Shown here: piece by piece, positions 1 to 64,000 of the stretch | How positions within the stretch are numbered: the first letter of the stretch is position 1 | How the letters are laid out: each line of letters starts with the position of its first letter | Assembly: GCA_964430475.1 (NCBI GenBank) | Contig: CAYSEQ010000002.1 | Coordinates: forward strand, 7,706-71,705 | DNA length: 64,000 bases | Source of the DNA: an uncultured Gammaproteobacteria bacterium | GTDB taxonomy: Bacteria; Patescibacteriota; Microgenomatia; UBA8517 | Direction: 5' to 3' | Notes under the pieces: model-generated | Seen by the model: only the letters and a program-made list of their open reading frames with translations | Databases searched by the model: none | Told to the model about the DNA's origin: nothing | Translations under genes and position numbers: made by a program

Positions 1-2387
1 TGGTAACTGTTAATGATTATCTAGCAAGAAGAGACGCAGGGTGGAATGGACCCACCTTCCATTTATTAGGACTTTCTGTGGGTTCAATTATTCAGGAGGG
101 TAAATCATTTTTATACGATCCAGAATATAACGACCCAAGCCATGGTGATGAACGTCTTGCCCATCTTAAACCAGTTGATCGGAAGTTGGCTTATGAAGCA
201 GATATTACTTATGGAACAAACAATGAATTTGGTTTTGACTATCTAAGGGATAATATGGTCCAGGATCTTGCGCAAACAGTCCAAAGAGGTCATTATTTTG
301 CCATTGTTGATGAGGTAGACTCTGTCTTGATTGACGAGGCGCGGACTCCTTTGATAATTTCTGCACCTGAGACAGAACCAACCGATAAATATTATAAATT
401 TGCCCAACTTGTGGAAAAATTAAACCCTGATACGGATTTTAAGATTGATGAGAAGGTAAAATCAGCAACTCTTACAGAACACGGTATTGCAAGGGTTGAG
501 AAGATTTTGGGTGTTAATAACTTATATGAAAAAGATTGGGACACTATCCATCACATTGAGAATGCCTTAAGAGCCAAGACTCTTTATCTAAAAGATAGGG
601 ATTATATTGTTAAGGATGATCAGGTAATTATAGTAGATGAGTTTACAGGAAGACTGATGTTTGGAAGGCGTTGGAGTGACGGTTTGCACCAAGCAGTTGA
701 GGCAAAAGAAGGTGTTCCGATCCAACAAGAAAGCAAAACACTAGCAACAATCTCCTTTCAAAATTATTTCAGGATGTATGAGGTTTTGTCGGGTATGACC
801 GGCACTGCAGCCACAGAGGCAGAGGAATTTAAGAAAATTTATAAACTTGATGTTGTGGTAATTCCCACCCATAAACCAATGATTAGAAAAGATTTTCCTG
901 ATGTTATCTATAAAACACAAAGGGCAAAATACGGGGCTGTTGTTAACGAGATAGTAGATTGTTATAGAAAAGGTCAACCTGTTTTGGTGGGTACAACTTC
1001 GATTGAAAAAAACGAGATTATAAGCGAATATTTGAAACGCAAAAAAATTCCCCATAATGTGCTCAATGCCAAAAACCATGAGAAGGAGGCAATGATTATA
1101 GCCGATGCTGGCAAACCAAAGGCTGTTACTGTTGCTACGAATATGGCTGGAAGAGGAGTGGATATTGTTTTGGGTGGGGCCTTACCCGATAGAAATCCAG
1201 AAGTTTCTCAAAAAGAGTTTGAGAGTTCAAAAGAGTTTAAAGACTGGTTAAGGCGTCATGAGGAAGTAGTTAAAGCTGGCGGGCTACATGTTATAGGTAC
1301 TGAGCGACATGAATCAAGAAGGATTGATAACCAGTTGCGAGGTCGGGCTGGTAGACAGGGCGATCCTGGCTCCAGTCGTTTTTATTTATCGCTAGAGGAT
1401 GATTTGATGAGGATTTTTGGTGGAGAACAGATAAGTTCTTTGATGGATAGACTTAAAATTCCAGAGGATCAGCCGATAGAGAATAAATTGATAAGCCGTT
1501 CAATAGAACAAGCACAGATTAAAGTTGAAGGCTTTCATTTTGACGCGAGAAAAAGTTTGGTTGAATACGACGATGTTATTAATCAGCAAAGAGAAATTAT
1601 CTATAAGTTAAGGCGTAGGGTTCTTGAATCTGACAATCTTAAAGATGAAGTGGTGGAGAAGCTGAGAAATCAAATCGATAAAATTATCTTGATATCAACG
1701 GATACGAACACGGATAGCGTGGATACAGAAAAGGTTATCGTAAACCTTTTGGATATTGTTCCATTTGATGATTCCTCAGTTAAAAAAATTAAAATTGAGT
1801 TGGGCAAGGTGAACAATAGAGAGGAAATAAAAAATCTTTTGAATAGAATTATTGAGGATGTTTATTTAGCAAGGGAGAAAGATTTGGGGGATAAGTTAAT
1901 GCGACAGGTTGAAAAGTTTGCCTATCTTTCTTCAATAGACAGACATTGGATTGATCATATAGACCATTTAGATGGACTGCGGGAGGGGGTAAGACTCAGA
2001 GCTTATGGACAACGCGATCCTTTGGTTGAATTTAAAAATGAAGCATACGAACTTTTTGAGGGATTAATTGAGAGAATTGACTCCGAACTTGCAAGAAGAA
2101 TATTTAGGATTGGAATTGTGGGACAACCACGCCCCGAAATTCCATTAGAATCCGCAGTAACTAATGTTGATACTTCTGATGACACAGGTCTTGTGGATGC
2201 GGTGATTCCTTCATTAAGCCCTAAGGAAGAGGAAAAAGCTTTTGCCCGTAGTGCGAGGTTAAATCAACCAGAGCCTATTGCGAATAGCCTGAATCCCCGC
2301 ACAACTAGAAAAATTGGAAGAAACGATCCTTGTTGGTGTGGCTCAGGGAAGAAGTGGAAGAAATGTCATTATCCCCAATTGGGATGA
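1..2387 (+). CDS. secA: Preprotein translocase subunit SecA, 3' portion; the 5' end lies upstream of the window
   Basis: Open frame from base 1. SecA motor and helical scaffold motifs (…DEVDSVLIDEARTPLIIS…, …GTERHESRRIDNQLRGRAGRQGDPG…). C-terminal zinc finger CWCGSGKKWKKCH. Ends at TGA. Confidence 0.95.
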   Translation, partial: VTVNDYLARRDAGWNGPTFHLLGLSVGSIIQEGKSFLYDPEYNDPSHGDERLAHLKPVDRKLAYEADITYGTNNEFGFDYLRDNMVQDLAQTVQRGHYFAIVDEVDSVLIDEARTPLIISAPETEPTDKYYKFAQLVEKLNPDTDFKIDEKVKSATLTEHGIARVEKILGVNNLYEKDWDTIHHIENALRAKTLYLKDRDYIVKDDQVIIVDEFTGRLMFGRRWSDGLHQAVEAKEGVPIQQESKTLATISFQNYFRMYEVLSGMTGTAATEAEEFKKIYKLDVVVIPTHKPMIRKDFPDVIYKTQRAKYGAVVNEIVDCYRKGQPVLVGTTSIEKNEIISEYLKRKKIPHNVLNAKNHEKEAMIIADAGKPKAVTVATNMAGRGVDIVLGGALPDRNPEVSQKEFESSKEFKDWLRRHEEVVKAGGLHVIGTERHESRRIDNQLRGRAGRQGDPGSSRFYLSLEDDLMRIFGGEQISSLMDRLKIPEDQPIENKLISRSIEQAQIKVEGFHFDARKSLVEYDDVINQQREIIYKLRRRVLESDNLKDEVVEKLRNQIDKIILISTDTNTDSVDTEKVIVNLLDIVPFDDSSVKKIKIELGKVNNREEIKNLLNRIIEDVYLAREKDLGDKLMRQVEKFAYLSSIDRHWIDHIDHLDGLREGVRLRAYGQRDPLVEFKNEAYELFEGLIERIDSELARRIFRIGIVGQPRPEIPLESAVTNVDTSDDTGLVDAVIPSLSPKEEEKAFARSARLNQPEPIANSLNPRTTRKIGRNDPCWCGSGKKWKKCHYPQLG

Positions 2388-2636
2388 TTTTGCCTAAAAA
2401 CCCGGTGTTTGAACCTAGTCAAGTGTCTCCTACACCTCTAAGGTGTATAAAAAGGTGTATAAATAGGTATGTGAGGTATGTGTAATAGGTATGTAATAAT
2501 ATGTAGAGGAGGCCAAGTGTTTGGATCAAAGGAATTAAATTTTTCTCTGCATAAGTTCAGATACATATTAGACTCATTCAAGGAAAAAGAATGAGTTATC
2601 TATGTAAGAAGGACAAGCTTTATTTTTAAGGGTGTT

Positions 2637-2819
2637 TTGAGGTATTCTAGATTATGGAAGAGCAAAAAGACGAAAGCCTTCAACAATGAACTTATCGATG
2701 ATCTTCTCTTCTACAGTACACAAAGACCACATAATTCCCTAGGCAATCAGGAACCAATGAGAGCTGTAGTAGAATATTTTAAGAAGTCTAATATGTATTG
2801 GACCAATACATGGGGTTGA
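2637..2819 (+). pseudogene. IS transposase C-terminal fragment (end of a DDE integrase core, …YSTQRPHNSLG…)
   Basis: 60-aa ORF matching only the extreme C-terminus of IS3/IS481-type transposases. No upstream catalytic region. Confidence 0.6.
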
Positions 2820-2925
2820 CTGGAAACTCCAATTCAGCTCCTATCAAAATAGGAGGATATCTAGTTGTAATATTCAATATCCTAAATGAAAACAAAACAA
2901 GAAAAGAGAGGAGGTGACAAAAAGA

Positions 2926-3117
2926 ATGGGTGTTGAGAATCCTTCAATTGAAGTGGGTATTGAGCGAAATTCTAAAGTAAAAGCTGAACTGACTCAGCGC
3001 TCAAAAATTGATTTAGTCGAAGCAAAAGATCCCCTAATAGAAGCCAACGGATTTAACGGAACATGTAGTAATAGTGGCAATGGTTGTACAGGATCTTGTA
3101 ACCACTCATCGAAATAA
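2926..3117 (+). CDS. TOMM/LAP precursor peptide: ~45-aa leader plus Cys/Ser/Thr/Gly-rich core (…NGFNGTCSNSGNGCTGSCNHSSK)
   Basis: Small ORF 65 bp upstream of the YcaO gene. Strong SD (GGAGGTGA) 9 nt before the ATG at 2926; the ORF track starts at an in-frame GTG at 2914. The C-terminal 22 aa are 70% C/S/T/G/N. Confidence 0.7.
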   Translation: MGVENPSIEVGIERNSKVKAELTQRSKIDLVEAKDPLIEANGFNGTCSNSGNGCTGSCNHSSK

Positions 3118-3182
3118 AAAACTCTGCCACTAGTAGTAATAAAAGGCATGCGTAGATAATTCCGTCAGGAGGTGATGTCTTT

Positions 3183-4526
3183 ATGGATAGACTTATTCTC
3201 TCTTGGGAGAAAGAACTTGATAATCACCAACTGTTAAAGAATATAAATAATCTCATAAACGATAAGTATATTGTTAAAAATTTTAGTAAATCTCCGAGAT
3301 ATTATGATGAACCAAAGCTATACCAATATTCAGTACAAATTGCGGATACAAGATATAAGTCAGATGCAGATAGAGCTGCTGGTTATAGCGGGGGCGCCTC
3401 TTTTGATGAGAGCAAGGCAATAATTAAAGCTGTTTGTGAAGCAGTAGAAAGGTATTGTCTTGCAATCTATAAAGAAAAAGATCTCATCAGAGCATCTTAC
3501 AGTAAAATAAAAAACAGAAGTATTCCCCTAAAAAACATTATTTCTTTTTCCGCTACCCAGTTGAAAGCGAAAAGTCTATCCAGTTGTAAATATACTGATA
3601 AAACAAATTTTTTCTGGGCAAATGGTAAATCCATATTTGACAATAAGCCAGTTTTAATTCCAGCACAACTAATTTTCGTTCCATATAATTTCAAAAAAGA
3701 GAAAATAATTCGATTGCCAATAAGTACTGGTGCAGCATCTGGTACTTCTTTTACAGGAGCTTTATTGCGGGGAATCTTAGAAATAATTGAGAGAGATGCC
3801 TTTATGATCCATTACTTATCTAATGTTTGTGGAGAGCTTATTGATTTTTCCGACAATGATCGACTTTTAAGCATTAAAAATTATTTTAAAAAATATAGAT
3901 TGGATTTATATTTAATAAATCTACCTACAGACCTAAAAATTTATACATTTTTAACCTTAATTATCGATAAGACAGGTGTGGGTCCAGCCGTCTCAGCGGG
4001 TTTAAAAGCTGGTCTTGATTCACTTGAAACAGCTATTGGCTCCATAGAAGAAGGATGGCATTCAAGACCTTGGATAAGAGACGAGCTTAACAAAAAGCCT
4101 GATTTAAATAAGATTATTTCTGAGGGAAAAACTTTGCATGATATTAAAAAAAGAGGGCTATTTTGGTCTTCAATAGAAATGATAAAGTATGTCGATCCCT
4201 GGATAAATAATAAACGAGTTATAAGATTTAACAAGTTACGTTCTCTTTCTAAAGGTAAGCTCATAAGTGATCTGCATTATATTTTAAGTCTTCTGAGATC
4301 AAAGGGACATAATGTCTATTATGTTGATATAACGAGACCCGAAGTAGAGAAATACAGATTTAAAGTTTTGAAGGCGGTAATCCCTTCTTTACATCCACTA
4401 TATCTGGATGAACCATACCCATATTTAGGAGGTAATCGTATTTATCAATTACCTGTAGGGCTAGGCTACAAAGAAAATGCGTTGACAGAATCGGAACTTA
4501 ATCGGACGCCCCATTTCTTTTTATGA
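3183..4526 (+). CDS. YcaO-domain cyclodehydratase (TOMM D-protein type)
   Basis: Canonical YcaO ATP-binding motif …SGGASFDESKAIIKAVCEAVERYC…. Pro-rich C-terminal motif (…LHPLYLDEPYPY…). SD AGGAGGTGA upstream. Confidence 0.85.
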   Translation: MDRLILSWEKELDNHQLLKNINNLINDKYIVKNFSKSPRYYDEPKLYQYSVQIADTRYKSDADRAAGYSGGASFDESKAIIKAVCEAVERYCLAIYKEKDLIRASYSKIKNRSIPLKNIISFSATQLKAKSLSSCKYTDKTNFFWANGKSIFDNKPVLIPAQLIFVPYNFKKEKIIRLPISTGAASGTSFTGALLRGILEIIERDAFMIHYLSNVCGELIDFSDNDRLLSIKNYFKKYRLDLYLINLPTDLKIYTFLTLIIDKTGVGPAVSAGLKAGLDSLETAIGSIEEGWHSRPWIRDELNKKPDLNKIISEGKTLHDIKKRGLFWSSIEMIKYVDPWINNKRVIRFNKLRSLSKGKLISDLHYILSLLRSKGHNVYYVDITRPEVEKYRFKVLKAVIPSLHPLYLDEPYPYLGGNRIYQLPVGLGYKENALTESELNRTPHFFL

Positions 4527-5263
4527 AGAATCAGAGTAAGTATTATTTTTACAAATTTCATGAAGCTTCAAGTATAAAAAAAGCTAAAAGGTTGCCCTCC
4601 CGCGATAAATGGCCGGAGTCTTGGAAGAGAATTTATTTTAAGGGATATCCTAGATTTGAAAGAATTTATCTGAATAAATCTGCCTGGTTTAATAAAAATT
4701 ATGATTTGATTAACACAATTCTTGAGCGCAGAAGTGTAAGAGAATCTAACTTACCAATGTTTTCCAAGGATGATTTATCTCTGCTTTTATTAGGCGGTGC
4801 TATTACGAAAACTGACTCTAATGTTTTTTATGACTCTTATAGATCGTATCCTTCTGCTGGTGCAAGATACCCTTGTGAAATTTATATTTTTTTAAATAAG
4901 GTTAAAAATTTGAAGGGCGGTCTATATCACTACCATGTCAGGACTCATTCTCTGGAATACCTCTGGCCTATAAATTCCGAAGAAATAAAGAGATGCTTTC
5001 CTAATCAAAATTTCGTAACAAGAAGTAAGGCAATTGTTATAATTACAGCCATTATGAGCAGAAATATTAGTAAATATTCAGAACGTGGCTATAGATTTGC
5101 TTTGTTGGAAGCTGGGCATATAGGCCAAAATGTTTGCCTTATTGCTACCGCTATGGGTATGAGTGCATGTCCAATAGGGGGGTTTCATGACAAAAATCTA
5201 GCAGATTTGATTGACATCGACTCTAATGAAGAGCTGCCTTTATATTGCGTTTCAATTTTATGA
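4523..5263 (+). CDS. SagB-type FMN-dependent dehydrogenase (nitroreductase superfamily; TOMM B protein)
   Basis: N-terminal RRSVRES and the diagnostic …YPSAGARYPCEIY… motif of SagB-like azoline oxidases. 4-nt overlap with the YcaO gene (translational coupling). Confidence 0.8.
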   Translation: MKNQSKYYFYKFHEASSIKKAKRLPSRDKWPESWKRIYFKGYPRFERIYLNKSAWFNKNYDLINTILERRSVRESNLPMFSKDDLSLLLLGGAITKTDSNVFYDSYRSYPSAGARYPCEIYIFLNKVKNLKGGLYHYHVRTHSLEYLWPINSEEIKRCFPNQNFVTRSKAIVIITAIMSRNISKYSERGYRFALLEAGHIGQNVCLIATAMGMSACPIGGFHDKNLADLIDIDSNEELPLYCVSIL

Positions 5264-5285
5264 TAACCTTATGAGAGAAAGAGAT

Positions 5286-7006
5286 ATGCCTAAACCCATA
5301 GAAAAAAAACGACGCATTATGGGGTTTTTGCAACGAACCTTTATCTTTCAAGAGGGGGGAAGGAGTTACTAAGAGAAGCTACATTCTCTATTTATCCTGG
5401 TAGAAAGGTCGCTTTAATTGGGAGAAATGGTAGTGGCAAGACTACCTTGTTAGAGACGATCAACGCTGTAGCAAGGGGTCAAGAGTTACCTGAAGGGGTA
5501 GATGTACGTGGTTCCCTCACAATTCCAAGAAGGACAAAGACTGGCTATCTTCCACAAAGTGTACAAGTAAGTTTCTCCGGAACTGTAAAAGAGTACTTAG
5601 ATTTTTGCGCGGAAGAGGTATCACAAGTTTTCAACAGATATCATGAACTTGAAGAAAAATTAGCTAAGAGAACAGATAATGAGGTCATAAATGAGTTTGG
5701 GGAAATTTTGGGGAAAATGGCCGATCTTAATGCATGGGATTTACCTAAGAATAGAAGATTGATTTTAGAAGGTCTGGGATTATCTGATGAATATTTAAGC
5801 CGAAATATTAAAGAGATTAGTGGAGGGGAATCTACCAAAGTTGCTCTTGCAGGAATTCTATTATCTTCGCCAAACCTAATACTTCTTGACGAGCCGACAA
5901 ATAATTTGGATCCCAGAAGTTTAATCTTTCTTGAGAATTGGATCAGAAATGATATCTCGTCTTTGCTTCTGGTTTCTCATGATAGAGAGTTTTTGGATAG
6001 AACTATAGATGAGATTATTGAGATAGATGAAGCAACCAGAAAAGTTTTGCTTTTTGGAGGCAACTATTCTTTTTATTTTCAAAAAAAGAAAGAAAATTAT
6101 GAGGCTCAACTAAGACAGTTTGAGGAGCAACAAAGAAAAAGAAGGCAGCTCGAAGCAGAAGCTGATAGATTGAGATCGGAAGCCAGAAGATTGGAATCAA
6201 TTTCTACAAACGCCTTCTACAGAGCAAAAGGTGCGGGTTTGGCGAGGCGAGCAAGAGTTCAATTAGAACGGATAGAAAGAGAGCTTACTCAAATTCCTAA
6301 ACCCGAGCCACCTAAAAAACCCACAATCACTGTATTTGAGACAGAAGTAAGACAAGATTTATTAGTGCAAGCAGAAGATTTATCATTCTCTTATACAAAT
6401 AATAAAAAACTGCTCTCTGAAGTGTCATTTATTGTCCATGGTGGCGAAAGAATAGGTATAATTGGGCCTAATGGTTCGGGGAAAACTACTTTGCTAAAGC
6501 TTCTTTTGGGTGAAATACAGCCCACATCAGGCAACGTAACTTTAGCAAGAAGTGCAGTTGTTGGTTATCTTCCCCAAGCAACGACAATTAGCAACCCAAA
6601 AGAGAACGTTTTAGATTTTATTAGGAAAAGAGCATCTCTTTCAGAAGATGATGCTAAAACGTTACTTGGTAAAGTGCTTTTCACCGATCCATCTCATCTC
6701 CGAGTTGGAGATTTTAGTGCCGGCGAGCTGAGAAGAGTTGAACTCGTAGGACTATTTGCTTCTAAACCAAACATCATTTTCCTTGATGAGCCGACTAATC
6801 ATTTAGATATTTATACGATAGAAATGTTAGAAGATGCATTAGATAATTACAAGGGAGGTTTAATAGCAGTATCTCATGATGAGAGATTCCTTAAAAATAT
6901 ACGTCCAAATAGAATAGTTATATTCGAAGGAGAGGGGAATTTGGTAAGCCGGGTTGTCAAGAAGTCCGACGATGTTTCAAAAATTTTTGAAGAAGTGTTC
7001 AGTTGA
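5286..7006 (+). CDS. ABC-F family ATPase: two ABC domains, no TM, charged inter-domain linker. The reading frame is interrupted near the 5' end at an A8 run
   Basis: Walker A GRNGSGKTT (domain 1) and GPNGSGKTT (domain 2). Signatures LSGGE and FSAGE. Arg/Glu-rich linker RQFEEQQRKRRQLEAEADRLRSEARRLE. The ATG at 5286 (after SD GAGAGAAAGAGAT) reads MPKPIEKK, then the frame switches at AAAAAAAA (5302-5309) into …TTHYGVFATNLYLSRGGKELL…. Confidence 0.75.
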
Positions 7007-7424
7007 TATCAAAATGAACTAATCAACACAAGATAGCCTTTAAAGTTATCTAACAAAAGACAAGGTTAGTATTAAGACATTTCTCTAATATGGATACTTA
7101 TACACTCTATAAGCCTAAGCAATCGATAAAGTCAGCAGTTGGAGCTTCCTGGTAGAAAAATTCAGAAGAAGAGAAACATCGCTGACACTCCTATCAAACC
7201 ATGTCAGCAAGAAGGTAGAAAATTCCACCTTCCTCGGAAATTACTCCTAGAGAAGTAATCTCTCATATCGGTTTACTAAGGGTATAAACCCAATATGGGT
7301 GATATTAATTAATATACTAGCACAAAAGAGGTTGGCATTTTGGGAGTTTAACAACATTGTAAAAGACTCAAAGTAATTCACATATTTAAAATAAAAGAGT
7401 TAAAAACACCACAAGATAATCCAA

Positions 7425-7603
7425 TGGATGCAGGGTTCAAGAGGACCGTTAAAGAAGGATTCGTGGAAGTCAATGAGTATTTTGAAGAACACCTGGTAGA
7501 TGCTGATTTAACCAAAGCCAACAATGAACTTAGAGGATGGCTTGTATTCTACAACTTCACCAGACCCCATCAAGCACTTAACTATCTAACACCAATAAGG
7601 TAA
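7425..7603 (+). pseudogene. IS transposase fragment, C-terminal end of an integrase core (…FYNFTRPHQALNYLTP…)
   Basis: Short ORF with only a terminal rve-domain motif. Confidence 0.6.
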
Positions 7604-7699
7604 TACTAGCCAGAGAGTGTCCGTGATGTCCCCTTCTGGTACATCTACTATCTTTTTATGCAAGAAAAAGATTAAGGATGCTAAGGGTTCTTTACTTGG

Positions 7700-8180
7700 C
7701 CTTATCAATAAGTCCCGTAGGTCTTACAATACAAGAAGAATGTATGTTGCCAACCTGTTTTTGAGTTTATCAAAGGCTTAAGAGAAAAATACCCAAGATT
7801 AGGTAAGGAGAAAATCAAAATTCTTCTTGATCAATACTGTCAAGAAAACAATCTCAAAACTATTTCTGTCTCCAAAATTGGCAGGATTATCAAAAAGAAC
7901 AACTGGTTTTTATACCTTGGAAAAAGAACTAAACAGACTGTTAAACAAAACAAGAAAAGAGTCTTTGGTTGGTTAGGTTGATAACCCAGGAGATTTATTC
8001 CAGATAGATACCCTGATTAGATTTGAGCATAAAGTCAAAAGATACATCCTCACTGCCTGTAATGTTGTTTCTAAGTTTTCTTTCGCCTTTGCCTATAAAT
8101 CTCATAGCTCTAAACAACCCTCTGATTTTAAGGTCTATGCTAGGATGATTTTGGAATTTTACAGGAAGAAATTGGATTAA
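7700..8180 (+). pseudogene. Decayed IS transposase N-terminal HTH region and start of the DDE domain, broken over several frames
   Basis: Fragments YPRLGKEKIKILLDQYCQENNLKTISVSKIGRIIKKN and IPGDLFQIDTLIRFEHKVKRYILTACNVVSKFSFAFAYKS lie in different frames with stops between them. Confidence 0.55.
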
Positions 8181-8352
8181 CTTAAAGTCCGACTTCTGAA
8201 GGGAGGATATTTAGCATAAATTCTTCGGGTTTTTCAGTAAAGATTATCCGTTTTCCTAAAGCCTGTGCATAACCAATCTCGATTAAGGCAGACGCTCCTA
8301 CATAGCCATCTTTATCACAGACAATTAGAGCATCGGACCCCTCTATGGAATC

Positions 8353-9445
8353 CTAAAGATACCTTTCAAGCTCAAGGGATGTTGACCTTTCTTCACCTCC
8401 AAAAACTATGAACTCTTCGCCTGGGTTTTTGGGTTCTGTAAATCTTGGGCTCAATACTTCAACCCCTTTATCGTCCAACTGTTTTCTAATTTTCAAAATA
8501 TAATCTAAGTACTTACGGAAGCTTCCCCTTATTGTTACATGGCGAAACTCTTGTCTTGCAACTCCATCTATGAGGTTTGAGTTAGAGGGAATTATTGTCT
8601 CAATTTTATACTTCTGACAAATTGCTTGAGCTATAGCACTACAAGCCCTTGCTCCATGCATCCATCTGGGGTTATCGGGCATAAGTGCCTCTAATTCGGA
8701 CAGGGTTACTTTCGAAAATATTTCATTATTTCTTTTAGCAAAGTCATCAAAAGAAATAAGACTTGGGTGGTCTTTGTCGTTAAATAATTTATTATCTTGT
8801 GGTTTATATGAAGCAATTCGCATATAAGTTAGTTCGCCGCCAGAGTAGAAAGCTAATTTGACTTTATTTTGCAAAGAGGGGAGTTTTTTCTTTATAAATT
8901 CAACTGTTTTTTCGAGACTAAATTTGGAAACTTCTTCATTTATTTCCTGAAATTCAGTCAAAATTGTTCCGACCCCTATTTCAATGTTTTTCGTCTCAAT
9001 CGCCTCTTTTCCTAACATCACAACAAGTTCAGTTGAACTACCGCCAATATTAATTAGAAGAAGTGGATCTTTGACATTTTCGTATTTTCCGACAAGTGTA
9101 ACTTGGAGATAGAAGCTTTCAAGGTCATGCTCTATGATATTAAAGAAAAGGCCAGTTTTCTGGAAAAATTCATCGATAAATTCACGTCTTGTCTTGGGAG
9201 AAAGTTTGCGATAAAGGGCAATCGCATAAAGCTTAATTAGTGTTTTAGGATATTTGTTTTTGACCTCAGAGGTTAATTCATAAAGCTGTTTTTTGTTTTC
9301 TTCTGAAATTCCCTTGTCAGGGTCAAAATTGTCTTTGAATGGAATAGAGCGGCTTAGCAGAAGTTTGGGAGAATTAGAAGAATTCTATAAATCTTAACGG
9401 TAGATGAGCCTATATCAACAAGGATTTTTTATTGTTTCGTTGCAT
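8353..9445 (-). pseudogene. ppx: Exopolyphosphatase / guanosine pentaphosphate phosphohydrolase (Ppx/GppA family) with two apparent frameshifts in the 5' region
   Basis: Minus-strand translation gives MQRNNKK | ILVDIGSSTVKIYRILLILP | KLLLSRSIPFKD…LLLINIGGSSTELVVMLGKEAIE… (Ppx/GppA ATPase motifs). The frame changes at an AAAAAA run (~9425) and at CCCAAAC (~9365). Confidence 0.6.
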
Positions 9446-9881
9446 CTTGTGCTTTACCATCCACAAATGTGTACATATACACATTTGCACAACTAATATA
9501 GTTTATAATTTTGTCAAGATTACTAAATTATGAAAGTCTTTTTTACCTGTTCTACAAAATCAATAGATAAGTATGCTAGTTTTTATAAAGCTACGAGGGA
9601 CAAAATCCTGAAACTTGGATACCAGCTAAGAAGTGATTGGATAGATTATTCCATCAATGTTGCTCAGAGAGGAATACCCGATATCCCCTCCAATACTCTA
9701 TATAAGGAATGAGTGCTATTGTTGTCGCCGATGTAGTAGTAGTTGACGCTACGGTAAGAAGTATGTCTCTTGATCGCCAACTCACATATGCTCTCCAAAA
9801 AGGCAAACCCGCTCTTGTCTTGAGACATAGTTATTTTGTATGTCTTGATTGGAAGTTATTCATCAAATAAAGCTTTTGAAT

Positions 9882-10016
9882 ATGAATAAGTCAGATAGAT
9901 ATAAAGTTTTCGCACTTTTTATTGTGTTTATTTTATTTTTTGGTAGTACAGTGGTGTTTTGGAATAGGTTTGCAAGAGGCAAAAGACTGTTTGATTTTAT
10001 CCATATTTTAAAGTAA
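9882..10016 (+). CDS. Small hydrophobic protein (44 aa, one TM)
   Basis: ORF MNKSDRYKVFALFIVFILFFGSTVVFWNRFARGKRLFDFIHILK. No homology inferred. Confidence 0.2.
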   Translation: MNKSDRYKVFALFIVFILFFGSTVVFWNRFARGKRLFDFIHILK

Positions 10017-10019
10017 TCT

Positions 10020-10920
10020 CTCAATGGTTATGTATCTAGGATTCCCGCCGAGGTTACTAAAACTTCTTTATCAACCCCATCGTCTAAGGAAAATCTGACT
10101 CAGGATTATTTTAGTTTTGTCAGGTTTCCATTAGCTTTATCTCCAGACGGGAATTTTGTTGCATCTTTGGGGATTGTTGCAGTTAAAGGATCAGGTGTCT
10201 TGGTGCTCCGTGTTAATCCTTTGTGGTCAAAGGATAGTGTAAAATATAAAGATATTCCAGATGGCAGACCTTTGTGGCAGTTGCACTATCACCCTGAAAT
10301 TTACAAGTACGATTTGGACTTATACATAAAAGACCTAAGTTATTTTCCGAATGCTGAATCGCTAGGACGATGTATTTAGTCGCAGGATGGACGATACTTA
10401 GCTTTATTGACATTTGATAAGCTGCTTTTATTTAGCTTTGACTATCAAAAAGATAAGTCTTGTTGTAATGAAGAGGAAGTTTTGCCAGAAAGAAATATGT
10501 TAACTTTGGTTGGTAGTCAAGAGATTACTATTCCTTTTGAACTTGACAATAAACCAATTAGAGATTCTCGCATTTTTTTACAGCTGACTCGCGCAAGCTT
10601 TATTTAGGCTTGGTTGATTATTCAGGTAACAATTGGTTGTTGGTTTATGATTTGGTAGCAAAAAAAGCTATCAATTCAAGCTTAACTACTGCTATTGAGG
10701 GGATTGACATTCATAATATCTATCCAGTGTCTAGCTCTTCTGGATTTGCCTACTGGCAACGAAGGTATGATGATGATATTTTTAGGTGGAATTTGGTCTT
10801 GAAAACAAATGTTAGAACACTAACTTACCGCATTCCCATAAAAGGGATAGATGCAGTTGGAAAACTGAAGCTGTATCCTGGGCTTGATAAAGTGTGTTTT
10901 GAATTGGGGGATATCTAACT
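10020..10920 (+). pseudogene. Probable decayed gene: PD40/WD40-like beta-propeller fragments split over three frames
   Basis: Consecutive ORFs in different frames (10167-10379, 10407-10607, 10610-10918). A …LSPDGNFVASLG… PD40-like repeat. Low coding density. Confidence 0.3.
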
Positions 10921-11184
10921 CTATGTTATACTCTATTTATCAATTGAGTACCATGAACGAAATCGCTTCTGGCAGTGGGGTAGATTCATGTTGTGGTGAT
11001 TGGTTGGATAACCGAGGTTGATAATTAAGGAGTCATCAAAGGTATGACAGGACTTTATTAATTGGTTTATTTTAGATATTGCAACAGGCGAGGAGAGATT
11101 TGTCCGGGCAAGCTAGGTCGAAAAGCTAATAAAGATACTTTGGGTTTAGGATCTTTGCATAAATTTTGGAATTATAAAATTCCT

Positions 11185-12438
11185 ATGAGTAGTTTATTTA
11201 AAGACAGTTTAAAAATAGTAGACGAGATTTCTTCGTTTTTAGCTAAGGAATATCCAGACAGTAAAAAATTTATTTCTGCTATCAATTTATTAAGAAAACC
11301 CCAGAGACTGATTAAGGGAAGACTAAAAATTAAGATGGATGATGGCAGGGTGAAGTCTTTCATTGCATTTCGTTCTCAACACAACGACGCAAGAGGGCCA
11401 TTTAAGGGAGGCATACGATTTCACCCCAATGTTAGCGAAGATGAAGTGAAAGCACTTTCTTTCTGGATGACTGTAAAATGTGCTTTGGTTGATATTCCTT
11501 TTGGTGGAGGTAAGGGGGGAGTTGTTGTTGATCCTAAAAAACTTTCAGCAAGCGAATTACAAAGGCTTTCTAAAAAATATGCTGAATTTATTGCTCCTTA
11601 CATCGGAGTGTGGATTGATATTCCAGCGCCTGATGTAAATACAGGTGAGCAAGAAATGGCTTGGATGCTTGAGGCTTACGAGGATAAAGTTGGCCATCAT
11701 GCCCCAGCCACTTTTACAGGAAAGCCAGTTTTTCTAGGAGGTTCGGAAGGAAGAACAGAAGCAACAGGTCAAGGAGCTACCTATGTGCTTAATGAGTATG
11801 TAAAGGTTAAGGGATATAAGAATAAAGACATTGAGGTAGCAGTTCAGGGATTTGGGAATGTTGGATATTGGTTTGCAAAGTTAGCGTATGAACTTGGGTT
11901 TAAGATCGTGGCGGTTTCAGATTCTAAGGGCGCAACTTACAATCCAAAAGGTTTAGATATCGATAAAGTTATGGATTATAAAGAAAAGACTGGATCAGTC
12001 TTTGGTATTTACGAAAAGTTGTCCAATGACGAGCTTTTAAGCTTAGATGTTGATGTACTTGTGCCAGCAGCTTTGGAAAATGTGTTAACAAAAGATAATG
12101 CAGATAATGTTAAGGCGAGGGTTATTTTGGAGGCCGCAAATGGCCCAACCACCAAAGAGGCGGAAGAGATACTTTTATCCAAAAAAGTAGAAATTTTACC
12201 TGATGTTTTGTGTAACGCTGGCGGAGTTGTCGTCTCTTATTTTGAATGGGTGCAGAACTTGCAGGGGGCAAGATGGACAAAAACGGAAGTGAATAAAAAA
12301 TTACATGAAGTTATGATAAAGTCTTTTAAAAAAGTATATGAAATAAGAAGGGATAAAAATATTTCCTGGCGGGAAGCTGCCTATATTCTAGCTATTAAGA
12401 GAATAGTTGATGCGATGATTTTAAGGGGAAGAGTATAA
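11185..12438 (+). CDS. gdhA: NAD(P)-specific glutamate dehydrogenase
   Basis: Motifs KGGIRFHP, FGGGKGGV and the GFGNVG Rossmann motif. 417 aa from the ATG at 11185. Confidence 0.9.
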   Translation: MSSLFKDSLKIVDEISSFLAKEYPDSKKFISAINLLRKPQRLIKGRLKIKMDDGRVKSFIAFRSQHNDARGPFKGGIRFHPNVSEDEVKALSFWMTVKCALVDIPFGGGKGGVVVDPKKLSASELQRLSKKYAEFIAPYIGVWIDIPAPDVNTGEQEMAWMLEAYEDKVGHHAPATFTGKPVFLGGSEGRTEATGQGATYVLNEYVKVKGYKNKDIEVAVQGFGNVGYWFAKLAYELGFKIVAVSDSKGATYNPKGLDIDKVMDYKEKTGSVFGIYEKLSNDELLSLDVDVLVPAALENVLTKDNADNVKARVILEAANGPTTKEAEEILLSKKVEILPDVLCNAGGVVVSYFEWVQNLQGARWTKTEVNKKLHEVMIKSFKKVYEIRRDKNISWREAAYILAIKRIVDAMILRGRV

Positions 12439-12561
12439 AATATTTGTAAAAATTTTTACTCTTTAAATTTTTGAAAGCAACCTAAACTTTTTTTGAGGGG
12501 TTCCCTCATTTATTTGACTCAACTTCGAAAATTCTTTTCTAGTTAAGTAAGATTGATATTC

Positions 12562-13584
12562 TTAAGAGGATTGTTGATATTGTTTCTTGATCTCAGGAAT
12601 TAGATATTTAGAGAATGCTTTTTTGGGAGTATTATAGTTTGGCGTCCAACCCCAATCTTTTTTAGCCTTGGAATCATCAATGTCTGCCGGCCATGAGTCG
12701 ACGATTCTTTGCCTTCCAGGATCAATCTTATAACTTATCTTGTAATTCGGAAATGAATCTTTAACTAGTTTCGAAATTTGTGAGGCTGATACTGAAAATG
12801 CTGATACATTATATATGTTTTGGGAAAGTTTATCTTTGTCTATTTTTAAGATTTGAAGCAAGGCTTTTATAGCGTCGGGCATGACCATAAAAGGGATCTG
12901 AGTGTCTTCTCTGACGAAACATTGGTATGGTTTTCCCTTTGCTGCAGAATGGATCATTTCGGAAGCAAAGTCACTTGTTCCTCCAGAAGGAATCGTGACT
13001 GCAGATATGATTCCTGGAAACCTTATACAGCGGAAGTCTATAAAGTGAGTGAAGGTATTGTCTAAGAGTTTGTAGTATTTTGAGTAATAAATTCCTAATC
13101 TTTCGCAATAAAGCTTGTTTATGCCGTACATAGTGATGGGAGTGTTGAATTCTTCTTCTTTTACTTTAGGATTTTGCATCTTGGTTTTTAAGTTTGGTAT
13201 TCCGTAGACAGCGATGGTTGAAGGAAAGATGAATTTGACGATACCTTTTTGATGGGACATCGCTTTTTGGGCTGCCTCTAAAAGATTGAAAGTCCCATTT
13301 ACATTTACCTCGTGTGCCTTATCTGGAGACTTTTCACCGCTTGTAGAAAGAATTGCTGCAAGGTGAAATATTGTGGTGATTTTATATTCTCTAAAGATTG
13401 TTTCAAGAGCATTTTTATTAAGGATGTCAGCAACGATTGTCTTATAGACAAAAGGTTTAAGAGCCTCATCAAGTTCTTTTATATCCAGAGTGATGATCTT
13501 TTTACCCATTCGCGAAAGTTCTGGTATCAATCCGTGACCTATTTCCCCGTTGGCTCCTGTTATTAGAATTGTGGTAGACTCCAT
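12562..13584 (-). CDS. tdh: L-threonine 3-dehydrogenase (NAD-dependent epimerase/dehydratase-fold, UDP-glucose-4-epimerase-like TDH)
   Basis: N-terminal ILITGANGEIGHGL Rossmann motif. Paired with kbl immediately upstream on the same strand. Confidence 0.7.
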   Translation of the reverse strand: MESTTILITGANGEIGHGLIPELSRMGKKIITLDIKELDEALKPFVYKTIVADILNKNALETIFREYKITTIFHLAAILSTSGEKSPDKAHEVNVNGTFNLLEAAQKAMSHQKGIVKFIFPSTIAVYGIPNLKTKMQNPKVKEEEFNTPITMYGINKLYCERLGIYYSKYYKLLDNTFTHFIDFRCIRFPGIISAVTIPSGGTSDFASEMIHSAAKGKPYQCFVREDTQIPFMVMPDAIKALLQILKIDKDKLSQNIYNVSAFSVSASQISKLVKDSFPNYKISYKIDPGRQRIVDSWPADIDDSKAKKDWGWTPNYNTPKKAFSKYLIPEIKKQYQQSS

Positions 13585-13642
13585 TTACTAAAAGTTTTTA
13601 CGAATAAAATTTATTTTCCGAAAAGGTGTTTTTAATTTAGAA

Positions 13643-14818
13643 TTATATTACCTTTAATTCTTTACCAACTGACTCGAATGCGTTGAGTGCTTCGTCTAGA
13701 TTACTTTTTGAATGTATTGCACTTATAATTACTCTTATCCTTGCTTTTCCCTGTGGGACTGTAGGGTATCCAATTGCTGTTGCAAAGATACCTTTTTCGA
13801 ACAATTTTTTACTAAAATTTTGAGCAATTTTTGCCTCTCCTAACATAATGGGAATAATGGGTGTTTGGCTTTTGCCTATGTTAAAACCAAGTGATGATAT
13901 TTTATCTTTGAAATATTTCGTATTGTCCCAAAGTTTTTTAACAAGAGTTTCGGATTTTTCTAAAATATCCACAGCCTGTATGCAGGCTGCAACATCAGGT
14001 ATAGTTACTGCACTTGAGAAAAGAAATGGTCTTGCCCTTTGTCTTAACCAGTCTATAAGGATTTTTTTGCCAGCCACATATCCACCTACGACTCCGAATG
14101 CTTTACTTAGAGTCCCAACTTCAATATCTACTTTTCCATGAAGGTTAAAAAAGTCAACGATACCCCTTCCAGATTTTCCCAGAACACCTTCGCCGTGTGC
14201 ATCGTCAACCATTAAAAGGCATCCGTATTTTGAGGCAATCTTTGCCAATTCAGGGAGTGGAGCTATATCCCCATCCATACTGAAAACTCCATCGCTGACA
14301 ATCAATTTTCTTCCACTTCCTCTTTTCTTTTTTAATTTTTGTTCTAGGTCTTTGGTGTCTAGATGGTTATATTTAACGATTTCGGCATTACTTAGTCTGC
14401 AACCATCAATAATGCTTGCGTGATTTAGCTCGTCTGAAAAAATAGTGTCGCCTTCTCCTATAATTGCGGGAATGCTAGCTAAATTCGCAACAAACCCAGA
14501 TTGTAGAGAAATTACTGCTTCGACTCTTTTAAATTTTTTAAGTTTTTCCTCAAGTAAAAGATGGAGGCTCGTAGTACCCGAAATAGTCCTCACAGCGGTT
14601 GGTCCTATACCGTATTTGTCAAGTGCTTTTTTGGCGGCCTTGATGAGACTAGGATGGTTTGCCAGACCTAAGTAGTTATTGGAACAAAAATTCAAAACCC
14701 ATTTTCCGTCTACTCTAATTTTGGCACCCACTGCTGAGTCTATTGCCTTTATGTTGATGAAAAGTCCTGAATCTTTAAGCTCCCGCATTTTATTTTCAAT
14801 AAACTTAAGCTTATCCAT
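13643..14818 (-). CDS. kbl: 2-amino-3-ketobutyrate CoA ligase (glycine C-acetyltransferase), PLP-dependent
   Basis: …[14 protein letters not shown]…, PLP-lysine region …[16 protein letters not shown]…. Start taken at MDKLKF (ATG 14818); the ORF track extends to 14857. Confidence 0.85.
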
Positions 14819-14993
14819 AAAAATATTTTGATTGTAGCATTTTTTGCCAAAAAGCAATATAAATAAAATGATTATAAATTTTGAGGATTTTAAAAACTAG
14901 TTCTTGGGTGCTTACAAGAAATTCCTTTTAAGTAAGTAAGATACACCCTTTTGGTGGGAAATAAGTACTTAATTAGTGTTATCATGAAGTAAT

Positions 14994-17450
14994 ATGGAAT
15001 TTCTATCTTGGCACTACTCCCAAGGGATAGATTATTACTTCCGAAGTTTGAATCAAACTCTTGACTTAATTATCAATTATTTTTCATTAGGCCTTCTCTT
15101 AAAGACGCTGTTTGCGCCTTGGAAAAGATTGGTTGAAGTCTATACAAGCCCGGGTTTTAGTTTTCAAAGAAAGTTTGAGGTGTTCATGTTCAATTTGATT
15201 TCTAGAGGAATTGGTGCTTGTGTTAGATTAGCACTTTTTTTTACTGCGATTATTGTAATCTTTTTAGTCGCACTTGGAGGGATAGTTGGGATAGTCTTCT
15301 GGTTAACTTTACCATTTTTTGGCTACCCGGTTTTTAAAAAATTCAAAAAGAGTCCTGAAAATTTTGTTAATGAGCTTATTTTTGAGATAAAATCTACTTC
15401 AAAAAATCCTCTTGAGGTAATCCTAAATTCAGAAGCGGGTAAATTTGTAGCGGAGCATATTGGTGTCTCGGTAGATGAGCTTGTTGGAAAAGCAAAAAAT
15501 TTACCTAAAAATATTGAGACCCTTAATCCTAAAAGGTTTACTGACATCATAAGTTTTTTATTGGATTCGGGAGTTTGGAGTGAAAGTTTTTTTAACGAGA
15601 AAGAAATTGCAAAAGATGATGTAATTCTTGCCTCTTTATGGTGGGATCAGGAAAGAACCAATGAGTCAAAATTGTTAGGAAATGAAGAATACACTCATCC
15701 TAGTATCGCCCTTGATTTAACTTTTGGTTATACGCCAATACTTAATAAGTTTTCAATAGATTTGAGTAAGCCCCAACCTTTTTCTCATCATCTAATAGGA
15801 AGATCAGGCGTGGTCAATAGAATGCAGAGAGCTTTTAGTTCAGGGATGAGTGTAATTTTAGTAGGAGAGCCAGGTGTTGGTAAAAAGACGGTAGTTTTGG
15901 AGTTTGCTAGAAAAGCATCAAGTGGACAATTAGGGAAAGATCTTTCTTTTAAAAAAGTCTTGGAATTTGATTATAACTTTCTTTTTTCAGAAGCAACCGA
16001 TATTAATCAAAAAAAGGCAAATCTTTCAACTATTTTGGCGGAAGCATCTCAGGCAGGAAATATTATCTTAATGATAAGAGATATTCATAGACTGATAAAC
16101 CCCGATGTTGAAGGTTATGACTTTACCGATGTTTTTGAGGAGTATTTAGAAAAGAGAGAGTTAAAGATTATAGCTATCTCGACTGGCTTTGATTATGAGC
16201 GATTTATTGTCCCGAATTTAAGAATCAGAAAATTCTTGGAAAAGATAGAGGTAATTCCGCCTAATAAAGATGAGGCAATGAAGATATTGATTGAGTCAGC
16301 ACAGCGTTGGGAAGATTTAACGGGCATAACTGTTAGTATTCCCGCACTAAGGCATATTATAGAACAATCAGATAGCTATGTTACCGAAACTCCATTTCCA
16401 GAGAAGGCGCTTGAGCTTTTAGATGCTGCGATTACATTTGCAAGGCAAAACAATAAAAAAACTGTGAATATTGACGATGTCAACACTATATTAGCTGAAA
16501 AAACTGGGATATCTTTTGCTTCCCTTGGTGAGAAAGAGAAGGAGAGGTTAAGTCGGATAGAGGAGATTATCCATCAAAGGTTAGTAAATCAAGAGACTGC
16601 GATTGATCTTATAGGTAAAACGTTGAGGTCAAAGATGGTTGGGGTTGTGAAGGAAAAAAGACCTTTGGGATCTTTTCTTTTTTTGGGTCCCACAGGAGTT
16701 GGAAAGACAGAGACAGCTAAGGTATTGGCTAAGGTTTATTATGGAAGTGAAGAGAATATTATACGGTTTGATATGGCTGAATACGCCGGAAGTGAAGGAT
16801 TAGAAAGACTTATTGGTTCTCTTAAGAGAAATGTTCCAGGTGTTCTTACTACAGCGATAAAAAATAGACCTTCAAGTTTGCTTCTTCTTGATGAGATAGA
16901 AAAAGCATCAAAAGAAATTTATGATATCTTCTTAGCCCTTCTAGATGAGGGAATTATTACAGACGCATTTGGAAAAAAGATTGTTTGTAAACACCTTTTT
17001 GTAATAGGTACCTCGAATGCAGGTGCGGAGTACATAAGAGAATTAGTAAACAAAGGGGTTAAGGGAGATAAATTGCAAAGAATGGTGGTAAATTATGTCT
17101 TAGAGAAAGAGATATTTTCGCCAGAGTTTCTTAATCGTTTTGATGGTGTTGTTGTATACGAGCCTTTAGCTAAAGAGCATCTAGTAAAAATTGCTCAACT
17201 TCTACTTTCTGAACTTAGTGAAAATTTAAGAAAGAAAAATATAAATCTAAACTTTTCTGATGAGGTAGCTCAAAAACTCGCTGAAGATGGATACGATCCA
17301 GCATTTGGGGCTCGGCCAATGAGACGAATTGTGAATATCAATATTGGCGATCTTATAGGTACGGCACTCTTGAAAGGTAGTATAAAGCCCGGAGATAAAG
17401 TTAAACTAGTCGCTGGTAGAAAGAAAGGCGAATTTCTTTTAGAGATTTAA
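14994..17450 (+). CDS. Clp/Hsp100-family AAA+ ATPase (two nucleotide-binding domains) with an N-terminal membrane anchor
   Basis: NBD1 Walker A GEPGVGKKT. NBD2 GPTGVGKTETAKVLA. Sensor-2 GARPMRR. Two predicted TM helices in the first ~110 aa (…LALFFTAIIVIFLVALGGIVGIVFWLTLPFFGY…). Confidence 0.8.
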   Translation: MEFLSWHYSQGIDYYFRSLNQTLDLIINYFSLGLLLKTLFAPWKRLVEVYTSPGFSFQRKFEVFMFNLISRGIGACVRLALFFTAIIVIFLVALGGIVGIVFWLTLPFFGYPVFKKFKKSPENFVNELIFEIKSTSKNPLEVILNSEAGKFVAEHIGVSVDELVGKAKNLPKNIETLNPKRFTDIISFLLDSGVWSESFFNEKEIAKDDVILASLWWDQERTNESKLLGNEEYTHPSIALDLTFGYTPILNKFSIDLSKPQPFSHHLIGRSGVVNRMQRAFSSGMSVILVGEPGVGKKTVVLEFARKASSGQLGKDLSFKKVLEFDYNFLFSEATDINQKKANLSTILAEASQAGNIILMIRDIHRLINPDVEGYDFTDVFEEYLEKRELKIIAISTGFDYERFIVPNLRIRKFLEKIEVIPPNKDEAMKILIESAQRWEDLTGITVSIPALRHIIEQSDSYVTETPFPEKALELLDAAITFARQNNKKTVNIDDVNTILAEKTGISFASLGEKEKERLSRIEEIIHQRLVNQETAIDLIGKTLRSKMVGVVKEKRPLGSFLFLGPTGVGKTETAKVLAKVYYGSEENIIRFDMAEYAGSEGLERLIGSLKRNVPGVLTTAIKNRPSSLLLLDEIEKASKEIYDIFLALLDEGIITDAFGKKIVCKHLFVIGTSNAGAEYIRELVNKGVKGDKLQRMVVNYVLEKEIFSPEFLNRFDGVVVYEPLAKEHLVKIAQLLLSELSENLRKKNINLNFSDEVAQKLAEDGYDPAFGARPMRRIVNINIGDLIGTALLKGSIKPGDKVKLVAGRKKGEFLLEI

Positions 17451-17577
17451 GAAAAATGTACCGATAGAGAGTTGAACCTAATTTTCATCTTTAAATTTAC
17501 TTAATTTTTTTGCTACTATGAATTAGGTGCATCTTTTGTATAATTGTACCGCTTTAAAATAATGTCAAGGAGGGAAA

Positions 17578-18768
17578 ATGCCGCTTAGAGTTTTGATGAT
17601 AGGTTGGGAATTACCTCCTTTTAATAGTGGAGGCCTTGGTGAGGCCTGTTTAGGTCTAGCTCGATCTTTGTCCGAGAAAGGAGTCCAGATAACTTTTGTT
17701 CTTCCTAGATCATTGGATCTAAAGTTTCCCTTTATGAAAATTGTTTTTGCAGATGTAGATGAGGATATAAGTCTTCTCCCATCCGTGTATTTGTCAAGTA
17801 AGAGCGATATCTTAATAAAAAATATAACTTGCGACGATTTCCCTCCAGACTATATTAGTGCCTCTCTTAAATTTGCAGAGAAAATGTATAAGGTTTTAAA
17901 AAAAGAGGACGTTGATATTATTCATGCTCACGATTGGCTGTGTTTTCCTGCTGGAATCGTTGCCAAAAATTTTCTTAAAAGACCTTTAATTGCGCACGTT
18001 CACTCCACGGAATTTGATAGAAGTGGGAACCTTGCACCTAACCCCTTTGTTTATGAAATTGAAAAACAAGGGTTTGAGAATGCGGAGAGTGTTGTTGCTG
18101 TTGCTCAAAGAGTTAAAAACATAATAGTAGAAAAATATAATATTCCGGGGGAAAAGATAAAGGTTGTCCACAACGGTATTGATCCTCCCAAGAACGAAAA
18201 TTTACCACCAACCTTAACCTTCTTTAAAAGGATGGGTTATAAAGTGGTTCTTTTTTTGGGGAGAATCACTCTTCAGAAAGGTCCGGAATATTTTGTGAGA
18301 GCGGCTGAGAAAGTTTTAAGATACAACCCCAAAGTTATATTTGTTGTAACAGGTTCTGGAGATATGTACGAATACATGATGGGAGAAGCCGCGCGTCTAA
18401 AAGTTTTGGATAAGTTTATATTTACAGGTTTTCTAAGAGGTGAGGAGAAGAATAGAGTTTACAAAGCAGCCGATCTTTATGTGATGCCATCTGTTTCTGA
18501 ACCTTTTGGTATAACCGCACTTGAAGCTATAGCAAATAATACACCCGTTCTTATATCTAAGCAATCTGGAGTTGCTGAGGTTTTGAACCATGCGCTAAAG
18601 GTAGATTTTTGGGATATAGATGAAACGGCAAATAAAATTCTTTCTGTACTAGCTTATGAGCCACTTCCAATCACTTTAATTAAAGAAAGTACTAAAGAAA
18701 TTAGGAATTTGAGTTGGGAAAATTCAGCTCAAAAGATGTTGGAAATATATCATCAACTTCTTAGTTAA
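17578..18768 (+). CDS. glgA: Glycogen synthase-like glycosyltransferase (GT5/GT4)
   Basis: N-terminal …WELPPFNSGGLGEACLGLARSL… matches the GlgA KTGGL motif. GT-B C-terminal E-x7-E region. Confidence 0.7.
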   Translation: MPLRVLMIGWELPPFNSGGLGEACLGLARSLSEKGVQITFVLPRSLDLKFPFMKIVFADVDEDISLLPSVYLSSKSDILIKNITCDDFPPDYISASLKFAEKMYKVLKKEDVDIIHAHDWLCFPAGIVAKNFLKRPLIAHVHSTEFDRSGNLAPNPFVYEIEKQGFENAESVVAVAQRVKNIIVEKYNIPGEKIKVVHNGIDPPKNENLPPTLTFFKRMGYKVVLFLGRITLQKGPEYFVRAAEKVLRYNPKVIFVVTGSGDMYEYMMGEAARLKVLDKFIFTGFLRGEEKNRVYKAADLYVMPSVSEPFGITALEAIANNTPVLISKQSGVAEVLNHALKVDFWDIDETANKILSVLAYEPLPITLIKESTKEIRNLSWENSAQKMLEIYHQLLS

Positions 18769-18781
18769 ATAATAAAATAAA

Positions 18782-20044
18782 ATGCCAAGTGTTTGTTTTT
18801 ATTTTCAAGTACATCAACCGATACGGGTAAAAAGATATAGAATTTTTGATATTGGCAATGACGCAGATTACTTTAACGATTCTTCAAATTCTAATCTTAA
18901 CAATCAGAAAGTCTTGGCAAAAGTAGCTTTTAAATCTTATCTGCCAGCAAATAAAATTTTTTTGAAACTTCTTAAAAAATATCCTCAACTTAAAATTTCC
19001 TTTTCCTTTTCCGGTGTAATCCTTGAGCAACTTCAGAAAAGCTTTCCAAGAGTGCTTGACTCATTTAAACGCTTGGTGGATACAGGGAGAGTTGAACTTT
19101 TATCCGAAACCTATTATCACTCTCTTGCATTTTTTTATTCTCGTAAAGAGTTTGAAAAGCAAGTCGACCTTCATAAAGTTAAACTTAGAGAAGTTTTCGG
19201 ATACACCCCAAGGGTTTTTAGAAATACTGAACTTGCCTATTCGAATGAGCTTGGAGTTTGGGCTGAAAAAAAAGGTTACAAGGCAATTTTGGCTGAGGGA
19301 TGGGATTCGTTTTTAGGCTGGAGAAGTCCAAACTTCGTTTATAGGCCTATTGGGACTAAAAGGATAAAATTACTTTTAAAAAATTACAGGCTTTCTGATG
19401 ATATTGCCTTTAGGTTTTCAGAAAAAGGATGGAAAGAATGGCCACTGACGGCAAGTAAGTTTGCTTCCTGGATATCAAGTATAAATGGTAACGGGCATGT
19501 CGTTAATCTTTTTATGGATTACGAGACATTTGGGGAACACCAGTGGGAAGATAAAGGGATCTTTGAATTTCTCAAAAATCTACCCAAAGAAATTCTTAAA
19601 GATAAAGATAACGATTTTGTAACAGTCAGCGAAGCAATTGAAAGATACCCTGCGATGGATCTACTTGATGTGCCTAATGTCGTTACTTGGGCGGATACGG
19701 AAAGAGATCTTTCGGCATGGGTGGGAAACGCTATCCAAAATTGTGCCATAAATTTTATTTATCAACTTGAGAAAAAGGTCATCTCGACAAGGGATGAAAG
19801 ACTGATAGAGAATTGGAGAAAGCTCCAGATATCCGACCACTTCTATTATATGTGTACAAAATGGTTTGCCGATGGAGATGTCCACAAATACTTTAATCCT
19901 TATGATAGTCCATACGAGGCGTTTATTAGTTTTATGAACGCAGCTAAAGACCTAGAGCTAAGGGTAGATACTTTTCTAGCGAACAAAACCACAGTCAATA
20001 AGAGAAAAAGTACGATAACAAACCCTAAATTATTTAACTCTTAA
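18782..20044 (+). CDS. Glycoside hydrolase family 57 protein (alpha-amylase / branching-enzyme type)
   Basis: GH57 region I …FQVHQPIR…. Catalytic region …FMDYETFGEHQWEDKG…. Confidence 0.75.
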   Translation: MPSVCFYFQVHQPIRVKRYRIFDIGNDADYFNDSSNSNLNNQKVLAKVAFKSYLPANKIFLKLLKKYPQLKISFSFSGVILEQLQKSFPRVLDSFKRLVDTGRVELLSETYYHSLAFFYSRKEFEKQVDLHKVKLREVFGYTPRVFRNTELAYSNELGVWAEKKGYKAILAEGWDSFLGWRSPNFVYRPIGTKRIKLLLKNYRLSDDIAFRFSEKGWKEWPLTASKFASWISSINGNGHVVNLFMDYETFGEHQWEDKGIFEFLKNLPKEILKDKDNDFVTVSEAIERYPAMDLLDVPNVVTWADTERDLSAWVGNAIQNCAINFIYQLEKKVISTRDERLIENWRKLQISDHFYYMCTKWFADGDVHKYFNPYDSPYEAFISFMNAAKDLELRVDTFLANKTTVNKRKSTITNPKLFNS

Positions 20045-20114
20045 AAAATAAAAAAACTTTCAGAGTTATTTTTAAAATTTTAGGGAATTTAAATTTTAGT
20101 GGTTCAAGGATTCT

Positions 20115-22097
20115 ATGCCAAAATCAATAAATTTAGGAAACGGTAGGGTTTTGATAGGATTTGATCAATTTGGCCAAGTTAAAGACTTGTACTTCCATTA
20201 TCCTGGACTGGAAAATCATGTTAGTCAGCATTTGACCCATAAAATTGGTTTAATGGTTGATGAACAGTTTAGTTGGATAGACGATGGAAAATGGGAAGTA
20301 AGTGTAGGTTGTCTAAAGGATTCTATGGCATCTAACATAGTTGCAAAGAATGTTTCTCTTGGACTTGAAATGTATTTTACTGATTGCGTTTACAACGAAC
20401 GAAATATATTTGTAAGAGAAATAAGGGTGAAGAATGTTTACGACAGAAGACGATTCATTAAACTTTATTTTAACCAACAGTTTAATATTTCCCAGACAAG
20501 AACAGGAGATACGGCTTATTACGATCCTCGAGATAAGGTAATAATCCATTACAAAGGAAGAAGAGTTTTTTTAGTAAATACTCTTTATGAAGGTAGGGCG
20601 TTCGATGAATATAGTGTGGGACTTTTGGGAATAGAAGGAAAAGATGGTACATATAAGGATGCTGAAGACGGGAAACTTTCGGGAAATCCAATAGAACACG
20701 GTCAAGTAGATTCAGTGGTAGGTGTGGGTTTGGATATTCCAGCAAAAGAAGAAGCTTTAATTTACTATTTTATGTGTATTGGAAAATCCATCGAAAGGGT
20801 GAAAAGATTGAATGAGTATGTTTTGGCTCGTCATCCTAAGGCTATCATAAAGTCGACTATAGATTACTGGAGGGCGTGGGTAACTGCAAGGAATTTCAGT
20901 TTTTATGGGTTAGGACCGCAGATGATAGAACTTTTTAACAAATCTTTAATATTTTTAAGAACACATGTTGGTTATAATGGTTCTATCATTGCATCAGGTG
21001 ATTCAGATCTTTTACAGTATGGAAGAGATACCTATGCGTATGTATGGCCAAGAGATGCTGCTTTCTGTGCGATAGCTTTGGAAAAGGCTGGAGACTTTAA
21101 TGCCAGTAGTCGTTTTTTTAAATTTGCTTCTGAAATTATAACCTCTGAAGGATTTTTTATGCACAAATATAGGCCAGACAAAAGTCTTGGTTCTTCTTGG
21201 CATCCGTGGGTAAGAGAAGGGCAAAAAAATTTTCCAATTCAGGAAGATGAAACTGCAGAAGTAATTTACGCACTTTGGCAACATTATGAGCTTTCGAGAG
21301 ATTTAGAATTTATTGAAAGTGTATATAATGGGCTTATAAAAAAGGCTGCGGATTTTATGGTTTCTTATCGCGATGAAAAAACAGGTTTACCAAAAGCAAG
21401 TTATGACCTTTGGGAACAAGATTACGGAATTCATACATTCACCGCATCCGCAGTTTATGGAGCACTTTTAGCAGCAGCAAAATTTGCTAAGCTTTTAGGA
21501 AAATTAGAAAGCGAGAGAAAGTACATTGATACAGCAGAAAGTATTAAGGAGTCTATCATGAAATATTTGTACGATCGTGAAGAAGGTGTTTTTTATAAAT
21601 ATATTAATACAGAGGGTAAACACCCTCAGATTAATAGGACTTTAGATATGTCTTCAGTTTACGGAATATATAAGTTTCAGGTTTTAGCGGCCGATGATGT
21701 GCTCCTTAAAAGGTGTATCGAAAAAACTGTCTCAAAACTTGAGGTGAAAACTCCAATTGGTGGAATCGCGCGCTATGAGGGTGACGCTTACCATTTTAGA
21801 GGCGGAGATATACCTGGAAATCCTTGGGTTATAACAACAATGTGGTTAGCACAGTATTATATTGAAATTGCTAAAAGTGAATCCGATATGGAACCTGTCA
21901 GACGATTAATTTCGTGGGCGGTCAAAAGGGCAAATAGTGCCGGAATCTTGGCGGAACAATATGATCCTTATACAGGTGAACATATTTCTGCTTCTCCCTT
22001 AGCCTGGAGCCATGCAGAATATGTCACAACGATTATTAACTATCTAGAAAAGTTAGAAAAATTAGGAGTCTGCAAAGCATGTTACCCAATTACATAA
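20115..22097 (+). CDS. Glycoside hydrolase family 15 (glucoamylase / glucodextranase-like)
   Basis: …YVWPRDAAFCAIAL…, …DLWEQDYG… and an (alpha/alpha)6-barrel-type C-terminal region. Confidence 0.75.
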   Translation: MPKSINLGNGRVLIGFDQFGQVKDLYFHYPGLENHVSQHLTHKIGLMVDEQFSWIDDGKWEVSVGCLKDSMASNIVAKNVSLGLEMYFTDCVYNERNIFVREIRVKNVYDRRRFIKLYFNQQFNISQTRTGDTAYYDPRDKVIIHYKGRRVFLVNTLYEGRAFDEYSVGLLGIEGKDGTYKDAEDGKLSGNPIEHGQVDSVVGVGLDIPAKEEALIYYFMCIGKSIERVKRLNEYVLARHPKAIIKSTIDYWRAWVTARNFSFYGLGPQMIELFNKSLIFLRTHVGYNGSIIASGDSDLLQYGRDTYAYVWPRDAAFCAIALEKAGDFNASSRFFKFASEIITSEGFFMHKYRPDKSLGSSWHPWVREGQKNFPIQEDETAEVIYALWQHYELSRDLEFIESVYNGLIKKAADFMVSYRDEKTGLPKASYDLWEQDYGIHTFTASAVYGALLAAAKFAKLLGKLESERKYIDTAESIKESIMKYLYDREEGVFYKYINTEGKHPQINRTLDMSSVYGIYKFQVLAADDVLLKRCIEKTVSKLEVKTPIGGIARYEGDAYHFRGGDIPGNPWVITTMWLAQYYIEIAKSESDMEPVRRLISWAVKRANSAGILAEQYDPYTGEHISASPLAWSHAEYVTTIINYLEKLEKLGVCKACYPIT

Positions 22098-22211
22098 AAT
22101 TTCTATTTGGCAAACTTTAGGGGTTTAAAAAGTTTTAACTTTTCGACTCTTTTTTATATTAAAGTGCTCTAAAAATGTTAACGATTAATATTTTAATTAT
22201 TTCAAAATAAG

Positions 22212-23060
22212 ATGTACATAGTTTTTGACATAGGTGGGACAAGAATGAGGATGGCTACTTCTATTGATGGAGAGAACTTAAATAACTTTAGAATAGTTAG
22301 TACACCGAAACGCTTTGAAGAAGCACTTTTATTAATTAAAGAGTATGTTTCTGGATTAGGTTCATTTTCTCAAGACAACCTTGCCTGTTTTGGCATTCCC
22401 GGTATTTTAAGTAAAGATAAAAGTAGTCTAATTTTTGCTCCTAATTTACCCGATTGGGTAGGAAAGCCGATAAAAGATGACTTGGGAAAGATAATAAACA
22501 CAAAAGAGATTTTTATAGAAAATGATGCAAGTCTCGCCGCACTTGGTGAAGCAAGTAAAGGTGCAGGTAGGGATTATTCGATAGTCGCTTTCTTAACAGT
22601 CGGAACAGGAGTGGGAGGTGCTAGGATTGTGAAGAGATTTATTGATGTTTCGGGTTTTGGTTTTGAGCCTGGGCATCAAATTGTAGATGTAGACAGGACA
22701 ATTGATGAAAAATCAGCTGATTTTGAAGGACTTGTATCAGGGTCGGGTCTACTAAAAAGACTTGGAAAACTTCCTCAGGATATTAAGGATAAAAACGTTT
22801 GGGAGGAGGTTGAAAAATTATTGGCTGTGGGTTTTTATAACACGATTCTTTTTTGGTCGCCAGAGGTTTTGGTTGTAGGAGGTGGAATATTCGAAAATTC
22901 GTATCTTTCTTTAGACAGAATAAAACTTCTTACACAAAATCTTTTAAAGAATCTTTCAGTGATGCCTGAAATTAAAAAGGGGGAGTTGGGTGATAAGGCA
23001 GGTTTGGTGGGTGGATTGGTTTATATAAAACAGAAATTTAGTCAACTAACGGAGGATTGA
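22212..23060 (+). CDS. ROK-family sugar kinase (glucokinase-like)
   Basis: N-terminal …VFDIGGTRMRMA… actin-fold ATPase motif. …DASLAALGE… and GxGxGG motifs. Confidence 0.7.
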   Translation: MYIVFDIGGTRMRMATSIDGENLNNFRIVSTPKRFEEALLLIKEYVSGLGSFSQDNLACFGIPGILSKDKSSLIFAPNLPDWVGKPIKDDLGKIINTKEIFIENDASLAALGEASKGAGRDYSIVAFLTVGTGVGGARIVKRFIDVSGFGFEPGHQIVDVDRTIDEKSADFEGLVSGSGLLKRLGKLPQDIKDKNVWEEVEKLLAVGFYNTILFWSPEVLVVGGGIFENSYLSLDRIKLLTQNLLKNLSVMPEIKKGELGDKAGLVGGLVYIKQKFSQLTED

Positions 23061-23315
23061 ATGATTAGTCGTTAAAAATTTTAATTTCTTAATCCTAATT
23101 TCTGATTTTTTAACTTCCAATTTTTTTAAACGCAATCATTTATTCATGCACATAGAATCAAAAGCTACCTGTAAATTGCTACATATGATTCTAAGATTTG
23201 GAAATGTTTAGATTTTTTAAAAATTTGATTTTGAATGAAAGATTCTGTCTTGCCTAATGAAAGTCCTTCCCTATAATAAATTCTTTAGAAAACACAAGTT
23301 TCTTAAATTCAAATA

Positions 23316-23345
23316 GTTGACAGATAAATGGTTATAAGATTATAC
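23316..23345 (+). promoter_or_regulatory. Sigma70-like promoter (TTGACA-N17/18-TATACT) ahead of the 23356 gene
   Basis: ttgacagataaatggttataagattatact lies directly upstream of the ATG. It implies a very short leader. Confidence 0.4.
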
Positions 23346-23355
23346 TCACGAAAAG

Positions 23356-24006
23356 ATGGAAGAAGAAAAAAATCTTCAGTCAGAGACAACACAGGAAACC
23401 GGATCTGAGCTTTCAAAAAAGACTGTGGGATTTCCTGAATTAAAAAAAGATAGAGGAAATCTAGCGAAGGTATTGTTTCTTATTATTGTGGGTATTTTGA
23501 TTTTGGTGGTTGGGATAAATTTACTAAAAACAAAGGGTGTAAAGTTAAGTCTTTCACCTACACCCACCTTGCAGCCTACTCCTTCACCTTATTTTGTAGC
23601 CTCGCCTACCCCAACCGTCGAGGTTAGCAGGGAAAGGATAAGAATTCAAGTATTGAATGGTACTAACATTCCTCAACAAGCAGCCAAGGTTAAGGGTGAA
23701 CTCGAGAGGTTGGGTTATTCGGATATCGAAATAGGAAATGCCGAGAGCCAAAATTATACGATCACCCAGGTAACATTTTCTCCAGATGTACATCAACTCT
23801 TAAAAGATGAAATTTTGCAAAAGCTTGAAAGTCTTTACGCTGAAGTTAAAGTAAATACATCCGCTATCAGGGGTTTTGATATCCAAATAATTACTGGTTA
23901 TCCAAAGGGTTATTCAACCCCTACACCTACAACTTTAGCCTCTCCTACGCCTACAGAATCTATGGAAAGCAACACTTCAACACCCACTCCTTCGCCTAGT
24001 CAATAA
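23356..24006 (+). CDS. Membrane-anchored LytR_C (LytR/CpsA/Psr C-terminal) domain protein with Pro/Thr linkers
   Basis: One TM. …IRIQVLNGTNIPQQAAKVKGELERLGYSDIEIGNAE… LytR_C signature. PTPT low-complexity segments. Confidence 0.6.
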   Translation: MEEEKNLQSETTQETGSELSKKTVGFPELKKDRGNLAKVLFLIIVGILILVVGINLLKTKGVKLSLSPTPTLQPTPSPYFVASPTPTVEVSRERIRIQVLNGTNIPQQAAKVKGELERLGYSDIEIGNAESQNYTITQVTFSPDVHQLLKDEILQKLESLYAEVKVNTSAIRGFDIQIITGYPKGYSTPTPTTLASPTPTESMESNTSTPTPSPSQ

Positions 24007-24035
24007 AAGTAAAGTATATTTATAATTTAAACGCT

Positions 24036-25124
24036 GTGCCTAGATATTTTTACACGAGAAACGGATTAAAACTTAGTTTGCCCCTTTTTTTCCCAGATGC
24101 AACCAGGGGATTTATAAAAACTGTTGATTTTCAGGATGTTGAAAATGCGGGAATCAGCGGGGTTTTGGTTAATACTTATCACCTTTATAAAGAATTGGGT
24201 TTAGAACTTATAAGACATTTTGGGGGGATTAGGGAGTTTGTCGGATGGAAGGGAGCGGTTATATCAGATTCAGGTGGATTTCAGGTAGAAAGTGTTGTCA
24301 AAAAGCAGGGTCAGGGATCAGTCGAAGATTATGGTATCAAGTTTAAGCTTAGAGATGGAAAAAGTTTTATATTTACCCCGGAGAGATCTATCCAGATTCA
24401 AATGGATTTAAATACTGACCTTGTTGTTGTTTTAGATGACTTCACACCGAGTAACGCAAGTTATTCAGAAGCAGAGGAAAGTGTAGCAAGAACTATAAGT
24501 TGGGCAAAGCGGTCTAAGGATGAATTCTTAAGATTGTGTAAGAAAAGGAAGTTAAGAGATAAAGATCGGCCGTATATCATTGGAGTTGTCCAAGGAGGTA
24601 AATATTTGGATTTGAGAAGAAAGTGCCTAGAAGCATTGTTGGAGATTGGTTTTGATGGGCTTGGATACGGTGGTTGGCCGATTAATGAAGAAGGAGTTTT
24701 TGACTATGAAGTTGCAAGGCTAATTTCAAGGGATCTACCAAAAGGATATTTTCTTTATGGACTAGGGGTTGGAAAGCCAGATGACATAGTAGAGTGTTTT
24801 AAATTAGGATATACGATTTTTGATTGCGTTCTTCCCACTCGTGATGCTAGACACAGGAGATTGTATGTTTTTAATGCACCCTCTATGGATAAGATTGATT
24901 TGAATGATAATAGGTTTTACTCATACTATGTTCCTGATCGCGAAAAATATTTAAAAGATAAGGGTAAGGTAAGTAGTGCCTGTGACTGTCTTCTTTGCAA
25001 AAATTATTCAAGAGGCTATCTTGCATATCTTTTTCAATTAAAGGAATCTTCAGCTCTTAGACTTTCAACGATTCATAACCTGCGATTTTACTCAATTTTG
25101 ATGGAGAAACTTCGAAGCTTGTAG
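24036..25124 (+). CDS. tgt: Queuine tRNA-ribosyltransferase (tRNA-guanine transglycosylase)
   Basis: …VNTYHLY…, …LGVGKPDD…, Zn site CDCLLCKNYSRGYLAYL…H. GTG start. Confidence 0.85.
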   Translation: MPRYFYTRNGLKLSLPLFFPDATRGFIKTVDFQDVENAGISGVLVNTYHLYKELGLELIRHFGGIREFVGWKGAVISDSGGFQVESVVKKQGQGSVEDYGIKFKLRDGKSFIFTPERSIQIQMDLNTDLVVVLDDFTPSNASYSEAEESVARTISWAKRSKDEFLRLCKKRKLRDKDRPYIIGVVQGGKYLDLRRKCLEALLEIGFDGLGYGGWPINEEGVFDYEVARLISRDLPKGYFLYGLGVGKPDDIVECFKLGYTIFDCVLPTRDARHRRLYVFNAPSMDKIDLNDNRFYSYYVPDREKYLKDKGKVSSACDCLLCKNYSRGYLAYLFQLKESSALRLSTIHNLRFYSILMEKLRSL

Positions 25125-25147
25125 TAATTTCGTGGTATTATGAATCG

Positions 25148-25621
25148 ATGGACCTTACGAGTATCTTTCAATTTCTAAATAAATCTATCGGGGTTTTTAA
25201 TATTAGAGGCATATCAATAGAACCTACTTACTGGATGGCGGGCACAATTATCTTTCTGGCTTTTCTTTTACTTCTTACTTTAGCACGGCTTAGATATCTT
25301 TATATTCATTGGTCTCTTAATCGGCCTGCACTCTCCTTTTTGTTTTATGGATTTTTACTCGCTTTGATTTTAGAAGGTTTTTTTATAATTGGTGGCAAAA
25401 CTATTCTTACTGAGATTATAGGCTGGAAGAATGCGCCCAAACCTATAAGTACACTTCTTGATCTAGGGAGAGAAAAGCTAGTTCAGGTATTGGGTGTCAG
25501 CCAGGAAATACCTTCCTCGATTGCTAAAGAGGAACCCACCCTTCAAACGATACTAGAGAATTACCAAAAATTATCTACCTCCGATAGGATGAAGGTTCAG
25601 GATACTATCTGCAAACCTTAA
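25148..25621 (+). CDS. Hypothetical membrane protein (2-3 TM)
   Basis: ORF with hydrophobic helices. No recognisable motif. Confidence 0.4.
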   Translation: MDLTSIFQFLNKSIGVFNIRGISIEPTYWMAGTIIFLAFLLLLTLARLRYLYIHWSLNRPALSFLFYGFLLALILEGFFIIGGKTILTEIIGWKNAPKPISTLLDLGREKLVQVLGVSQEIPSSIAKEEPTLQTILENYQKLSTSDRMKVQDTICKP

Positions 25622-25718
25622 AGTAGAGATTGTTCGCTTAAAGAATTTTCATTTAGATTTACTTAGAAACTCGATTTAAAATTTAATAAAACATTTAGTG
25701 ATATACTTCAATTAAATT

Positions 25719-26804
25719 ATGCAGGATACAAAACGTCATTTAGAAAAACTTTTTGAGCGTTTTGAGTCTGTGGAAAAATTTCTAAATTTAGAAGAGAAAA
25801 AATATAGGTTAAAGGAACTAGAAGCTGTTTCAAGCGACCCCGCTTTTTGGAGCGATAAAGAAAAAGCAAAGAATTTGATGCAGGAATTAGGAGATTTAAA
25901 GAAAGAAGTCGAGGAGGTGGAAAATCTGAAAAATGACTTGAAATTACTTTTGGAATTAACAGAAAAAGGGGAGTCTTACGAAGATTTTTTAGATGAAATT
26001 GAAAGTATAGAGAAAAAACTTACTAAAATTGAGCTTGAGACGCTCCTTTCAGGTCCCTACGATTTTAAAAACGCGATAGTTTCTATCCATGCTGGGCAAG
26101 GCGGTACTGAAGCGATGGACTGGGCAAGTATGCTTTATAGGATGTATTTGAGATATTCTGAAAGGAAAGGTTGGGAGACAGAGATCTTAGATTTTTCTCC
26201 TGGTGAGGAGGCGGGTTTAAAAAGTGTAACTTTTAGAGTAAGGGGTAGATACGCTTATGGTTATCTGAAAAGTGAAGCTGGAACACATAGATTAGTAAGA
26301 CAGTCTCCCTTCAACGCAGATAAGTTGAGGCATACCTCATTTGCTTTAGTAGAGGTGTTGCCGGAGCTTGAAGAAAAAGACTTTCCCCAATACGAGATTA
26401 AAGAAGAAGATTTGGAATGGCAGTTTTTCAGGGCCTCTTCCCAAGGAGGGCAAAATGTACAAAAGGTTTCAACCGCAGTAAGGCTTAGACATAAACCAAC
26501 CGATATTGTGGTAACCGCGCAAAGCCAGCGTTATCAGGAACAAAATAGAAAGATCGCTTTAGACCTACTTCGTTCCAAACTTTGGGCTAGAGAAGAAGCG
26601 ATGAAAGAGAAAAAAGTAAAGGAGTTAAAGGGAGAATATCATCCGCCATCTTGGGGAACACAGATTCGCTCTTATGTGCTTCATCCTTATAAGATGGTAA
26701 AAGACTTAAGAACTAATATTGAGGTTTCAAACCCCGAGTCCGTTTTGGATGGAGATTTAGACCCCTTTATTGAGGCAACCCTGAGAAAGTTTGGAAGTAA
26801 GTAA
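25719..26804 (+). CDS. prfB: Peptide chain release factor 2, encoded in a single frame with no programmed +1 frameshift
   Basis: SPF tripeptide (…RQSPFNAD…). GGQ motif (…SSQGGQNVQKVSTAVRL…). Continuous ORF. Confidence 0.9.
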   Translation: MQDTKRHLEKLFERFESVEKFLNLEEKKYRLKELEAVSSDPAFWSDKEKAKNLMQELGDLKKEVEEVENLKNDLKLLLELTEKGESYEDFLDEIESIEKKLTKIELETLLSGPYDFKNAIVSIHAGQGGTEAMDWASMLYRMYLRYSERKGWETEILDFSPGEEAGLKSVTFRVRGRYAYGYLKSEAGTHRLVRQSPFNADKLRHTSFALVEVLPELEEKDFPQYEIKEEDLEWQFFRASSQGGQNVQKVSTAVRLRHKPTDIVVTAQSQRYQEQNRKIALDLLRSKLWAREEAMKEKKVKELKGEYHPPSWGTQIRSYVLHPYKMVKDLRTNIEVSNPESVLDGDLDPFIEATLRKFGSK

Positions 26805-26960
26805 ATTTTTAAATTAAGGTAGGAGGTGGGATTTCCGGTCTCTTAAACTCTACATTGAAATTTCATAGGTTTTCTAGGTAATTTATAAAACTTTGCATTA
26901 AGGTTGTGTTAAGAAATCCTTTTTTATTTTTGTGTATGAAAAAATAGGGCAATTTTGAGG

Positions 26961-27464
26961 TTACCACTTTGGAAATGGCGAAGATTTGGGGCTATCAATA
27001 AGGATTCCGGGGAAAAGGATATTTATAAGCTCAATTGTTTTATAACCTATTTGAATTTTTTCTTTATCATTTCCTCGTTGTTTTTCTGCCTCTATTAGCG
27101 CAGAGATTGCGAATCTATTCCAGTTTACAAGATCGGCTTTGGTGACTAAACTTTCGTCTACTTTTTCTTTTTCAGTGGTGGCTAAGAGTTTAGCAATTCT
27201 TGAGATCTCAAAATGTTTTTCCGAAAGACTTATTCCTGTATTTGGTAGAAAAATAAGTGAGACTACTTCCCAAGCTTCTAAGCCCTTAGTTTTGGAGTAT
27301 TCAAAAAGAAACCTCCACTTTGGATTTGTTTGTGCGAATTCATTAGCTAAGGCATTTAAAATCTTTTTTCTTGTCTTAATATTAGTTTTTTCTTTAATAG
27401 GACTAATTTGCTTATGCATGACTAAGATTATATCAAAATTATTTAAATATTGATCTTTAGACAC
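26961..27464 (-). CDS. Hypothetical protein
   Basis: 167-aa ORF with no recognisable motifs. Confidence 0.35.
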   Translation of the reverse strand: MSKDQYLNNFDIILVMHKQISPIKEKTNIKTRKKILNALANEFAQTNPKWRFLFEYSKTKGLEAWEVVSLIFLPNTGISLSEKHFEISRIAKLLATTEKEKVDESLVTKADLVNWNRFAISALIEAEKQRGNDKEKIQIGYKTIELINILFPGILIDSPKSSPFPKW

Positions 27465-27635
27465 CTTGAACGCAGTAAAATACTTAACAGGTTTATCATC
27501 TATTTTACTTTTGAGGATGTGTACTTTAGGTATTTTAGGGTAAAATTAGAAGTTGAAAAGAACCCTTTAAAAAAAAGATGTTCTTGTTAGTGAATTAAAA
27601 AAATGCTATAAACTTCTTAACTAGAACTTTTTAAC

Positions 27636-28127
27636 ATGGACAACCAACAACAAGAAATTTTGTCAGCACAAAAAACCTCTTCCGGCGGAATTCTAAAAAG
27701 TTTTCCTAAGAATCGATTAGGACCTAAATTATTAAGTATTATTGCCTCATTTATCGTTGTCGCCTTTGGTATTGTTAGTGGTTGGGTGCTTGCTGAAAAG
27801 GTTACCGGAAAAAAATCTCAGAGTACCGTACAACAAAGCCAAACGGATTCAAAGGTTGGTGAGTCCCAAATGCAGGCTGGAATTGAGGATGAATCCATCT
27901 TTGAGAAACAAGCTCCTGAAGGGATACTCGTCAGAGGAGGGATAGATGGTGAAGGGACACATCATTTGGAACGTCCAGGCGGGCCGTCGCAAAATGTCTA
28001 CCTTACTTCAACAGTGATTGATTTAGACAGTTTTGTTGGGAAAAAGGTAAAAGTATGGGGTAATACGATTTCAGGAGTCAAGGCAGGATGGCTGATGGAT
28101 GTTGGTAAAATCAAAGTCATCCAGTAG
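27636..28127 (+). CDS. Hypothetical membrane-anchored protein
   Basis: One N-terminal TM (…LLSIIASFIVVAFGIVSGWVLA…). C-terminal beta-rich domain. Confidence 0.4.
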   Translation: MDNQQQEILSAQKTSSGGILKSFPKNRLGPKLLSIIASFIVVAFGIVSGWVLAEKVTGKKSQSTVQQSQTDSKVGESQMQAGIEDESIFEKQAPEGILVRGGIDGEGTHHLERPGGPSQNVYLTSTVIDLDSFVGKKVKVWGNTISGVKAGWLMDVGKIKVIQ

Positions 28128-28232
28128 TTAAAGTTTTCTTCTTGTAGATTCAAGGTAGAAATTTTAAAAAGATTCTAGCCAAAACCTTTACTATCTGATA
28201 AGCTACTCTTTAAGAGATATTACTGTCCTTAG

Positions 28233-28919
28233 ATGTTAGAGTTTAAAAATGTCACCAAAAGATTTGGCAAGATTACCGCACTTCAAGATGTAAGTTTTCG
28301 AATTGAAGATGGGGAATTTGTATTTGTGGTCGGGTCATCTGGTGCTGGAAAAACTACCCTTATTCGATTGATATTAAGAGAGGTTGTTCCGGATAGTGGC
28401 GAGATTTTACTAGATGATACCCTTTACTCTACACTTAAAAATAAAGACATACCAAAACTCCGCCAAAAAATTGGAGTTGTGTTTCAAGATTTCAAGTTGA
28501 TTCCCGAGAAAACCGTTTCAGAAAACATAGAGGTGGCGTTGGCGGTGATAGGTGTTTCTCAGACTGAGTGGAGAGAACGGGTCGAACATGTATTAAAACT
28601 GGTGGATCTTTCCGATCGTATAGATTTTTTCCCCTCCCAGCTTTCTGGCGGAGAATTACAGAGAGTTGCTATGGCGAGGGCGCTGGTGGTAAACCCCAGC
28701 ATTATTTTAGCTGACGAACCGACAGGGAATTTAGATTGGGAAACAGCAGACCGAATAGTCGAACTTTTTGACAAGATTCATAAAGAAGGAAAAACTATCT
28801 TGATGGCCACGCACAACAGACACATAGTTGATAAAATGGGTAAACGTGTTATTGAATTAAGTCAAGGGAAACTTGTTAGCGACAGTAAGGGGAAAAAGAT
28901 GTATCAACCACGAAAATGA
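28233..28919 (+). CDS. ftsE: Cell division ATP-binding protein FtsE
   Basis: Walker A GSSGAGKTT, LSGGELQRVAMARAL, Walker B ILADEPTGNLD. 228 aa. Overlaps ftsX by 4 nt. Confidence 0.9.
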   Translation: MLEFKNVTKRFGKITALQDVSFRIEDGEFVFVVGSSGAGKTTLIRLILREVVPDSGEILLDDTLYSTLKNKDIPKLRQKIGVVFQDFKLIPEKTVSENIEVALAVIGVSQTEWRERVEHVLKLVDLSDRIDFFPSQLSGGELQRVAMARALVVNPSIILADEPTGNLDWETADRIVELFDKIHKEGKTILMATHNRHIVDKMGKRVIELSQGKLVSDSKGKKMYQPRK

Positions 28920-29830
28920 ATATCCATCTAAAAACAGCTTTTCAGCATATAAGAAGGGCTCCTTTTCAGGCACTTGCCGCGATCTTTGTTTTGGGAATAA
29001 CCTTTTTCGTAATTACTGTGCTTTTAGTAGTTGTTTATTCTTCCGAGAAAGCAATAAAGTACTTTGAAACAAGGCCGCAAGTTATAGCATTTCTTAAAGA
29101 TGATGTAAAAGAGGAAGAACTTTCAAGACTTCAGCAGAAGCTCTCGCGCGACCCGAGAGTTGCCAATGTAAACTTTGTTTCTAAAGAAGAGGCAGTTGAG
29201 ATTTATAAAAAAGCAACCAGTGATAATCCTCTTCTTTCTGAACTGGTCAGCCCGGCAATTTTTCCGGCAAGTTTGGAATTTTCTTTAGTAGATTTGTCTT
29301 ATGCTCAGGAAGTTATTGACGAGTTAAAAAAAGAAGATGTGGTGGATTCTGTAGGTTTTACAGCAAGTTTGGGAGGGGAAGAGTCATTAGTTGATGTGGT
29401 TAATAGGCTTAGGAGGTTTACTTATTATATAAGGTTAGGCGGAGGCATATTTAGTGTTTTCCTTACCACCACCTCATTTCTTGTGCTGATTGTGATAATC
29501 GGCATGCGCATGACAGCAAGACGCGGCGAGATAGAAATATTGGATCTGATTGGTGCAACCAGAGGTTTTATTAGAAGCCCGATAATTTTTGAGGCAATGA
29601 TTTATACGGTTGTAGGGGTTTTGAGTGGATGGCTCAGTGCATTTTTGATTATTCTTTATTCCGCACCATCCCTTATTAAATATTTCGGGGAGATTCCTAT
29701 TCTCCCGCGAGATGCTCTTGGACTTTTTTCTCTTTTTGGTTTGGCACTTTTTGCTGAAATTTTAGTAGGCATTTTGCTTGCACTTCTTGGGAGTATTTTG
29801 GCTGTATCACGGGTGAAATCTATAAAATAA
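28916..29830 (+). CDS. ftsX: Cell division permease FtsX
   Basis: TM1, a large periplasmic loop, then three C-terminal TM helices. Position after ftsE. Confidence 0.85.
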   Translation: MNIHLKTAFQHIRRAPFQALAAIFVLGITFFVITVLLVVVYSSEKAIKYFETRPQVIAFLKDDVKEEELSRLQQKLSRDPRVANVNFVSKEEAVEIYKKATSDNPLLSELVSPAIFPASLEFSLVDLSYAQEVIDELKKEDVVDSVGFTASLGGEESLVDVVNRLRRFTYYIRLGGGIFSVFLTTTSFLVLIVIIGMRMTARRGEIEILDLIGATRGFIRSPIIFEAMIYTVVGVLSGWLSAFLIILYSAPSLIKYFGEIPILPRDALGLFSLFGLALFAEILVGILLALLGSILAVSRVKSIK

Positions 29831-29846
29831 CGTCCCACGCCTTGGG

Positions 29847-31055
29847 ATGGAAAATTGTACGAAATTAAAAATTATCTCAATGCTCAAAGGAGGCTTTCAA
29901 AAGTTTTTGCTTTTCTTAATTTTCACCTTGTGTTTGTTTTTAATTACTCCTTTTGCAAAGTTTACTAATGCAGAAACCGAGACCGAAAAGCTCGAAAGGT
30001 TATCTAGGGAAATAGCCCAATACGAGCAAGAGCTCCAAAGACTTCGTTCCCAAGCCCTAACACTTTCCAATCAAATTGCCCAATATGATGCGCAGATTAG
30101 ACTCACTACCCTTAAAATTGAACAAACTCAAGAAAAGATTGCGCTATTGGGTGGAAGGATTTATCAACTTCAAAACTCTTTAGAAGCCTTAACTCAAGCC
30201 TTTACTTCAAGAGTTGTGAAAACTTATAAGATGAGTAGGGTTAATGATCCATTTTTAATGATTATTACCTCCCCTGATTTGGAGAGCGCTTTTTCCTCCT
30301 TTTATTATCTTAGGAAAATCCAAGAATCTGATAGAGATTTGCTAATAAGATTGCAAAAAGCCCAGAATGTTTATGAGGAAGAAAAAAGCACTCAGGAAGA
30401 GCTACAAAAAGAATTGGAGGAGCAGAAGACTTTTTTAAATGATCAAAAAAGTGCAAAGGCAATCCTTTTGGAACAAACTAAAAATGACGAGAAAAGATAT
30501 CAGGAACTTCTTGCTGCTGCTAAAGCGGAATTTGAGGCAATTCAGGCAATTATTGCAGGAAAAGGTGAAGAAGTTGAGGTGGGAAGGGTTTCACAGGGAG
30601 ATAAAATTGCAAGTATTATTTCAGGTCCTTCCTGTAACTCCAGTGGCAGACATCTACATTTTATCGTGAGCCAAAATGGTGTTACACAAAATCCATTTAA
30701 TTATCTTAAACCCGGAGTGGATTATGAGAATTGTTCGGGTTCATCTTGTGGCTCAGGAGACGGAGATCCTTTTAATCCAAGTGGGTCCTGGGATTGGCCA
30801 ATAATGCCAAAAATAAAGTTTAGTCAAGGTTATGGTTCAACCTGGGCAGTAAGAAATACCTGGGTTGGAAGAATCTATCAATTTCACAATGGTATAGATA
30901 TTGACAGTCTTACCTCTGACGAGGTAAGAGCAGTTGCTTCTGGAACTCTTTTTAGAGGAAGCTATACAGGTGTAAATGGTTGCCGTCTGCGTTATGTTCG
31001 TGTTGACCACGAGAATTCAGACATCGATACCTATTATTTGCATATCAATTATTAA
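29847..31055 (+). CDS. EnvC-like coiled-coil / M23 (LytM) peptidase-domain protein
   Basis: Signal/TM. Long coiled coil (…LERLSREIAQYEQELQRLRSQ…). C-terminal M23 motifs HLHFIV…, FHNGIDID, YYLHIN. Confidence 0.75.
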   Translation: MENCTKLKIISMLKGGFQKFLLFLIFTLCLFLITPFAKFTNAETETEKLERLSREIAQYEQELQRLRSQALTLSNQIAQYDAQIRLTTLKIEQTQEKIALLGGRIYQLQNSLEALTQAFTSRVVKTYKMSRVNDPFLMIITSPDLESAFSSFYYLRKIQESDRDLLIRLQKAQNVYEEEKSTQEELQKELEEQKTFLNDQKSAKAILLEQTKNDEKRYQELLAAAKAEFEAIQAIIAGKGEEVEVGRVSQGDKIASIISGPSCNSSGRHLHFIVSQNGVTQNPFNYLKPGVDYENCSGSSCGSGDGDPFNPSGSWDWPIMPKIKFSQGYGSTWAVRNTWVGRIYQFHNGIDIDSLTSDEVRAVASGTLFRGSYTGVNGCRLRYVRVDHENSDIDTYYLHINY

Positions 31056-31241
31056 ACCTCAATAAGGAATTTAAAAGATATTGATATCCCCTTGAATTTT
31101 TACTTTAAGGAATGTTTTATGGAAATTAAGAGTTTTTTCCTAAATTAAGGATTTTCTTTGAGGGTAGGGGTTTTAAAAATAAAAGGGGTTAAAAATTTAA
31201 GAATAAAAAAGATTTAATCTTTGTCTTTCCCAAGATTAAAG

Positions 31242-31269
31242 TGTATTGATGATTCGAATCATCAATACA
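31242..31269. promoter_or_regulatory. Perfect 28-bp palindrome TGTATTGATGATTC|GAATCATCAATACA, 48 bp upstream of the TrpR-like gene. Candidate operator
   Basis: Read directly from the sequence; the two halves are exact reverse complements. Confidence 0.6.
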
Positions 31270-31317
31270 AGCGTTATTGAAAGTTGTTTTACCTTTAATT
31301 AATAATTATTTAGTATA

Positions 31318-31761
31318 ATGCCGCAAGTTTCGAAGTACCCGATACCCAAAGACATCTATAAAAGAATATTCGATATCTTTCTTAAAACACTTGAGGGTTT
31401 GAAGACTAAAAAGAATCTCGAAGGATTTTTAAATGAATTTTTGACACCCACCGAGCAGGTAATGTTAGCGAAAAGACTAGCAATCGCATTTCTTATCCTT
31501 AAGGGCTACAGTTATAGGGAAATTTCTGAAATACTGCGGGTAAGTATTTCCACTGTTGGTTTTGTCTCTCTGGACTTGAAAGAGGGCACCTACTATAAGA
31601 AGGTTATAGAAAAAGTTTTAAGAAACGAAGAAGTTGAAGATTTTATTGAAAGTGTTGGAGAAAAGGTTGCTACTCTTTTTGCCGCAGCCAGTTCTAAAAG
31701 TGGGTCTTGGAGATATTTGAGGGACGAGATTAGGAAAAGGAGAATGAGGAAAGCCTTTTAG
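31318..31761 (+). CDS. TrpR-like (YerC/YecD family) helix-turn-helix regulator
   Basis: …LTPTEQVMLAKRLAIAFLILKGYSYREISEILRVSISTVG… matches the Trp-repressor-fold HTH. Confidence 0.6.
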   Translation: MPQVSKYPIPKDIYKRIFDIFLKTLEGLKTKKNLEGFLNEFLTPTEQVMLAKRLAIAFLILKGYSYREISEILRVSISTVGFVSLDLKEGTYYKKVIEKVLRNEEVEDFIESVGEKVATLFAAASSKSGSWRYLRDEIRKRRMRKAF

Positions 31762-31769
31762 TATATGTC

Positions 31770-31795
31770 GTACTGGTGATTCGAATCATCAGTAC
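31770..31795. promoter_or_regulatory. Second copy of the palindrome GTACTGGTGATTC|GAATCATCAGTAC (one mismatch), 9 bp after the TrpR-like stop
   Basis: Shares the TGATGATTCGAATCATCA core with the 31242 site. Confidence 0.55.
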
Positions 31796-32027
31796 AGGGG
31801 GAGAGGTTTGGCTAAAGTAGTTTTCAGGCAGAATTTTGGATATTTTAGAGCTTTCTAAATTTTGGATTTTTTGTTTTTCTAATTTGATTTTTTATAGTTG
31901 CACTTTTATTTTATACTCTTTTTAGTTTAAATTTTAAGTTTTTCTAGACTAATCTTTTGGGAATGTTAATTTTTGTAAATTTTATGAAATGAATTTTATC
32001 AAGAAGACTTTCTTACAAAGATAGCTT

Positions 32028-32870
32028 GTGAAGAATCTAATAATTTTTTTATCTTTTGCATGCATTTTTTGTTTCTTTTTGGCTAAAGGAGTAAGTGCAA
32101 AAGTGGTGATCAATGAAGTTTTAGCCAATCCAGTTGCACCCGAGGACGGTTCAGAGTGGGTGGAACTTTATAATTTGGAAGATTCCCCTGTGTCGTTGAG
32201 TGGTTGTGTTCTTTATCTTGATTCCACAACATTAAGTCAAAAAATAACATTTGGTGATGAAGATTTTATTGATAGATTTAGAGTGGTGTCTTGGGATGGA
32301 ACTAAATTGCGAAATGATGGAGACTTAGTCAAGCTAGATTGTGGTGTAGAGATAGATCAAGTGGCATATGGTGATGAACCAGGCGCGGTTGTCCCCGCGC
32401 AAGACGATGGTGTTTCTTTTGGTCGAAGTCCCGATGGAATAGGAAATTTCTATATACTTTCTTCTCTGACTGTTAATGAACCAAATTCGACACCTATTTC
32501 TCCAACGCCTACCCCCACCAGTACACCAACTCCCTCACCAAAACCTACACCTACTCTGACTCCAACACCGACACCAAAAGCAACTTCTACCCCAACCCCC
32601 AAACCCACATCTTCACCGGTTCCAACGTCAAAATCCGAAGGTGAATTAGAAGACAACGAAGAAAATATTTCTCAAGAAGAGAAAGCGTTCACCTTGGGAG
32701 TTCAGGATACTTCCTTAAATAAAACCACCTCAAATCCAGAAGTTCAGGGGGTCCAAGATGAAGAAAGAAGGAATTTTCCTTTCTTGGCAGTAATCTTTAG
32801 CTTATTAGGTATTGGGCTAATCACAATAGCACTTTTACCTATTATAAAAAATCGGATGCAGAGACTATAA
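32028..32870 (+). CDS. Secreted lamin-tail-domain (LTD) protein with Pro/Thr linker and C-terminal TM anchor
   Basis: Signal peptide. …VVINEVLANP…GSEWVELYNLEDSPVSLSGCVLY… LTD motif. PTPTPTSTPTPSPKPTPT linker. C-terminal hydrophobic segment plus basic tail. Confidence 0.65.
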   Translation: MKNLIIFLSFACIFCFFLAKGVSAKVVINEVLANPVAPEDGSEWVELYNLEDSPVSLSGCVLYLDSTTLSQKITFGDEDFIDRFRVVSWDGTKLRNDGDLVKLDCGVEIDQVAYGDEPGAVVPAQDDGVSFGRSPDGIGNFYILSSLTVNEPNSTPISPTPTPTSTPTPSPKPTPTLTPTPTPKATSTPTPKPTSSPVPTSKSEGELEDNEENISQEEKAFTLGVQDTSLNKTTSNPEVQGVQDEERRNFPFLAVIFSLLGIGLITIALLPIIKNRMQRL

Positions 32871-32878
32871 TTTTTAAA

Positions 32879-33316
32879 GTGAGAAAAGGGGTTAACAAAT
32901 TTACAGACAAAAATTTTCTCAAGTATTGGCTTCCAGTTATTATTTGGGCTTTGGTGATTTTTATCTTTTCCTCACACCCAACAGTGAGGACTTCCGAAGT
33001 ACATTGGAAGGATTTTGCAGTCAAAAAGACAGCTCATATAATAGTTTATGCAATACTTTCGGCTCTTTTATATAGAGCCTACAGAAATAGTGGTTTAGAA
33101 GACCAAAAGTCAGGTTTCTATTCGATCTTTACTTCGATAATCTATGGGATTACGGATGAGATTCACCAATCCTTTACACCAGGAAGAGAGCCTACTGTAA
33201 GAGATGTGTTTTTTGATACAATTGGAGCTACCATCTTTGTGTTTGTTGTATGGAAGTTATTACCAAAAGCGCCCTTGAAACTAAGAAACTTGGCAAAGAG
33301 CTTGCAAATTCTTTGA
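32879..33316 (+). CDS. VanZ-family membrane protein
   Basis: …GITDEIHQSFTPGREPTVRDVFFDTIGA… VanZ signature. Four TM helices. Confidence 0.65.
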   Translation: MRKGVNKFTDKNFLKYWLPVIIWALVIFIFSSHPTVRTSEVHWKDFAVKKTAHIIVYAILSALLYRAYRNSGLEDQKSGFYSIFTSIIYGITDEIHQSFTPGREPTVRDVFFDTIGATIFVFVVWKLLPKAPLKLRNLAKSLQIL

Positions 33317-33699
33317 TTAAGAAGTTTAGTAATCCCTATTTTACAATCTCTCTTACCGGTGACCTCGGTTGCGGGAAGACTACATTTGTCCAGGGTTTTG
33401 CTGAATTTTTTGGAATAAAAGGAAGAATCATCTCGCCCACCTTTGTCTTAATTCGGACTTACTCTATTCCTAGAAAATTTAAGCCTTTTAGTAATCTTTA
33501 CCATGTTGACCTTTATCGGTTAAGCGGTAATCTCGATGAGGAGGTCAAAAACATTGGTCTTTTAGATATTTTAGGAAGAAATGGCAACATTGCTCTTATT
33601 GAGTGGGGAGAGAAGATAAAAAATATTTTGCCAAGTAATTCTTTATGGGTGGAATTTGAAAACCTTGGAGCAAATTTAAGAAGGATAAAGATAAAATGA
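33250..33699 (+). CDS. tsaE: tRNA threonylcarbamoyladenosine (t6A) biosynthesis protein TsaE (YjeE ATPase)
   Basis: P-loop …LTGDLGCGKTTFVQG…, …HVDLYRL… motif. 66-bp out-of-frame overlap with the vanZ-like gene. Confidence 0.8.
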   Translation: MEVITKSALETKKLGKELANSLIKKFSNPYFTISLTGDLGCGKTTFVQGFAEFFGIKGRIISPTFVLIRTYSIPRKFKPFSNLYHVDLYRLSGNLDEEVKNIGLLDILGRNGNIALIEWGEKIKNILPSNSLWVEFENLGANLRRIKIK

Positions 33700-34703
33700 G
33701 AAAAATTCTAGTTACTGGCGGGGGTGGTTATATAGGTTCGGTTGCAAGTTATATGTTATTAAAAGGAGGTTTTGAAGTGGTTGTTATTGATAATTTTGAG
33801 AGAGGATTTAGGCAACCACTTGAGGTTTTAGAAAAAGAATTTGGCTCGGATCACATTCGATTTTATAAAGCTGATTTAAAAAATGATTTAGAGACTATTT
33901 TTAAGAAAGAGTCGCCATTCGATGCTGTCATTCATTATGCAGCCCTTTGCTCTGTGGACGAGTCTGTGAGGAATCCAGAAAAGTATTTTTCCAATAATGT
34001 TTGTGGCTCAATTAATCTTTTTTCAAACATGTTGAAATACCATGTCAAAAATTTAATATTTTCATCTACCTGCGCCGTTTATGGAGAGACAGAGTATCTT
34101 CCTGTTGACGAGTATCATCCCGTAAAACCCGTAAATCCTTACGGAACATCTAAAAGAAGTGTTGAAGAGATTATTCAATCTCTTGGTACAGTCAAGGGAT
34201 TAAATTATGTGATACTTCGCTATTTTAATGTTTGCGGTGCAACAAGCGATGGCAGGTTCGGTGATTCCAAAAAGCCTTCAACGCTTTTGGTCCAAAATGC
34301 GGTTCGAGGTGCACTCGGTATAGAGCCATTCTTTTTAACCTGTCCAAGGGTAGATACTTTTGACAGAACCCCGATAAGGGATTATATAAATGTGGAAGAC
34401 TTAAATGAAGCTCATATTTTAGCCCTTAGATATCTTTTAAAGGGTGGAAAAAGCGAAATTATAAATTTAGGAACTGGAGGAGGTTACTCGGTTTTAGAAG
34501 TTGTTAATCGTGTACAAGAGGTCCTTGGGAAAGAATTCAGGATTCGCAAAACGCGACCCAGGAAAGGAGAATATGCAAAGATTTATGCAGATATTAAAAA
34601 GGCAAAGAAGGTATTGGGTTGGCAGCCAAAAAGAAGTTTGGAAGACTCAATTAAATCCCTAGCTCTTTGGTATAAAGAGCATCCCAAGGGCTGGAGTTAT
34701 TGA
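33696..34703 (+). CDS. galE: UDP-glucose 4-epimerase
   Basis: …ILVTGGGGYIGS…, YxxxK (…YGTSKRS…). 335 aa SDR-extended fold. Confidence 0.85.
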   Translation: MRKILVTGGGGYIGSVASYMLLKGGFEVVVIDNFERGFRQPLEVLEKEFGSDHIRFYKADLKNDLETIFKKESPFDAVIHYAALCSVDESVRNPEKYFSNNVCGSINLFSNMLKYHVKNLIFSSTCAVYGETEYLPVDEYHPVKPVNPYGTSKRSVEEIIQSLGTVKGLNYVILRYFNVCGATSDGRFGDSKKPSTLLVQNAVRGALGIEPFFLTCPRVDTFDRTPIRDYINVEDLNEAHILALRYLLKGGKSEIINLGTGGGYSVLEVVNRVQEVLGKEFRIRKTRPRKGEYAKIYADIKKAKKVLGWQPKRSLEDSIKSLALWYKEHPKGWSY

Positions 34704-34721
34704 GGATTAAAGAAAGTTTTT

Positions 34722-35045
34722 ATGAAGCTTTATATTGATACTTCTAATTCTGAAAAAGTTATTGTCGGTCTTGGTGAAAAAAAATTTGAGACTAAAGCCT
34801 TTGTTCAAACCTCGCAAAGGCTTCTTCCATTTATTGCTGAAGTTTTAAAAAAGGAGAAAAAGACACCTAAAGATATAACTGAGATAGAAGTGAATACAGG
34901 ACCAGGTTCATTTACGGGTCTGCGTGTTGGGGTTTCGGTTGCTAATGCATTAGGCTGGGCACTGGGAGTGCCAGTGAATGGGAAGGATTTGAAAAAAGGT
35001 GAAATTGTTGAGATAAATTATCAAGAAGGGGACAAAAAAAACTAA
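34722..35045 (+). CDS. Short TsaB/YeaZ-like protein (N-terminal Kae1/TsaD-fold subdomain only)
   Basis: MKLYIDTSNSEKVIVGL… resembles the TsaB N-terminus. Only 107 aa. Ends right after an A8 run (…GDKKN*). Confidence 0.4.
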   Translation: MKLYIDTSNSEKVIVGLGEKKFETKAFVQTSQRLLPFIAEVLKKEKKTPKDITEIEVNTGPGSFTGLRVGVSVANALGWALGVPVNGKDLKKGEIVEINYQEGDKKN

Positions 35046-35089
35046 GTTCTTCTCTCCAATTTTCCAAATTCCAATTCTCAAAACAATTA

Positions 35090-35200
35090 TTTAATGATTA
35101 ATGATTAATGGTTAATGATTAAAAATTCTTGATTCTAAATTCTTAATTCTAGATTCTAGATTCTAAAATTTTTAACTTTAAACTTTTAATTTATTTGTAA
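35090..35200. repeat. AT-rich microsatellite block: (TTAATGA)x4 followed by (ATTCTARA)-type tandem units
   Basis: ttaatgattaatgattaatggttaatgatta … attcttgattctaaattcttaattctagattctagattctaaaa. Confidence 0.7.
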
Positions 35201-35264
35201 TTTGAGTTTTTATATTTGACTATTTTGAAGTAAGGTGATATATTAACTCAACTTAAAAATTATT

Positions 35265-36224
35265 ATGGGTAGGTTGACCAAACTTTTAACCATCCCTGCC
35301 CTTGCCTTCAGCATTCTTGTATTTGCCTCTAAGGTAATTGCAACAACATCAAGTTACACAGCCAGTGACTTCAGTAAATTTTGCGCTAAAAATCCTGAAA
35401 TTTGTAACAAAGAAGAATATAAAGAAGCAAGTAGCGCCTCTGTTAGCTGTCCCCTTGGTCAAAGTCAGATTATTGATAAGATTTTCGTTCACGCAGGTGA
35501 CGGAAAGACTGTATACGAGTTACCTCATAGCGGATTTTCGTACGACTTGGAAGACGCTGGATCGATGGTTGTTGTGACCCTTTCTGGACACAAGCATAAA
35601 ATAAGTTGGGTTGGAGTTACTTGTCATCCTAAACCTGCAGTCACACCCACATCTACACCAGTACCCACTCCTAGTCCCACAGAAACACCTCTACCTTCGC
35701 CAACAGAGACACCTTCACCAACACCGACTGAAGCTCCTTTGCCCACACCTACACCTACGCCGTCTCCCACTCCAACTGAAGTAGCAAGGGGTGGACTTTC
35801 GGAAGCTGGTGCACCTGTTTGTTCGGATCCTGTTCCTCCTACTCCAACTATCCTCTCACTTACAAGAATTGACAACGATTCATTTAGATTAGTCTGGAGT
35901 AAAGTTACTCCCGCAACTTCCTATAGCATTATTTATGGACCTGCAGGAAATCTAATTTATTCGGTTTTTGATACCGGAGATACCGACAACTTCGTGATCA
36001 ACGGAATTTCGCAAGGTTGTTTTGCTGTAAAATCTGTTAACGGATGTATGCCAGGAGGTTATTCTTCACAAGTTTGTTCAGGGGGGCAGGGAGCGGTTTT
36101 GGGTGCATCAACTTTAGGTGCAACTGGGTCCTTGGATTTCAGTAAAGTATTGTACAGCATCGGCTTTCTTTTAACCGCCATGGGTTTGAGAAGGGAAAGA
36201 TTTTCCAAGAAGATACAAAAGTAA
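35265..36224 (+). CDS. Secreted surface protein with Pro/Thr linker, FN3-like region and a C-terminal sorting signal (LGATG + hydrophobic + RRERFSKK)
   Basis: Signal peptide. PT-rich segment. C-terminus …STLGATGSLDFSKVLYSIGFLLTAMGLRRERFSKKIQK. Sortase gene starts 1 nt after its stop. Confidence 0.6.
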   Translation: MGRLTKLLTIPALAFSILVFASKVIATTSSYTASDFSKFCAKNPEICNKEEYKEASSASVSCPLGQSQIIDKIFVHAGDGKTVYELPHSGFSYDLEDAGSMVVVTLSGHKHKISWVGVTCHPKPAVTPTSTPVPTPSPTETPLPSPTETPSPTPTEAPLPTPTPTPSPTPTEVARGGLSEAGAPVCSDPVPPTPTILSLTRIDNDSFRLVWSKVTPATSYSIIYGPAGNLIYSVFDTGDTDNFVINGISQGCFAVKSVNGCMPGGYSSQVCSGGQGAVLGASTLGATGSLDFSKVLYSIGFLLTAMGLRRERFSKKIQK

Positions 36225-36800
36225 ATGTCTTCTTTTTATTCTTTAATAGAAGAAAGAGGTAAATTTTTCAAAAGAAACACACCTTTATTAATTGGAATTT
36301 TGGTTATTTTCATCGCCTACTTCTACGATGGTTACTATAAAAAAAGAGTTCTTTCTTTTACAGATAGTCCTGCGTTAAGCAAAAAGACCGAGGGAGAAGT
36401 TAAAAAAAGCTTTAAACCCACAAAAGTTAAGATTTCTTCGGTTGGGATAGATTTAGCTATAGAGGAAGGCAATATTAAGGATGGCGTTTGGCAAATTTCT
36501 GAAAATCAAGCTACTCACCTTGATGTTTCCAAAAATCCCGGTGACGGTGGAAATGTAGTTATATATGCCCATAATAAGGGAAATCTTTTTGGACCGCTAA
36601 GGAAAGTAAAGCAAGGCGATGAGATAAAGATTTTAAATAGCAACAATCAAGAATTTATCTATAAAGTAAACCAGACCATCACGGTGACTCCGCAAGAAAT
36701 TGATTATGTGTTGCCAAAAAACGAAGAGACTCTCACACTTTATACCTGTACTGGTTTTCTTGATTCAAAGCGCTTTATTGTTGTTGCAAAACCCCTTTAA
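36225..36800 (+). CDS. Sortase-family transpeptidase
   Basis: N-terminal TM. …VVIYAHN… (His), …TLTLYTCTGF… (TLxTC Cys), downstream Arg (…KRFIVVAKP). Confidence 0.75.
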   Translation: MSSFYSLIEERGKFFKRNTPLLIGILVIFIAYFYDGYYKKRVLSFTDSPALSKKTEGEVKKSFKPTKVKISSVGIDLAIEEGNIKDGVWQISENQATHLDVSKNPGDGGNVVIYAHNKGNLFGPLRKVKQGDEIKILNSNNQEFIYKVNQTITVTPQEIDYVLPKNEETLTLYTCTGFLDSKRFIVVAKPL

Positions 36801-36829
36801 CTTTGTTATACATAAAGGTAAGGGGCTGA

Positions 36830-38290
36830 ATGAAAAGTAAAATTCTTTCCCTTTTTCTTGTAATCTTTGGGGCGTTTTTTTTAGCCAAGCCCGCTCAGGC
36901 TCAATCTCTTCTTTTGAGAACATTTACTTCCTATCCCAAAAAATCTCCAGACGAGGTTATTGTTAAATTCCGCAAGGTGCCAAAAGCCGTCTCCATAAGA
37001 GATTTTGCCTCAAGATATAATATCCCTCTTACGAGTATCACGGAGTATGAGAACTTTGTGACAGTGAAAATTCCAAAAGGCCTTGACACCCAGAACTATT
37101 CTCGGTTTTTGTCAAAGGATCTTGAAGTGGAGTATGTTGAGCCAAACTATATTGCTTATGCTTTTAATGTTCCCAATGACCCTTACTACAGATATCAGTG
37201 GCATTTGGATAATCCTGTTTTCGGAGGCGTATCTGCGGAAGAAGCCTGGGATTTGGCAAATGGCGAAGGAGTAGTGGTTGCGGTAGTTGACACAGGAGTT
37301 GCTTACGAGAATTATACCCAGAGTCGGTCTCGACGCTATGAGAAAGCACCTGACCTTGCCGGAACCTGTTTTGTACAAGGGTACGATTTTGTCAATAAAG
37401 ACACCCATCCCAACGACGACAGTGGCCACGGAACCCATATCACCGGAACGATTGCCCAAACAACTGATAATAATTTAGGTGTTGCCGGTCTTGCCTATAA
37501 GTCTTGCATTATGCCGGTAAAAGTTTTGGGTGCTGATGGTTCGGGTACTTACGCAAATGTTGCAGCAGGTATCCGTTACGCAGTAGATAAAGGTGCTAAG
37601 GTAATAAATTTAAGCCTTGGCGGTCCATCTTCTTCGCAAACCCTACTTGATGCAGTGAAGTATGCTGCCGAGAAAGGAAGCTTGGTGGTGGCAGCAGCTG
37701 GAAATGAGGCAAAAGAGACTCTTTCGTATCCGGCTGCCTACAACGATTATGTGGTGGCAGTGGGCGCAACAAGATACGACGAGACGCTAGCCTTTTACTC
37801 AAGCTATGGAGAGGGTTTGGATTTGGTAGCACCAGGAGGGGATTTAAATGTTGACCAAAACGCCGATGGCTACAAAGATGGAATACTTCAGCAAACCTTT
37901 GGTTCAAATCCCAGGGATTGGGGTTACTACTTCTATCAAGGGACCTCAATGGCAACTCCCCATGTTTCGGCAACCGCTGCGCTTTTAGCCTCTAAAGGTG
38001 TAAGCGATATTTCGCAAATAAAGAATTTTCTTTACCAAAGCGCCCAGGATTTAGGAACTTCCGGATACGATAAGTACTTTGGTTGGGGTTTGCTTGATAC
38101 CCGAAAGGCACTTGAGCTAGCAATGGGAAATTCAGGGTTGACTCCTACTCCTATCCCAAATCCCACTCAGACACCAACCCCGACACCAACTCCTACTCCG
38201 ACTTTAACCCCCACGCCAACTCCCACGCCTACCCCAACAGAGAAGCCTTGGTGGTGTAGATACTTCCCGACTCATCCCTCCTGCCAGTGA
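36830..38290 (+). CDS. Secreted subtilisin-like serine protease (S8) with N-terminal propeptide and C-terminal Pro/Thr tail
   Basis: Asp VAVVDTGV, His HGTHITGTIA, Ser GTSMATPHVS. Signal peptide. TPTPTPTPTPT… tail. Confidence 0.85.
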   Translation: MKSKILSLFLVIFGAFFLAKPAQAQSLLLRTFTSYPKKSPDEVIVKFRKVPKAVSIRDFASRYNIPLTSITEYENFVTVKIPKGLDTQNYSRFLSKDLEVEYVEPNYIAYAFNVPNDPYYRYQWHLDNPVFGGVSAEEAWDLANGEGVVVAVVDTGVAYENYTQSRSRRYEKAPDLAGTCFVQGYDFVNKDTHPNDDSGHGTHITGTIAQTTDNNLGVAGLAYKSCIMPVKVLGADGSGTYANVAAGIRYAVDKGAKVINLSLGGPSSSQTLLDAVKYAAEKGSLVVAAAGNEAKETLSYPAAYNDYVVAVGATRYDETLAFYSSYGEGLDLVAPGGDLNVDQNADGYKDGILQQTFGSNPRDWGYYFYQGTSMATPHVSATAALLASKGVSDISQIKNFLYQSAQDLGTSGYDKYFGWGLLDTRKALELAMGNSGLTPTPIPNPTQTPTPTPTPTPTLTPTPTPTPTPTEKPWWCRYFPTHPSCQ

Positions 38291-38341
38291 GTCTTTGGGA
38301 TTTTAAAAAAGGGTCTCAAGATTAATCCTTAGAAAGCCGTT

Positions 38342-38980
38342 ATGCAAGCCAAAAGTCTTTTTCCTAGTTTTTTGACTGCATTTTTCCTGTTTTTTACAGG
38401 TCTGCCATTTAATTTTGCGGTTGATGAGCGCTTGCCGAAAGTTCCCGAAGTAGAAGTAATTGAGGATAAAGTTTCAAAATCTTTATTTATCGTCTCAAGA
38501 AATTCGGATTTTTCAAGCCAAGATGTAAATTTCTCACCCAATGAAAAGGTTTTTGTAAAGGTTAGTCAAAATTCCGATATACCTGCGAATGCTACACTCA
38601 CTCTTTTGGACCAAGACAAAAAGACTCTTTTTACCCTAAGTATGACTCAGGATAAGAACGAATTTAAAGCTTCTTTTGAGGCTCCGAATAACCAAGGGGT
38701 ATATTATGTCCATATCGAGATAAGAGGCGAGGGTTTGTCTTTCTCCGGGGAGAAAAACATAAATGTTCAGGGCGATTCCTCGGATAATTCAAACACGCAA
38801 AATGTAAAAAGCGAAGCCTCTTCTTTTGTTAGTACTTCTGAAAAGGATTTGGGACAAAGCGCAAATACAGTAGTTCCTGAATTTGCCGAAAATCCTGAAC
38901 CACCAGAAAAAAATATTTTTTTGAGCTTTTTTGAAAGGTTTTTTGCTTGGATTAGAAATCTTTTTTCAATTGGCTCTTGA
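38342..38980 (+). CDS. Hypothetical secreted protein
   Basis: Signal peptide-like N-terminus. No motif. Confidence 0.4.
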   Translation: MQAKSLFPSFLTAFFLFFTGLPFNFAVDERLPKVPEVEVIEDKVSKSLFIVSRNSDFSSQDVNFSPNEKVFVKVSQNSDIPANATLTLLDQDKKTLFTLSMTQDKNEFKASFEAPNNQGVYYVHIEIRGEGLSFSGEKNINVQGDSSDNSNTQNVKSEASSFVSTSEKDLGQSANTVVPEFAENPEPPEKNIFLSFFERFFAWIRNLFSIGS

Positions 38981-39063
38981 CAAAGAATAAATTTATCTGT
39001 AGCTTTATTTATAAACTATAAACGCTTCAGTCTGCCCCTGAAGTATTCCCTTTTTACTTTATT

Positions 39064-39291
39064 ATGAGATTTGCAAAGACGAGCTTTTTAATCCGCGAAA
39101 TTGTCGAGGCTCTTAACTCTCTGGGAGGCTGGGGAAGTTTGGAAATCTTCGTCCAGGATAACAAAGTAACCCAAATCACTAGAAGGGCGATCAAGAAGAC
39201 TAACCACAAGTTACCCTCTCTCGAAGATAAAAAGGAAAAAGAAGAAATTTCTGAAATCCAAAATTCCGATACAATTGTTTCAGTAAGATAG
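39064..39291 (+). CDS. Hypothetical small protein (75 aa)
   Basis: ORF followed by a strong intrinsic terminator. Confidence 0.35.
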   Translation: MRFAKTSFLIREIVEALNSLGGWGSLEIFVQDNKVTQITRRAIKKTNHKLPSLEDKKEKEEISEIQNSDTIVSVR

Positions 39292-39330
39292 CAAAAGAAA
39301 AAAGCGGTCTAATTGCCGACTGCAAACAGA

Positions 39331-39358
39331 GGCGATTCCGTAAGGAATCGCCTTTTTT
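39331..39358 (+). terminator. Rho-independent terminator: 9-bp GC-rich stem GGCGATTCC / GGAATCGCC, loop GTAA, then TTTTTT
   Basis: Read directly from the sequence at 39331-39358. Confidence 0.8.
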
Positions 39359-39554
39359 GGTAATTTGGACTTAAGTTTATAAGACATTTTTAAAAGGATA
39401 AAAAAATGAGAGAAAAAAATTGCCATAAGATTTTCGCCAAAGCGTTTCTAAACAGACTTTCCGTTCGTCTTTCGGAGTTTTCCTTTCTTCGCTGTTGAGG
39501 AAGGTTAAACCCCGATTGATTTGGGAAAGTTGGAAAGGAGGTGAAGAAGAAATT

Positions 39555-40043
39555 ATGGTCAAGAAAATAGCAGCCTTGGCAGGCGGTGCCGCTTTACTCT
39601 TAGGCGCAGCACTTCCAACATTGGCGGGCTTCAATGGTTATTTGTTCAGCAAGGATGTTGCCTTAGTGCAAAATACTGCATATTCAGTTGCTGACACTGG
39701 CGGTAACACCCAAAATGTTACTGCAACCAAAGGTGGCGATGTTGATGATGCTGGTGGGAGTCGCTACATAGACACAGGTGATGCAAGCTCCTACGCTGGA
39801 GCTTTGGTGGTTGCCAATGTCCATAAAGGATGCGGTTGTGAGAGTGGTTTTTACCATAAGGATTTTGCTAAAGTTGAGAACATTGCGGATTCTTATGCAT
39901 TGACAGGTTACAACGCGCAGGATGTTAAGGCCACCAAAGGTGGGGATGTAGATGATGCGGATGGATCAAGAACCATCTACACAGGTGGCGCCACCTCAAT
40001 CGCTAGGGCTTGGACCTTAACCAATATCCATTGGGGTAACTAA
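39555..40043 (+). CDS. Secreted repeat protein (two ~45-aa TGGN…GGDVDDA…TG-A-S repeats)
   Basis: SD AAGGAGGTG 8 nt upstream of the ATG at 39555. Signal peptide MVKKIAALAGGAALLLGAALPTLA. Internal duplication …DTGGNTQNVTATKGGDVDDAGGSRYIDTG… / …TGYNAQDVKATKGGDVDDADGSRTIYTG…. Confidence 0.6.
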   Translation: MVKKIAALAGGAALLLGAALPTLAGFNGYLFSKDVALVQNTAYSVADTGGNTQNVTATKGGDVDDAGGSRYIDTGDASSYAGALVVANVHKGCGCESGFYHKDFAKVENIADSYALTGYNAQDVKATKGGDVDDADGSRTIYTGGATSIARAWTLTNIHWGN

Positions 40044-40160
40044 GCCCTTCTTTGGAAGCTTTCTTGAGTACCGGGGATGGGTTTTCAACAGCGAACCCTC
40101 CCCGGGAAAAGAAAGCAAAAAAGTAGTTAGTAGTTGGTTGTAAGTTGTAAGAATAAAAAA

Positions 40161-43034
40161 ATGAGAAAGAAAATATTTAGAAGTTTAATTTCAATAACTT
40201 TATCTTTTCTTTTGGTTGTTAATCCGGTTGTAGTAAGGGTTGCACTGGGCGAGGAACTAGCCAGTCAGGAACAAAATACCCAAACAGAGTCAACCCTCTC
40301 CTCATCCGAACCTAACTCCCAGGAAACAGCTCAAGAATCAACTTCCCAAACTCAAGAGGAATCCTCTCAACCCCAAGATACAGTCCAAGGTGAGACTCCG
40401 GCTTCTTCCGATGAATCCCAAAGCACTTCTTCAATTGAAACAGGCGACGCAAACGCAACCTCAAGTGTTGATACTACCGCAAATGTCAACGAAGATACTG
40501 CAACCGGAAATCTTGAAAGTGACGAGGGAAGTTGCACTCCTCCCGAAGGGGAAACCTCCTGTCCCGAGGATATTGTTATCTCAAACACGAACGAGGCACA
40601 AGTTTCGGATTCTTCCTCGTCAACTTCTTCAACAGGAAACAATTCAATTTCGCAAACTCAAGGGGATGCAGAAATTGCCACAGGAGATGCGACTTCAAGC
40701 GGGACAATTGACTTGGTTGTCAATGTCAATAGCTTAACTTTTGAAGGAGAAGAAGAGGCAACTACCTCAGGAGAGCCTACCGAAGAGATTGTGGAGTCAA
40801 CGCCTCAGGAAAATTCAGACGAAGGGAAAACTCTTGAGATTGAGAATTCAAATAGTGCAGAGGTTGAAAATAGTCTTGATTCAAGTGCTGATACAGGCAA
40901 AAACCTTACCCAAGAAAACGCCGGGGATTCTTTAATAACTACAGGAGACGCCCAGGCTTTGGCAAATATTGCAAATCTTCTTAACTTAAATATAGTGGGT
41001 TCGGATTTTCAGATAGAGGTTTCAGATTATGAGGAAGGGTTGACAGGAGATATTGACTTCAACCAGCTTTGGAGGAATCTTCTCGTGGATTCGGAATTTG
41101 CAGAAGTAAACATTGATTCAAGCGGAAATATAGTCCTTTTTGATATTCAAAATCAAAATGAGGCGGAATTAACTAACAATGTTGCAGTCTCATCCAATAC
41201 CGGCAAAAACACCTCAGTCTCAAATCAGGGAGATTCTGTTGTAAAAACAGGAGACGCTTATTCTTTGGCAAATGTTGTTAATTTTGTGAATTTAAATCTT
41301 TTCGGTTCAAAGTTTTATCTGGGAATCGTTAATATTTTAAGAATTTTTAACGGAAATCTTATCATCCCCAGGCCGGACTTGATTTTGGATTTTAGTGATA
41401 ATTCCCAAGCAAGTGCTCAAGGGGAAAAGAAAGTCGTTTTTGAAAATCAAAATGAGGCGGAGATTACAGATACATTAACTTCCTCGGCAACAACCGGAAA
41501 CAATACTTCCTCCGAAAACCAAGGGAACAATACCATCACAACCGGCAACGCCCAAAGCCAGGCAAACTCCTTTTCTTTTGTGAATACAAATATTTTTAGA
41601 AATAACTGGTTTTTCTTGGTTATCAATAGCCTCGGAAACCGCGCAGGCAAAGTATTTGGTTGGTTTTCCCCAAGTAGCGTTTCCCAAGCAGAAACAGGTG
41701 CTCCTTTGATTTACGAACAAGGACTATCAGAAGAAGATTCGGAGTTTGAGAGCCAACCCGACCAGGCCCTTATTAACCAAATAACTAGCGAAATAAGCTT
41801 TAGAAACAGCAACAAGGCAACACTTAAAAACAACATCGCTACCTCTGCAAACACAGGTTCAAATATTTCTTTGGGAAATGCCGGAAATTCAAGTATTCAA
41901 ACTGGAAACGCATTTTCTTTGGCAAATCTTTTCAACTTAGTTAATTTGAATGTCTTGGGTTCAAGGTGGTTTTTGGGAGTGGTTAATATCTTGGGAGATT
42001 GGCAAGGAGATACAATTGTTGCCTATCCGGATTTGACCATCGCGATTGGTGGGGGACAGAATGAGGCTGAAGTTGGAAGCACTTTAGAATATCAAGTTGT
42101 TTATAAGAATCAGGGATACGACCTTGCTAAAAATGTTGGAATCAGCCTAACTTTACCAAAGGGTTTGACCTATATTTCGGACACAAGCGGGTTTACGGGA
42201 TTAAGTTCAGGAGATAGAATTGATTGGATTTTGGGTGATTTAGCAGCGCACCAGGAGGGAAGTTTCAGCGTTTTTTTGAGAGTTGAGCCTTCCGCGCTTG
42301 AGCAAGAAAGCACCTCGTTTTTCCCAAGTATCGTCAAAGAAGTTTATGCTGAAACGCAAGGAAAAGAGGCGGTTGTTGTGACCAATGTTCAAATAGGAAC
42401 GCTTGATCCTGAAACCGACCTTAGCAACAATACCTCAAGTTCAAGCCTTACGGTATTCGAGAAAGAAGATACACCTGACAACCGACTTCCGGTTTTGGAA
42501 ATTACTGCCAAAAACAATGTCAACGATTTCGTCTATCCGGGAGATGTTGTGAGTTTTGAGGTGAGAATTGTAAATAGCGGTGAGGTTGAAGCAAGAGATG
42601 CTTATTTTGTTCAGACTCTTCACAACGGTGTCCCGGGGGATTTTGGTAAGGCGGTTATCCAACTTGGCACTCTAAAACCCAAACAAGAAGGCGTTTTAAG
42701 ATTTGGCGTGGCGCTTTCAAATGGCCACACTCTTCCTGAAGGAAGATATCATACCGAAGCTTATGTTGTAGGATATGCCCCGAATGGCCAAGAAGTTCAG
42801 TCAAATACCGCAAGGACAGATTTTAGGATAGTCTACAAGGTTGCAAGTTTATTGATACCTGATGTTAATGCAGAAGAAGACATTCAGCCTGTAAGTAGTG
42901 TTTCTTGCCAAGCTCCTCTAAAGCCGAAAGAAGATATTCTTCCCTTTGTCCTTTTGCTTTTGATGTCTTCTATGTATATCAGTCGATGGGGAAGGGATAA
43001 GCTTGCTTTACGCCAAAATGAGGGCAAAAGTTAA
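40161..43034 (+). CDS. Large (~958 aa) surface protein: acidic S/T-rich N-terminal region, >=6 copies of a ~40-aa TGxN…GD…TGxAxSxANxxNxVNLN repeat, a DUF11-like domain and a C-terminal membrane anchor
   Basis: Repeats such as SSNTGKNTSVSNQGDSVVKTGDAYSLANVVNFVNLNLFGS and SANTGSNISLGNAGNSSIQTGNAFSLANLFNLVNLNVLGS. DUF11-like …GQNEAEVGSTLEYQVVYKNQGYDLAKNVGISLTLPKGLTYISDTSG…. C-terminal hydrophobic stretch. Confidence 0.65.
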   Translation: MRKKIFRSLISITLSFLLVVNPVVVRVALGEELASQEQNTQTESTLSSSEPNSQETAQESTSQTQEESSQPQDTVQGETPASSDESQSTSSIETGDANATSSVDTTANVNEDTATGNLESDEGSCTPPEGETSCPEDIVISNTNEAQVSDSSSSTSSTGNNSISQTQGDAEIATGDATSSGTIDLVVNVNSLTFEGEEEATTSGEPTEEIVESTPQENSDEGKTLEIENSNSAEVENSLDSSADTGKNLTQENAGDSLITTGDAQALANIANLLNLNIVGSDFQIEVSDYEEGLTGDIDFNQLWRNLLVDSEFAEVNIDSSGNIVLFDIQNQNEAELTNNVAVSSNTGKNTSVSNQGDSVVKTGDAYSLANVVNFVNLNLFGSKFYLGIVNILRIFNGNLIIPRPDLILDFSDNSQASAQGEKKVVFENQNEAEITDTLTSSATTGNNTSSENQGNNTITTGNAQSQANSFSFVNTNIFRNNWFFLVINSLGNRAGKVFGWFSPSSVSQAETGAPLIYEQGLSEEDSEFESQPDQALINQITSEISFRNSNKATLKNNIATSANTGSNISLGNAGNSSIQTGNAFSLANLFNLVNLNVLGSRWFLGVVNILGDWQGDTIVAYPDLTIAIGGGQNEAEVGSTLEYQVVYKNQGYDLAKNVGISLTLPKGLTYISDTSGFTGLSSGDRIDWILGDLAAHQEGSFSVFLRVEPSALEQESTSFFPSIVKEVYAETQGKEAVVVTNVQIGTLDPETDLSNNTSSSSLTVFEKEDTPDNRLPVLEITAKNNVNDFVYPGDVVSFEVRIVNSGEVEARDAYFVQTLHNGVPGDFGKAVIQLGTLKPKQEGVLRFGVALSNGHTLPEGRYHTEAYVVGYAPNGQEVQSNTARTDFRIVYKVASLLIPDVNAEEDIQPVSSVSCQAPLKPKEDILPFVLLLLMSSMYISRWGRDKLALRQNEGKS

Positions 43035-43339
43035 GAAATTTTCTAAACTTTTTGGAGAAACTACATTATTAATCTTTGCTATTTTTGTCTTTTTATATTC
43101 TTTATACAAGGTAGGCGTTTATCTTAAGGATTTTGTTTTTTCGTCTCCAGGTTTTTAATTTTTTATTATATATCTGCCCACAGTTTTTATAAGTAACCTG
43201 TAATAAAATTAGAACGCTATACTCAAAAATATTTAAAAGTTTTGCCTCAAAGACTTTTAAATTTGCACTTTAGTCAACTTCCAAAATATTTAAAACAAAA
43301 AAGGGTTGAAACAGATTTTATAAGTGTTTAATATGGATT

Positions 43340-44293
43340 ATGATGAACTTTGCATTAGCTTTAAGACACTATTTTTTTCCGGGACATTCTAACAACCACA
43401 AAGCAAAGATAATTCATTCCTCAAGCATATTCCTTATTTCGTTTATTTTGCTTGTATATCAGTTAATTTTGCAATCGTTTCCGATTATTGGAGTAAAAGT
43501 CCTAGGATACGCTGCATTTATCTCAACGGATGAGGTAATCAAACTTACTAACGCTAAAAGATTGGAAGCCGGTCTCCCGCCACTTTCTTATAATCCAAAG
43601 CTTGCAGAGGCTGCCAGGAAAAAAGGCGAACACATGCTGCAGTATGATTATTGGGCTCATATCGCTCCTGATGGGACTGAGCCTTGGAAGTTTTTTGTTG
43701 ACGAAGGTTATAGGTATAGGTACGCTGGCGAGAATTTAGCCAGGGATTTTTCTAACGCGGCAGATGTGGTGAATGCTTGGCTTGCTTCTCCTTCCCATAG
43801 GGAAAATATGCTTTCTTCTAAATATAAAGAAATTGGAGTTGCGGTTGTTGAGGGAGATTTAGGAGGTGTGGATACTACCTTGGTCGTTCAATTTTTTGGC
43901 ACATCTCAGTCAGGTGTAGTGGCACAGGTTCCAGGAAGCGCTTCTTCTGATCTTAATGCTACCTCAAAAACTACCGAGATCACAATTACTCCTACACCCA
44001 CTTTGATTCCACAGGGGTTTGCTTTTGTCTCTCCTGAGCCTACTAAGATGCCCACCATTGCTTCTTTACCAAGCCAAAAGGAAGGTTTCAGGGTTCTAAT
44101 ATCGCCGTTTCAAACTACTAAAGGTATATCAATTGCTACAACCCTGGTTTTGTTAGTCGTCATGGTAATAGATGGATTGGTAGTTGCAAGAAACAGAATT
44201 CCAAGAGTAGGAGGAAGAACTTTTGCACACCTTGCCTTTTTAGGGATGATATTAGCTATTGTCTTAGTTGCAAGGGCAGGTGAAATATTATAA
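43340..44293 (+). CDS. CAP/SCP/PR-1 (YkwD-like) domain protein with N- and C-terminal TM segments
   Basis: …GEHMLQYDYWAHIAPDGTEPWKFFVDEGYRYRYAGENLA…AWLASPSHRENML… CAP motifs. Confidence 0.65.
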   Translation: MMNFALALRHYFFPGHSNNHKAKIIHSSSIFLISFILLVYQLILQSFPIIGVKVLGYAAFISTDEVIKLTNAKRLEAGLPPLSYNPKLAEAARKKGEHMLQYDYWAHIAPDGTEPWKFFVDEGYRYRYAGENLARDFSNAADVVNAWLASPSHRENMLSSKYKEIGVAVVEGDLGGVDTTLVVQFFGTSQSGVVAQVPGSASSDLNATSKTTEITITPTPTLIPQGFAFVSPEPTKMPTIASLPSQKEGFRVLISPFQTTKGISIATTLVLLVVMVIDGLVVARNRIPRVGGRTFAHLAFLGMILAIVLVARAGEIL

Positions 44294-44306
44294 ATTTTTA
44301 AATAAC

Positions 44307-44567
44307 ATGAAGTCACTCTCAAAACATCTGCCTCACTATCTTCCACTTTTAGGGATATTGCTGTTGGGTTTTTTGGGATTTGTGAGTTTTTCCTATGATA
44401 AAGAATTTCAAGCAGCTTTGGTAATTTCAACCGCAGTAGGTTATTTAAGTTGGGGATTAGTGCATCACTATATTCATAAAGATTTGCACACTTCAGTGAT
44501 TGTTGAGTATTTGGCAATTGCCACACTTGGAGTTGTTGTTGCTTTTTCTATAATCTTTAGAGGTTAA
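44307..44567 (+). CDS. Hypothetical small membrane protein (3 TM)
   Basis: Hydrophobic ORF. Start chosen at MKSLSKH. Confidence 0.35.
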   Translation: MKSLSKHLPHYLPLLGILLLGFLGFVSFSYDKEFQAALVISTAVGYLSWGLVHHYIHKDLHTSVIVEYLAIATLGVVVAFSIIFRG

Positions 44568-45510
44568 TCTTTTTAAGAAATTCCCTAAATTCCTTTCCTA
44601 TATCCTCTCTTTCAAGTGCGAATCGGACTTGGGTTTGCATGTAGTGTAGTGGGTCTCCAGTCGTTAACCATTCTCCTTCAACCGGTTGAGCAATTACCCT
44701 TTTACCCTTTTTTGCAAGATTATTGAGAACATCCGAGACCCAAAGTTCATTATCTTTACCGGTCTTGGTTTTTTTCACTTCTTTGATTACATCGTAGGTA
44801 AAGACAAATCTGCCGAATTGTGCCATGTTTGAGGGATTCTTACCCAATGGCATTTTTTCCAGTAAACTCTCGATTTCGTATTTGTATTTAGCCCGTTTTT
44901 TGTATTTTACAGTCCCGTATCTTTCAACCTCTGAGTCTGGAACCTCTTGAACTGCCAGGATTGCTGAGGGTATTTCCTTATAAAAGACATTGATAAGTTG
45001 TTGAATGACGGGCTTTTTAGAAATTGTCAAGTCGTCACCAAACATGTATACGAAGACCTCGCTGCGATCAATAAGAGGTGCTGCTACAAGAAGCGGTGTT
45101 GCGTTTCCATAAGGGAGGTTTTTCTTCTGTCTTACATAAATAAAGTTTGCAAGATTCGGAATTCCTTTTATCGTTTTGAGTAAGTTTTTCTTGTTATTGC
45201 TATCCAATATCTTTTCAAGCTCCACATGGCTATCAAAATAATCCTCCATTATCCACTGTCCTAGTCGAGTAACTATTATTATGTCTTCTATTCCTGAGGC
45301 GACACACTCCTCAACTAGATGATGAATTATTGGTTTATCAATAATCGGAAGCATTTCTTTGGGCTGATTTTTGGTTGCTGGTAGGAACCTTGTCCCATAA
45401 CCGGCAGCGGCAATGATTGCCTTTTTGATTTTGATTTCTCGATAAGGGGAAGAAGAGGTATTTTTTCTTTGTTTGCCAGTAAGCAAGGTTTTTTCTTTCG
45501 CCTTTTTCAT
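44557..45510 (-). CDS. galU: UTP--glucose-1-phosphate uridylyltransferase
   Basis: …AIIAAAGYGTRFLPATKNQPKEMLPIIDKPIIHHLVEE… GalU N-terminal signature. Confidence 0.85.
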   Translation of the reverse strand: MKKAKEKTLLTGKQRKNTSSSPYREIKIKKAIIAAAGYGTRFLPATKNQPKEMLPIIDKPIIHHLVEECVASGIEDIIIVTRLGQWIMEDYFDSHVELEKILDSNNKKNLLKTIKGIPNLANFIYVRQKKNLPYGNATPLLVAAPLIDRSEVFVYMFGDDLTISKKPVIQQLINVFYKEIPSAILAVQEVPDSEVERYGTVKYKKRAKYKYEIESLLEKMPLGKNPSNMAQFGRFVFTYDVIKEVKKTKTGKDNELWVSDVLNNLAKKGKRVIAQPVEGEWLTTGDPLHYMQTQVRFALEREDIGKEFREFLKKINL

Positions 45511-45610
45511 ATGTGTTAGTTTTATTTTTTTATTCCAAGTCCAGATGCATTATATCACTATTGAAATTTGCCTGTTAATCTTAGAAAGGATATAATTTTA
45601 CTATAAATTT

Positions 45611-46108
45611 ATGAAAAATAATCAATTTTTTAGTCCAACAAAGGGATCAATAAGCGCGTTAGAAATGATTGACGAGATCGCCTCATTTATTGATGAGGAA
45701 CCGAGTAAATTTTACCGACTGGTTATTGGTACAGACAGTCAGGTAAGAAAAATTAATGGAGAGTCTGAAATTGATTTTGTTACTGCGATTGTGGTTCACC
45801 GAATTGGAAAAGGAGGGAGGTATTTTTGGAAAAAGGAAAAAAGGAATGGGCGTCCTCCGGTTCTACGCGATAAAATTTACACAGAGACACTAATTTCTCT
45901 TGATGTTGCCCAAGAGATAGTTCCTAAGATTAGAAAACTTATTTCTCCAGGAAAATACGACCTTGAGATCCATATAGATGTGGGGTCTTTGGGTCCAACA
46001 AGGGAGATGATTCGTGAAGTAGTTGGAATGGTGAATGGAAATGGGTTTATAGCAAAAACGAAACCAGATTCGTGGGGAGCCTCAACGATCGCAGATAAAC
46101 ATACATAA
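45611..46108 (+). CDS. Hypothetical protein preceding archease-rtcB
   Basis: 165-aa ORF (…LVIGTDSQ…DFVTAIVVHR…). No confident family assignment. Confidence 0.4.
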   Translation: MKNNQFFSPTKGSISALEMIDEIASFIDEEPSKFYRLVIGTDSQVRKINGESEIDFVTAIVVHRIGKGGRYFWKKEKRNGRPPVLRDKIYTETLISLDVAQEIVPKIRKLISPGKYDLEIHIDVGSLGPTREMIREVVGMVNGNGFIAKTKPDSWGASTIADKHT

Positions 46109-46167
46109 TCTAGGTTTTTTAAGTCTTAAGGGACTTGCCTTCCCTTATATAAAAAGACTTAATCCAG

Positions 46168-46602
46168 ATGAAATTTAATTTTTTGGCCAATGTAGCAACC
46201 TCGGATCTTGCATTTGAGGCCTTCGGAAAGGATTATAATGAGCTTTTTGGAAATGCAGCGCTAGCTTTAGAATCTGCACAAGTTGATTTGGCAAGTGTCA
46301 AACCTAATATTGTTAAAAAGATTAAGATTAAGGGTGGATCTTTAGAAGATCTACTTTTTTCTTTTCTTGAAGAATTGGTATTTCTTAAGGATTCCGAGCA
46401 AATGTTATTTAGTCAAGTAAGTTGCATAGTTGAGACGGATGACGCTAACTTCATTTTAAAAGCTAAACTTAGGGGTGAACGAATTAATCCCCAAAAACAT
46501 AAATTAGGAGTTGATGTAAAAGCAGTAACTAAGCACTTATTTAAAATTGAAAAAAGACCTCTTAAAAAAGATCTTATGTGTAGGGTAGTCTTAGATGTAT
46601 GA
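46168..46602 (+). CDS. Archease (RtcB activator)
   Basis: 144 aa. Position directly upstream of rtcB. N-terminal …DLAFEAFG… resembles the archease HTADxA/E region. Confidence 0.6.
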   Translation: MKFNFLANVATSDLAFEAFGKDYNELFGNAALALESAQVDLASVKPNIVKKIKIKGGSLEDLLFSFLEELVFLKDSEQMLFSQVSCIVETDDANFILKAKLRGERINPQKHKLGVDVKAVTKHLFKIEKRPLKKDLMCRVVLDV

Positions 46603-46687
46603 GACTTCGTTGAAATTTTCTTCTTCAGAATTCTTCAAGCCCTGTCCTTTTGTTTAAAAAAAGAAGTGATAAAATAAAGCAAAAAAT

Positions 46688-48151
46688 ATGGAAGCAAAAC
46701 TTTTTGAGAGATTCAAAAAGGTTGAAGAAGGAATTTGGGAATTACCTAAAACATACCGAAAGGGGATGAAAGTTCCAGTCAGGATTGTTGCGACGGAAAA
46801 AATTTTAAAAGAGTTAGACGATGGAGCGGTTGATCAGGCTGTCAATGTCGCACAATTACCAGGAATTGTTGGTGCTTCCTGGATGATGCCTGATGCGCAT
46901 TGGGGATATGGTTTTCCTGTTGGGGGTGTGGCGGCATTTGATCTTGAAACTGGCATAATATCCCCAGGAGGAATTGGATTTGATATAAATTGCGGAATGA
47001 GATTGTTAATTACTAACCTCAGTGAAAAAGATATCAAACCCAAAATCTCCAAACTAATTGATCATCTTTTTTCTTCTATTCCCATTGGAGTCGGTGCTTC
47101 AGGGTCTATTAGACTTAATACTTCAGAGTTTAAGGAGGTGATGTTTAAAGGAGCTTCCTGGGCAATAGAAAAGGATTTGGGTTGGGATGAAGATATTTTT
47201 GCCATTGAAGAGAATGGAGTCATTAGTGGGGCAGATCCGGATGCTATTTCGGAGAAGGCTACATTAAGAGGAATAAATCAGCTTGGGACATTGGGGAGTG
47301 GAAATCATTATCTTGAGGTTCAGAAAGTGGAAAGGGTTTTTGATTCAAAAAGAGCAAGCGAATGGGGTATAGAGTCTGAAGGTCAAGTTGCAGTAATGAT
47401 TCATTGTGGGAGTAGAGGTTTTGGACATCAGGTAGGGAGTGATTATCTAAGTTTGTTTGAAAAGGCGATGGAAAAGTACGGGATAAAAGTACCCGATAGA
47501 CAGCTGGCTTGCGCGCCAATTAACTCCCCTGAAGGCAAGCGCTACCTTTCAGCTATGGCATGTGCAGCGAATAATGCCTTTTGCAATCGCCAAATAATTA
47601 CCCACAAAGTCAGAGAAGTTTTTTCGTATATTTTTGGAGTGTCTCCAAGGAAACTGGGAATGAAGCTCGTATACGATGTAGCTCATAATATAGCAAAGAA
47701 AGAAAGTTATAAGGTTAGTGAGACTGGTTCAGAAATTAATTCCACAAAAGACAAAGAAATAAAAAATTTTGAGAAAGACTTAATGGTGCATCGAAAAGGG
47801 GCTACGCGTGCATTTCCTGATCAGCCTGTAATTATTGGCGGTTCAATGGAAACAGGGTCCTTTCTTTTGGTCGGGACATTGGATGCCGTAAAGAAGACTT
47901 TTGGATCAACCGCTCATGGGTCAGGTAGAACAATGAGCAGAACGAGGGCCAAAAAGATTATTGAGGGTAGGTCTTTACAGAAGAATATGCTTTCAAGGGG
48001 CATTTATGTGAAATCTGCATCGTTTTCCGGGCTTGCCGAAGAAGCAGGTATTGCTTATAAGGATATCTCAGAGGTAGTTAAGAGTGTTTCCCTAGCTAAT
48101 ATTTCCCAACCTGTAGTGTCTTTTAAGCCTTTAGGTAATATAAAAGGTTAA
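46688..48151 (+). CDS. rtcB: RNA-splicing ligase RtcB (3'-phosphate/5'-OH RNA ligase)
   Basis: …GFDINCGMRL…, …GSGNHYLEVQ…, …HCGSRGFGHQV…, …AHNIAKKE…, …HGSGR… metal- and GMP-histidine motifs. Confidence 0.9.
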   Translation: MEAKLFERFKKVEEGIWELPKTYRKGMKVPVRIVATEKILKELDDGAVDQAVNVAQLPGIVGASWMMPDAHWGYGFPVGGVAAFDLETGIISPGGIGFDINCGMRLLITNLSEKDIKPKISKLIDHLFSSIPIGVGASGSIRLNTSEFKEVMFKGASWAIEKDLGWDEDIFAIEENGVISGADPDAISEKATLRGINQLGTLGSGNHYLEVQKVERVFDSKRASEWGIESEGQVAVMIHCGSRGFGHQVGSDYLSLFEKAMEKYGIKVPDRQLACAPINSPEGKRYLSAMACAANNAFCNRQIITHKVREVFSYIFGVSPRKLGMKLVYDVAHNIAKKESYKVSETGSEINSTKDKEIKNFEKDLMVHRKGATRAFPDQPVIIGGSMETGSFLLVGTLDAVKKTFGSTAHGSGRTMSRTRAKKIIEGRSLQKNMLSRGIYVKSASFSGLAEEAGIAYKDISEVVKSVSLANISQPVVSFKPLGNIKG

Positions 48152-48256
48152 TATTGAGTCTTTATCGGAAGTGTTATAAGATAATTACGCGATAAAATTG
48201 ATCCGGTTTCACTATTCTATATAGTGTCAGGTCCATTTTAATCAGTTTATCAAAGG

Positions 48257-49336
48257 ATGAAAGCCATAATTCCAACAGGTGGAAGAGGCACAAGAATGCA
48301 GCCTCTGACATTTTCCACAAACAAGCATTTTATTCCTGTTGCTAATAAACCCTTAATCTTTTATCCAATTGAAACCGTAGCAGAAGCCGGTATTAAAGAT
48401 GTGGCAATAACTTATAATCCTGGTTGGCTTGATTTTGTCAAAAAATATTTAGGTGACGGAAGTAAATGGGGTTTAGAATTTACCTATATACTTCAAGAGG
48501 AGCCAATTGGTTTAGCCAATATTATTGAAGTTTGCGAGCAATATATCCAAAAGGATAGATTTTTACTACATCTAGGAGATAATATTTTCACAGAAGGGAT
48601 AAAGGAATTAGTTGGATATTTTGAGAGAGAAAAACCTCAAGGTTTGGTCGCAAAAGTAATACATCCAGAAAATTTTCGTCTGGGTGTTCCTGTATTTGAT
48701 AAAAGAGGTAGGTTGAAAGATTATCTCGAAAAACCTAAAAATCCTCCGAATAAGTATGCTATTCCAGGAATTTATTTTTTTGATAGCGTGGTTTTTGGTT
48801 GTTTCAAAGGTAAGGATAGGATAAAACCTTCTGAAAGAGGAGAATACGAGATTGTTGAACCTTTTAAATGGCTTATAAAAAGAGGCTTTCGTGTTGATGT
48901 TGTTGAATATAAAGGGAAGTGGCTAGATCCTGGAAAATTTGATGATTGGATTGAATCTAATCAGTTTCTTTTAGACAAGAACACCTCTTTCCAAATTAAA
49001 AGTAAAGTCGGAAAAGATAGCAAAATAGTTGGCCGAGTTAGTATAGGCTTGAGGTGTAAGATTAAAAATTCAGAAATAAGAGGCCCTGTGATTATTGGAG
49101 ATGATGTACTTATTATTGATTCTTATATTGGACCATACACCTCAATTGACGACGGATGTTTAATTGAAAAAAGTAGAGTTGAGAATAGTGTTTTGATGCA
49201 GAATGTAAAAATTGTAAAAGTAAATCAGTCTTTAGATAATTGTCTTATTGGGACACAAAGCGAGATTAAGGAATCAGATGGTCATTCAAATTGCTTAGAG
49301 CTTTTTGTGGGAGAAAAAAGCATTATAAGACTATGA
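48257..49336 (+). CDS. Sugar-1-phosphate nucleotidylyltransferase (long-form RmlA-like with C-terminal left-handed beta-helix)
   Basis: …AIIPTGGRGTRMQPLTFSTNKHFIPVANKPLIFYPIE… N-terminal NTP-transferase motif. Hexapeptide-repeat-like C-terminus. Heads the rmlBCD operon. Confidence 0.7.
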   Translation: MKAIIPTGGRGTRMQPLTFSTNKHFIPVANKPLIFYPIETVAEAGIKDVAITYNPGWLDFVKKYLGDGSKWGLEFTYILQEEPIGLANIIEVCEQYIQKDRFLLHLGDNIFTEGIKELVGYFEREKPQGLVAKVIHPENFRLGVPVFDKRGRLKDYLEKPKNPPNKYAIPGIYFFDSVVFGCFKGKDRIKPSERGEYEIVEPFKWLIKRGFRVDVVEYKGKWLDPGKFDDWIESNQFLLDKNTSFQIKSKVGKDSKIVGRVSIGLRCKIKNSEIRGPVIIGDDVLIIDSYIGPYTSIDDGCLIEKSRVENSVLMQNVKIVKVNQSLDNCLIGTQSEIKESDGHSNCLELFVGEKSIIRL

Positions 49337-50340
49337 AACTTTTAGTGACCGGTGGAGCTGGTTTTATTGGCTCAAATTTTATTCGTTATTGGTTGCAAAA
49401 CTACCCCAACGATAAGATCATAAATTTAGACAAACTTACCTACGCTGGTAATCTTTCTTCTACTAGGGATTTTTCTTCCAATAAAAATTATACCTTTGTG
49501 AAAGGGGACATTTGTGATCCTAAGATAGTTGGCGAGCTTATGGGTGGTGTGGACTATGTAGTTCATTTTGCTGCGGAAACTCATGTGGATAGATCTATAT
49601 TCAACCCCTTTATTTTTGTGAAAACAAATGTTTTGGGGACACAGGTTCTTTTGGAAGCTGCCCTAAAAAATAGAGTGAAAAGATTTCATCATGTATCTAC
49701 TGATGAGGTTTTTGGTTCCCTTCCTCTGAAAGGAAAGGAAAAATTTAGTGAAAAAACTTCTTATAATCCCAGAAATCCCTATTCAGCAAGTAAAGCTGCT
49801 GCAGATTTTTTGGTAAGAAGCTATCACGAAACTTATGGTTTGAATGTGACAATCACTAACACTTCCAATAATTTTGGTCCTTACCAGGATCCAGAGAAAT
49901 TTATTGCCCGATCAATAACCAATCTTATTGAGGGTGAGCCTATAAAGATATATGGTCAAGGCAAGAATATTCGCGACTGGCTTTATGTTGAAGATCACTG
50001 TCGTGCTATTGACTTGGCTTTGAAGAAGGGCAGAGATGGAGAAACCTACCTTGTAGGCGGATTAACAAAGGATCTAACCAACCTGGATGTTGCTGAAAAG
50101 TTATTGAAGATTTTTGGTTATAATAAGTCCTATATTAAATTTGTTAAAGATAGATTAGGTCATGATCAGCGCTATTCCATCAACTGGAGAAAGATAAAGA
50201 AAGAATTAGGATGGGAACCAAAGCATGATTTTGATATCTGGCTTAAGAAAACCGTTGATTGGTATAAGGAAAATGCTTGGTGGTGGAAACCGTTAAAAAG
50301 AAGAGCAGAGAAATTTTACCAAATTACTGGGCAAAATTAA
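49333..50340 (+). CDS. rmlB: dTDP-glucose 4,6-dehydratase
   Basis: …LLVTGGAGFIGSNF…, …HFAAETHVDRS…, YSASK catalytic motif. Confidence 0.9.
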   Translation: MKLLVTGGAGFIGSNFIRYWLQNYPNDKIINLDKLTYAGNLSSTRDFSSNKNYTFVKGDICDPKIVGELMGGVDYVVHFAAETHVDRSIFNPFIFVKTNVLGTQVLLEAALKNRVKRFHHVSTDEVFGSLPLKGKEKFSEKTSYNPRNPYSASKAAADFLVRSYHETYGLNVTITNTSNNFGPYQDPEKFIARSITNLIEGEPIKIYGQGKNIRDWLYVEDHCRAIDLALKKGRDGETYLVGGLTKDLTNLDVAEKLLKIFGYNKSYIKFVKDRLGHDQRYSINWRKIKKELGWEPKHDFDIWLKKTVDWYKENAWWWKPLKRRAEKFYQITGQN

Positions 50341-50894
50341 TGCATAGAAATAAATCTTCTTATATAGTTGAAACCTCTATACCTGGTCTTTTGGTTATCA
50401 AAAAGCCTACTTTTAATGATAAAAGAGGTTTTTTTAGAGAAGTGTTTCGTTTAAAGGAGTTAGCGGAGTGTGGTGTTGAGTTTAAACCCGTTCAGATGAA
50501 CCATTCATTTTCTCAGCCTAGAGTGATAAGAGGACTTCATGCCGAAAATTGGAATAAACTAGTTTATCCAATAAGTGGAAAAATGTTTGCTGCAGTTGTA
50601 GATATTAGACCTGAGAAAAAAAGTTTTGCCAAGGTTGAGACATTCATTTTTGACGAAAGAGATCCATTTGGGCTATTTATTAGCAAGGGTTTGGCAAATT
50701 CAATATGTGTAATCGGTGATGTAGGGGTTCATTACATTTATCTTGTAGACGCCTATTATGATGGTAAAGATACGAGGGCTATTTCGTGGGATGATCCAGA
50801 TTTGTCTATTGATTGGCCTGTTAAAAATCCAATATTATCAGATAGGGACAAGAATAATCCGAGGTTAAGGGACATCTTTCCTGAAAAATTTTAA
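50340..50894 (+). CDS. rmlC: dTDP-4-dehydrorhamnose 3,5-epimerase
   Basis: …FNDKRGFFREVF…, …RGLHAE… cupin motifs. The ATG overlaps the rmlB TAA by 1 nt. Confidence 0.85.
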   Translation: MHRNKSSYIVETSIPGLLVIKKPTFNDKRGFFREVFRLKELAECGVEFKPVQMNHSFSQPRVIRGLHAENWNKLVYPISGKMFAAVVDIRPEKKSFAKVETFIFDERDPFGLFISKGLANSICVIGDVGVHYIYLVDAYYDGKDTRAISWDDPDLSIDWPVKNPILSDRDKNNPRLRDIFPEKF

Positions 50895-50899
50895 AAAGT

Positions 50900-51811
50900 A
50901 TGAGAGGTCTAACATTGGTAATTGGTTCAGAGGGTTTGGTGGGATCGCGATTTGTGGAAATATCTGAAAATAGAAGCGCATTTATACTTCCAAGACAGGT
51001 GGAACTAGATATAACAAAATTCTCAGAAATTAAGGCTGTGATCTCTTCATATAATTTTACAAGTGTGGTGAATTTTGCCGCTTTTACAGATGTTTCTAAA
51101 GCAGAGGAACAAAGGGGAGATAAAAATGCCGAATGTTGGCAAGTAAATGTTGAGGGTGTGAAAAACTTGGTTGAGGCAGTAAAGCCTTATAAAACACGGA
51201 TCCATTTTATTCAAATTTCAACCGACATGGTATTTCCCGGAACGAAGGACGATCCAGGACCTTATCTTGAGAATCATCCTCTGGATCATGATCTAAGTCA
51301 ACTTTCATGGTACGGTTATACCAAGGCGGAAGCCGAGAAAATAATTCGGAATGAATTGGGTTTATTTTCGACAGTGGTAAGAATTAGCTATCCTGTCAGA
51401 GCAAGGTTTGATGCAAAACTTGACTATATTCGAAAGATTCTAAATCTATTTGATGAAGGGAAACTCTACCCTATGTTTTCTGATCAGCAGATTTCTATTA
51501 GCTTTATAGATGAAGTGTGCAAAGCTTTGGATATTATTATTTCACAGAATCATAGAGGCACTTTTCATGTTAGTTCAAGAGATACAACCACACCCTATGA
51601 ATTAGCATCTTATGTTTTAGAAAAATTAAGAGGAGTAAAAGAAGTTGTTATGCCAACCACACTCGATCAATTTTTGCTTCAGGGGAATAACCCTCTACGT
51701 TATCCCAAATATGGTGGTTTGAGTGTTTCTATTACACAGCATAAATTAGGGGTAACCTTCAGCTCTTGGAGAGAAATAGTGGATAAAATAATTACTCAAG
51801 GTCTAAACTAA
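50900..51811 (+). CDS. rmlD: dTDP-4-dehydrorhamnose reductase
   Basis: …LVIGSEGLVGSRF… Rossmann motif, YGYTKAEAE catalytic YxxxK. 303 aa. Confidence 0.8.
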   Translation: MRGLTLVIGSEGLVGSRFVEISENRSAFILPRQVELDITKFSEIKAVISSYNFTSVVNFAAFTDVSKAEEQRGDKNAECWQVNVEGVKNLVEAVKPYKTRIHFIQISTDMVFPGTKDDPGPYLENHPLDHDLSQLSWYGYTKAEAEKIIRNELGLFSTVVRISYPVRARFDAKLDYIRKILNLFDEGKLYPMFSDQQISISFIDEVCKALDIIISQNHRGTFHVSSRDTTTPYELASYVLEKLRGVKEVVMPTTLDQFLLQGNNPLRYPKYGGLSVSITQHKLGVTFSSWREIVDKIITQGLN

Positions 51812-51959
51812 TCCCCTGAGCTTGATATTGAATTGATCCTTTTGTAAAATACTTTAACCTAGATTAAATTTCACTGCCTCATAAGTTTTAAGATTTCTCA
51901 CAAATTTTAATAAAAAATCTTATTTAGTTGATCTTTTCTGCATTATCTAAATTCTAAAG

Positions 51960-54900
51960 ATGAGTGATTTGGAAATAATTGTACCTATTAGTGAGGAGGT
52001 TAGTATTAGTAAAATTGAAGAATTTTACCAGAGATTAGATTTTTCTTTGGTATCCGCTGGAATAGATTACAAAGTAATTTTTGTAGACATTTCATCTAAA
52101 GATTCCGTGAAAGATATTGTTCGTCACCTCACTAATAGTCACTTAAGTTTTCCTTATGAGTTTAATTTAGGAAAGAATAATCTAATTTATCACGCAAGTT
52201 TACATAAGAAGAAAGCAAATTCTAGAAATGGCAAGATAGAACTTTTTTTAAACAAAGTAAAAGAGAATGGGGTGTCTCAAATATTAGAAGCATTTAAGTC
52301 AACAACTTCCCCATATCTTGCCTTGATTGACAGCAATTCTCAGTACCCTCTAGAGGCTATAGCTAAAATGTATTCGCTTCTTAAAGATTATGATGTAGTT
52401 GTTCCTAAAGTTAAAAAATATACTACACCTACATTTCAGCCAAAATTTACTACTAAATTATATCGCTTTTTTAAGGCAAAGGTGTTTAAAAAGTCGGATA
52501 TGGATATTCAGTTCGATCTTGGACTTTTCAGAAGAGACCTTGTCGAAATTCTGTATGAGGTTGGAATAGAAGAACAACATAATTTGGGCTTAGCCCTACT
52601 TCTTACAGCCCAAAAAGTTGGTATGAAAATAGGTTCGGTAGATGAAGAGTTTCAGGGAAGAAAGGAAAATACTTCGATTTTAAATTTTCTCAAGTCATCT
52701 CTAAAATCAAGGTCTGAAAATACAAACTCCATTGTCAATCCTACATATCAAAAATTTAATAAAAATGGCAAAGTTTTTTACAAAGGTAAAGAATTTATCA
52801 CTTACACCGATCTGCCTTTTGGTCTTTCAGCTATAAAAGTATTAACCCTATGGCAAAAAATTTTTTTACTTAGTTTTATTTATTTTTTGCTTTTTGGGTT
52901 TTTTTTAAACATCTCTTATACTTTAGTTTTAATTTTTGCATTTTTTACGATTTTATATTTTTCAGATTTGGTATTTACAATTTTTATTCTTTATAAAAGT
53001 GTGTCTTCTTCACCTGAGATTAGGTTTAAAAAAATAGAGCTTCAGAATCTTGAGGAAAAAAATCTACCTATTTATAGCGTTATCTGCCCATTGTACAAAG
53101 AGGTAGAAGTTTTACCAGATTTCATTGGTGCCATAAGCAAGATAGATTGGCCAAAGGATAAGCTTGATGTAATTTTGATTTTAGAAGAAGATGACTATGA
53201 AACAAGAACCGCACTTAAGGATTTTAGCCTTCCTGAGTATTTTAGAATTTTAGTTGTTCCAGATTCGCTACCCAAGACAAAGCCAAAGGCTTGCAACTTT
53301 GGCCTTATGCATGCAAGGGGAGAATATTTAGTAATTTACGATGCAGAAGATAGACCCGAGCCGCTTCAATTGAAAAAAGCTTATTTAGCATTTCAAAGGG
53401 TTGGGCAGGATGTGGTTTGCCTTCAATCAAAACTAAATTATTATAATTCAGATCAAAATTTACTTACTAAACTTTTTACAGCGGAGTATTCGTTGTGGTT
53501 TGATTTAATTCTTCCAGGTTTACAGTCAATAAATACTATTATTCCGCTTGGAGGTACAAGCAACCACTTTAGGGTAGATGCATTGTGTAAATTAAGAGGT
53601 TGGGATCCTTTCAATGTTACCGAAGATTGCGATTTGGGTGTCAGAATTTTTAAAAGTGGTTATAAAACTGCCATTATTGATTCCACAACATTTGAGGAAG
53701 CAAATAGTAATGTCAAAAGTTGGATCAGGCAGCGCTCACGCTGGATTAAAGGTTATATTCAAACCTATCTGGTGCACACTAGGAACCCGTTGGATTTTGT
53801 TAGGAAACACAAATTTCATGCGTTACTTTTTCACTTGATTATCGGTGCTAGGACGGTTTTTGTCATTCTAAATCCGATTCTTTGGATTCAAACCTTATCT
53901 TACTTTCTTTTCCATGATATTTTTGGTCCAATTATTGAATCTTTCTATCCTGCACCCATTTATTATTTTGCTGTAGTTTGTCTAGTGTTTGGGAATTTTT
54001 TATACCTTTACAACTTCATGATTGGTTGCGCAAAAAGAAGGTATTGGTACTTGGTAAAGTATATGTTTTTTACACCATTTTATTGGTTAATGTCCAGCAT
54101 CTCAGCTTTGATCGCCTTTTATCAATTAGTTAAAAAACCTTACTTTTGGGAAAAAACTCAACACGGTTTACATTTAGGTATTCTTGATAGGCAAATCTTT
54201 AGTCCATTTACAGAGCTTACTCCTAAAAGTAACATTCTTAATCCTTTTAGATTCCTTAAGTTTATTTTCATAGTTGCAAAGAAAAATTTTTTAGATTTTG
54301 CCTATTTGTTCGATGATCTTAAGATTTCTTATTATCTTAAGGAAGGTAGGATCAAGATTTTGATATTTAACTGGCGGGACATTAAACATAAATGGTCAGG
54401 AGGGGCGGAGGTATATGTTCATAACTTAGCCAAAGAGTGGGTTAAAAGGGGTCACAAAGTAACTATTTTTTGCGGTTGGGATGGTGAGGGTAGAAGGGAC
54501 GAGATTATTGATGGCGTAAAGGTTATAAGACGAGGTGGTTTTTACACTGTTTATCTTTTTGCTTTTTTGTATTATATTTTCAAATTTAGGGGAATTTTTG
54601 ATGTTGTTATAGATAGCGAGAATGGCATTCCATTTTTCTCTCCCCTTTTTGTTAGGATACCTAGTATTTTATTAATCTATCATGTACATCAGGAAATTTT
54701 TAGAAAGTATCTCCCTTTTCCGTTGGCTAATTTGGCAAGTTTTCTAGAATCAAGATTAGTTCCTCTTGTCTATAAAAAATCTTCTGTGGTAACCATATCG
54801 CAGTCTTCGAAAAACGAAATTGTTCAGCGAGGTTGGATTGACGAGGAGAGAATCAGCATAATATACCCCGGTACTGATAAAAAACTTTTTGTACAGTCTC

Positions 54901-55496
54901 CTAAAACGGAGTATCCTTCTTTTATATATTTAGGCAGGCTTAAACCATGGAAGCGCGTAGATGTTGCAATTAAGGCTTTTTCTTTAATTTCTAAAAAATT
55001 TCCTGAAGCAAGATTTACTGTTGCAGGTTTTGGAGAAAGTTTGCCAAGTTTAGTAAAGCTTGTCAGAGATTTGGGTCTAAAAGATCAAGTTGATTTTATA
55101 GGTGAGGCTCCAGAGGATAAAAAAGCCTTGCTTTTTTCTAAAGCTTGGGCTGCGATTCAACCGTCGTTATTTGAAGGATTTGGTATTACCGTGATTGAAG
55201 CAAATGCTTCTGGTACATGCGTTATCGCATCGGATACTTCCGGACTGCGGGATTCAGTTGTAAATGCTAAGACAGGGATCCTTGTCCCAGTAGATGATAT
55301 TGAAAAGCTAAGCCAGGCTATGGAAAGGATTATCGTTGATTCTCAATTACGTGAGAGTCTATCAAATGCAGCGAGAATCTGGGCAAAAAATTTTGATTGG
55401 GAAGTTTCTGCAAAGAAGTTTGAGGAGATTATAAAGAAAGTGGTCTTTATAAGTCAGGTTCTACCTGAGTATAGCTTTATCGGCATCCGTGTCTAA
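51960..55496 (+). CDS. Tri-domain membrane glycosyltransferase (1178 aa): GtrB/DPM1-like GT2 domain, multi-TM processive GT2 (cellulose/chitin/PNAG-synthase-like) and C-terminal GT4 domain
   Basis: Domain 1 …LEIIVPISEE…DYDVVVPKVKK…. Domain 2 …YDAED…, …TEDCDLGVRI… and …QRSRWIKG… (D,D,TED,QxxRW) between TM blocks. Domain 3 …EGFGITVIEANASGTCVIASD… (GT4 E-x7-E). Confidence 0.8.
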   Translation: MSDLEIIVPISEEVSISKIEEFYQRLDFSLVSAGIDYKVIFVDISSKDSVKDIVRHLTNSHLSFPYEFNLGKNNLIYHASLHKKKANSRNGKIELFLNKVKENGVSQILEAFKSTTSPYLALIDSNSQYPLEAIAKMYSLLKDYDVVVPKVKKYTTPTFQPKFTTKLYRFFKAKVFKKSDMDIQFDLGLFRRDLVEILYEVGIEEQHNLGLALLLTAQKVGMKIGSVDEEFQGRKENTSILNFLKSSLKSRSENTNSIVNPTYQKFNKNGKVFYKGKEFITYTDLPFGLSAIKVLTLWQKIFLLSFIYFLLFGFFLNISYTLVLIFAFFTILYFSDLVFTIFILYKSVSSSPEIRFKKIELQNLEEKNLPIYSVICPLYKEVEVLPDFIGAISKIDWPKDKLDVILILEEDDYETRTALKDFSLPEYFRILVVPDSLPKTKPKACNFGLMHARGEYLVIYDAEDRPEPLQLKKAYLAFQRVGQDVVCLQSKLNYYNSDQNLLTKLFTAEYSLWFDLILPGLQSINTIIPLGGTSNHFRVDALCKLRGWDPFNVTEDCDLGVRIFKSGYKTAIIDSTTFEEANSNVKSWIRQRSRWIKGYIQTYLVHTRNPLDFVRKHKFHALLFHLIIGARTVFVILNPILWIQTLSYFLFHDIFGPIIESFYPAPIYYFAVVCLVFGNFLYLYNFMIGCAKRRYWYLVKYMFFTPFYWLMSSISALIAFYQLVKKPYFWEKTQHGLHLGILDRQIFSPFTELTPKSNILNPFRFLKFIFIVAKKNFLDFAYLFDDLKISYYLKEGRIKILIFNWRDIKHKWSGGAEVYVHNLAKEWVKRGHKVTIFCGWDGEGRRDEIIDGVKVIRRGGFYTVYLFAFLYYIFKFRGIFDVVIDSENGIPFFSPLFVRIPSILLIYHVHQEIFRKYLPFPLANLASFLESRLVPLVYKKSSVVTISQSSKNEIVQRGWIDEERISIIYPGTDKKLFVQSPKTEYPSFIYLGRLKPWKRVDVAIKAFSLISKKFPEARFTVAGFGESLPSLVKLVRDLGLKDQVDFIGEAPEDKKALLFSKAWAAIQPSLFEGFGITVIEANASGTCVIASDTSGLRDSVVNAKTGILVPVDDIEKLSQAMERIIVDSQLRESLSNAARIWAKNFDWEVSAKKFEEIIKKVVFISQVLPEYSFIGIRV

Positions 55497-57402
55497 AATG
55501 AAAATTCTTTTTTCAAATTATGACGATATAAAAAATCCTTACTACGGAGGAGGCGGAGCTTTTGCGATACATGAAGTGGCAAAAAGGCTTGCAAAGAAGC
55601 ATTTAGTAAAAGTTGTAACTGGTAGTTATCCTAATGCCAAGGATGAGATTATAGATGATGTTTTTTACAAAAGAATAGGACCTTCTTTGGTAGGTCCGAG
55701 AATTGGCCAAATCTTATATCATCTGTTTCTACCGATCTTTATTAGGAAAGAGGAATTTGATATTCTCTTTGAAAGCTTTACACCGCCGCATTCAACCTCA
55801 TTCACACCTATTTTTACAAGAAAACCTGTCGTGGGTATTGCTCACATGCTGGCATCTGAGGATATGCAAAGGAAGTACAAGTTACCTTTTGGCTTGGTTG
55901 AAAAAATTGGACTTAAATTTTATAAGGATATAATTGTTGTTAATCCCGAGATTAAAAAGGACATATTAAAAGCGAACCTTAAGGCTAGAGTAAAAGTTAT
56001 ACCAAATGGGGTCGATATACCTAAAAAGAGAAAAGTTAATTCAAAAAAAGAACACATACTCTTTATAGGCAGAGTTGAAGTAAATCAAAAGGGATTAGAT
56101 CTATTGTTGGAAGCTTTCAGGAAAGTTTTATCTAGCAAAACAAAGATAAGATTGGTGATTGCAGGAGGAGGTTTAGAGAAAGAAATAAAATCTTTAAAGA
56201 AACAAGTTTCTTTATTGTCGCTTAACAAAAAAGTAAAAATATTGGGACGGGTTGAAGGGGCTTTAAAACAGAAAATCTTTGAAAAAGCATTTTTTGTTGT
56301 CATTCCCTCAAGATTTGAGACTTTTTCAAGAGTTGCCTTGGAAGCGTGTAGCTTTTCGCTTCCAGTGTTATGCTTTGACATCAAGGGCTTAAAATGGTTG
56401 CCTAAAAGTCTTTCTTTGAAGGTTAGACCTTTTGATGTTGATGAACTCTCCAAAGGTATATTAAAGCTTTATTCTGATAAGAAATTGAGAAAGAAGTTAT
56501 CAAGAGGTGCGTTCGAATTCTCTAAAAAGTTTAATTGGGAGGAAATTTCAAAGGAATATGAAGAATATGTTTATAAGTTTTACCCTTTTTCTAGAAAAGA
56601 AAGAAATTTTGAAAAAGTACTTAAAAGGATTATTTCGGGGAAAAAAGAATGTTTCTTTATTTCTCCTCATCTAGACGACGCTATTTTTTCAGTGGGGGGA
56701 ATAATTTCTTACCTTGCGGGTAGGACAAATGTGTACATCATAAATGTCTTTACCAAAGCCTCAAGAGGTCCTTATACACTATCTGCAAGAAGAGCAATTT
56801 TAGGTAAAGCTAAAGATGCCCAAGATCTTTATCGTATAAGAAAGATTGAAGATAAAAGGGTATTTGAGAGTTTGGGAGTAAAATCTTTGAATTTGGGATT
56901 TACTGAAGCTTTATATCGGAGAACTAATATCAGAAAGCTTAAAAAATTAACCATGTTTTTAGGAAAAGTTTTCCCGGAGTTTCTCTTTCTTTACCCAACT
57001 TATTGGTTTCATATAAATAGAGGTAAGATTCATCAAGAGGATAACGAACTAATTGAGAAAATTTCTAAGAAATTAAGAAAGCTTATTCCAAAAAGAAAAA
57101 AAGTTTTAATTTTTTGTCCTCTTGCAGACAACAGCCATGTTGATCATCTGTTGGTGAAGGAGGCTGTATGTAGGAATTTCAAGAATGTTTGGTTTTGGCA
57201 GGACTTGCCCTATCTAGCCGGTAAGGAATTTGAAATCTCTCAGAAATTTTCAGGTAGCCGTTACTTATTTAGGGTACATCCAGAGGTAAAAAAGCCGCTT
57301 ATATCTTTTTACAGATCTCAGCTTCCTAAAAGTTTAGAAAAGATGAAGTGTGAATTGTTTATGAATGAAAACGTCTGGATAGATTCCAAGAAAAATTTAT
57401 GA
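55489..57402 (+). CDS. Bifunctional GT4 glycosyltransferase / PIG-L (LmbE-like) N-acetylglucosaminyl deacetylase fusion
   Basis: N-terminal GT4 (…YYGGGGAFAIHEVAKRLAKKH…, E-x7-E region). C-terminal PIG-L motifs …FFISPHLDDAIFSVGGIIS… and …ADNSHVDHLLV…. Confidence 0.75.
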   Translation: MSKMKILFSNYDDIKNPYYGGGGAFAIHEVAKRLAKKHLVKVVTGSYPNAKDEIIDDVFYKRIGPSLVGPRIGQILYHLFLPIFIRKEEFDILFESFTPPHSTSFTPIFTRKPVVGIAHMLASEDMQRKYKLPFGLVEKIGLKFYKDIIVVNPEIKKDILKANLKARVKVIPNGVDIPKKRKVNSKKEHILFIGRVEVNQKGLDLLLEAFRKVLSSKTKIRLVIAGGGLEKEIKSLKKQVSLLSLNKKVKILGRVEGALKQKIFEKAFFVVIPSRFETFSRVALEACSFSLPVLCFDIKGLKWLPKSLSLKVRPFDVDELSKGILKLYSDKKLRKKLSRGAFEFSKKFNWEEISKEYEEYVYKFYPFSRKERNFEKVLKRIISGKKECFFISPHLDDAIFSVGGIISYLAGRTNVYIINVFTKASRGPYTLSARRAILGKAKDAQDLYRIRKIEDKRVFESLGVKSLNLGFTEALYRRTNIRKLKKLTMFLGKVFPEFLFLYPTYWFHINRGKIHQEDNELIEKISKKLRKLIPKRKKVLIFCPLADNSHVDHLLVKEAVCRNFKNVWFWQDLPYLAGKEFEISQKFSGSRYLFRVHPEVKKPLISFYRSQLPKSLEKMKCELFMNENVWIDSKKNL

Positions 57403-58484
57403 ATAATTTAGAGGTTCAAATAATTAAAAAAATAGACAAGGATTTTTTAAAGAAATGGTATAAGATTTGGAAAAATGCTTATAACCGTCAGTTTTATAAC
57501 TCTCCTGAATGGTTTATTTCAGCACTTAAGGTCTTTGAAGCGAAGGACTATTTAGTTTTTACAGTGTCTAAGGACTCTGAAGTAAAATTAATACTTCCTT
57601 TAATTGGAAAGAAATTTTTGGGGAGGAAAATTTATATGAGCCCTGGCGAAAAATTTTTGGATAAAACTACAATTCTTTTAAAAGATAAAGATTTTGATGT
57701 CTTGAAGGCAGTTTTTAAGAAGTTGGCAAATTTTGGAAATTTTTACTTAAGTGAAGTTGACGATTGGGTGAAAGAAGAGTTTGAAGAAACAAGAATTGGC
57801 GGTAAGACTTTTATTTCTTCAGAATCCTTTTATTTGCCTTTGGAAGAAGCATTTGAATTTTTATCCAAAAAACAAAAAAGTAAGATAAAGAATAAATATA
57901 TAAAAAATAAAAAAAGACTTACCTTTCTTCGTTTAAGAGGGGAAAAAATAATCAATCGCATTGATGATATTCTGAAAATTGATTACTTGAGTAGTAAGAG
58001 AGAAAAAAGCAGAGAAACTTTTTCTGACAAGAATTCAATTAGGTTATTAGAGATTATCTCCAAACATTCCAAGGAGAGTAAGCCGGATTTAAGCATATTA
58101 TATTTTGACCGTTTTCCGGTTGTTTTTAGCTTCGGAGTAATTTCCGATGGGGTCTACCATGCGAAGTACACCTCTTTTGTTAAAAAGTTTGCTTTTCTTT
58201 CACCCGGCAAACTCTTGCTTTACATGCTTTTACCTAAACTTAGGGCTGAAGGTGTAAAAATTTTTGACTTCTCGAGAGGAGACAGTACCTTGAAAAAGGA
58301 ATTTACTCCTTATTTTGAAAAATATTATGATATTTTTTACTCTAAAGATAAATTTTTAGCCCTTTTATTGCCAAATTTGATTCTTCTAAAAGATTTTATC
58401 ATTGGTCATGAAAAGCTTTATCAATTTTTACTTTTTATACGAAGGTATGTTAAACTTTTCGGCTCATTTTTGAAAATTTTTTAA
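57399..58484 (+). CDS. FemAB-like / CelD-like GNAT acyltransferase (Acetyltransf_6 family)
   Basis: …WYKIWKNAYNRQFYNSPEWF… N-terminal signature. ~360 aa two-lobed GNAT architecture. Confidence 0.55.
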   Translation: MNNLEVQIIKKIDKDFLKKWYKIWKNAYNRQFYNSPEWFISALKVFEAKDYLVFTVSKDSEVKLILPLIGKKFLGRKIYMSPGEKFLDKTTILLKDKDFDVLKAVFKKLANFGNFYLSEVDDWVKEEFEETRIGGKTFISSESFYLPLEEAFEFLSKKQKSKIKNKYIKNKKRLTFLRLRGEKIINRIDDILKIDYLSSKREKSRETFSDKNSIRLLEIISKHSKESKPDLSILYFDRFPVVFSFGVISDGVYHAKYTSFVKKFAFLSPGKLLLYMLLPKLRAEGVKIFDFSRGDSTLKKEFTPYFEKYYDIFYSKDKFLALLLPNLILLKDFIIGHEKLYQFLLFIRRYVKLFGSFLKIF

Positions 58485-58486
58485 CT

Positions 58487-60100
58487 ATGAAAAGGTATTT
58501 AAGTAATTTATTTTTAGTGTTTTTCTGTATGGCGATTCTCGTTCTCATTATAAGGGGTATTTCTGGAAATCCTAGCGAGGAAGACCTTAATAAAATGGAG
58601 TGGAAAGAAGAAGGACCTTTTGAACTTTCAAATGAAAGAGGAAGATTTGCACTTCTTTATTCCTGGATTGAAAATCATTCTTTGTATTTTTCTAAGAATT
58701 TAGCCCTTTTTGCTTCCCCGGATTTGGCGTATAAGGATGGGAAATATGTTTCTCTATTCAATCCCGGCGTTTCTTTTATGGCAATTCCAGGATACATGTT
58801 AGGTAAAATTTTAGGTATTTCACAAATATTTACATTCCTTATTATCTCACTTTTTGCTTCGTTGAATGTAGTTTTAGTGAAGAATATTTCCAGGAAAATT
58901 GGTGCGAGCGACAGAATCTCGACGATCGCTTCGTTAATCTTTCTTTTTGCCACACCCGCTTTAGTTTACGCAACCAGCTTTTACCAACATCACATCTCTA
59001 CATTTTTATTGCTTCTAAGTATATATCTACTTTTGGAAAAAGTAGGTATTTTTACCCTTTTTCTAGTCTTTTTTTTATATGGAGTTTCGATAACAGTTGA
59101 TTATCCAAATGTCTTTTTAATGTTTCCTATTGTAGTTTATTCAATGAGCAGGTTTTTTATTATAGTGAAAACCTCAGCGAACTTCCAAATAGTATTTGAC
59201 CTTAAAAAGTTGATTTCTCTTACAGGGGTATTAGTGCCACTACTTTTTTTGTTTTGGTTTAATAAAGTCTCATATGGCTCGGCATTATCAATATCAGGTG
59301 CAGTTCAAAGAGTAACGAAAATAGATCCACAGGGAAATCCGATCAGAGATGAAAATATAGCTAATATTGCAAGTGATACCATAGACCGAGGTTTAAGTTT
59401 TTTTAAAACAAGAAATATACCTAGGGGGATTTATACTCTTATTCTAAGCGAGGATAGGGGGGTAATCTTTTTTGCTCCGGTTCTTATTTTTTCTCTAATC
59501 GGAATACTAGAATTTGGAGAAAAAAGAAGAAAGATCTTTTTACTTCTGGCTTCCATTATTTGTATTAATGTTCTGCTTTATAGTATGTGGGGAGACCCAT
59601 GGGGTGGTTGGTCTTTTGGCTCGCGTTATCTTATACCAAGTTATGCGATAGTCTCTATCTTTATTTCCAGACTTTTTATGAAGCTAAAAGGGGACAAACT
59701 ATTTCTGGGAGTATTTTTTTTAGCTTCAGTTGTGTCCATCTTTATCAATTTGCTAGGGGCAATAACTTCCAAGGCTAATCCTCCCAAAGTTGAAGCAGAG
59801 AGCCTTACCGCGTTGTCAGGAATTGAGCAAAAGTATACTATTGAGCGAAACCTAGATTTTCTATTCGAAAAGGGCACGAAGTCTTTTGTTTACGAAAAAT
59901 ATTTAAAGGATTTTCTTACTCCATGGGAATATTATTTTTTGGTCTCTTTCCTGATTTTGATACCCTATGGAATCTATTTCTTTAAAATATCGCGTTTGGC
60001 AAAATCTCCAGTTTTTGAGTTGGTCTTGGTAAAGAACAAGGGTTTGAATGACCTAAAACTAGAATTAAGACTTTTTAGTAAGGAAAAGCTTTTTAAGTAA
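58487..60100 (+). CDS. Polytopic membrane protein, GT-C-fold glycosyltransferase-like (PMT/ArnT/GT39/GT83-like)
   Basis: More than 10 predicted TM helices, with loops between them. Confidence 0.5.
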   Translation: MKRYLSNLFLVFFCMAILVLIIRGISGNPSEEDLNKMEWKEEGPFELSNERGRFALLYSWIENHSLYFSKNLALFASPDLAYKDGKYVSLFNPGVSFMAIPGYMLGKILGISQIFTFLIISLFASLNVVLVKNISRKIGASDRISTIASLIFLFATPALVYATSFYQHHISTFLLLLSIYLLLEKVGIFTLFLVFFLYGVSITVDYPNVFLMFPIVVYSMSRFFIIVKTSANFQIVFDLKKLISLTGVLVPLLFLFWFNKVSYGSALSISGAVQRVTKIDPQGNPIRDENIANIASDTIDRGLSFFKTRNIPRGIYTLILSEDRGVIFFAPVLIFSLIGILEFGEKRRKIFLLLASIICINVLLYSMWGDPWGGWSFGSRYLIPSYAIVSIFISRLFMKLKGDKLFLGVFFLASVVSIFINLLGAITSKANPPKVEAESLTALSGIEQKYTIERNLDFLFEKGTKSFVYEKYLKDFLTPWEYYFLVSFLILIPYGIYFFKISRLAKSPVFELVLVKNKGLNDLKLELRLFSKEKLFK

Positions 60101-60116
60101 GGTACTGCTTTTAAAA

Positions 60117-61745
60117 ATGGAAATTTTTGTTAAAGATTTTACTTTCTTTTTAATTTTAGACAGGAGAAAAATTTTCAATTTTTTCAAAAAAATTGAAAAA
60201 ATCTTGCCTTTGGTGATTGTTGTCTTTCTTTTTGTACTGTCCCTTTTTGCATCTTTCTTGTTTTACAATAATGGACTCTCTCTTGCTTACAATGATGCTC
60301 GATCACACTTAAATATTGCAAGAAGGGTTGTTGAAGGGCTAAAAACAGGTGCTGCACAGCTTGGGAGTGTTTGGCTTCCCTTACCCCATGTCCTTATGTT
60401 ACCAACTATCTGGAATGACTTTTTTTGGCATTCCGGAGCCTCGGGTACACTAGTTTCTCTAGTCTCATTTATTTTAACTGGTATTTTTATTTACAGATTC
60501 CTAGAAAAGTTAAAGGTAAGAATTTTTGGGAGGATTTTTGGTGTTTTGGTTTTCAGCACAAATCTAAATATTTTATATTTGACTTCTACGGCAATGACCG
60601 AGATGCTACTTTTAGCAACTCAAACTTTAAGTGTTTATTATCTTGTAATCTGGGCGAGAAAGGAAAGAATGCTAGACTTGCTAAAAAGTGCTTTTTGGGT
60701 AATGTTAGCTACACTTACGCGTTATGATGGTTGGTTTCTTTTTGTCTTTTGTACTTTTCTTATTGGGATTATTGGTTTAAGAAAAAGGGTGTTAAAAGAG
60801 GTAGAGGGATATCTATTTTTCTTTTTAACTTTGGCTGGATTTGGCATCTTTTTGTGGTTTTTGTGGAATCTGGTAATTTTTAAAGATCCCCTTTATTTTG
60901 TTTATGGCCCTTATTCTGCTTATGCACAACAGTTGGGCTTAGAAAAAGCAGGGGAGTTACTGACGAAGGGTAATCTTTTAGCATCTTTGAAAACATATTT
61001 TTACGCAATCTTTTATAACCTCTATACAATACCAGTGTTTATCGGTTTTAGTGGTATTTTTATCTTGTACTTTGACAAGAGTTTGAAAAAAAGTGTGAGA
61101 CTTGCTACCTTAGCCTTGTTAGCCCCTATCCTTTTTAACATTATTGCTCTTTATTTAGGACATTCAGTTTTGTTCCTTCCAGAAGTAGTTGGGAAGACTT
61201 GGTTTAATGTAAGGTATGGGATGTTGGCTGCACCTGCAATTTGTATAGGAATAGGTTTTATCGTGGATAGACTAAGAAGATATTCACCAATATTAATTGG
61301 TTTAATTCTTTTTACATTGTTTTTTGCGTTTTTGGGTTTTGACGCAGTGACAATTGATGATGCACTTTATGGAGCAAGTCAAAAAAATGTAAAAGAAGTA
61401 TCCTCATGGCTTAGAGGAAATGTATCCAAAGAACCGGGTTTTGTTTTGATTTCTGCGGCAAGTCATGATGCGATCATTTTTTCCTCTGGATTGCCGATGA
61501 AACGTTTTATTCATGAGGGTACCGGAGATTATTGGAAGCTTGCAGTTGAGAATCCCAACAGGTGGGTTAAATGGATAGTTATGCGAACTTACGATATGAA
61601 TGATTTAACTTACAAGGAAGTGCATGATGCAAGTGGGTTTAAATATTTTGAACTTGTGGAGCATTATCCTTTTGCTGACATCTATCAACTAAAAAAAGAT
61701 TATTGGAGTGAGGTTGTGACAACACCGGTTTTGTCAAGAAAATAA
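60117..61745 (+). CDS. Second polytopic GT-C-like membrane protein
   Basis: About 10 TM helices in the N-terminal two-thirds plus a C-terminal soluble domain. Adjacent to and co-oriented with the 58487 gene. Confidence 0.5.
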   Translation: MEIFVKDFTFFLILDRRKIFNFFKKIEKILPLVIVVFLFVLSLFASFLFYNNGLSLAYNDARSHLNIARRVVEGLKTGAAQLGSVWLPLPHVLMLPTIWNDFFWHSGASGTLVSLVSFILTGIFIYRFLEKLKVRIFGRIFGVLVFSTNLNILYLTSTAMTEMLLLATQTLSVYYLVIWARKERMLDLLKSAFWVMLATLTRYDGWFLFVFCTFLIGIIGLRKRVLKEVEGYLFFFLTLAGFGIFLWFLWNLVIFKDPLYFVYGPYSAYAQQLGLEKAGELLTKGNLLASLKTYFYAIFYNLYTIPVFIGFSGIFILYFDKSLKKSVRLATLALLAPILFNIIALYLGHSVLFLPEVVGKTWFNVRYGMLAAPAICIGIGFIVDRLRRYSPILIGLILFTLFFAFLGFDAVTIDDALYGASQKNVKEVSSWLRGNVSKEPGFVLISAASHDAIIFSSGLPMKRFIHEGTGDYWKLAVENPNRWVKWIVMRTYDMNDLTYKEVHDASGFKYFELVEHYPFADIYQLKKDYWSEVVTTPVLSRK

Positions 61746-61821
61746 TTTAAGGGATAATTTTGATAAAAAGAATATTAGTATTCCGAAGGTTTTTAGTTAA
61801 GTGGTATTTTAAGCTAGAAAC

Positions 61822-63135
61822 TTGAAAATGCTGAACCCTTTTCTTAAAAATTCTAACAACCTTAAGATGTTTTTTATATTCCTAAAAAACTTTAGAAAAA
61901 TTTGGCTATCTCTTTTAGCGATTTTTTTGGGAATGTCTTTTTTACTAAAAAGTGTCTATGCAAATACAACATATTGGGAGATTCAGTCCATAGATACGAT
62001 GAAATTTTCACGGGATCTAGCAAGAGAAAAAAAGGCTGATTTAAGTTTCGATAGAGAAATTGAGGACCAAATTTCCCAAATTGCTTTTTTGGGTGCAACC
62101 CATGTTGTTCTGGGAACTCCCTACGATGAAGAATTTCTACCTTTTTTAAAACGCTGGGTTGTGATGGCAAGAAAGTATGGTCTAAAGATCTGGTTTAGGG
62201 GAAACTTTTCTGGCTGGGAAGGATGGTTTGGTTATCCAAGGATTACGCCTGAGCAGCATATTGAAGAAACTCAAGAATTTATCCTAAAAAACCCAGATTT
62301 ATTTGAAAATGGGGATATTTTCACTTCTTGTACAGAGTGCGAAAATGGTCGCGTCTTTGACCCTTTTAGAGCTGACCAATTGTTGGAATTTCGTAAATTT
62401 CTGATTGAAGAATATAAGGTTGCAAAGAGAGCATTTGAAAGTTTGGGGAAAGATGTCAAAACAAATTTCTATCCAATGAATCTAGATGTGGCGAAATTGG
62501 TAATGAATAAAGATACTCTCAATTCTTTGGAAAAAGTTGTAGTTTTAGATCATTATGTTGATACACCCCAAAAATTAGTTAATGATATTGACGAGATTCA
62601 TGTTCAAACAAATGCCAAGATAGTTTTGGGAGAGATAGGTGTTCCGATTCCAGATATTCATGGCGAGATAAGTGAAGGAAGACAAGCCGAGTGGCTAAGC
62701 GAGACACTTGAACTTTTGTCTTACAAAGATTTCCTTTTAGGTTTAAATTATTGGGTGAATAAGGGTGGGTCTACTGAGATTTTTTATAAAGATGGTAGAT
62801 TAAAACCTGCGGGTTTTGTGGTTAAAGATTACTTTAAGCCAGTGATTTACGAAGGCCGCATAGTTAACCAATTTGGTATTCCGGTTAAAAACGCTGAAGT
62901 TAATTTTCTCTCAAAAAAAATCATTAGCGATTCAAAAGGGCATTTTCTTTTGCCTTTAGTTCCTTCCGCGCAGAAAATATCTATCCTTGCGGATGGTTAT
63001 CAAAAAACTGAAGTCCAAGTTAAGGACTTGCCCAAAAAAGATATTGTTTTAGTTAAGGACAACCTTTTTTTCAAGATTTTTAGTCTTATTCATGTTTTCT
63101 TATTGCAAGCTTTTTCGAAGGCTTTCCAAGAATAG
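61822..63135 (+). CDS. Secreted TIM-barrel glycosidase-like protein (GH5/GH113-like) with C-terminal carboxypeptidase-regulatory-like domain
   Basis: N-terminal TM/signal. …KIVLGEIGVP… candidate nucleophile region. C-terminal …GRIVNQFGIPVKNAEVNF… CarbopepD_reg-like motif. Confidence 0.4.
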   Translation: MKMLNPFLKNSNNLKMFFIFLKNFRKIWLSLLAIFLGMSFLLKSVYANTTYWEIQSIDTMKFSRDLAREKKADLSFDREIEDQISQIAFLGATHVVLGTPYDEEFLPFLKRWVVMARKYGLKIWFRGNFSGWEGWFGYPRITPEQHIEETQEFILKNPDLFENGDIFTSCTECENGRVFDPFRADQLLEFRKFLIEEYKVAKRAFESLGKDVKTNFYPMNLDVAKLVMNKDTLNSLEKVVVLDHYVDTPQKLVNDIDEIHVQTNAKIVLGEIGVPIPDIHGEISEGRQAEWLSETLELLSYKDFLLGLNYWVNKGGSTEIFYKDGRLKPAGFVVKDYFKPVIYEGRIVNQFGIPVKNAEVNFLSKKIISDSKGHFLLPLVPSAQKISILADGYQKTEVQVKDLPKKDIVLVKDNLFFKIFSLIHVFLLQAFSKAFQE

Positions 63136-63340
63136 CCATTGGCCTTTCTCTCCACACTCCGTCTTGTTCGTATTTTAGGGTATATATATGTAGTAGGATC
63201 CATCCCTTTTTGAGAAGTTTATTAACTTCTCTTCTTCCCCGAAATTCTAAATTCCTTCCTATAACCTCTTTTATATTAAGTTGCCAGAGAGGCAATATTT
63301 GAACTAGGTGAGCGTAATCTGAATTTTCTTTCTTTCTCAT
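63086..63340 (-). CDS. Hypothetical small protein (84 aa) start-stop coupled to the CapA-like gene
   Basis: Its start abuts the stop of the upstream minus-strand gene. Confidence 0.3.
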   Translation of the reverse strand: MRKKENSDYAHLVQILPLWQLNIKEVIGRNLEFRGRREVNKLLKKGWILLHIYTLKYEQDGVWRERPMAILGKPSKKLAIRKHE

Positions 63341-64000
63341 TTATATTAGAACATCAATTATAATCTTATTGTCGTGTAAACGGACTTTTGGAATATAATC
63401 TTTGCTTAGTTCGAGCATCTTTTGATTGACAAGTTTAGCTTCTTTGCCTTTTAACTTTATCAATTTTGTTTCCAGTTTATGATTTTTGCTAAAGGTCACT
63501 TGAATTCTGATGGGTTTTAGGACAACTTTTATGGCTTTTTTGTTTTCCAAAACAACTTGATATAAAAAAGACTCGTCATTTCTTAATATAGGATCGACAG
63601 CGTAGTCATCAATCATTTCTCCACAATCATAAAAGATGATACCTCCATTGTATATCTCTACTCGCTGGAAGACATGCGACGAGTGGCCATGGAATATATC
63701 AACACCTGCGTCTATAAGAGCGTGGGCAAACTCCACATGGTGTTTGGGGGGTATTCTTACCATATTTGGTCCCCAATGGCCGGAAACTATAACGAAGTAT
63801 CCTTCTTTTTTAGATATTAATATATGTTTTAAAAGATCTTTGAATCTTCTATCATTTTGGTCTATCGGGATGTAATTTATGCCAGGACCGTTAAGTGTTG
63901 CCTCCCATCCGGGTTCATTGTCGCTGAATGCAAAGACTCTAAACTTTATTCCTCGCATTTCAATATCTGCAGGCATTTTGGCATCTATTTTTTTATTTCC
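63341..64000 (-). CDS. CapA/PGA_cap-family metallophosphoesterase, C-terminal part; the N-terminus extends beyond the window end
   Basis: …VIVSGHWGPN…, …DIFHGHSSHVFQ… calcineurin-like motifs. The frame stays open upstream of M at 63976 through to position 64000. Confidence 0.6.
   Translation of the reverse strand, partial: GNKKIDAKMPADIEMRGIKFRVFAFSDNEPGWEATLNGPGINYIPIDQNDRRFKDLLKHILISKKEGYFVIVSGHWGPNMVRIPPKHHVEFAHALIDAGVDIFHGHSSHVFQRVEIYNGGIIFYDCGEMIDDYAVDPILRNDESFLYQVVLENKKAIKVVLKPIRIQVTFSKNHKLETKLIKLKGKEAKLVNQKMLELSKDYIPKVRLHDNKIIIDVLI

What the first reader, a model, noticed from the sequence alone, without database searches (positions are those of the whole stretch)
2914..7006. Compact LAP/TOMM cluster (precursor, standalone YcaO, SagB dehydrogenase) directly followed by an ABC-F ATPase
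Four co-directional genes sit within 4.1 kb. The first is a 63-65-aa peptide whose last 22 residues are Cys/Ser/Thr/Gly/Asn-rich. The second is a YcaO with the ATP-binding motif SGGASFDESKAIIKAVCEAVERY. The third is a SagB-type FMN dehydrogenase with the PSAGARYP motif; it overlaps the YcaO gene by 4 nt. An ABC-F gene starts 23 bp after it. Known YcaO plus SagB pairs install azoles in linear azol(in)e peptides such as microcin B17, plantazolicin, klebsazolicin and phazolicin. The apparent host looks like a reduced-genome, CPR-type bacterium, where such clusters are rarely characterised. The cluster is also unusually minimal. This is the best candidate for a new bioactive-peptide system in the window.
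Basis: partly seen in the sequence, partly recalled or inferred. Interest (0 to 1): 0.85.

Follow-up and report, generated by a model that had tools for sequence, protein, structure and literature searches.

The report
Minimal azole-peptide cluster with ABC-F
This is a real four-gene cluster for a small thiazole/oxazole-modified peptide in a likely CPR (Patescibacteria) bacterium. The general cluster type is already known there, but this sub-family has a near-invariant peptide core and is always linked to a ribosome-binding ABC-F ATPase, which suggests an untested ribosome-targeting antibiotic with its own ribosome-protection gene.

Summary
A 63-aa precursor (2926-3117), a YcaO (3183-4526), a SagB-type dehydrogenase (4523-5263) and an ABC-F (5271-7006) lie head to tail. 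YcaO scores 240.9 on TIGR03604 (cut-off 219). SagB scores 136.8 on TIGR03605 (cut-off 78).

One correction: in this assembly the ABC-F frame is broken in an A8 tract (5302-5309). An independent assembly has A9 and an intact 578-aa protein.

The same four genes recur in 7 other metagenomic loci with unrelated flanks. The enzymes are only 46-65% identical, yet the core C-x-N-S-G-x-x-C-x-G-S-C-N-x-x-S is 12-16/16 identical, with synonymous codon turnover. So it is a real, selected RiPP precursor family.

No E1-like/RRE partner, peptidase or exporter is present. The YcaO model (pLDDT 96) covers only the YcaO half of LynD.

YcaO+nitroreductase LAP clusters in CPR were already reported (Sharrar 2020, 110 clusters), so the kind is known. 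What I found no report of is the tight ABC-F linkage. ABC-F relatives at 50% identity or more, wherever context could be read, all sit beside YcaO-SagB.

Best reading: a partner-independent azole synthetase makes a ribosome-targeting LAP, and the ABC-F protects the producer. The immunity and target steps are inferred, not shown.

The parts
2926..3117 (+). Precursor peptide gene (63 aa: MGVENPSIEVGIERNSKVKAELTQRSKIDLVEAKDPLIEANGFNGTCSNSGNGCTGSCNHSSK), with SD GGAGGTG at 2910-2916
   Evidence: Called as a 63-aa gene in an independent assembly. Homologous small ORFs sit next to YcaO in 7 other loci. No database homologue by word-based search except itself.
3007..3027 (+). Leader motif I-D-L-V-E-A-K (residues 28-34). 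Family consensus is (I/K/E)(D/E)-L-x-E-A-(K/R). It is the candidate recognition element for the partner-less enzymes.
   Evidence: It is the only alignable leader segment among the 8 precursors. A related motif (D/E)-A-(K/R)-(E/P)-F occurs in leaders of the wider CPR family: 23 of 35 candidates against 1.5 +/- 1.2 in shuffles. The pattern was defined post hoc.
3064..3114 (+). Core peptide CSNSGNGCTGSCNHSSK (Cys47, Cys54, Cys58). These are the predicted sites of thiazole formation, and possibly oxazole formation at Ser/Thr.
   Evidence: 12-16 of 16 residues are identical in 8 loci, while the enzymes are 46-65% identical. Codon-pair differences are 216 synonymous against 92 non-synonymous. C1, S4, C8, G10, S11, C12, N13 and S16 are invariant.
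3183..4526 (+). YcaO cyclodehydratase, single-domain (no fused E1-like/RRE domain)
   Evidence: PF02624 1.1e-45. TIGR03604 240.9 > 219.25. The profile matches only the YcaO half of MusD/TruD/LynD, chain residues ~362-781. AlphaFold model pLDDT 96.1; Foldseek best hit is LynD 4v1v with TM 0.79 per query and 0.49 per target.
4523..5263 (+). SagB-type FMN-dependent azoline dehydrogenase; its start overlaps the YcaO stop (ATGA)
   Evidence: TIGR03605 136.8 > 78.4. PF00881 9e-20. PDB relatives by sequence include McbC 4.5e-14 and the thiazoline oxidase CyaGox. It directly follows YcaO in about 80 of 84 related loci.
5271..7006 (+). ABC-F ATPase gene (two NBDs plus linker, no membrane domain), frame-shifted in this assembly. 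Frame 1 runs 5271-5372; the rest is open from 5294 to 7006.
   Evidence: With one A restored, the 578-aa product scores 406 on NF000355 'ribosomal protection-like ABC-F' (cut-off 380). Walker A/B, signature and H-loop are intact in both NBDs across 8 orthologues.
5302..5309 (+). A8 homopolymer where the ABC-F reading frame breaks (A9 in an independent assembly)
   Evidence: Alignment of the window with Logan contig L001. The NCBI protein record is the truncated 519-aa ORF (P0123).
2637..2819 (+). Decayed transposase fragment (rve_3 C-terminus) upstream of the cluster
   Evidence: Weak PF13683 hit, 0.0095. Partial DNA similarity to the downstream fragment.
7424..7603 (+). Decayed transposase fragment (rve_3 C-terminus) downstream of the cluster, followed by more transposase-like debris to about 8150
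   Evidence: PF13683 1.2e-07. Sequence reading. A 19-nt exact repeat lies at 2890-2908 and 7943-7961.

Best explanation
This is a functional-type biosynthetic operon for a linear azole-containing peptide (LAP/TOMM).

Proposed mechanism:
1. The 63-aa precursor is recognised through its leader, probably via the conserved DLxEA(K/R) motif. Recognition would be directly by the YcaO and/or the dehydrogenase, because no E1-like/RRE partner exists.
2. The single-domain YcaO uses ATP to cyclodehydrate the three invariant cysteines of the C-terminal core CSNSGNGCTGSCNHSSK to azolines. It may also act on some Ser/Thr, for example the invariant G-S-C and the C-S / C-T pairs, which could give bis-heterocycles.
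3. The SagB-type FMN enzyme oxidises the azolines to azoles.
4. The fourth gene, an ABC-F ATPase, belongs to the unit. It is most likely the producer's self-protection factor: a ribosome-binding ATPase that dislodges the product from the ribosome. That implies the mature peptide inhibits translation at the peptidyl-transferase centre or exit tunnel, as klebsazolicin and phazolicin do.

Status of each step:
- Shown here: gene identities, family membership of YcaO and SagB, absence of a partner domain or gene, conservation and selection of the core, and recurrent linkage to ABC-F.
- Inferred: which residues are modified, leader recognition without an RRE, ABC-F as immunity, and the ribosome as target.
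- Unknown: leader removal and export. No gene for either is in the cluster.
For: Enzyme identity.

Precursor family: 8 loci share the core at 12-16/16 identity, although the enzymes are 46-65% identical and the flanking genes are unrelated. The flanks are SecA/IS debris here, FtsW/L21 in L086, lasso-peptide genes in L084, and polyprenyl synthase/KsgA/TyrRS in L003. Every invariant core residue is encoded by multiple synonymous codons.

ABC-F belongs to the unit:
- It is present in 8/8 loci of this core family.
- Its start overlaps or abuts the SagB stop, by -4 nt in L003, L084, L085 and L086.
- In L085 the precursor lies after the ABC-F, so the ABC-F is internal to the cluster.
- It is also found with other CPR LAP cores in L172, L012 and L041.
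- It is absent from the roughly 70 other YcaO-SagB loci, which carry M16 or S9 peptidases or nothing recognisable.
- ABC-F homologues form a discrete family at 40-62% identity, well above generic Uup-like ABC-Fs at 33-36%. All members at 50% identity or more whose context could be read sit beside YcaO-SagB.

ABC-F character:
- The repaired protein passes NCBIfam 'ribosomal protection-like ABC-F', 406 > 380.
- Both NBDs are catalytically intact.
- The linker tip is 11 residues longer than in EttA and YheS.

Precedent: LAPs that block the ribosomal exit tunnel exist (klebsazolicin, phazolicin; PMC6783444). ABC-F genes inside antibiotic gene clusters act in self-resistance or signalling (LmrC; PMC8546547).
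Against: - No chemistry or activity was measured.
- The ABC-F does not reach the cut-off of any specific resistance subfamily (Msr, Vga, Lsa, Sal, OptrA, producer type).
- Its closest solved relative by sequence is the housekeeping YheS.
- Its linker is 13 residues shorter than that of the resistance factor VmlR/ExpZ.
- It keeps the NBD1 'arm' region, which aligns with EttA and YheS.
- ABC-F relatives at 47-48% identity in Dormibacteraeota-like contigs are not next to YcaO.
- Known ribosome-targeting LAPs use exporters, not ABC-Fs, for immunity.
- The core's resemblance to klebsazolicin (CSNS...CTG) is no better than composition-matched shuffles; 23% score as well.
- Characterised azoline-forming YcaOs of LAP pathways need an E1-like or ThiF-like partner (PMC6783444). 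Activity of this partner-less pair is therefore unproven.
- In this particular assembly the ABC-F is frame-shifted.
Confidence: 0.7

Rival explanations
1. The LAP cluster is real, but the ABC-F is not an immunity factor. It would be a dedicated translation or regulatory factor. It might rescue ribosomes stalled on the Gly/Ser/Cys/Asn-rich precursor mRNA or peptide, such as the (SGGG)x8 spacer in L003. Or it might sense the product and tune expression, as LmrC does for lincomycin.
For: The architecture is closer to housekeeping ABC-Fs: it has an arm region and its closest solved relatives by sequence are YheS and EttA. No specific ARE model is passed. LmrC gives a precedent for a signalling ABC-F in a gene cluster (PMC8546547). 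One precursor has a long repetitive Gly/Ser spacer.
Against: Most precursors of the family have no repetitive spacer. Many CPR LAP precursors with even more extreme Cys/Pro/Gly cores lack any ABC-F. A regulatory role would still imply that the product acts on the ribosome.
Confidence: 0.15
2. The ABC-F is an ordinary housekeeping translation factor of these bacteria that merely happens to lie next to the LAP genes. The peptide's target is something else, such as DNA gyrase as for microcin B17, a membrane, or metal binding.
For: The local similarity of the core to the microcin B17 core is marginally better than shuffles; 3.5% score as well. The SagB is related to McbC. No second ABC-F is seen in the 64-kb window, so this could be the genome's only copy.
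Against: The linkage survives complete turnover of flanking genes and a change of gene order. The genes overlap by 4 nt. The ABC-F tracks the LAP even where YcaO identity falls to 34% (L172). About 70 related CPR/DPANN YcaO-SagB loci have no ABC-F within several kb. The 64-kb window is too small to say whether another ABC-F exists elsewhere.
Confidence: 0.1
3. In this particular genome the cluster is a decaying, horizontally acquired remnant and makes no product. The ABC-F is a pseudogene and the block sits in a patch of dead insertion sequences.
For: There is a frameshift at A8. NCBI annotates only the truncated 519-aa ORF. Transposase fragments lie on both sides, with a 19-nt repeat.
Against: Precursor, YcaO and SagB are intact, with good ribosome-binding sites. 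An independent assembly (Logan, run SRR11582147) has A9 and an intact gene. So the break may be an assembly or consensus error, or a minority variant. GC content of the block (0.357-0.364) matches the window.
Confidence: 0.2
4. The YcaO does not make azolines on the small peptide. It would instead install a thioamide or amidine, or modify a ribosomal protein, with the ABC-F reflecting a ribosome-related housekeeping role.
For: JGI annotates relatives as 'ribosomal protein S12 methylthiotransferase accessory factor'. There is a secondary hit to the McrA-thioamidation YcaO model, 93 bits. Partner-less YcaOs are known for thioamides (MJ1094).
Against: The thioamidation model is far below its cut-off (93 vs 365), whereas the SagD model is passed. 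A SagB-type dehydrogenase, which only makes sense for azoline oxidation, is fused in register in about 80 of 84 loci. A Cys-rich precursor is always adjacent. The closest structures are cyanobactin heterocyclases. No TfuA or sulfur-transfer gene was seen among the neighbouring genes.
Confidence: 0.03

Closest known systems
CPR LAP clusters described bioinformatically by Sharrar et al. 2020 (mBio; PMC7298704), e.g. Microgenomates_ANG_785: YcaO + nitroreductase + peptidase + 84-aa precursor
   Same: Same host radiation. Same adjacent YcaO-nitroreductase pair with a small Cys/Ser-rich precursor and no annotated partner protein. That paper counted 110 such clusters in 93 CPR genomes, 89 of them with the nitroreductase next to YcaO. 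My 80 GTDB loci reproduce this picture.
   Different: That cluster type carries a peptidase. M16 peptidases are in 22 of my loci and have Pro/Cys-rich cores. The present sub-family has no peptidase, has an ABC-F instead, and has a distinct near-invariant core. The ABC-F association is not mentioned in the passages retrieved from that paper, nor in any paper of the searchable library.
Klebsazolicin (klpACBDE) and phazolicin (phzEACBD), ribosome exit-tunnel-blocking LAPs
   Same: They are linear peptides with thiazoles/oxazoles made by a YcaO (D) and an FMN dehydrogenase (B). They are the precedent that such peptides inhibit translation.
   Different: They require an E1-like C protein, and their immunity is an exporter (KlpE/PhzE), not an ABC-F. 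There is no X-X-(S/T)-P amidine motif here. Core similarity to KLB (SQSPGNCASCSNSASANCTGGLG) is not significant.
Microcin B17 synthetase McbBCD and precursor McbA
   Same: The core is rich in Gly/Ser/Cys/Asn, with G-S-C and C-S motifs that give bis-heterocycles in MccB17 (established knowledge). McbC is among the closest solved relatives of the dehydrogenase by sequence. McbD is a detectable relative of the YcaO.
   Different: MccB17 needs the McbB scaffold, which binds the leader. Its immunity is McbEFG and its target is DNA gyrase. None of those genes is here.
Cyanobactin heterocyclases LynD / TruD / MusD
   Same: These are the closest solved structures to the YcaO domain: profile E 1e-39 to 3e-43, Foldseek TM 0.75-0.80 per query.
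   Different: Those enzymes are about 780 aa, with N-terminal RRE and E1-like domains that bind the leader. The present 447-aa protein aligns only to their C-terminal YcaO half.
Stand-alone YcaOs (bottromycin YcaOs; archaeal McrA-thioamidation YcaO MJ1094)
   Same: They act without E1-like or ThiF-like partners (PMC7136475). They are single-domain YcaOs of similar size.
   Different: Bottromycin enzymes make one thiazoline and a macroamidine (PMC7136475). From my own knowledge, they act on a follower-peptide substrate. MJ1094 makes a thioamide. Neither is paired in register with a SagB dehydrogenase.
ABC-F self-resistance/signalling proteins in antibiotic producers (OleB, CarA, TlrC, SrmB, LmrC) and ARE ABC-Fs (VmlR, MsrE, LsaA, VgaA)
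   Same: They are soluble two-NBD ATPases encoded inside or beside an antibiotic gene cluster. The present protein passes the generic 'ribosomal protection-like ABC-F' model and aligns full-length to the producer-type model.
   Different: The known cases protect against polyketide, lincosamide or streptogramin drugs, not RiPPs. Here all specific subfamily scores are far below cut-off (for example 301 vs 800 for the producer type). The linker is of intermediate length.

Membership tests
LAP / TOMM biosynthetic gene cluster | YcaO-domain cyclodehydratase of the SagD type | tested here: met
   TIGR03604 240.9 bits vs cut-off 219.25. PF02624 1.1e-45. YcaO fold at pLDDT 96, best match LynD.
LAP / TOMM biosynthetic gene cluster | Conserved ATP/Mg-binding acidic motifs of YcaO | tested here: met
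   E86, E89, R90 (ExxER) and E200, E203, R204, D205 (ExxERD) are invariant in 50 relatives. Their mapping to ligand contacts rests on homology, not on a bound structure.
LAP / TOMM biosynthetic gene cluster | SagB-type FMN dehydrogenase | tested here: met
   TIGR03605 136.8 vs 78.4. McbC and thiazoline oxidases are among the PDB relatives by sequence.
LAP / TOMM biosynthetic gene cluster | Adjacent precursor with leader and Cys/Ser/Thr-rich core | tested here: met
   The 63-aa ORF has its core conserved in 8 loci under purifying selection.
LAP / TOMM biosynthetic gene cluster | E1-like (C) or Ocin-ThiF-like (F) partner carrying the leader-binding RRE, fused or separate | tested here: not met
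   No extra domain in YcaO or in SagB (aligns to McbC 37-257). No such gene is enriched in 84 neighbourhoods. No match in the 64-kb window to the E1-like ORFs of remote relatives. A partner encoded elsewhere in the genome cannot be excluded.
LAP / TOMM biosynthetic gene cluster | Azol(in)e rings in the product (-18/-20 Da per ring) | not testable with these tools
   Needs heterologous expression and mass spectrometry.
Antibiotic-resistance (ARE) / ribosomal-protection ABC-F | Two ABC nucleotide-binding domains joined by a helical linker, no transmembrane domain | tested here: met
   PF00005 x2 plus PF12848. Motifs are intact in 8 orthologues.
Antibiotic-resistance (ARE) / ribosomal-protection ABC-F | Passes a curated ribosomal-protection ABC-F model | tested here: inconclusive
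   The generic NF000355 model is passed by the repaired protein (406 vs 380). It is also passed by 3 of the 4 orthologues tested. The truncated window ORF fails (360.9). All specific subfamily models (Msr, Vga, Lsa, Sal, OptrA, CplR, producer type) are far below cut-off.
Antibiotic-resistance (ARE) / ribosomal-protection ABC-F | Extended inter-domain linker (ARD) able to reach the drug site | tested here: inconclusive
   +11 residues at the hairpin tip relative to EttA and YheS, and -13 relative to VmlR/ExpZ.
Antibiotic-resistance (ARE) / ribosomal-protection ABC-F | Confers resistance by displacing a ribosome-bound drug | not testable with these tools
   Needs MIC shift, in vitro translation rescue and cryo-EM.
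Klebsazolicin-type LAP | N-terminal X-X-(S/T)-P motif for the amidine ring, and homologous core | tested here: not met
   There is no Pro in the core. The local alignment to KLB is no better than 23% of shuffles. The motif definition comes from PMC6783444.
Mobile element cargo (composite transposon) | Bracketing intact IS copies or terminal repeats | tested here: inconclusive
   Only decayed rve_3 fragments lie on both sides, plus a 19-nt exact repeat. No long repeats were found. No match in plasmid records.

The most novel reading that the evidence does not exclude
This would be the first RiPP family whose self-immunity is an ABC-F ribosome-protection protein. A two-enzyme azole synthetase would recognise its leader through a short DLxEA(K/R)-type motif, without any RRE/E1-like partner. 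It would make a roughly 17-20-residue tri-thiazole peptide that blocks the ribosome at the peptidyl-transferase centre or exit tunnel. Ultra-small CPR bacteria would use it against hosts or competitors, while a dedicated new ABC-F clade clears it from their own ribosomes.
Probability: 0.4. Interest if true: 0.8.

Novelty: new variant of a known kind. Interest (0 to 1): 0.6.

Why it matters
If the inference holds, four things follow.
1. The cluster points to a new ribosome-targeting peptide scaffold whose core has been frozen by selection across lineages whose biosynthetic enzymes are only about 50% identical.
2. It points to a new clade of ABC-F protection factors linked to a RiPP. That would extend resistance-gene-guided genome mining to LAPs.
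3. The YcaO-SagB pair would be the smallest azole-installing machinery known to work without a leader-binding partner. That is attractive for peptide engineering and raises a clear mechanistic question about leader recognition.
4. It would give a concrete, testable handle on chemical warfare by CPR bacteria, whose biology is almost entirely inferred from genomes.

If the ABC-F link proves incidental, the finding is one more member of the CPR LAP clusters already catalogued in 2020.

Tried and rejected
- Word-based protein search with the precursor found only itself. Relatives had to be found by reading ORFs next to YcaO homologues.
- The metagenome scan with the single YcaO found nothing. The second scan, with the ABC-F alignment, was swamped by generic ABC-Fs at 34% identity or less because the patterns were Walker-B motifs. 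Neither helped.
- The klebsazolicin resemblance (CSNS...CTG) looked attractive but is compositional. It was rejected as evidence of homology. Plantazolicin and goadsporin showed no similarity.
- Searches for a transcription attenuator or terminator after the precursor gene, and for promoters, gave nothing above shuffled controls.
- Rfam and tRNA scans of the window were empty.
- PADLOC gave no defence-system match beyond generic ABC ATPase similarity.
- The plasmid collection had no DNA match.
- The composite-transposon idea is unsupported. The two rve_3 fragments are only distantly similar and no long terminal repeats exist.
- An E1-like partner elsewhere in the window was not found.
- I first placed the ABC-F frameshift at the G6 run (5354-5359). 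Comparison with the independent assembly showed it is the A8 run at 5302-5309.
Examples are P0183 with P0115 on a 179,377-bp contig and P0180 with P0052 on a 5,506-bp contig.

Full report
**1. What is in the sequence**

Between 2914 and 7006 there are four co-directional ORFs on the + strand.

- **Small ORF.** It most plausibly starts at ATG 2926, with GGAGGTG 9 nt upstream, and encodes 63 aa. An independent gene call on another assembly gives the same 63-aa product. Its last 22 residues, GFNGTCSNSGNGCTGSCNHSSK, are 19/22 C/S/T/G/N.
- **Second ORF (3183-4526, 447 aa).** It is a YcaO. Pfam PF02624 gives 1.1e-45. The curated SagD-family model TIGR03604 is passed (240.9 bits, cut-off 219.25). The thioamidation and kinase-type YcaO models are far below their cut-offs.
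- **Third ORF (4523-5263, 246 aa).** It overlaps the second by ATGA and passes the SagB-family dehydrogenase model TIGR03605 (136.8 against 78.4).
- **Fourth gene.** It is an ABC-F, with two ABC_tran domains plus the ABC_tran_Xtn linker.

**2. A correction to the observation**

The ABC-F is not intact in this window. The first Walker A motif and everything after it are in another frame.

Aligning the window with the Logan assembly of run SRR11582147 shows a single difference. That assembly carries the identical YcaO. The difference is A8 (5302-5309) in the window against A9. With A9 the gene encodes an intact 578-aa ABC-F starting 8 nt after the SagB stop.

The NCBI protein for this contig is the truncated 519-aa ORF (P0123). 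I cannot tell whether this is an assembly error, a population variant, or a lesion rescued by slippage.

**3. The small ORF is a real precursor**

A word-based search found no homologue of the peptide. Reading the DNA next to YcaO homologues did.

YcaO relatives at 48-65% identity were traced to seven other contigs: L002, L003, L004, L084, L085, L086 and L089. Each has a small ORF ending in the same core:

| Locus | Core |
|---|---|
| window, L086 | CSNSGNGCTGSCNHSSK |
| L084 | CDNSANGCTGSCNHSSK |
| L002 | CANSGDRCTGSCNHSS... |
| L085 | CTGSGNGCTGSCNHSS |
| L003 | CSNSGNPCGGSCNRCSK |
| L004 | CTNSGNGCTGSCNRCSG |
| L089 | CSNSGNGCTGSCNRCSK |

- The 16-residue core is 12-16/16 identical. YcaO, SagB and ABC-F are 48-65%, 46-64% and 45-62% identical.
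- At the DNA level the core codons differ mostly synonymously: 216 synonymous against 92 non-synonymous codon-pair differences. C1, S4, C8, G10, S11, C12, N13 and S16 are invariant although they use all their synonymous codons. So the peptide sequence itself is under strong purifying selection. This is not recently shared DNA.
- The leaders are barely alignable except for (I/K/E)(D/E)-L-x-E-A-(K/R).

**4. The wider family**

A scan of one genome per GTDB species returned 268 relatives, and I kept the best 80. In these plus the context loci, YcaO is directly followed by the SagB gene in about 80 of 84 loci.

- **Hosts.** Most are Patescibacteria: Daviesbacteria, Roizmanbacteria, Gottesmanbacteria, Woesebacteria, Shapirobacteria, Giovannonibacteria and Saccharibacteria. 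Some are DPANN archaea, Nitrospinaceae and others.
- **Precursors.** Upstream small ORFs have very diverse Cys-rich cores, such as Pro/Cys-rich, CxxC-rich and DCxxSC-rich. Many leaders carry a (D/E)-A-(K/R)-(E/P)-F-like motif, found in 23 of 35 candidates against 1.5 +/- 1.2 in shuffles. The pattern was defined post hoc.
- **Third genes.** A neighbourhood clustering found only three recurrent ones. An M16 peptidase is in 22 loci. An S9 peptidase is in two loci. The ABC-F is the third.
- **Partner protein.** No E1-like or ThiF-like partner is enriched. Such ORFs appear only beside remote relatives (L014, L069).

**5. No partner domain**

- The 50-sequence YcaO profile matches only the C-terminal YcaO half of the cyanobactin heterocyclases MusD, TruD and LynD (chain residues about 362-781), and the stand-alone MJ1094.
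- An AlphaFold model (pLDDT 96.1, pTM 0.94) superposes on LynD with TM 0.79 normalised to the query but 0.49 to the target. The whole 447-aa protein is therefore one YcaO domain.
- The dehydrogenase aligns to McbC residues 37-257, which leaves no room for an RRE.
- This pair is thus a partner-less azole synthetase by gene content. Whether it is active alone is untested.

**6. The ABC-F belongs to the unit**

- It is present in all eight loci of this core family, although the flanking genes are entirely different.
- Its start overlaps the SagB stop by 4 nt in four loci.
- In L085 the precursor lies downstream of the ABC-F.
- It also accompanies three other CPR LAP core types. These are L172 (YcaO only 34% identical, ABC-F 52%), L012, and L041, where the order is ABC-F, precursor, YcaO.
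- The remaining roughly 70 YcaO-SagB loci have none.
- A database search with the repaired ABC-F shows a discrete family at 40-62% identity, followed by a drop to generic Uup-like proteins at 33-36%. Members at 50% identity or more whose context I could read are all LAP-linked.
- Two members at 47-48% identity (one annotated Dormibacteraeota, the other unnamed) are not LAP-linked.

**7. What kind of ABC-F**

- The repaired protein passes NCBIfam NF000355 'ribosomal protection-like ABC-F' (406 against 380), as do three of four orthologues tested. It is far from every specific resistance subfamily.
- By sequence its nearest solved relatives are YheS, VmlR/ExpZ and EttA.
- Its linker hairpin is 11 residues longer than in EttA and YheS and 13 shorter than in VmlR.
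- Both ATPase sites are intact.
- Sequence alone therefore does not decide between a housekeeping and a protective role. The genomic linkage is the argument for a dedicated role.

**8. Mechanism proposed**

The leader docks directly on YcaO and/or SagB. YcaO, using ATP, cyclodehydrates the three invariant Cys and possibly flanking Ser/Thr. SagB oxidises the azolines to azoles.

The product inhibits translation, and the ABC-F clears it from the producer's ribosomes. Ribosome-targeting LAPs exist (klebsazolicin, phazolicin), but they use exporters for immunity and need an E1-like protein. ABC-Fs inside antibiotic clusters are known for non-ribosomal drugs (LmrC).

The steps 'ABC-F = immunity' and 'target = ribosome' are inferences. 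I put them at roughly 0.4-0.5, against about 0.9 for 'genuine LAP cluster'. Leader removal and export are unexplained, because there is no peptidase or transporter in these clusters.

**9. Comparison with what is known**

LAP clusters with adjacent YcaO and nitroreductase in CPR genomes were reported in 2020: 110 clusters in 93 genomes, with the example carrying a peptidase (PMC7298704).

The 2020 review of translation-targeting RiPPs explicitly excluded stand-alone-YcaO clusters from its mining (PMC7136475). In the searchable library I found no paper linking YcaO or LAPs with ABC-F. One irrelevant paper merely contained both words.

The apparent CSNS...CTG similarity to klebsazolicin (sequence from PMC10125368) is not significant.

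**10. Context and loose ends**

The cluster sits between SecA and a stretch of decayed transposase fragments, with a second fragment just upstream and a 19-nt exact repeat. Base composition does not stand out. Neighbouring genes are housekeeping. No RNA families, tRNAs, attenuators or terminators of note were found.

**11. Verdict**

This is a real LAP cluster and a new variant of a known kind. The interesting and testable part is the ABC-F-linked, core-invariant, partner-less sub-family. Interest 0.6.

Noticed in passing
window 5302-5309: The A8 tract frame-shifts the ABC-F. An independent assembly of run SRR11582147 has A9 and an intact gene. NCBI annotates only the truncated 519-aa ORF. This could be an assembly error, a population variant, or a poly-A lesion rescued by transcriptional slippage.
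   Followed up: partly
window 2637-2819, 7424-7603, ~7770-8150; repeat 2890-2908 = 7943-7961: Decayed integrase-core (rve_3) fragments lie on both sides of the cluster in the same orientation, with further transposase-like debris downstream. A 19-nt exact repeat has one copy just upstream of the precursor's ribosome-binding site. This suggests past IS activity around the cluster, but no intact element or long terminal repeats.
   Followed up: partly
L084 925-2646: In a sister locus, lasso-peptide-type genes (a small ORF, a PqqD-like protein and an Asn-synthase-like cyclase) lie directly upstream of the LAP+ABC-F cluster. That makes two RiPP systems side by side in a CPR-type contig.
   Followed up: no
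L003 7731-7970 and 15341-17332: This orthologous precursor carries an (SGGG)x8 spacer between leader and core. About 3.5 kb downstream lie a 7TM-transglutaminase gene and an ATP-grasp (ATPgrasp_ST) gene, possibly another peptide-modification system.
   Followed up: no
L006-L053 (22 loci), e.g. L033 7869-9155: A large sister group of CPR YcaO-SagB clusters carries an M16 peptidase right after SagB. Its precursors have Pro/Cys-rich cores (for example PCKPPPCGAPPPPCGVPPPC) and a DAKEF leader motif. Another group (L087, L088) has an S9 prolyl-oligopeptidase and an ABC-2 exporter.
   Followed up: partly
L172 3468-7746: The ABC-F here is 52% identical to the window's, although YcaO (34%) and SagB (39%) are much more diverged and the core differs (SSSCAACSHSGCHGNCR). 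The ABC-F clade may move between LAP families, or it may evolve more slowly.
   Followed up: partly
L014 4833-5922: An E1-like/ThiF-like ORF lies upstream of YcaO in a contig labelled Bathyarchaeota. It appears split into two frames. It shows that remote relatives of this YcaO family do have a partner protein.
   Followed up: no
record titles of L007, L016, L019, L020, L022 and others: Many GTDB representative MAGs carrying this CPR-type gene pair are titled 'uncultured Gammaproteobacteria bacterium' (co-assembly bins). The labels look like placeholders and should not be read as taxonomy.
   Followed up: no
window 8353-9021 (-): A 222-aa ORF just beyond the IS debris has no Pfam or PADLOC match.
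   Followed up: partly
window 1-64000: There are no tRNA genes or Rfam matches in 64 kb. GC skew is positive in every 2-kb bin and most large ORFs are on the + strand, consistent with a single replichore segment of a small genome.
   Followed up: no

What the first reader, a model, noticed from the sequence alone, without database searches (positions are those of the whole stretch)
2926..3117. Candidate precursor: long acidic/lysine-rich leader and a core with 3 Cys, 5 Ser and 1 Thr in 22 residues
The core NGFNGTCSNSGNGCTGSCNHSSK has Gly or Asn before most Cys/Ser/Thr. Gly-preceded heterocyclisable residues are the preferred context for YcaO cyclodehydratases. The ORF has the strongest SD in the neighbourhood (GGAGGTGA). 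Up to nine azol(in)es could form. Nothing else in the window resembles it, so this is a single-copy precursor.
Basis: partly seen in the sequence, partly recalled or inferred. Interest (0 to 1): 0.6.

Follow-up and report, generated by a model that had tools for sequence, protein, structure and literature searches.

The report
Azole-peptide precursor with ribosome-protection gene
The small gene is very probably a real precursor of a thiazole/oxazole-modified peptide, and it belongs to a conserved four-gene cassette of ultra-small (Patescibacteria/CPR-type) bacteria whose fourth gene is a ribosome-protection-type ABC-F ATPase, which suggests an undescribed ribosome-targeting peptide.

Summary
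The ORF at 2926-3117 (63 aa) is real. It sits 65 nt upstream of a co-directional SagD-family YcaO (3183-4526), a SagB-type dehydrogenase (4523-5263) and an ABC-F ATPase (5271-7006).

I found the same precursor-YcaO-SagB-ABC-F order in 9 further distinct loci from metagenomes and MAGs, with unrelated flanking genes. A tenth short contig shows only the precursor and the start of YcaO. All share the C-terminal core C-x-N-S-[GA]-[ND]-x-C-[TG]-G-S-C-N-[HR]-[SC]-S, and most share a leader motif DLxEA. In the core codons, synonymous sites are saturated (pS 0.87) while the amino acids are almost fixed (pN 0.15).

Two features go beyond that interpretation. The YcaO is a single domain with no E1-like/RRE partner in the cassette. 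The ABC-F passes NCBIfam's "ribosomal protection-like" cutoff, and both relatives picked from the ABC-F side lie after a YcaO-SagB pair.

Azole-peptide (LAP) clusters in CPR genomes were already reported in 2020. I found no description of this precursor family or of the ABC-F linkage. Chemistry and target remain inferred.

The parts
2909..2916 (+). Shine-Dalgarno GGAGGTGA of the precursor gene
   Evidence: Read directly. GGAGGTG-type or G-rich (GGGGGTG) sites lie at the same distance upstream of the precursor ORFs in L001, L003, L005, L006 and L007.
2926..3117 (+). Precursor peptide gene (63 aa plus stop)
   Evidence: An identical peptide is on record as P0001. Homologues sit upstream of YcaO in 10 further distinct loci. 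No Pfam or NCBIfam family matches it.
3010..3024 (+). Leader motif D29-L-V-E-A33 (family consensus DLxEA), the candidate recognition element
   Evidence: Alignment A2 and P0243. Exact DLxEA occurs in 7 of the 12 distinct family peptides, with looser forms in L019 (NLKDA), L001 (SMCEA) and P0244 (ELADA). L008 has the related EDLEDG. A recognition function is inferred, not tested.
3061..3114 (+). Predicted core T46-K63 (TCSNSGNGCTGSCNHSSK). The block conserved across the family starts at C47 (nt 3064).
   Evidence: Invariant columns are C47, N49, S50, C54, G56, S57, C58, N59 and S62. Core codons give pS 0.87 against pN 0.15. The exact leader/core cleavage site is not determined.
3183..4526 (+). 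Single-domain YcaO cyclodehydratase (447 aa, SagD family), with its own GGAGGTGA at 3168-3175
   Evidence: PF02624 at 1.1e-45. TIGR03604 at 240.9 bits, above the 219.25 cutoff. It aligns only to residues ~408-775 of LynD/TruD/MusD. The AF2 model has pLDDT 96.4, and its best PDB fold match is the LynD YcaO domain with TMq 0.79.
4523..5263 (+). SagB-type FMN dehydrogenase (246 aa); its start overlaps the YcaO stop (ATGA)
   Evidence: PF00881 at 9e-20. TIGR03605 at 136.8 bits, above the 78.4 cutoff. A Lys-Tyr motif (ISKYSERGYRF) is conserved in 8 of the 9 family loci checked.
5271..7006 (+). ABC-F ATPase, ribosomal-protection-like. In the window it is split by a 1-nt frame change, so only 5447-7006 reads as one ORF.
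   Evidence: The independent assembly L022 is 99.9% identical and encodes an intact 578-aa protein. The intact protein scores 406 bits on NF000355 against a cutoff of 380.
5302..5309 (+). A8 homopolymer where the ABC-F reading frame breaks (A9 in L022)
2637..2819 (+). Integrase (rve_3) C-terminal remnant upstream of the cassette
   Evidence: Weak Pfam hit, E 0.0095. Its translation ...NNELIDDLLFYSTQRPHNSLG... resembles the downstream fragment.
7424..7603 (+). Integrase (rve_3) C-terminal remnant downstream of the cassette
   Evidence: PF13683 at 31.8 bits, above the 26.5 cutoff. The same gene is called rve_3 in L022.

Best explanation
The ORF 2926-3117 encodes the precursor (A) of a linear azole-containing peptide. 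It is co-transcribed with a single-domain YcaO cyclodehydratase (D), a SagB-type FMN dehydrogenase (B) and an ABC-F ATPase.

**Shown here**
- The gene order and its conservation.
- Purifying selection on the peptide core.
- Family membership of the three enzymes.
- Absence of an E1-like/RRE partner in the cassette.

**Inferred from the established chemistry of these families**
- YcaO uses ATP to cyclodehydrate conserved Cys/Ser/Thr residues of the core to azolines. The likeliest sites are C47, S50, C54, (T55), S57, C58 and S62.
- SagB oxidises the azolines to thiazoles and oxazoles.
- A protease encoded elsewhere removes the leader.
- Because there is no RRE protein, the YcaO itself must recognise the substrate, probably through the leader motif DLxEA and/or the invariant core.

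**Further inference (about 0.45 on its own)**
- The mature peptide binds the bacterial ribosome.
- The co-encoded ABC-F protects the producer's own ribosomes by target protection, which would replace the export pump used by klebsazolicin and phazolicin producers.
For: **Cassette and enzyme families**
- YcaO is SagD-family and SagB is above its cutoff.
- The YcaO stop and SagB start overlap.
- There is no terminator-like hairpin between the precursor and YcaO (z +1.3; no + strand terminator).

**Conservation**
- The order precursor-YcaO-SagB-ABC-F recurs in L001, L003, L005, L006, L007, L019, L021 and L026, and in a sister form with other precursor sequences in L023/L024/L025. The flanking genes differ: GDH, FtsW/L21, Asn-synthase/PqqD, polyprenyl synthase, YdjM.
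- L013, a short contig, shows only the precursor and the start of YcaO.
- The core is nearly invariant, while its synonymous sites are saturated (pS 0.87, pN 0.15).

**YcaO**
- It aligns with azoline-forming heterocyclases (LynD, TruD, MusD) in sequence and fold, covering their YcaO halves only.

**ABC-F**
- All five full-length family members tested score 390-407 bits on NF000355 'ribosomal protection-like ABC-F' (cutoff 380). They are far below the cutoffs for EttA, Uup, PRK10636 and PRK15064.
- Both relatives chosen from the ABC-F side (P0138, P0142) lie directly after a YcaO-SagB pair.
- The interdomain linker is about 15 residues longer than in E. coli YheS.

**Precedents**
- Two LAPs, klebsazolicin and phazolicin, block the ribosomal exit tunnel (PMC6783444, PMC7136475).
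- The microcin B17 cluster carries a target-protection gene, mcbG, and the review uses it as an indicator of the target (PMC7136475).
Against: - No product, transcript or activity data exist for any member.
- The feature usually needed for substrate recognition by azoline-forming YcaOs, an E1-like or ThiF-like partner, is absent from the cassette. No ThiF-, E1- or PqqD-like domain was found in any ORF of 250 aa or more in the 64-kb window.
- The C-terminus is PHFFL instead of the canonical PxPxP.
- There is no leader peptidase and no exporter in the cassette.
- The ABC-F's best solved relative by sequence is the housekeeping YheS. Its linker is about 13 residues shorter than that of ExpZ/VmlR, so classing it as a resistance factor rests on one curated HMM and on synteny.
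- In the window as assembled the ABC-F is frameshifted.
- One orphan copy of the core (L012) has no YcaO within the 750 nt downstream of it.
Confidence: 0.8

Rival explanations
1. The peptide is a true azole-peptide precursor, but the ABC-F is an ordinary translation factor. It could be housekeeping, or it could assist translation of some cassette product. Under this reading the product's target is not the ribosome (membrane, gyrase, signalling or another target).
For: - The best PDB sequence match of the ABC-F is YheS at 4.7e-77, and EttA is also close.
- The linker is shorter than in VmlR/ExpZ.
- NF000355 is passed by only 10-27 bits.
- CPR genomes are small, so this might be their only ABC-F. 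No second ABC-F lies in the 64-kb window.
Against: - The ABC-F stays attached to YcaO-SagB while all flanking genes change.
- Start/stop overlaps or gaps of a few nucleotides indicate an operon.
- Sister CPR YcaO-SagB clades carry peptidases at that position and no ABC-F.
- Scores against the housekeeping models are far below their cutoffs.
Confidence: 0.3
2. The YcaO installs a different backbone modification on this peptide (thioamide or amidine) rather than azol(in)es.
For: - YcaO enzymes also make thioamides and amidines (PMC7136475).
- The enzyme lacks a partner, like the bottromycin YcaOs (PMC7136475).
- The PxPxP motif is degenerate.
- There is a secondary NCBIfam hit to the McrA-thioamidation YcaO, 93 bits against a cutoff of 365.
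Against: - TIGR03604 (azole-forming SagD family) is above its cutoff.
- A SagB azoline dehydrogenase with the Lys-Tyr motif is always adjacent.
- No gene beyond the four conserved ones (such as a TfuA partner) recurs in the cassette.
- The conserved core residues are Cys and Ser.
- The nearest solved relatives are azoline-forming heterocyclases.
Confidence: 0.07
3. The small ORF is not an enzyme substrate. It could be an unmodified Cys/His-rich (metal-binding) micro-protein, or a regulatory upstream ORF for the YcaO operon, with YcaO/SagB acting on another protein such as a ribosomal component.
For: - No known precursor family matches the peptide.
- The orphan copy L012 exists without an adjacent YcaO.
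- JGI annotates the YcaO homologues as 'ribosomal protein S12 methylthiotransferase accessory factor'.
Against: - The amino-acid sequence of the core, not merely the presence of an ORF, is under strong purifying selection.
- Related CPR YcaO-SagB loci carry different but always Cys/Ser-rich small ORFs with a related leader motif, which is the pattern expected of RiPP substrates.
- The JGI name is an automatic label derived from E. coli YcaO.
Confidence: 0.04

Closest known systems
LAP clusters of candidate-phyla-radiation bacteria (Sharrar et al. 2020, mBio, PMC7298704)
   Same: - Patescibacteria/CPR-type hosts.
- Precursor next to a YcaO, with a nitroreductase-type dehydrogenase.
- No C/F partner gene listed.
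- That paper counted 110 such clusters in 93 CPR genomes, 89 of them with the nitroreductase.
- My loci L008-L010 (YcaO-SagB plus an S9 or M16 peptidase) are of that type.
   Different: - The published example has a peptidase as third gene and an 84-aa precursor.
- In this cassette the third enzyme gene is an ABC-F and no peptidase is present.
- The precursor family (core C-x-N-S-G-N-G-C-T-G-S-C-N-H-S-S-K) is not mentioned there.
- None of these clusters has been characterised experimentally.
Klebsazolicin and phazolicin (ribosome exit-tunnel LAPs; PMC6783444, PMC7136475, PMC10125368)
   Same: - Short Cys/Ser/Asn/Gly-rich cores processed by YcaO plus a dehydrogenase.
- The klebsazolicin core SQSPGNCASCSNSASANCTGGLG shares CSNS, a 3-4 residue spacer, and CTG with the window core CSNSGNGCTGS.
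- The proposed target is the same.
   Different: - Their clusters have an E1-like C protein and an export pump (KlpE/PhzE) that gives immunity. This cassette has neither, and has an ABC-F instead.
- The X-X-(S/T)-P motif needed for klebsazolicin's essential amidine is absent here.
- The sequence resemblance lies in a low-complexity peptide. It is a lead, not evidence of homology.
Microcin B17 cluster with McbG (PMC7136475)
   Same: A LAP cluster that carries a target-protection immunity protein (McbG protects gyrase). The logic of reading the target from the protection gene is the same.
   Different: - The protection protein there is a pentapeptide-repeat DNA mimic, and the target is gyrase.
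- McbBCD is a three-component synthetase with an E1-like McbB.
- McbD is only a distant fold match to this YcaO (TMq 0.55).
Partner-independent ('standalone') YcaOs of bottromycin biosynthesis (PMC7136475, PMC8442711)
   Same: A YcaO that acts on a ribosomal peptide without an E1-like or ThiF-like partner. One of them makes a thiazoline.
   Different: - Bottromycin uses a follower peptide, two divergent YcaOs and many tailoring enzymes.
- Here there is one SagD-family YcaO with a classical SagB partner and an N-terminal leader.
ABC-F resistance proteins in antibiotic producers (TlrC/CarA/OleB/SrmB, NCBIfam NF000171) and ARE ABC-Fs (VmlR/ExpZ, PoxtA, Msr, Vga, Lsa)
   Same: - Two ABC domains joined by a linker, with no membrane domain.
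- Encoded inside the biosynthetic cluster of the compound (the macrolide-producer cases are from my own knowledge).
- NF000355 is passed.
   Different: - Those clusters make polyketide-type or other small-molecule antibiotics. I found no paper in the library that links an ABC-F to a YcaO/RiPP cluster.
- Scores on each specific ARE model are far below their cutoffs.

Membership tests
Linear azol(in)e-containing peptide (LAP/TOMM) biosynthetic cluster | YcaO-domain cyclodehydratase of the azoline-forming (SagD) type | tested here: met
   - TIGR03604 at 240.9 bits against a cutoff of 219.25, and PF02624 at 1.1e-45.
- The best solved relatives are LynD, TruD and MusD.
Linear azol(in)e-containing peptide (LAP/TOMM) biosynthetic cluster | FMN-dependent azoline dehydrogenase (SagB/McbC type) | tested here: met
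   - TIGR03605 at 136.8 bits against a cutoff of 78.4.
- The Lys-Tyr motif is conserved in 8 of 9 loci checked.
- The role of that motif is recalled from the literature on TOMM dehydrogenases and from PMC8442711.
Linear azol(in)e-containing peptide (LAP/TOMM) biosynthetic cluster | E1-like (C) or ThiF-like (F) partner with an RRE, separate or fused to YcaO ('in most cases', PMC7136475) | tested here: not met
   - The YcaO is 447 aa and covers only the YcaO half of LynD.
- The conserved cassette has four genes.
- No ThiF-, E1- or PqqD-like domain occurs in any ORF of 250 aa or more in the window.
- A partner elsewhere in the genome cannot be excluded.
Linear azol(in)e-containing peptide (LAP/TOMM) biosynthetic cluster | Adjacent small precursor with a Cys/Ser/Thr-rich C-terminal core | tested here: met
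Linear azol(in)e-containing peptide (LAP/TOMM) biosynthetic cluster | C-terminal PxPxP motif of azoline-forming YcaOs (PMC12338566) | tested here: not met
   - The window protein ends in NRTPHFFL.
- All nine ABC-F-linked YcaOs of the CxNSGNGCTGSCN-core clade end in PHFFL (the sister L023/L024 loci end in LQPFL).
- Most CPR relatives end in PHPFL.
- A full PxPxP occurs in only 9 of 120.
Linear azol(in)e-containing peptide (LAP/TOMM) biosynthetic cluster | Azol(in)e rings in the mature product | not testable with these tools
   Needs mass spectrometry. Predicted masses are given under next steps.
Ribosomal-protection (ARE-type) ABC-F proteins | Two ABC nucleotide-binding domains joined by a linker, no transmembrane domain, catalytic motifs intact | tested here: met
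   - PF00005 twice plus PF12848.
- Walker A sequences GRNGSGKTT and GPNGSGKTT, and Walker B sequences LLDEPT and FLDEPT, are read in the sequence.
Ribosomal-protection (ARE-type) ABC-F proteins | Curated NCBIfam model NF000355 'ribosomal protection-like ABC-F' above its cutoff | tested here: met
   - The intact protein of the same organism (L022) scores 406 bits against a cutoff of 380. Four relatives score 390-407.
- The truncated window ORF alone scores 360.9, below the cutoff.
Ribosomal-protection (ARE-type) ABC-F proteins | Extended interdomain linker (antibiotic-resistance domain) reaching the PTC | tested here: inconclusive
   The linker is about 15 residues longer than in YheS and about 13 shorter than in ExpZ/VmlR, judged from the HMMER alignments.
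Ribosomal-protection (ARE-type) ABC-F proteins | Confers resistance to a ribosome-targeting compound | not testable with these tools
   Needs the purified peptide and expression of the ABC-F.
Klebsazolicin family | X-X-(S/T)-P motif at the start of the core for the N-terminal amidine (PMC6783444), plus an E1-like KlpC and the exporter KlpE | tested here: not met
   There is no Ser-Pro or Thr-Pro in the window peptide, and no C protein or pump in the cassette.
Described TOMM/RiPP precursor families (Pfam, NCBIfam) | Match to a curated precursor model | tested here: not met
   - No family matches at E <= 0.01 in Pfam or NCBIfam.
- No PDB chain matches.

The most novel reading that the evidence does not exclude
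A lineage of Patescibacteria/CPR-type bacteria makes a compact, sequence-conserved thiazole/oxazole peptide using a YcaO that needs no RRE partner. The peptide targets the ribosome, and the producer protects itself with a dedicated ABC-F rather than an export pump. This would be the first RiPP cluster with ABC-F target protection, and a candidate weapon or host-control molecule of episymbiotic ultra-small bacteria.
Probability: 0.4. Interest if true: 0.75.

Novelty: new variant of a known kind. Interest (0 to 1): 0.55.

Why it matters
**New compound and target hypothesis**
- If the inference holds, the cassette gives a four-gene route (about 4.1 kb) to a new ribosome-binding azole peptide from organisms that cannot be cultured.
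- The target hypothesis is readable from the cluster itself, because an ABC-F takes the place of a pump.

**Enzymology**
- It offers a natural test case for how an azoline-forming YcaO recognises its substrate without an RRE partner.
- A minimal heterocyclase of that kind would be useful for peptide engineering.

**Genome mining**
- Searches that require a partner protein exclude these clusters. The survey in PMC7136475 says it did so.

Tried and rejected
**Searches that gave little**
- A word-indexed search of 5.8 billion proteins with the precursor returned only the precursor itself. The family was found instead through YcaO neighbours, a degenerate DNA pattern and a full HMMER scan.
Of the 10 hits of the second pattern, 4 were chance matches, including in-frame stops and GC-rich DNA.
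- A PDB sequence search with the core gave nothing.
- Rfam and tRNA scans of the window gave nothing.

**Ideas rejected**
- An attenuator or terminator between the precursor and YcaO. The fold is no better than shuffled sequence (z +1.3) and no + strand terminator was found there.
- The ABC-F being a decayed pseudogene lacking its first Walker A. An independent assembly of the same organism has one more A and an intact gene.
- A second precursor in L026 upstream of P0243. The translation is unrelated.
- Hidden RRE or E1 domains in the YcaO. The confident AF2 model (pLDDT 96.4) is one YcaO domain.
- A partner elsewhere in the window. None was found among ORFs of 250 aa or more.

**Not obtainable**
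- Burkhart et al. 2017 (PMC5406272) was not held in the library.

Full report
**1. Observation**

The ORF is present as described: ATG at 2926, TAA at 3115-3117, 63 codons. Its sequence is MGVENPSIEVGIERNSKVKAELTQRSKIDLVEAKDPLIEANGFNGTCSNSGNGCTGSCNHSSK. GGAGGTGA lies at 2909-2916.

- The quoted 23-residue tail has 3 Cys, 5 Ser and 2 Thr.
- Only 4 of these 10 residues follow Gly or Asn.
- The YcaO gene carries the same GGAGGTGA at 3168-3175, so the precursor's SD is not uniquely the strongest.

No other ORF in the 64-kb window resembles it.

**2. Neighbourhood**

Three genes follow on the same strand.
- 3183-4526 is a YcaO protein. It matches PF02624 at 1.1e-45 and TIGR03604 (SagD family) at 240.9 bits against a cutoff of 219.25.
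- 4523-5263 is a SagB-type dehydrogenase. It matches TIGR03605 at 136.8 bits against a cutoff of 78.4, and its start overlaps the YcaO stop.
- An ABC-F ATPase follows.

SecA lies upstream. The 65-nt spacer between the precursor and YcaO shows no terminator-like structure.

As assembled, the ABC-F reads as one ORF only from 5447 and lacks its first Walker A. The missing N-terminus is present from ATG 5271 in the neighbouring frame, and the frame breaks at an A8 run (5302-5309). An independent Logan assembly of the same organism (L022) is 99.9% identical over 5273 nt. It has A9 there and an intact 578-aa ABC-F.

Integrase (rve_3) remnants flank the four genes at 2637-2819 and 7424-7603.

**3. 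A conserved family**

I found related loci by three independent routes.
- **Through the YcaO.** L001 (a Patescibacteria MAG), L003/L004, L005, L006 and L007 each have a small ORF directly upstream of the YcaO, then SagB, then a 573-586-aa ABC-F.
- **Through the core sequence.** A degenerate DNA pattern for the core, run against metagenome contigs, gave 10 hits. Six are real C-terminal cores (L012, L013, L016, L017, L019, L021) and four are chance matches. L016 is the same contig as L004, and L017 encodes the same peptide as L003, so these add four new peptides. A tblastn search confirmed YcaO, SagB and ABC-F downstream in L019 and L021, and the start of YcaO on the short contig L013.
- **Through a full peptide search.** A HMMER scan of 1.84 billion representative proteins with the peptide added P0243 and P0244. 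P0243 lies in a complete cassette, L026.

The peptides share two features:
- an almost invariant C-terminal block, C-x-N-S-[GA]-[ND]-x-C-[TG]-G-S-C-N-[HR]-[SC]-S-[KG];
- a leader motif DLxEA in most members.

The rest of the leader varies freely. L007 even carries an (SGGG)x8 spacer. The genes flanking the cassette differ from locus to locus, so the conserved unit is these four genes.

**4. The ORF is translated**

Across 11 distinct DNA versions of the 16 core codons, pS is 0.87 and pN is 0.15. The pN value is inflated by switches between the TCN and AGY serine codon families.

The comparisons that are free of selection bias are window against the YcaO-found loci. They give pN 0.00-0.21 with pS 0.8-1.2. 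This is strong purifying selection on the peptide sequence.

**5. The YcaO has no partner**

By sequence it aligns only with residues ~408-775 of the fused heterocyclases TruD, LynD and MusD.

An AlphaFold2 model built from 69 homologues is very confident (pLDDT 96.4, pTM 0.95). It superposes on the YcaO halves of LynD (TMq 0.79, TMt 0.49), MusD and TruD, then on archaeal YcaOs and McbD. No additional domain is present.

No ThiF-, E1- or PqqD-like domain occurs in any ORF of 250 aa or more in the window, and none is part of the conserved cassette.

The C-terminus is PHFFL in the nine YcaOs that go with this core. Most CPR relatives end in PHPFL, and only 9 of 120 have the canonical PxPxP (the motif is cited in PMC12338566).

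The SagB proteins keep a Lys-Tyr motif.

**6. The ABC-F**
- Five full-length family members score 390-407 bits on NCBIfam NF000355 'ribosomal protection-like ABC-F' (cutoff 380). They are far below the cutoffs of the EttA, Uup, PRK10636 and PRK15064 models.
- About 22 database proteins are at least 50% identical to it. Several sit on the same contigs as the YcaO homologues.
- Two picked blindly from the ABC-F side, P0138 and P0142, both lie immediately after a YcaO-SagB pair. Those loci have two different Ser/Cys-rich precursors upstream.
- The next tier, at 41-48% identity, comes from non-CPR phyla. JGI labels many of these 'macrolide transport system ATP-binding/permease protein'.
- Against solved structures the best sequence match is YheS, then ExpZ, EttA and PoxtA. 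The linker is about 15 residues longer than in YheS and about 13 shorter than in ExpZ.

**7. Wider context and literature**

More distant CPR YcaO-SagB pairs (36-47% identity) carry an M16 or S9 peptidase instead of the ABC-F. One of them, L011, has neither in the stretch examined. Where a candidate small ORF was found (L008-L010), its Cys-rich core differs but the leader motif is related (DAKEF, EDLED).

A rough neighbour-joining tree groups the ABC-F-linked loci that share this core. The S9 locus L008 is nested within that group, and the L023/L024 type is its sister. The tree has no support values.

Sharrar et al. 2020 (PMC7298704) already reported LAP clusters (YcaO, nitroreductase, peptidase) in 93 CPR genomes. 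The cluster type is therefore known, but only from sequence.

The mining survey in PMC7136475 explicitly left out clusters with standalone YcaOs. I found no paper in the library that links YcaO or RiPP clusters with an ABC-F.

**8. Mechanism**

*Shown:* the operon-like cassette, the selection on the peptide, the enzyme families, and the absence of a partner.

*Inferred from family chemistry:*
- ATP-dependent cyclodehydration at conserved Cys/Ser(/Thr) residues by YcaO;
- oxidation to azoles by SagB;
- leader removal by a protease that is not in the cassette;
- substrate recognition by the YcaO itself, through DLxEA and/or the invariant core.

*Inferred from the ABC-F, probability about 0.45:* the ribosome is the target, and the ABC-F protects the producer.

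Two precedents support that last step. Klebsazolicin and phazolicin plug the exit tunnel (PMC6783444, PMC7136475). McbG is a target-protection gene inside the microcin B17 cluster (PMC7136475).

The klebsazolicin core SQSPGNCASCSNSASANCTGGLG (PMC10125368) shares CSNS, a short spacer and CTG with the window core. Both peptides are low-complexity, and the X-X-(S/T)-P amidine motif is absent here. I treat the resemblance as a lead only.

**9. Verdict**

The cassette is a new variant of a known kind: a CPR-type LAP cluster with a previously undescribed, strongly conserved precursor family, no RRE partner, and an ABC-F in place of a peptidase or pump.

Open points:
- the orphan core copy L012, which has no YcaO within the 750 nt downstream of it;
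- the identity of the leader peptidase and the export route;
- the meaning of the A8/A9 difference;
- all of the chemistry and the target.

Noticed in passing
window 5302-5309 (within ABC-F gene 5271-7006): An A8 homopolymer breaks the ABC-F reading frame. An independent assembly of the same organism (L022) has A9 and an intact gene. A_AAA_AAA is also a classic -1 slippery heptamer. Assembly error, strain polymorphism and slippage cannot be told apart here.
   Followed up: partly
window 2637-2819, 7424-7603, ~7740-8160; repeats at 2890-2908 and 7943-7961: Integrase (rve_3) C-terminal fragments flank the four-gene cassette on the same strand. There is also a degraded transposase N-terminal part, and a 19-nt exact repeat AAACAAAACAAGAAAAGAG on both sides. 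Together these suggest past mobility or local decay.
   Followed up: partly
window 7000-11060: This 4-kb stretch has almost no long ORFs in an otherwise densely coding window. The only ORF of 200 aa or more is 8353-9021(-), 222 aa, with no Pfam family. There is no tRNA or Rfam match. It looks like a degraded insertion.
   Followed up: partly
L012 277-420 (VSSL01038433.1): An orphan ORF has the full conserved core (…ACDNSGNGCTGSCNHSSK) but a basic, unrelated leader. No YcaO lies within the 750 nt downstream.
   Followed up: partly
L005 1052-2646: A PqqD-like gene and an asparagine-synthase-like gene, the pair typical of lasso-peptide clusters, lie just upstream of the LAP cassette in this CPR-type contig.
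   Followed up: no
L007 3731-3970: The precursor carries eight SGGG repeats between the DLEEA leader motif and the conserved core. The distance between leader motif and core is therefore not fixed.
   Followed up: no
L023 2468-2995, L024 2429-2996: A sister ABC-F-linked clade has two different tandem precursors (…SSSNSSSCAACSHSGCHGNCR and …TSSASAQGSCGHTGSNSGR). Most of them carry a leader motif [AS]KE[FY][DE]; one L024 copy reads YKEYD.
   Followed up: partly
L008 6028-8285 and 8604-9275: In the related S9-peptidase locus the precursor lies downstream of the peptidase: METLEKDFTIEDLEDGSMLDTDNYLDITMDKCTYNCINACSQKCCKSKGVSEED. An ordinary ABC-transporter ATPase gene follows.
   Followed up: partly
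window 36830-38290: An S8 subtilase with a fervidolysin-like prodomain. It is the only protease in the window with a complete catalytic-domain match (an M23 protein at 29847-31055 matches only part of its domain). It is a speculative candidate for leader removal and lies 30 kb from the cassette.
   Followed up: no

Follow-up and report, generated by a model that had tools for sequence, protein, structure and literature searches.

The window, which designates the whole stretch of 64 kb that was analysed, comes from a Candidatus Woesebacteria (CPR) bacterium and carries a compact group of genes coding for a LAP precursor peptide, a YcaO cyclodehydratase, a SagB-type dehydrogenase and an ABC-F ATPase, located on the plus strand like all the window features given with coordinates below. 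The precursor gene (2926-3117, 63 aa) is preceded by a GGAGG ribosome-binding site and is present as a gene call in L087, a contig from an independent assembly. The YcaO protein is of the SagD type (3183-4526, 447 aa; Pfam YcaO, E = 1e-45) and passes the model TIGR03604 with 240.9 bits (cut-off 219). The SagB-type FMN dehydrogenase (4523-5263, 246 aa; Pfam Nitroreductase) passes TIGR03605 with 136.8 bits (cut-off 78), and its first 4 nt are also the last 4 of the YcaO gene. The ABC-F gene occupies about 5286-7006, where its body codes for an ABC protein with two NBDs. It had been placed by the first-pass annotation in the same direction as the dehydrogenase gene and 23 bp after it; the direction is correct and the gap is of 22 nt (stop 5261-5263, ATG 5286). 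The cassette is bordered by two relics of the C-terminal part of a DDE integrase (rve_3), one upstream (2637-2819; weak Pfam match, E = 0.0095) and one downstream (7424-7603; PF13683 on the same ORF in L087), which have in common a direct repeat of 35 nt that is 74% identical. No terminator-like site was found on the plus strand between 2900 and 7006, and the promoter and terminator scan of 2300-7600 gave counts that are not above those of shuffled sequence. Beside the ABC-F, the module of the window contains neither an exporter nor another immunity gene. The 64 kb include no second ABC-F gene, and rplU and rpmA are likewise absent there.

The C-terminal core of the window precursor is ...GFNGTCSNSGNGCTGSCNHSSK. 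The motif CSNSGNGCTGSCN[HR][SC]SK is found identical or nearly identical in the loci L088 and L131, and as variants in L001 and L002. The conserved core of the cassette peptide is CSNSGNGCTGSCNHSSK, which may resemble klebsazolicin (CSNS...CTG). As expected for a LAP, a precursor with a core rich in Cys, Ser and Thr adjoins YcaO and SagB, and this core is conserved across the cassettes. In the cassettes of the window, L001, L002, L003 and L131, the azole genes display only the YcaO and nitroreductase domains, and no E1-like (C protein) or Ocin-ThiF-like partner was detected in these five.

The ABC-F displays two ABC_tran domains separated by the ABC_tran_Xtn linker (PF12848). The Walker A, the Q-loop, the signature, the Walker B and the H-loop are all present in both halves, with the Walker A motifs GRNGSGKT of NBD1 at 5420-5443 and GPNGSGKT of NBD2 at 6464-6487; the signature of NBD2 is FSAGE, to be compared with LSGGE. 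The helical hairpin located between the NBDs, equivalent to the PtIM/ARD (6065-6304; residues 266-345 of the intact allele P0121), contains 14 Arg, 6 Lys, 11 Glu and 1 Asp for 80 aa and bears the tip motif ESISTNAFYRAKGAGLARRA. The Kyte-Doolittle hydropathy culminates at 1.43 (window of 19 residues), so no transmembrane helix is expected. Pfam, motifs, residue counts and hydropathy thus agree with the architecture initially proposed, with two ABC domains, an Arg/Glu-rich linker and no membrane segment. In the AlphaFold2 model (pLDDT 89), the linker forms the helices 258-302 and 307-333 (numbering of 570 aa) and the 'arm' helices of NBD1 are kept (residues about 98-160). The top Foldseek matches of this model are the ribosome-bound PoxtA, EttA, Uup, VmlR2 and YbiT (E-values from 1e-42 to 1e-37). 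Compared with EttA and YheS, the linker has 11 more residues at its tip; the tip remains 13 residues short of that of VmlR2, a protein whose ARD aligns with the second half of the linker. The Glu residues of the two Walker B motifs (E208 and E507 in P0121) are 299 residues apart; in the Uup-like outgroup this distance amounts to 282-284. No extension of the linker or ARD is specific to the cassettes, since the length and the tip motif are equal in the cassette-linked and sister clades.

The only ABC-F model passed by this protein is the generic NCBI model NF000355 ('ribosomal protection-like ABC-F') with 406 bits (cut-off 380). The cassette-linked relatives obtain 383-397 bits and the members of the sister clade 372-379 bits, slightly under the cut-off. 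The two EttA models (287 and 284 bits, cut-offs 807 and 599) and the Uup model (282 bits, cut-off 900) are not reached. A grouping with the housekeeping EttA and Uup, raised in the first-pass annotation as a contrary outcome, is therefore not what we observe, these scores of 282-287 bits being far under the cut-offs. The named ARE models (Msr, Vga, Lsa, Sal, OptrA, CplR and the producer type) gave 149-301 bits for cut-offs of 680-1450, the value of 301 bits being that of the 'producer' model NF000171 (cut-off 800). Among the reference subfamilies of Murina et al., we would expect this family in or close to the polyphyletic YdiF group and not in ARE1-7. The best sequence matches in the PDB are YheS and EttA. 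The PDB alignments to EttA, YheS and Uup start at the N-terminus, and those to Vga, Lsa, Msr, Sal and VmlR only downstream of the arm region. From these alignment starts, we read the latter AREs as devoid of the arm, a feature by which the window ABC-F would differ from them; its fold and its E-site-binding architecture are those of VmlR/VmlR2, Vga, Lsa, Msr, Sal, PoxtA and OptrA. Like EttA, Uup, YheS and YbiT, it has an arm-containing NBD1 and a similar overall length; it is distinguished from these four by being bound to a BGC. Among the matches listed, the profile search of the contigs, carried by generic ABC motifs, recovered only ABC-Fs that are 27-34% identical.

The presence of an ABC-F gene at 5286-7006 is confirmed, but its reading frame is not intact in the window. 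The 1721 nt of this interval do not divide into whole codons, and only a 28-codon ORF (stop 5370-5372) begins at the ATG of 5286. The body of the gene is read in the frame of 5285/5294, in which the first ATG, GTG or TTG is the TTG at 5447. This TTG is the start of the deposited protein, P0001 (519 aa), and lies downstream of the NBD1 Walker A, which P0001 consequently lacks; an exact look-up of this protein returned no record. The frame change (-1) is due to a homopolymer of eight A at 5302-5309, which puts the ATG at 5286 and the gene body out of frame, and as sequenced it cuts the NBD1 Walker A off from any standard start codon. The contig L087 matches the positions 2558-7829 of the window, with nine A at this site as the sole internal difference, in addition to four mismatches at the contig end. 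It encodes the intact ABC-F P0121 (578 aa, called from the ATG equivalent to 5271); with nine A, the window gene would code for 573 aa from the ATG at 5286. We rejected the idea that the ribosome or the polymerase shifts or slips by programme on the A-run, because the N-termini of the homologues contain no Lys run and an intact allele exists. The window gene is thus inactive in this strain, unless it was mis-assembled. That it is a true pseudogene, in a cassette on its way out, appears unlikely to us, though this is the alternative to which we give most weight. The products from standard starts would lack the NBD1 Walker A, a nearby Ppx/GppA-like gene is interrupted by an in-frame stop and IS relics flank the cassette on both sides; against decay, the remainder of the gene matches P0121 at 100% identity, the three other cassette genes (precursor, YcaO and SagB) are intact, and a difference of one base in a homopolymer is also a typical artefact of assembly or consensus. 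Such a decay concerns the window copy alone and is compatible with a role of the ABC-F family in self-immunity.

The succession precursor-YcaO-SagB-ABC-F is found in all seven readable contexts of this ABC-F group (P0121/L087, P0003/L001, P0007/L002, P0012/L003, P0024/L131, P0021/L132-135 and the partial L100). The ABC-F is the last gene of the operon every time, and the spacing between SagB and ABC-F ranges from an overlap of 4 nt to 22 nt. Outside of the cassette, the neighbours differ among most of these loci, those of L003 and L132-135 being common. The NJ tree groups the cassette-linked ABC-Fs into a core clade (bootstrap value of 80%), within which P0024 and P0023 are not resolved, and the sister clade is supported at 96%. 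No YcaO gene was found near the four members of the sister clade in the sequence read; two of the four are localized between the rplU (L21) and rpmA (L27) genes, and one member adjoins the S1 gene. A fixed locus of the ABC-F in relatives devoid of the TOMM genes, which had also been put forward as contrary to an immunity function, does not appear, since the seven contexts all contain the cassette and their flanks vary. The ABC-F therefore travels with the cassette, being BGC-linked in seven contexts, and IS relics flank the window copy. From these gene contexts, the ABC-F is best explained as a dedicated gene, the fourth in a compact operon that is mobile and composed of the precursor, YcaO, SagB and ABC-F.

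Other LAP cassettes of CPR bacteria contain different ribosome-directed genes. The cassette L090 displays the order YcaO, ABC-F, SagB with a phylogenetically separate ABC-F (NF000355, 451 bits), which has no arm insertion, a Walker B Glu-to-Glu distance of 310 and a long linker; by the lack of arm and by this distance, it is nearer than the window ABC-F to the resistance ABC-Fs of the VmlR/Vga type. It is an unrelated ABC-F recruited independently into a LAP cassette. In the YcaO tree, L090 is nested among the cassettes L094 and L096 with bootstrap values of 100% and 97%. These two cassettes contain, instead of an ABC-F, an Erm-like 23S rRNA methyltransferase located directly upstream of the precursor. 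The two methyltransferases pass the Erm model NF000499 with 239 and 226 bits (cut-off 212), above their KsgA scores, and their best PDB matches are ErmC' and ErmAM. The RrnaAD gene near the L002 cassette was rejected as an Erm, its KsgA score being higher than its Erm score and both being under the cut-offs; it is probably a housekeeping gene. Many related CPR LAP cassettes, here L089 and L091-L093, contain an M16 peptidase and no ribosome-directed gene.

The place of the ABC-F in the cassette and the rRNA methylase genes of the sibling cassettes suggest that the peptide targets the ribosome and that the producer is guarded by the ABC-F. Of the readings of these sequences, self-immunity through protection of the ribosome has the best support, with a probability that we estimate at roughly 60%; both the target of the peptide and the protective role of the ABC-F are what we infer here. 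The operon would make a modified short linear azole-containing peptide that would bind to the large ribosomal subunit in the region of the peptidyl-transferase centre and exit tunnel. The ABC-F in its ATP form would enter the E site of the stalled ribosomes of the producer and direct its helical hairpin toward the P-site tRNA and the peptidyl-transferase centre, so that the peptide would be dislodged or excluded; hydrolysis of ATP would then release the ABC-F. This mechanism would belong to the class of target protection, which has been shown for ARE ABC-F proteins. The ARE ABC-Fs have originated repeatedly from other ABC-Fs and are found in antibiotic producers (PMC6723617). The points in favour of self-immunity are the intact catalytic motifs, the operon-like spacing to the dehydrogenase gene, the strict co-occurrence with the cassette and the lack of exporter; the points against it are the intermediate length of the linker, its likeness to that of the sister clade, the lack of match to any named ARE model, the M16 cassettes devoid of ribosome-directed gene and the frameshift of the window copy.

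The closest parallels are OleB, CarA, SrmB, TlrC, VarM and LmrC, which are, as in the window, soluble ABC-Fs with two NBDs encoded within the cluster for a compound presumed to target the 50S subunit. The mechanism to be expected is alike, namely target protection and possibly signalling. These producer AREs come from actinobacteria, in clusters for polyketides, lincosamides or streptogramins, whereas the window contains a RiPP cassette of four genes from a CPR bacterium. On the side of the peptide, klebsazolicin and phazolicin share with the window a short Cys/Ser-rich precursor, a YcaO and a SagB-type dehydrogenase, and the ribosomal target that is proposed here. The klp and phz clusters contain a separate E1-like C protein (PMC7136475, PMC6783444) and their immunity is ensured by an exporter pump, KlpE or PhzE (PMC6783444); the window cassette has neither of them and contains an ABC-F instead. 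The CPR LAP clusters of Sharrar et al. 2020 (mBio, PMC7298704) also associate, in the passages of this paper on Microgenomates and Parcubacteria, a YcaO and a nitroreductase, and the same passages already liken them to phazolicin. The third gene of the cluster presented there is a peptidase, which matches the M16 type, and these passages describe no ABC-F or Erm. In the literature searched, no paper links ABC-F proteins to RiPP clusters, and ABC-F is not mentioned in a review of the translation-targeting RiPPs.

Three other roles have been considered for the ABC-F. It is improbable that the ABC-F is a sensor or regulator that detects peptide-stalled ribosomes and turns on the cassette, rather than (only) a resistance protein. 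Signal-transducing ABC-Fs exist in BGCs, such as LmrC for lincomycin (PMC8546547, PMC12421871), and the constant position of the gene at the end of the operon is consistent with such a function; however, the upstream sequence showed neither a leader ORF nor an attenuator, no terminator-like site lies on the plus strand of 2900-7006, and the Erm genes of the sibling cassettes favour protection over sensing. A sensor would in any case still need a ribosome-targeting product, and overlaps to a large extent with self-immunity. We consider as quite improbable that the ABC-F acts as a specialised elongation factor, helping to translate the Gly/Ser/Cys/Asn-rich precursor or other proteins of the cassette, the target of the product being non-ribosomal. 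The published passages on the rescue of ribosomes on difficult motifs by housekeeping ABC-Fs (PMC11990639; bioRxiv 10.1101/2023.06.15.543498), the (GGGS)n tract of the L002 precursor and the location of the nearest non-cassette relatives in ribosomal-protein operons point to such a helper, but most precursors are short and without repeats, the M16-type cassettes manage similar Cys/Gly-rich precursors without ABC-F, and the Erm-like genes would be left unexplained. Finally, an ordinary housekeeping ABC-F of the lineage that merely adjoins the TOMM genes would agree with the linker length and tip motif common to the whole family including the sister clade, with the only slightly lower NF000355 scores of this clade (372-379 bits) and with the single ABC-F of the 64-kb window, but it is very improbable in view of the adjacency in seven contexts by overlapping or nearly abutting frames among neighbours that mostly differ, of the different, housekeeping position of the sister clade (two of four members between rplU and rpmA) and of the separate recruitment of an unrelated ABC-F into L090.

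Few predictors of the target of an antibiotic are as reliable as the resistance genes contained in its gene cluster. The sibling cassettes include three ribosome-directed genes (two unrelated ABC-Fs and an Erm-like methylase), which makes the function of the widespread and uncharacterised CPR azole-peptide clusters directly testable. With four genes, a core of about 17 residues and neither E1-like partner nor exporter, the cassette has a size that allows it to be synthesised and expressed in a heterologous host. We tentatively propose, at somewhat less than even odds, that the CPR azole peptides are a family of 50S (tunnel/PTC) inhibitors made by small mobile cassettes with interchangeable immunity genes, i.e. 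an ABC-F of type A (window), an ABC-F of type B (L090) or an Erm-type methylase (L094 and L096). If so, the clade of the window would provide the first target-protection factor of the ABC-F type that is devoted to a ribosomally made peptide, and would extend target protection by ABC-Fs from small-molecule antibiotics to RiPPs. It would also constitute a new ARE-like subfamily, issued from a CPR ABC-F with relatives in ribosomal-protein operons, and ultra-small episymbiotic bacteria would prove to be makers of translation inhibitors. As the module is devoid of exporter, these episymbionts might aim the peptide directly at the ribosomes of their host or competitors.

The window opens with secA (78-2387), whose N-terminus is lost at the window edge. 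Short imperfect repeats lie in a row just 3' of this gene (2440-2500; …ggtgtataaaaaggtgtataaataggtatgtgaggtatgtgtaataggtatgtaataatatgt…), and a cassette of four genes comes next within the first 7 kb. These are a 63-aa precursor ORF (2926-3117) with the C-terminal end ...GFNGTCSNSGNGCTGSCNHSSK, a SagD-type YcaO of 447 aa (3183-4526; TIGR03604, 241 bits), a SagB-type dehydrogenase (4523-5263; TIGR03605, 137 bits) and the ABC-F gene (5286-7006), with two ABC_tran domains and an ABC_tran_Xtn linker. The cassette is bracketed by two rve_3 integrase relics in the same orientation, a short one at 2637-2819 and a second at 7424-7603, both C-terminal fragments of DDE type; the pair could be what is left of an insertion mediated by an IS. 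The window SecA displays 75-80% identity to Candidatus Woesebacteria proteins, and this sequence similarity assigns the organism to the Microgenomates group, within the CPR/Patescibacteria. The remainder of the window (Clp ATPase, glycosyl transferases and hydrolases, FtsEX) looks like ordinary chromosome.

The first-pass annotation presented 5286-7006 as an ABC-F gene; the protein with two nucleotide-binding domains (NBDs) is there, whereas its ORF is disrupted in the window sequence. The interval comprises 1721 nt, and the frame opened by the ATG at 5286 ends at a stop after 28 codons. The ABC-F body is encoded in the frame of 5285/5294, where no ATG, GTG or TTG precedes the TTG at 5447; the deposited product (P0001, 519 aa) starts at this TTG and is devoid of the first Walker A. 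The N-termini of homologues (…HYYGVFANNL…) align to this second frame from about 5294, so that a -1 shift is required within the A8 run at 5302-5309. Programmed frameshifting at the A-run was rejected because the run is not conserved in relatives. An independent assembly (SRR11582147; L087, a 5.3-kb contig) covers positions 2558-7829 and differs from the window only by A9 for A8 and by four mismatches at the extreme contig end; its ABC-F, P0121, is intact (578 aa). The A8 may be an error of assembly or a genuine allele. Real decay of the window copy is a rival explanation that bears on one strain alone. Some local decay is possible, since one in-frame stop (8353-8355) interrupts a Ppx/GppA-like gene close by on the minus strand (8185-9363). 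This gene is 65% identical to the one immediately 3' of the cassette on another contig (L090:4183-5433), despite the two cassettes themselves being merely 32-40% identical.

Domain matches, motifs, hydropathy and fold agree with the architecture first proposed, two ABC domains joined by an Arg/Glu-rich linker without transmembrane region. Both NBDs contain a complete Walker A, Q-loop, signature, Walker B and H-loop. The linker of 80 residues includes 14 Arg, 6 Lys, 11 Glu and 1 Asp, and no segment of the protein is hydrophobic enough for a transmembrane helix (maximum KD19 1.43). An AlphaFold model built from 28 relatives is confident (pLDDT 89, pTM 0.83). In it the linker folds into a hairpin of two helices (258-302 and 307-333), and NBD1 carries an inserted helical element that resembles an arm (about 98-160). 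The closest structural matches are the ribosome-bound ABC-F proteins PoxtA, EttA, Uup, VmlR2 and YbiT. The NBD2 signature is FSAGEL (6713-6730; P0121 residues 482-487); across the family the signature is FSxGE, the second Gly of LSGGE being replaced by a hydrophobic residue or Ser.

The protein scores 406 bits with NF000355 ("ribosomal protection-like ABC-F", cut-off 380). The grouping with housekeeping EttA/Uup that was set against self-immunity in the first-pass annotation is not found: the EttA models give 287 and 284 bits (cut-offs 807 and 599) and the Uup model 282 bits (cut-off 900). The producer-type ARE model gives 301 bits (cut-off 800), and the Msr, Sal, Vga, Lsa, OptrA and CplR models all score far under their cut-offs. 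In alignments with PDB sequences, the linker tip exceeds those of EttA and YheS by 11 residues and falls short of that of VmlR2 by 13; the distance between the Walker-B Glu residues is 299, versus 282-284 in Uup-like outgroups. Among ABC-Fs, the window protein falls in an unnamed subfamily, outside the named ARE and housekeeping ones.

Its nearest relatives (565-594 aa) display 43-62% identity. In all seven contexts read (window/L087, L001, L002, L003, L131, L132-L135 and L100, whose contig ends within the ABC-F gene), small ORF(s), YcaO, nitroreductase/SagB and ABC-F follow in this order on a single strand, SagB and ABC-F overlapping by 4 nt at one extreme and lying 22 nt apart at the other. 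The flanks are not the same among the window (secA), L001 (hypothetical genes) and L002 (polyprenyl synthase, KsgA-like gene, tyrS); L003 and L132-L135 have NUDIX, adenine glycosylase and YdjM in common. The precursor cores are conserved between cassettes: CSNSGNGCTGSCNHSSK in the window and contig L088, CSNSGNGCTGSCNRCSK in L131, CANSGDRCTGSCNHSS in L001 and CSNSGNPCGGSCNRCSK in L002. The L002 precursor (L002:7658-7897) carries an eight-fold GGGS repeat between leader and conserved core. In the window, L001, L002, L003 and L131, the module contains no exporter, E1-like partner or peptidase, leader peptidase included, and no Ocin-ThiF-like partner or fused partner domain for YcaO (window 3183-5263). 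The cassette may be a minimal azole-forming system.

In a neighbor-joining tree (200 bootstraps), twelve cassette-type ABC-Fs form one clade (80%); P0024, which also has the cassette, branches beside it at a position not settled by the tree. Their sister clade is supported at 96%, and neither YcaO nor SagB was found near any of the four members examined, within the sequence read. Two of these, P0009 and P0011, are flanked by the L21 and L27 genes in the block ftsA-ftsZ-ileS-ftsW … parB. This placement between rplU (L21) and rpmA (L27), read for sister-clade genes of Microgenomates-group genomes at L130:8001-9740 and L136:6001-7812, is linked to translation and unusual for an ABC-F. P0028 adjoins an S1 gene, without a SagB match in the 540 nt of upstream sequence available, and the neighbourhood of P0022 is mixed. 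IleS (73% identical) puts the sister organism in the Microgenomates group as well. The more distant P0031, in a non-CPR-like context, is devoid of the cassette. Since the linker features are common to the sister clade, the cassette copies bear no linker mark of specialisation. The distribution fits a scenario in which an ABC-F of the lineage, with some members residing in ribosomal-protein operons, produced the copy now fixed within peptide cassettes.

Scanning metagenome contigs with a YcaO alignment recovered 42 related loci of four cassette types. The first, YcaO-SagB-M16 peptidase (L089, L091-L093), is the arrangement that Sharrar et al. 2020 (PMC7298704) describe in CPR; the second is that of the window. 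In the third (L090), the order is precursor, YcaO, ABC-F, SagB. Its ABC-F (L090:1680-3218, 513 aa, signature LSLGER) is merely 32% identical to the window protein, falls outside its family in the tree, scores 451 bits with NF000355, and has no arm insertion, a Glu-to-Glu distance of 310 and a longer linker; we read it as an independent recruitment into a linear azole peptide (LAP) cassette. The fourth type carries, immediately 5' of the precursor, a methyltransferase gene (L094:6765-7649, also in L095 and L097; L096:226-1074) and no ABC-F. These methyltransferases score 239 and 226 bits with the Erm model NF000499 (cut-off 212) and lower with KsgA, a result reversed for the KsgA-like gene of L002 used as internal control; their top PDB matches are ErmC' and ErmAM, and they are predicted Erm-like 23S rRNA methyltransferases. 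L090, L094 and L096 group together in the YcaO tree (100%; L090-L094 pair 97%), so that cassettes closely related to one another bear an ABC-F in some cases and an Erm-type enzyme in others. Both are classic defences of the 50S tunnel/PTC region that work by different mechanisms. Their alternation in sibling cassettes is the strongest, albeit circumstantial, support for a ribosome-targeting product.

The four genes form an operon-like module, and the ATPase motifs of the ABC-F are intact in the A9 allele. YcaO and SagB would turn Cys, Ser and Thr of the conserved core into azoles, and the modified peptide would bind the large ribosomal subunit. The ATP-bound ABC-F would enter the E site, its hairpin perturbing the P-site tRNA and the PTC, dislodge the peptide and be released on hydrolysis. 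In known ribosome-targeting LAPs immunity is provided by an exporter (PMC6783444), whereas the window module has none. Less well supported than this self-immunity are a function as sensor, as in LmrC (PMC8546547), a role as helper in translation of the precursor, and a housekeeping gene hitch-hiking with the cassette.

CPR LAP clusters are already known (PMC7298704), and so is producer ABC-F immunity for small-molecule antibiotics (PMC6723617, PMC8546547). A literature search for ABC-F with YcaO, RiPPs, klebsazolicin or Patescibacteria found no such link. Ribosome-directed immunity in a CPR azole-peptide cassette is a prediction that would be easy to test.
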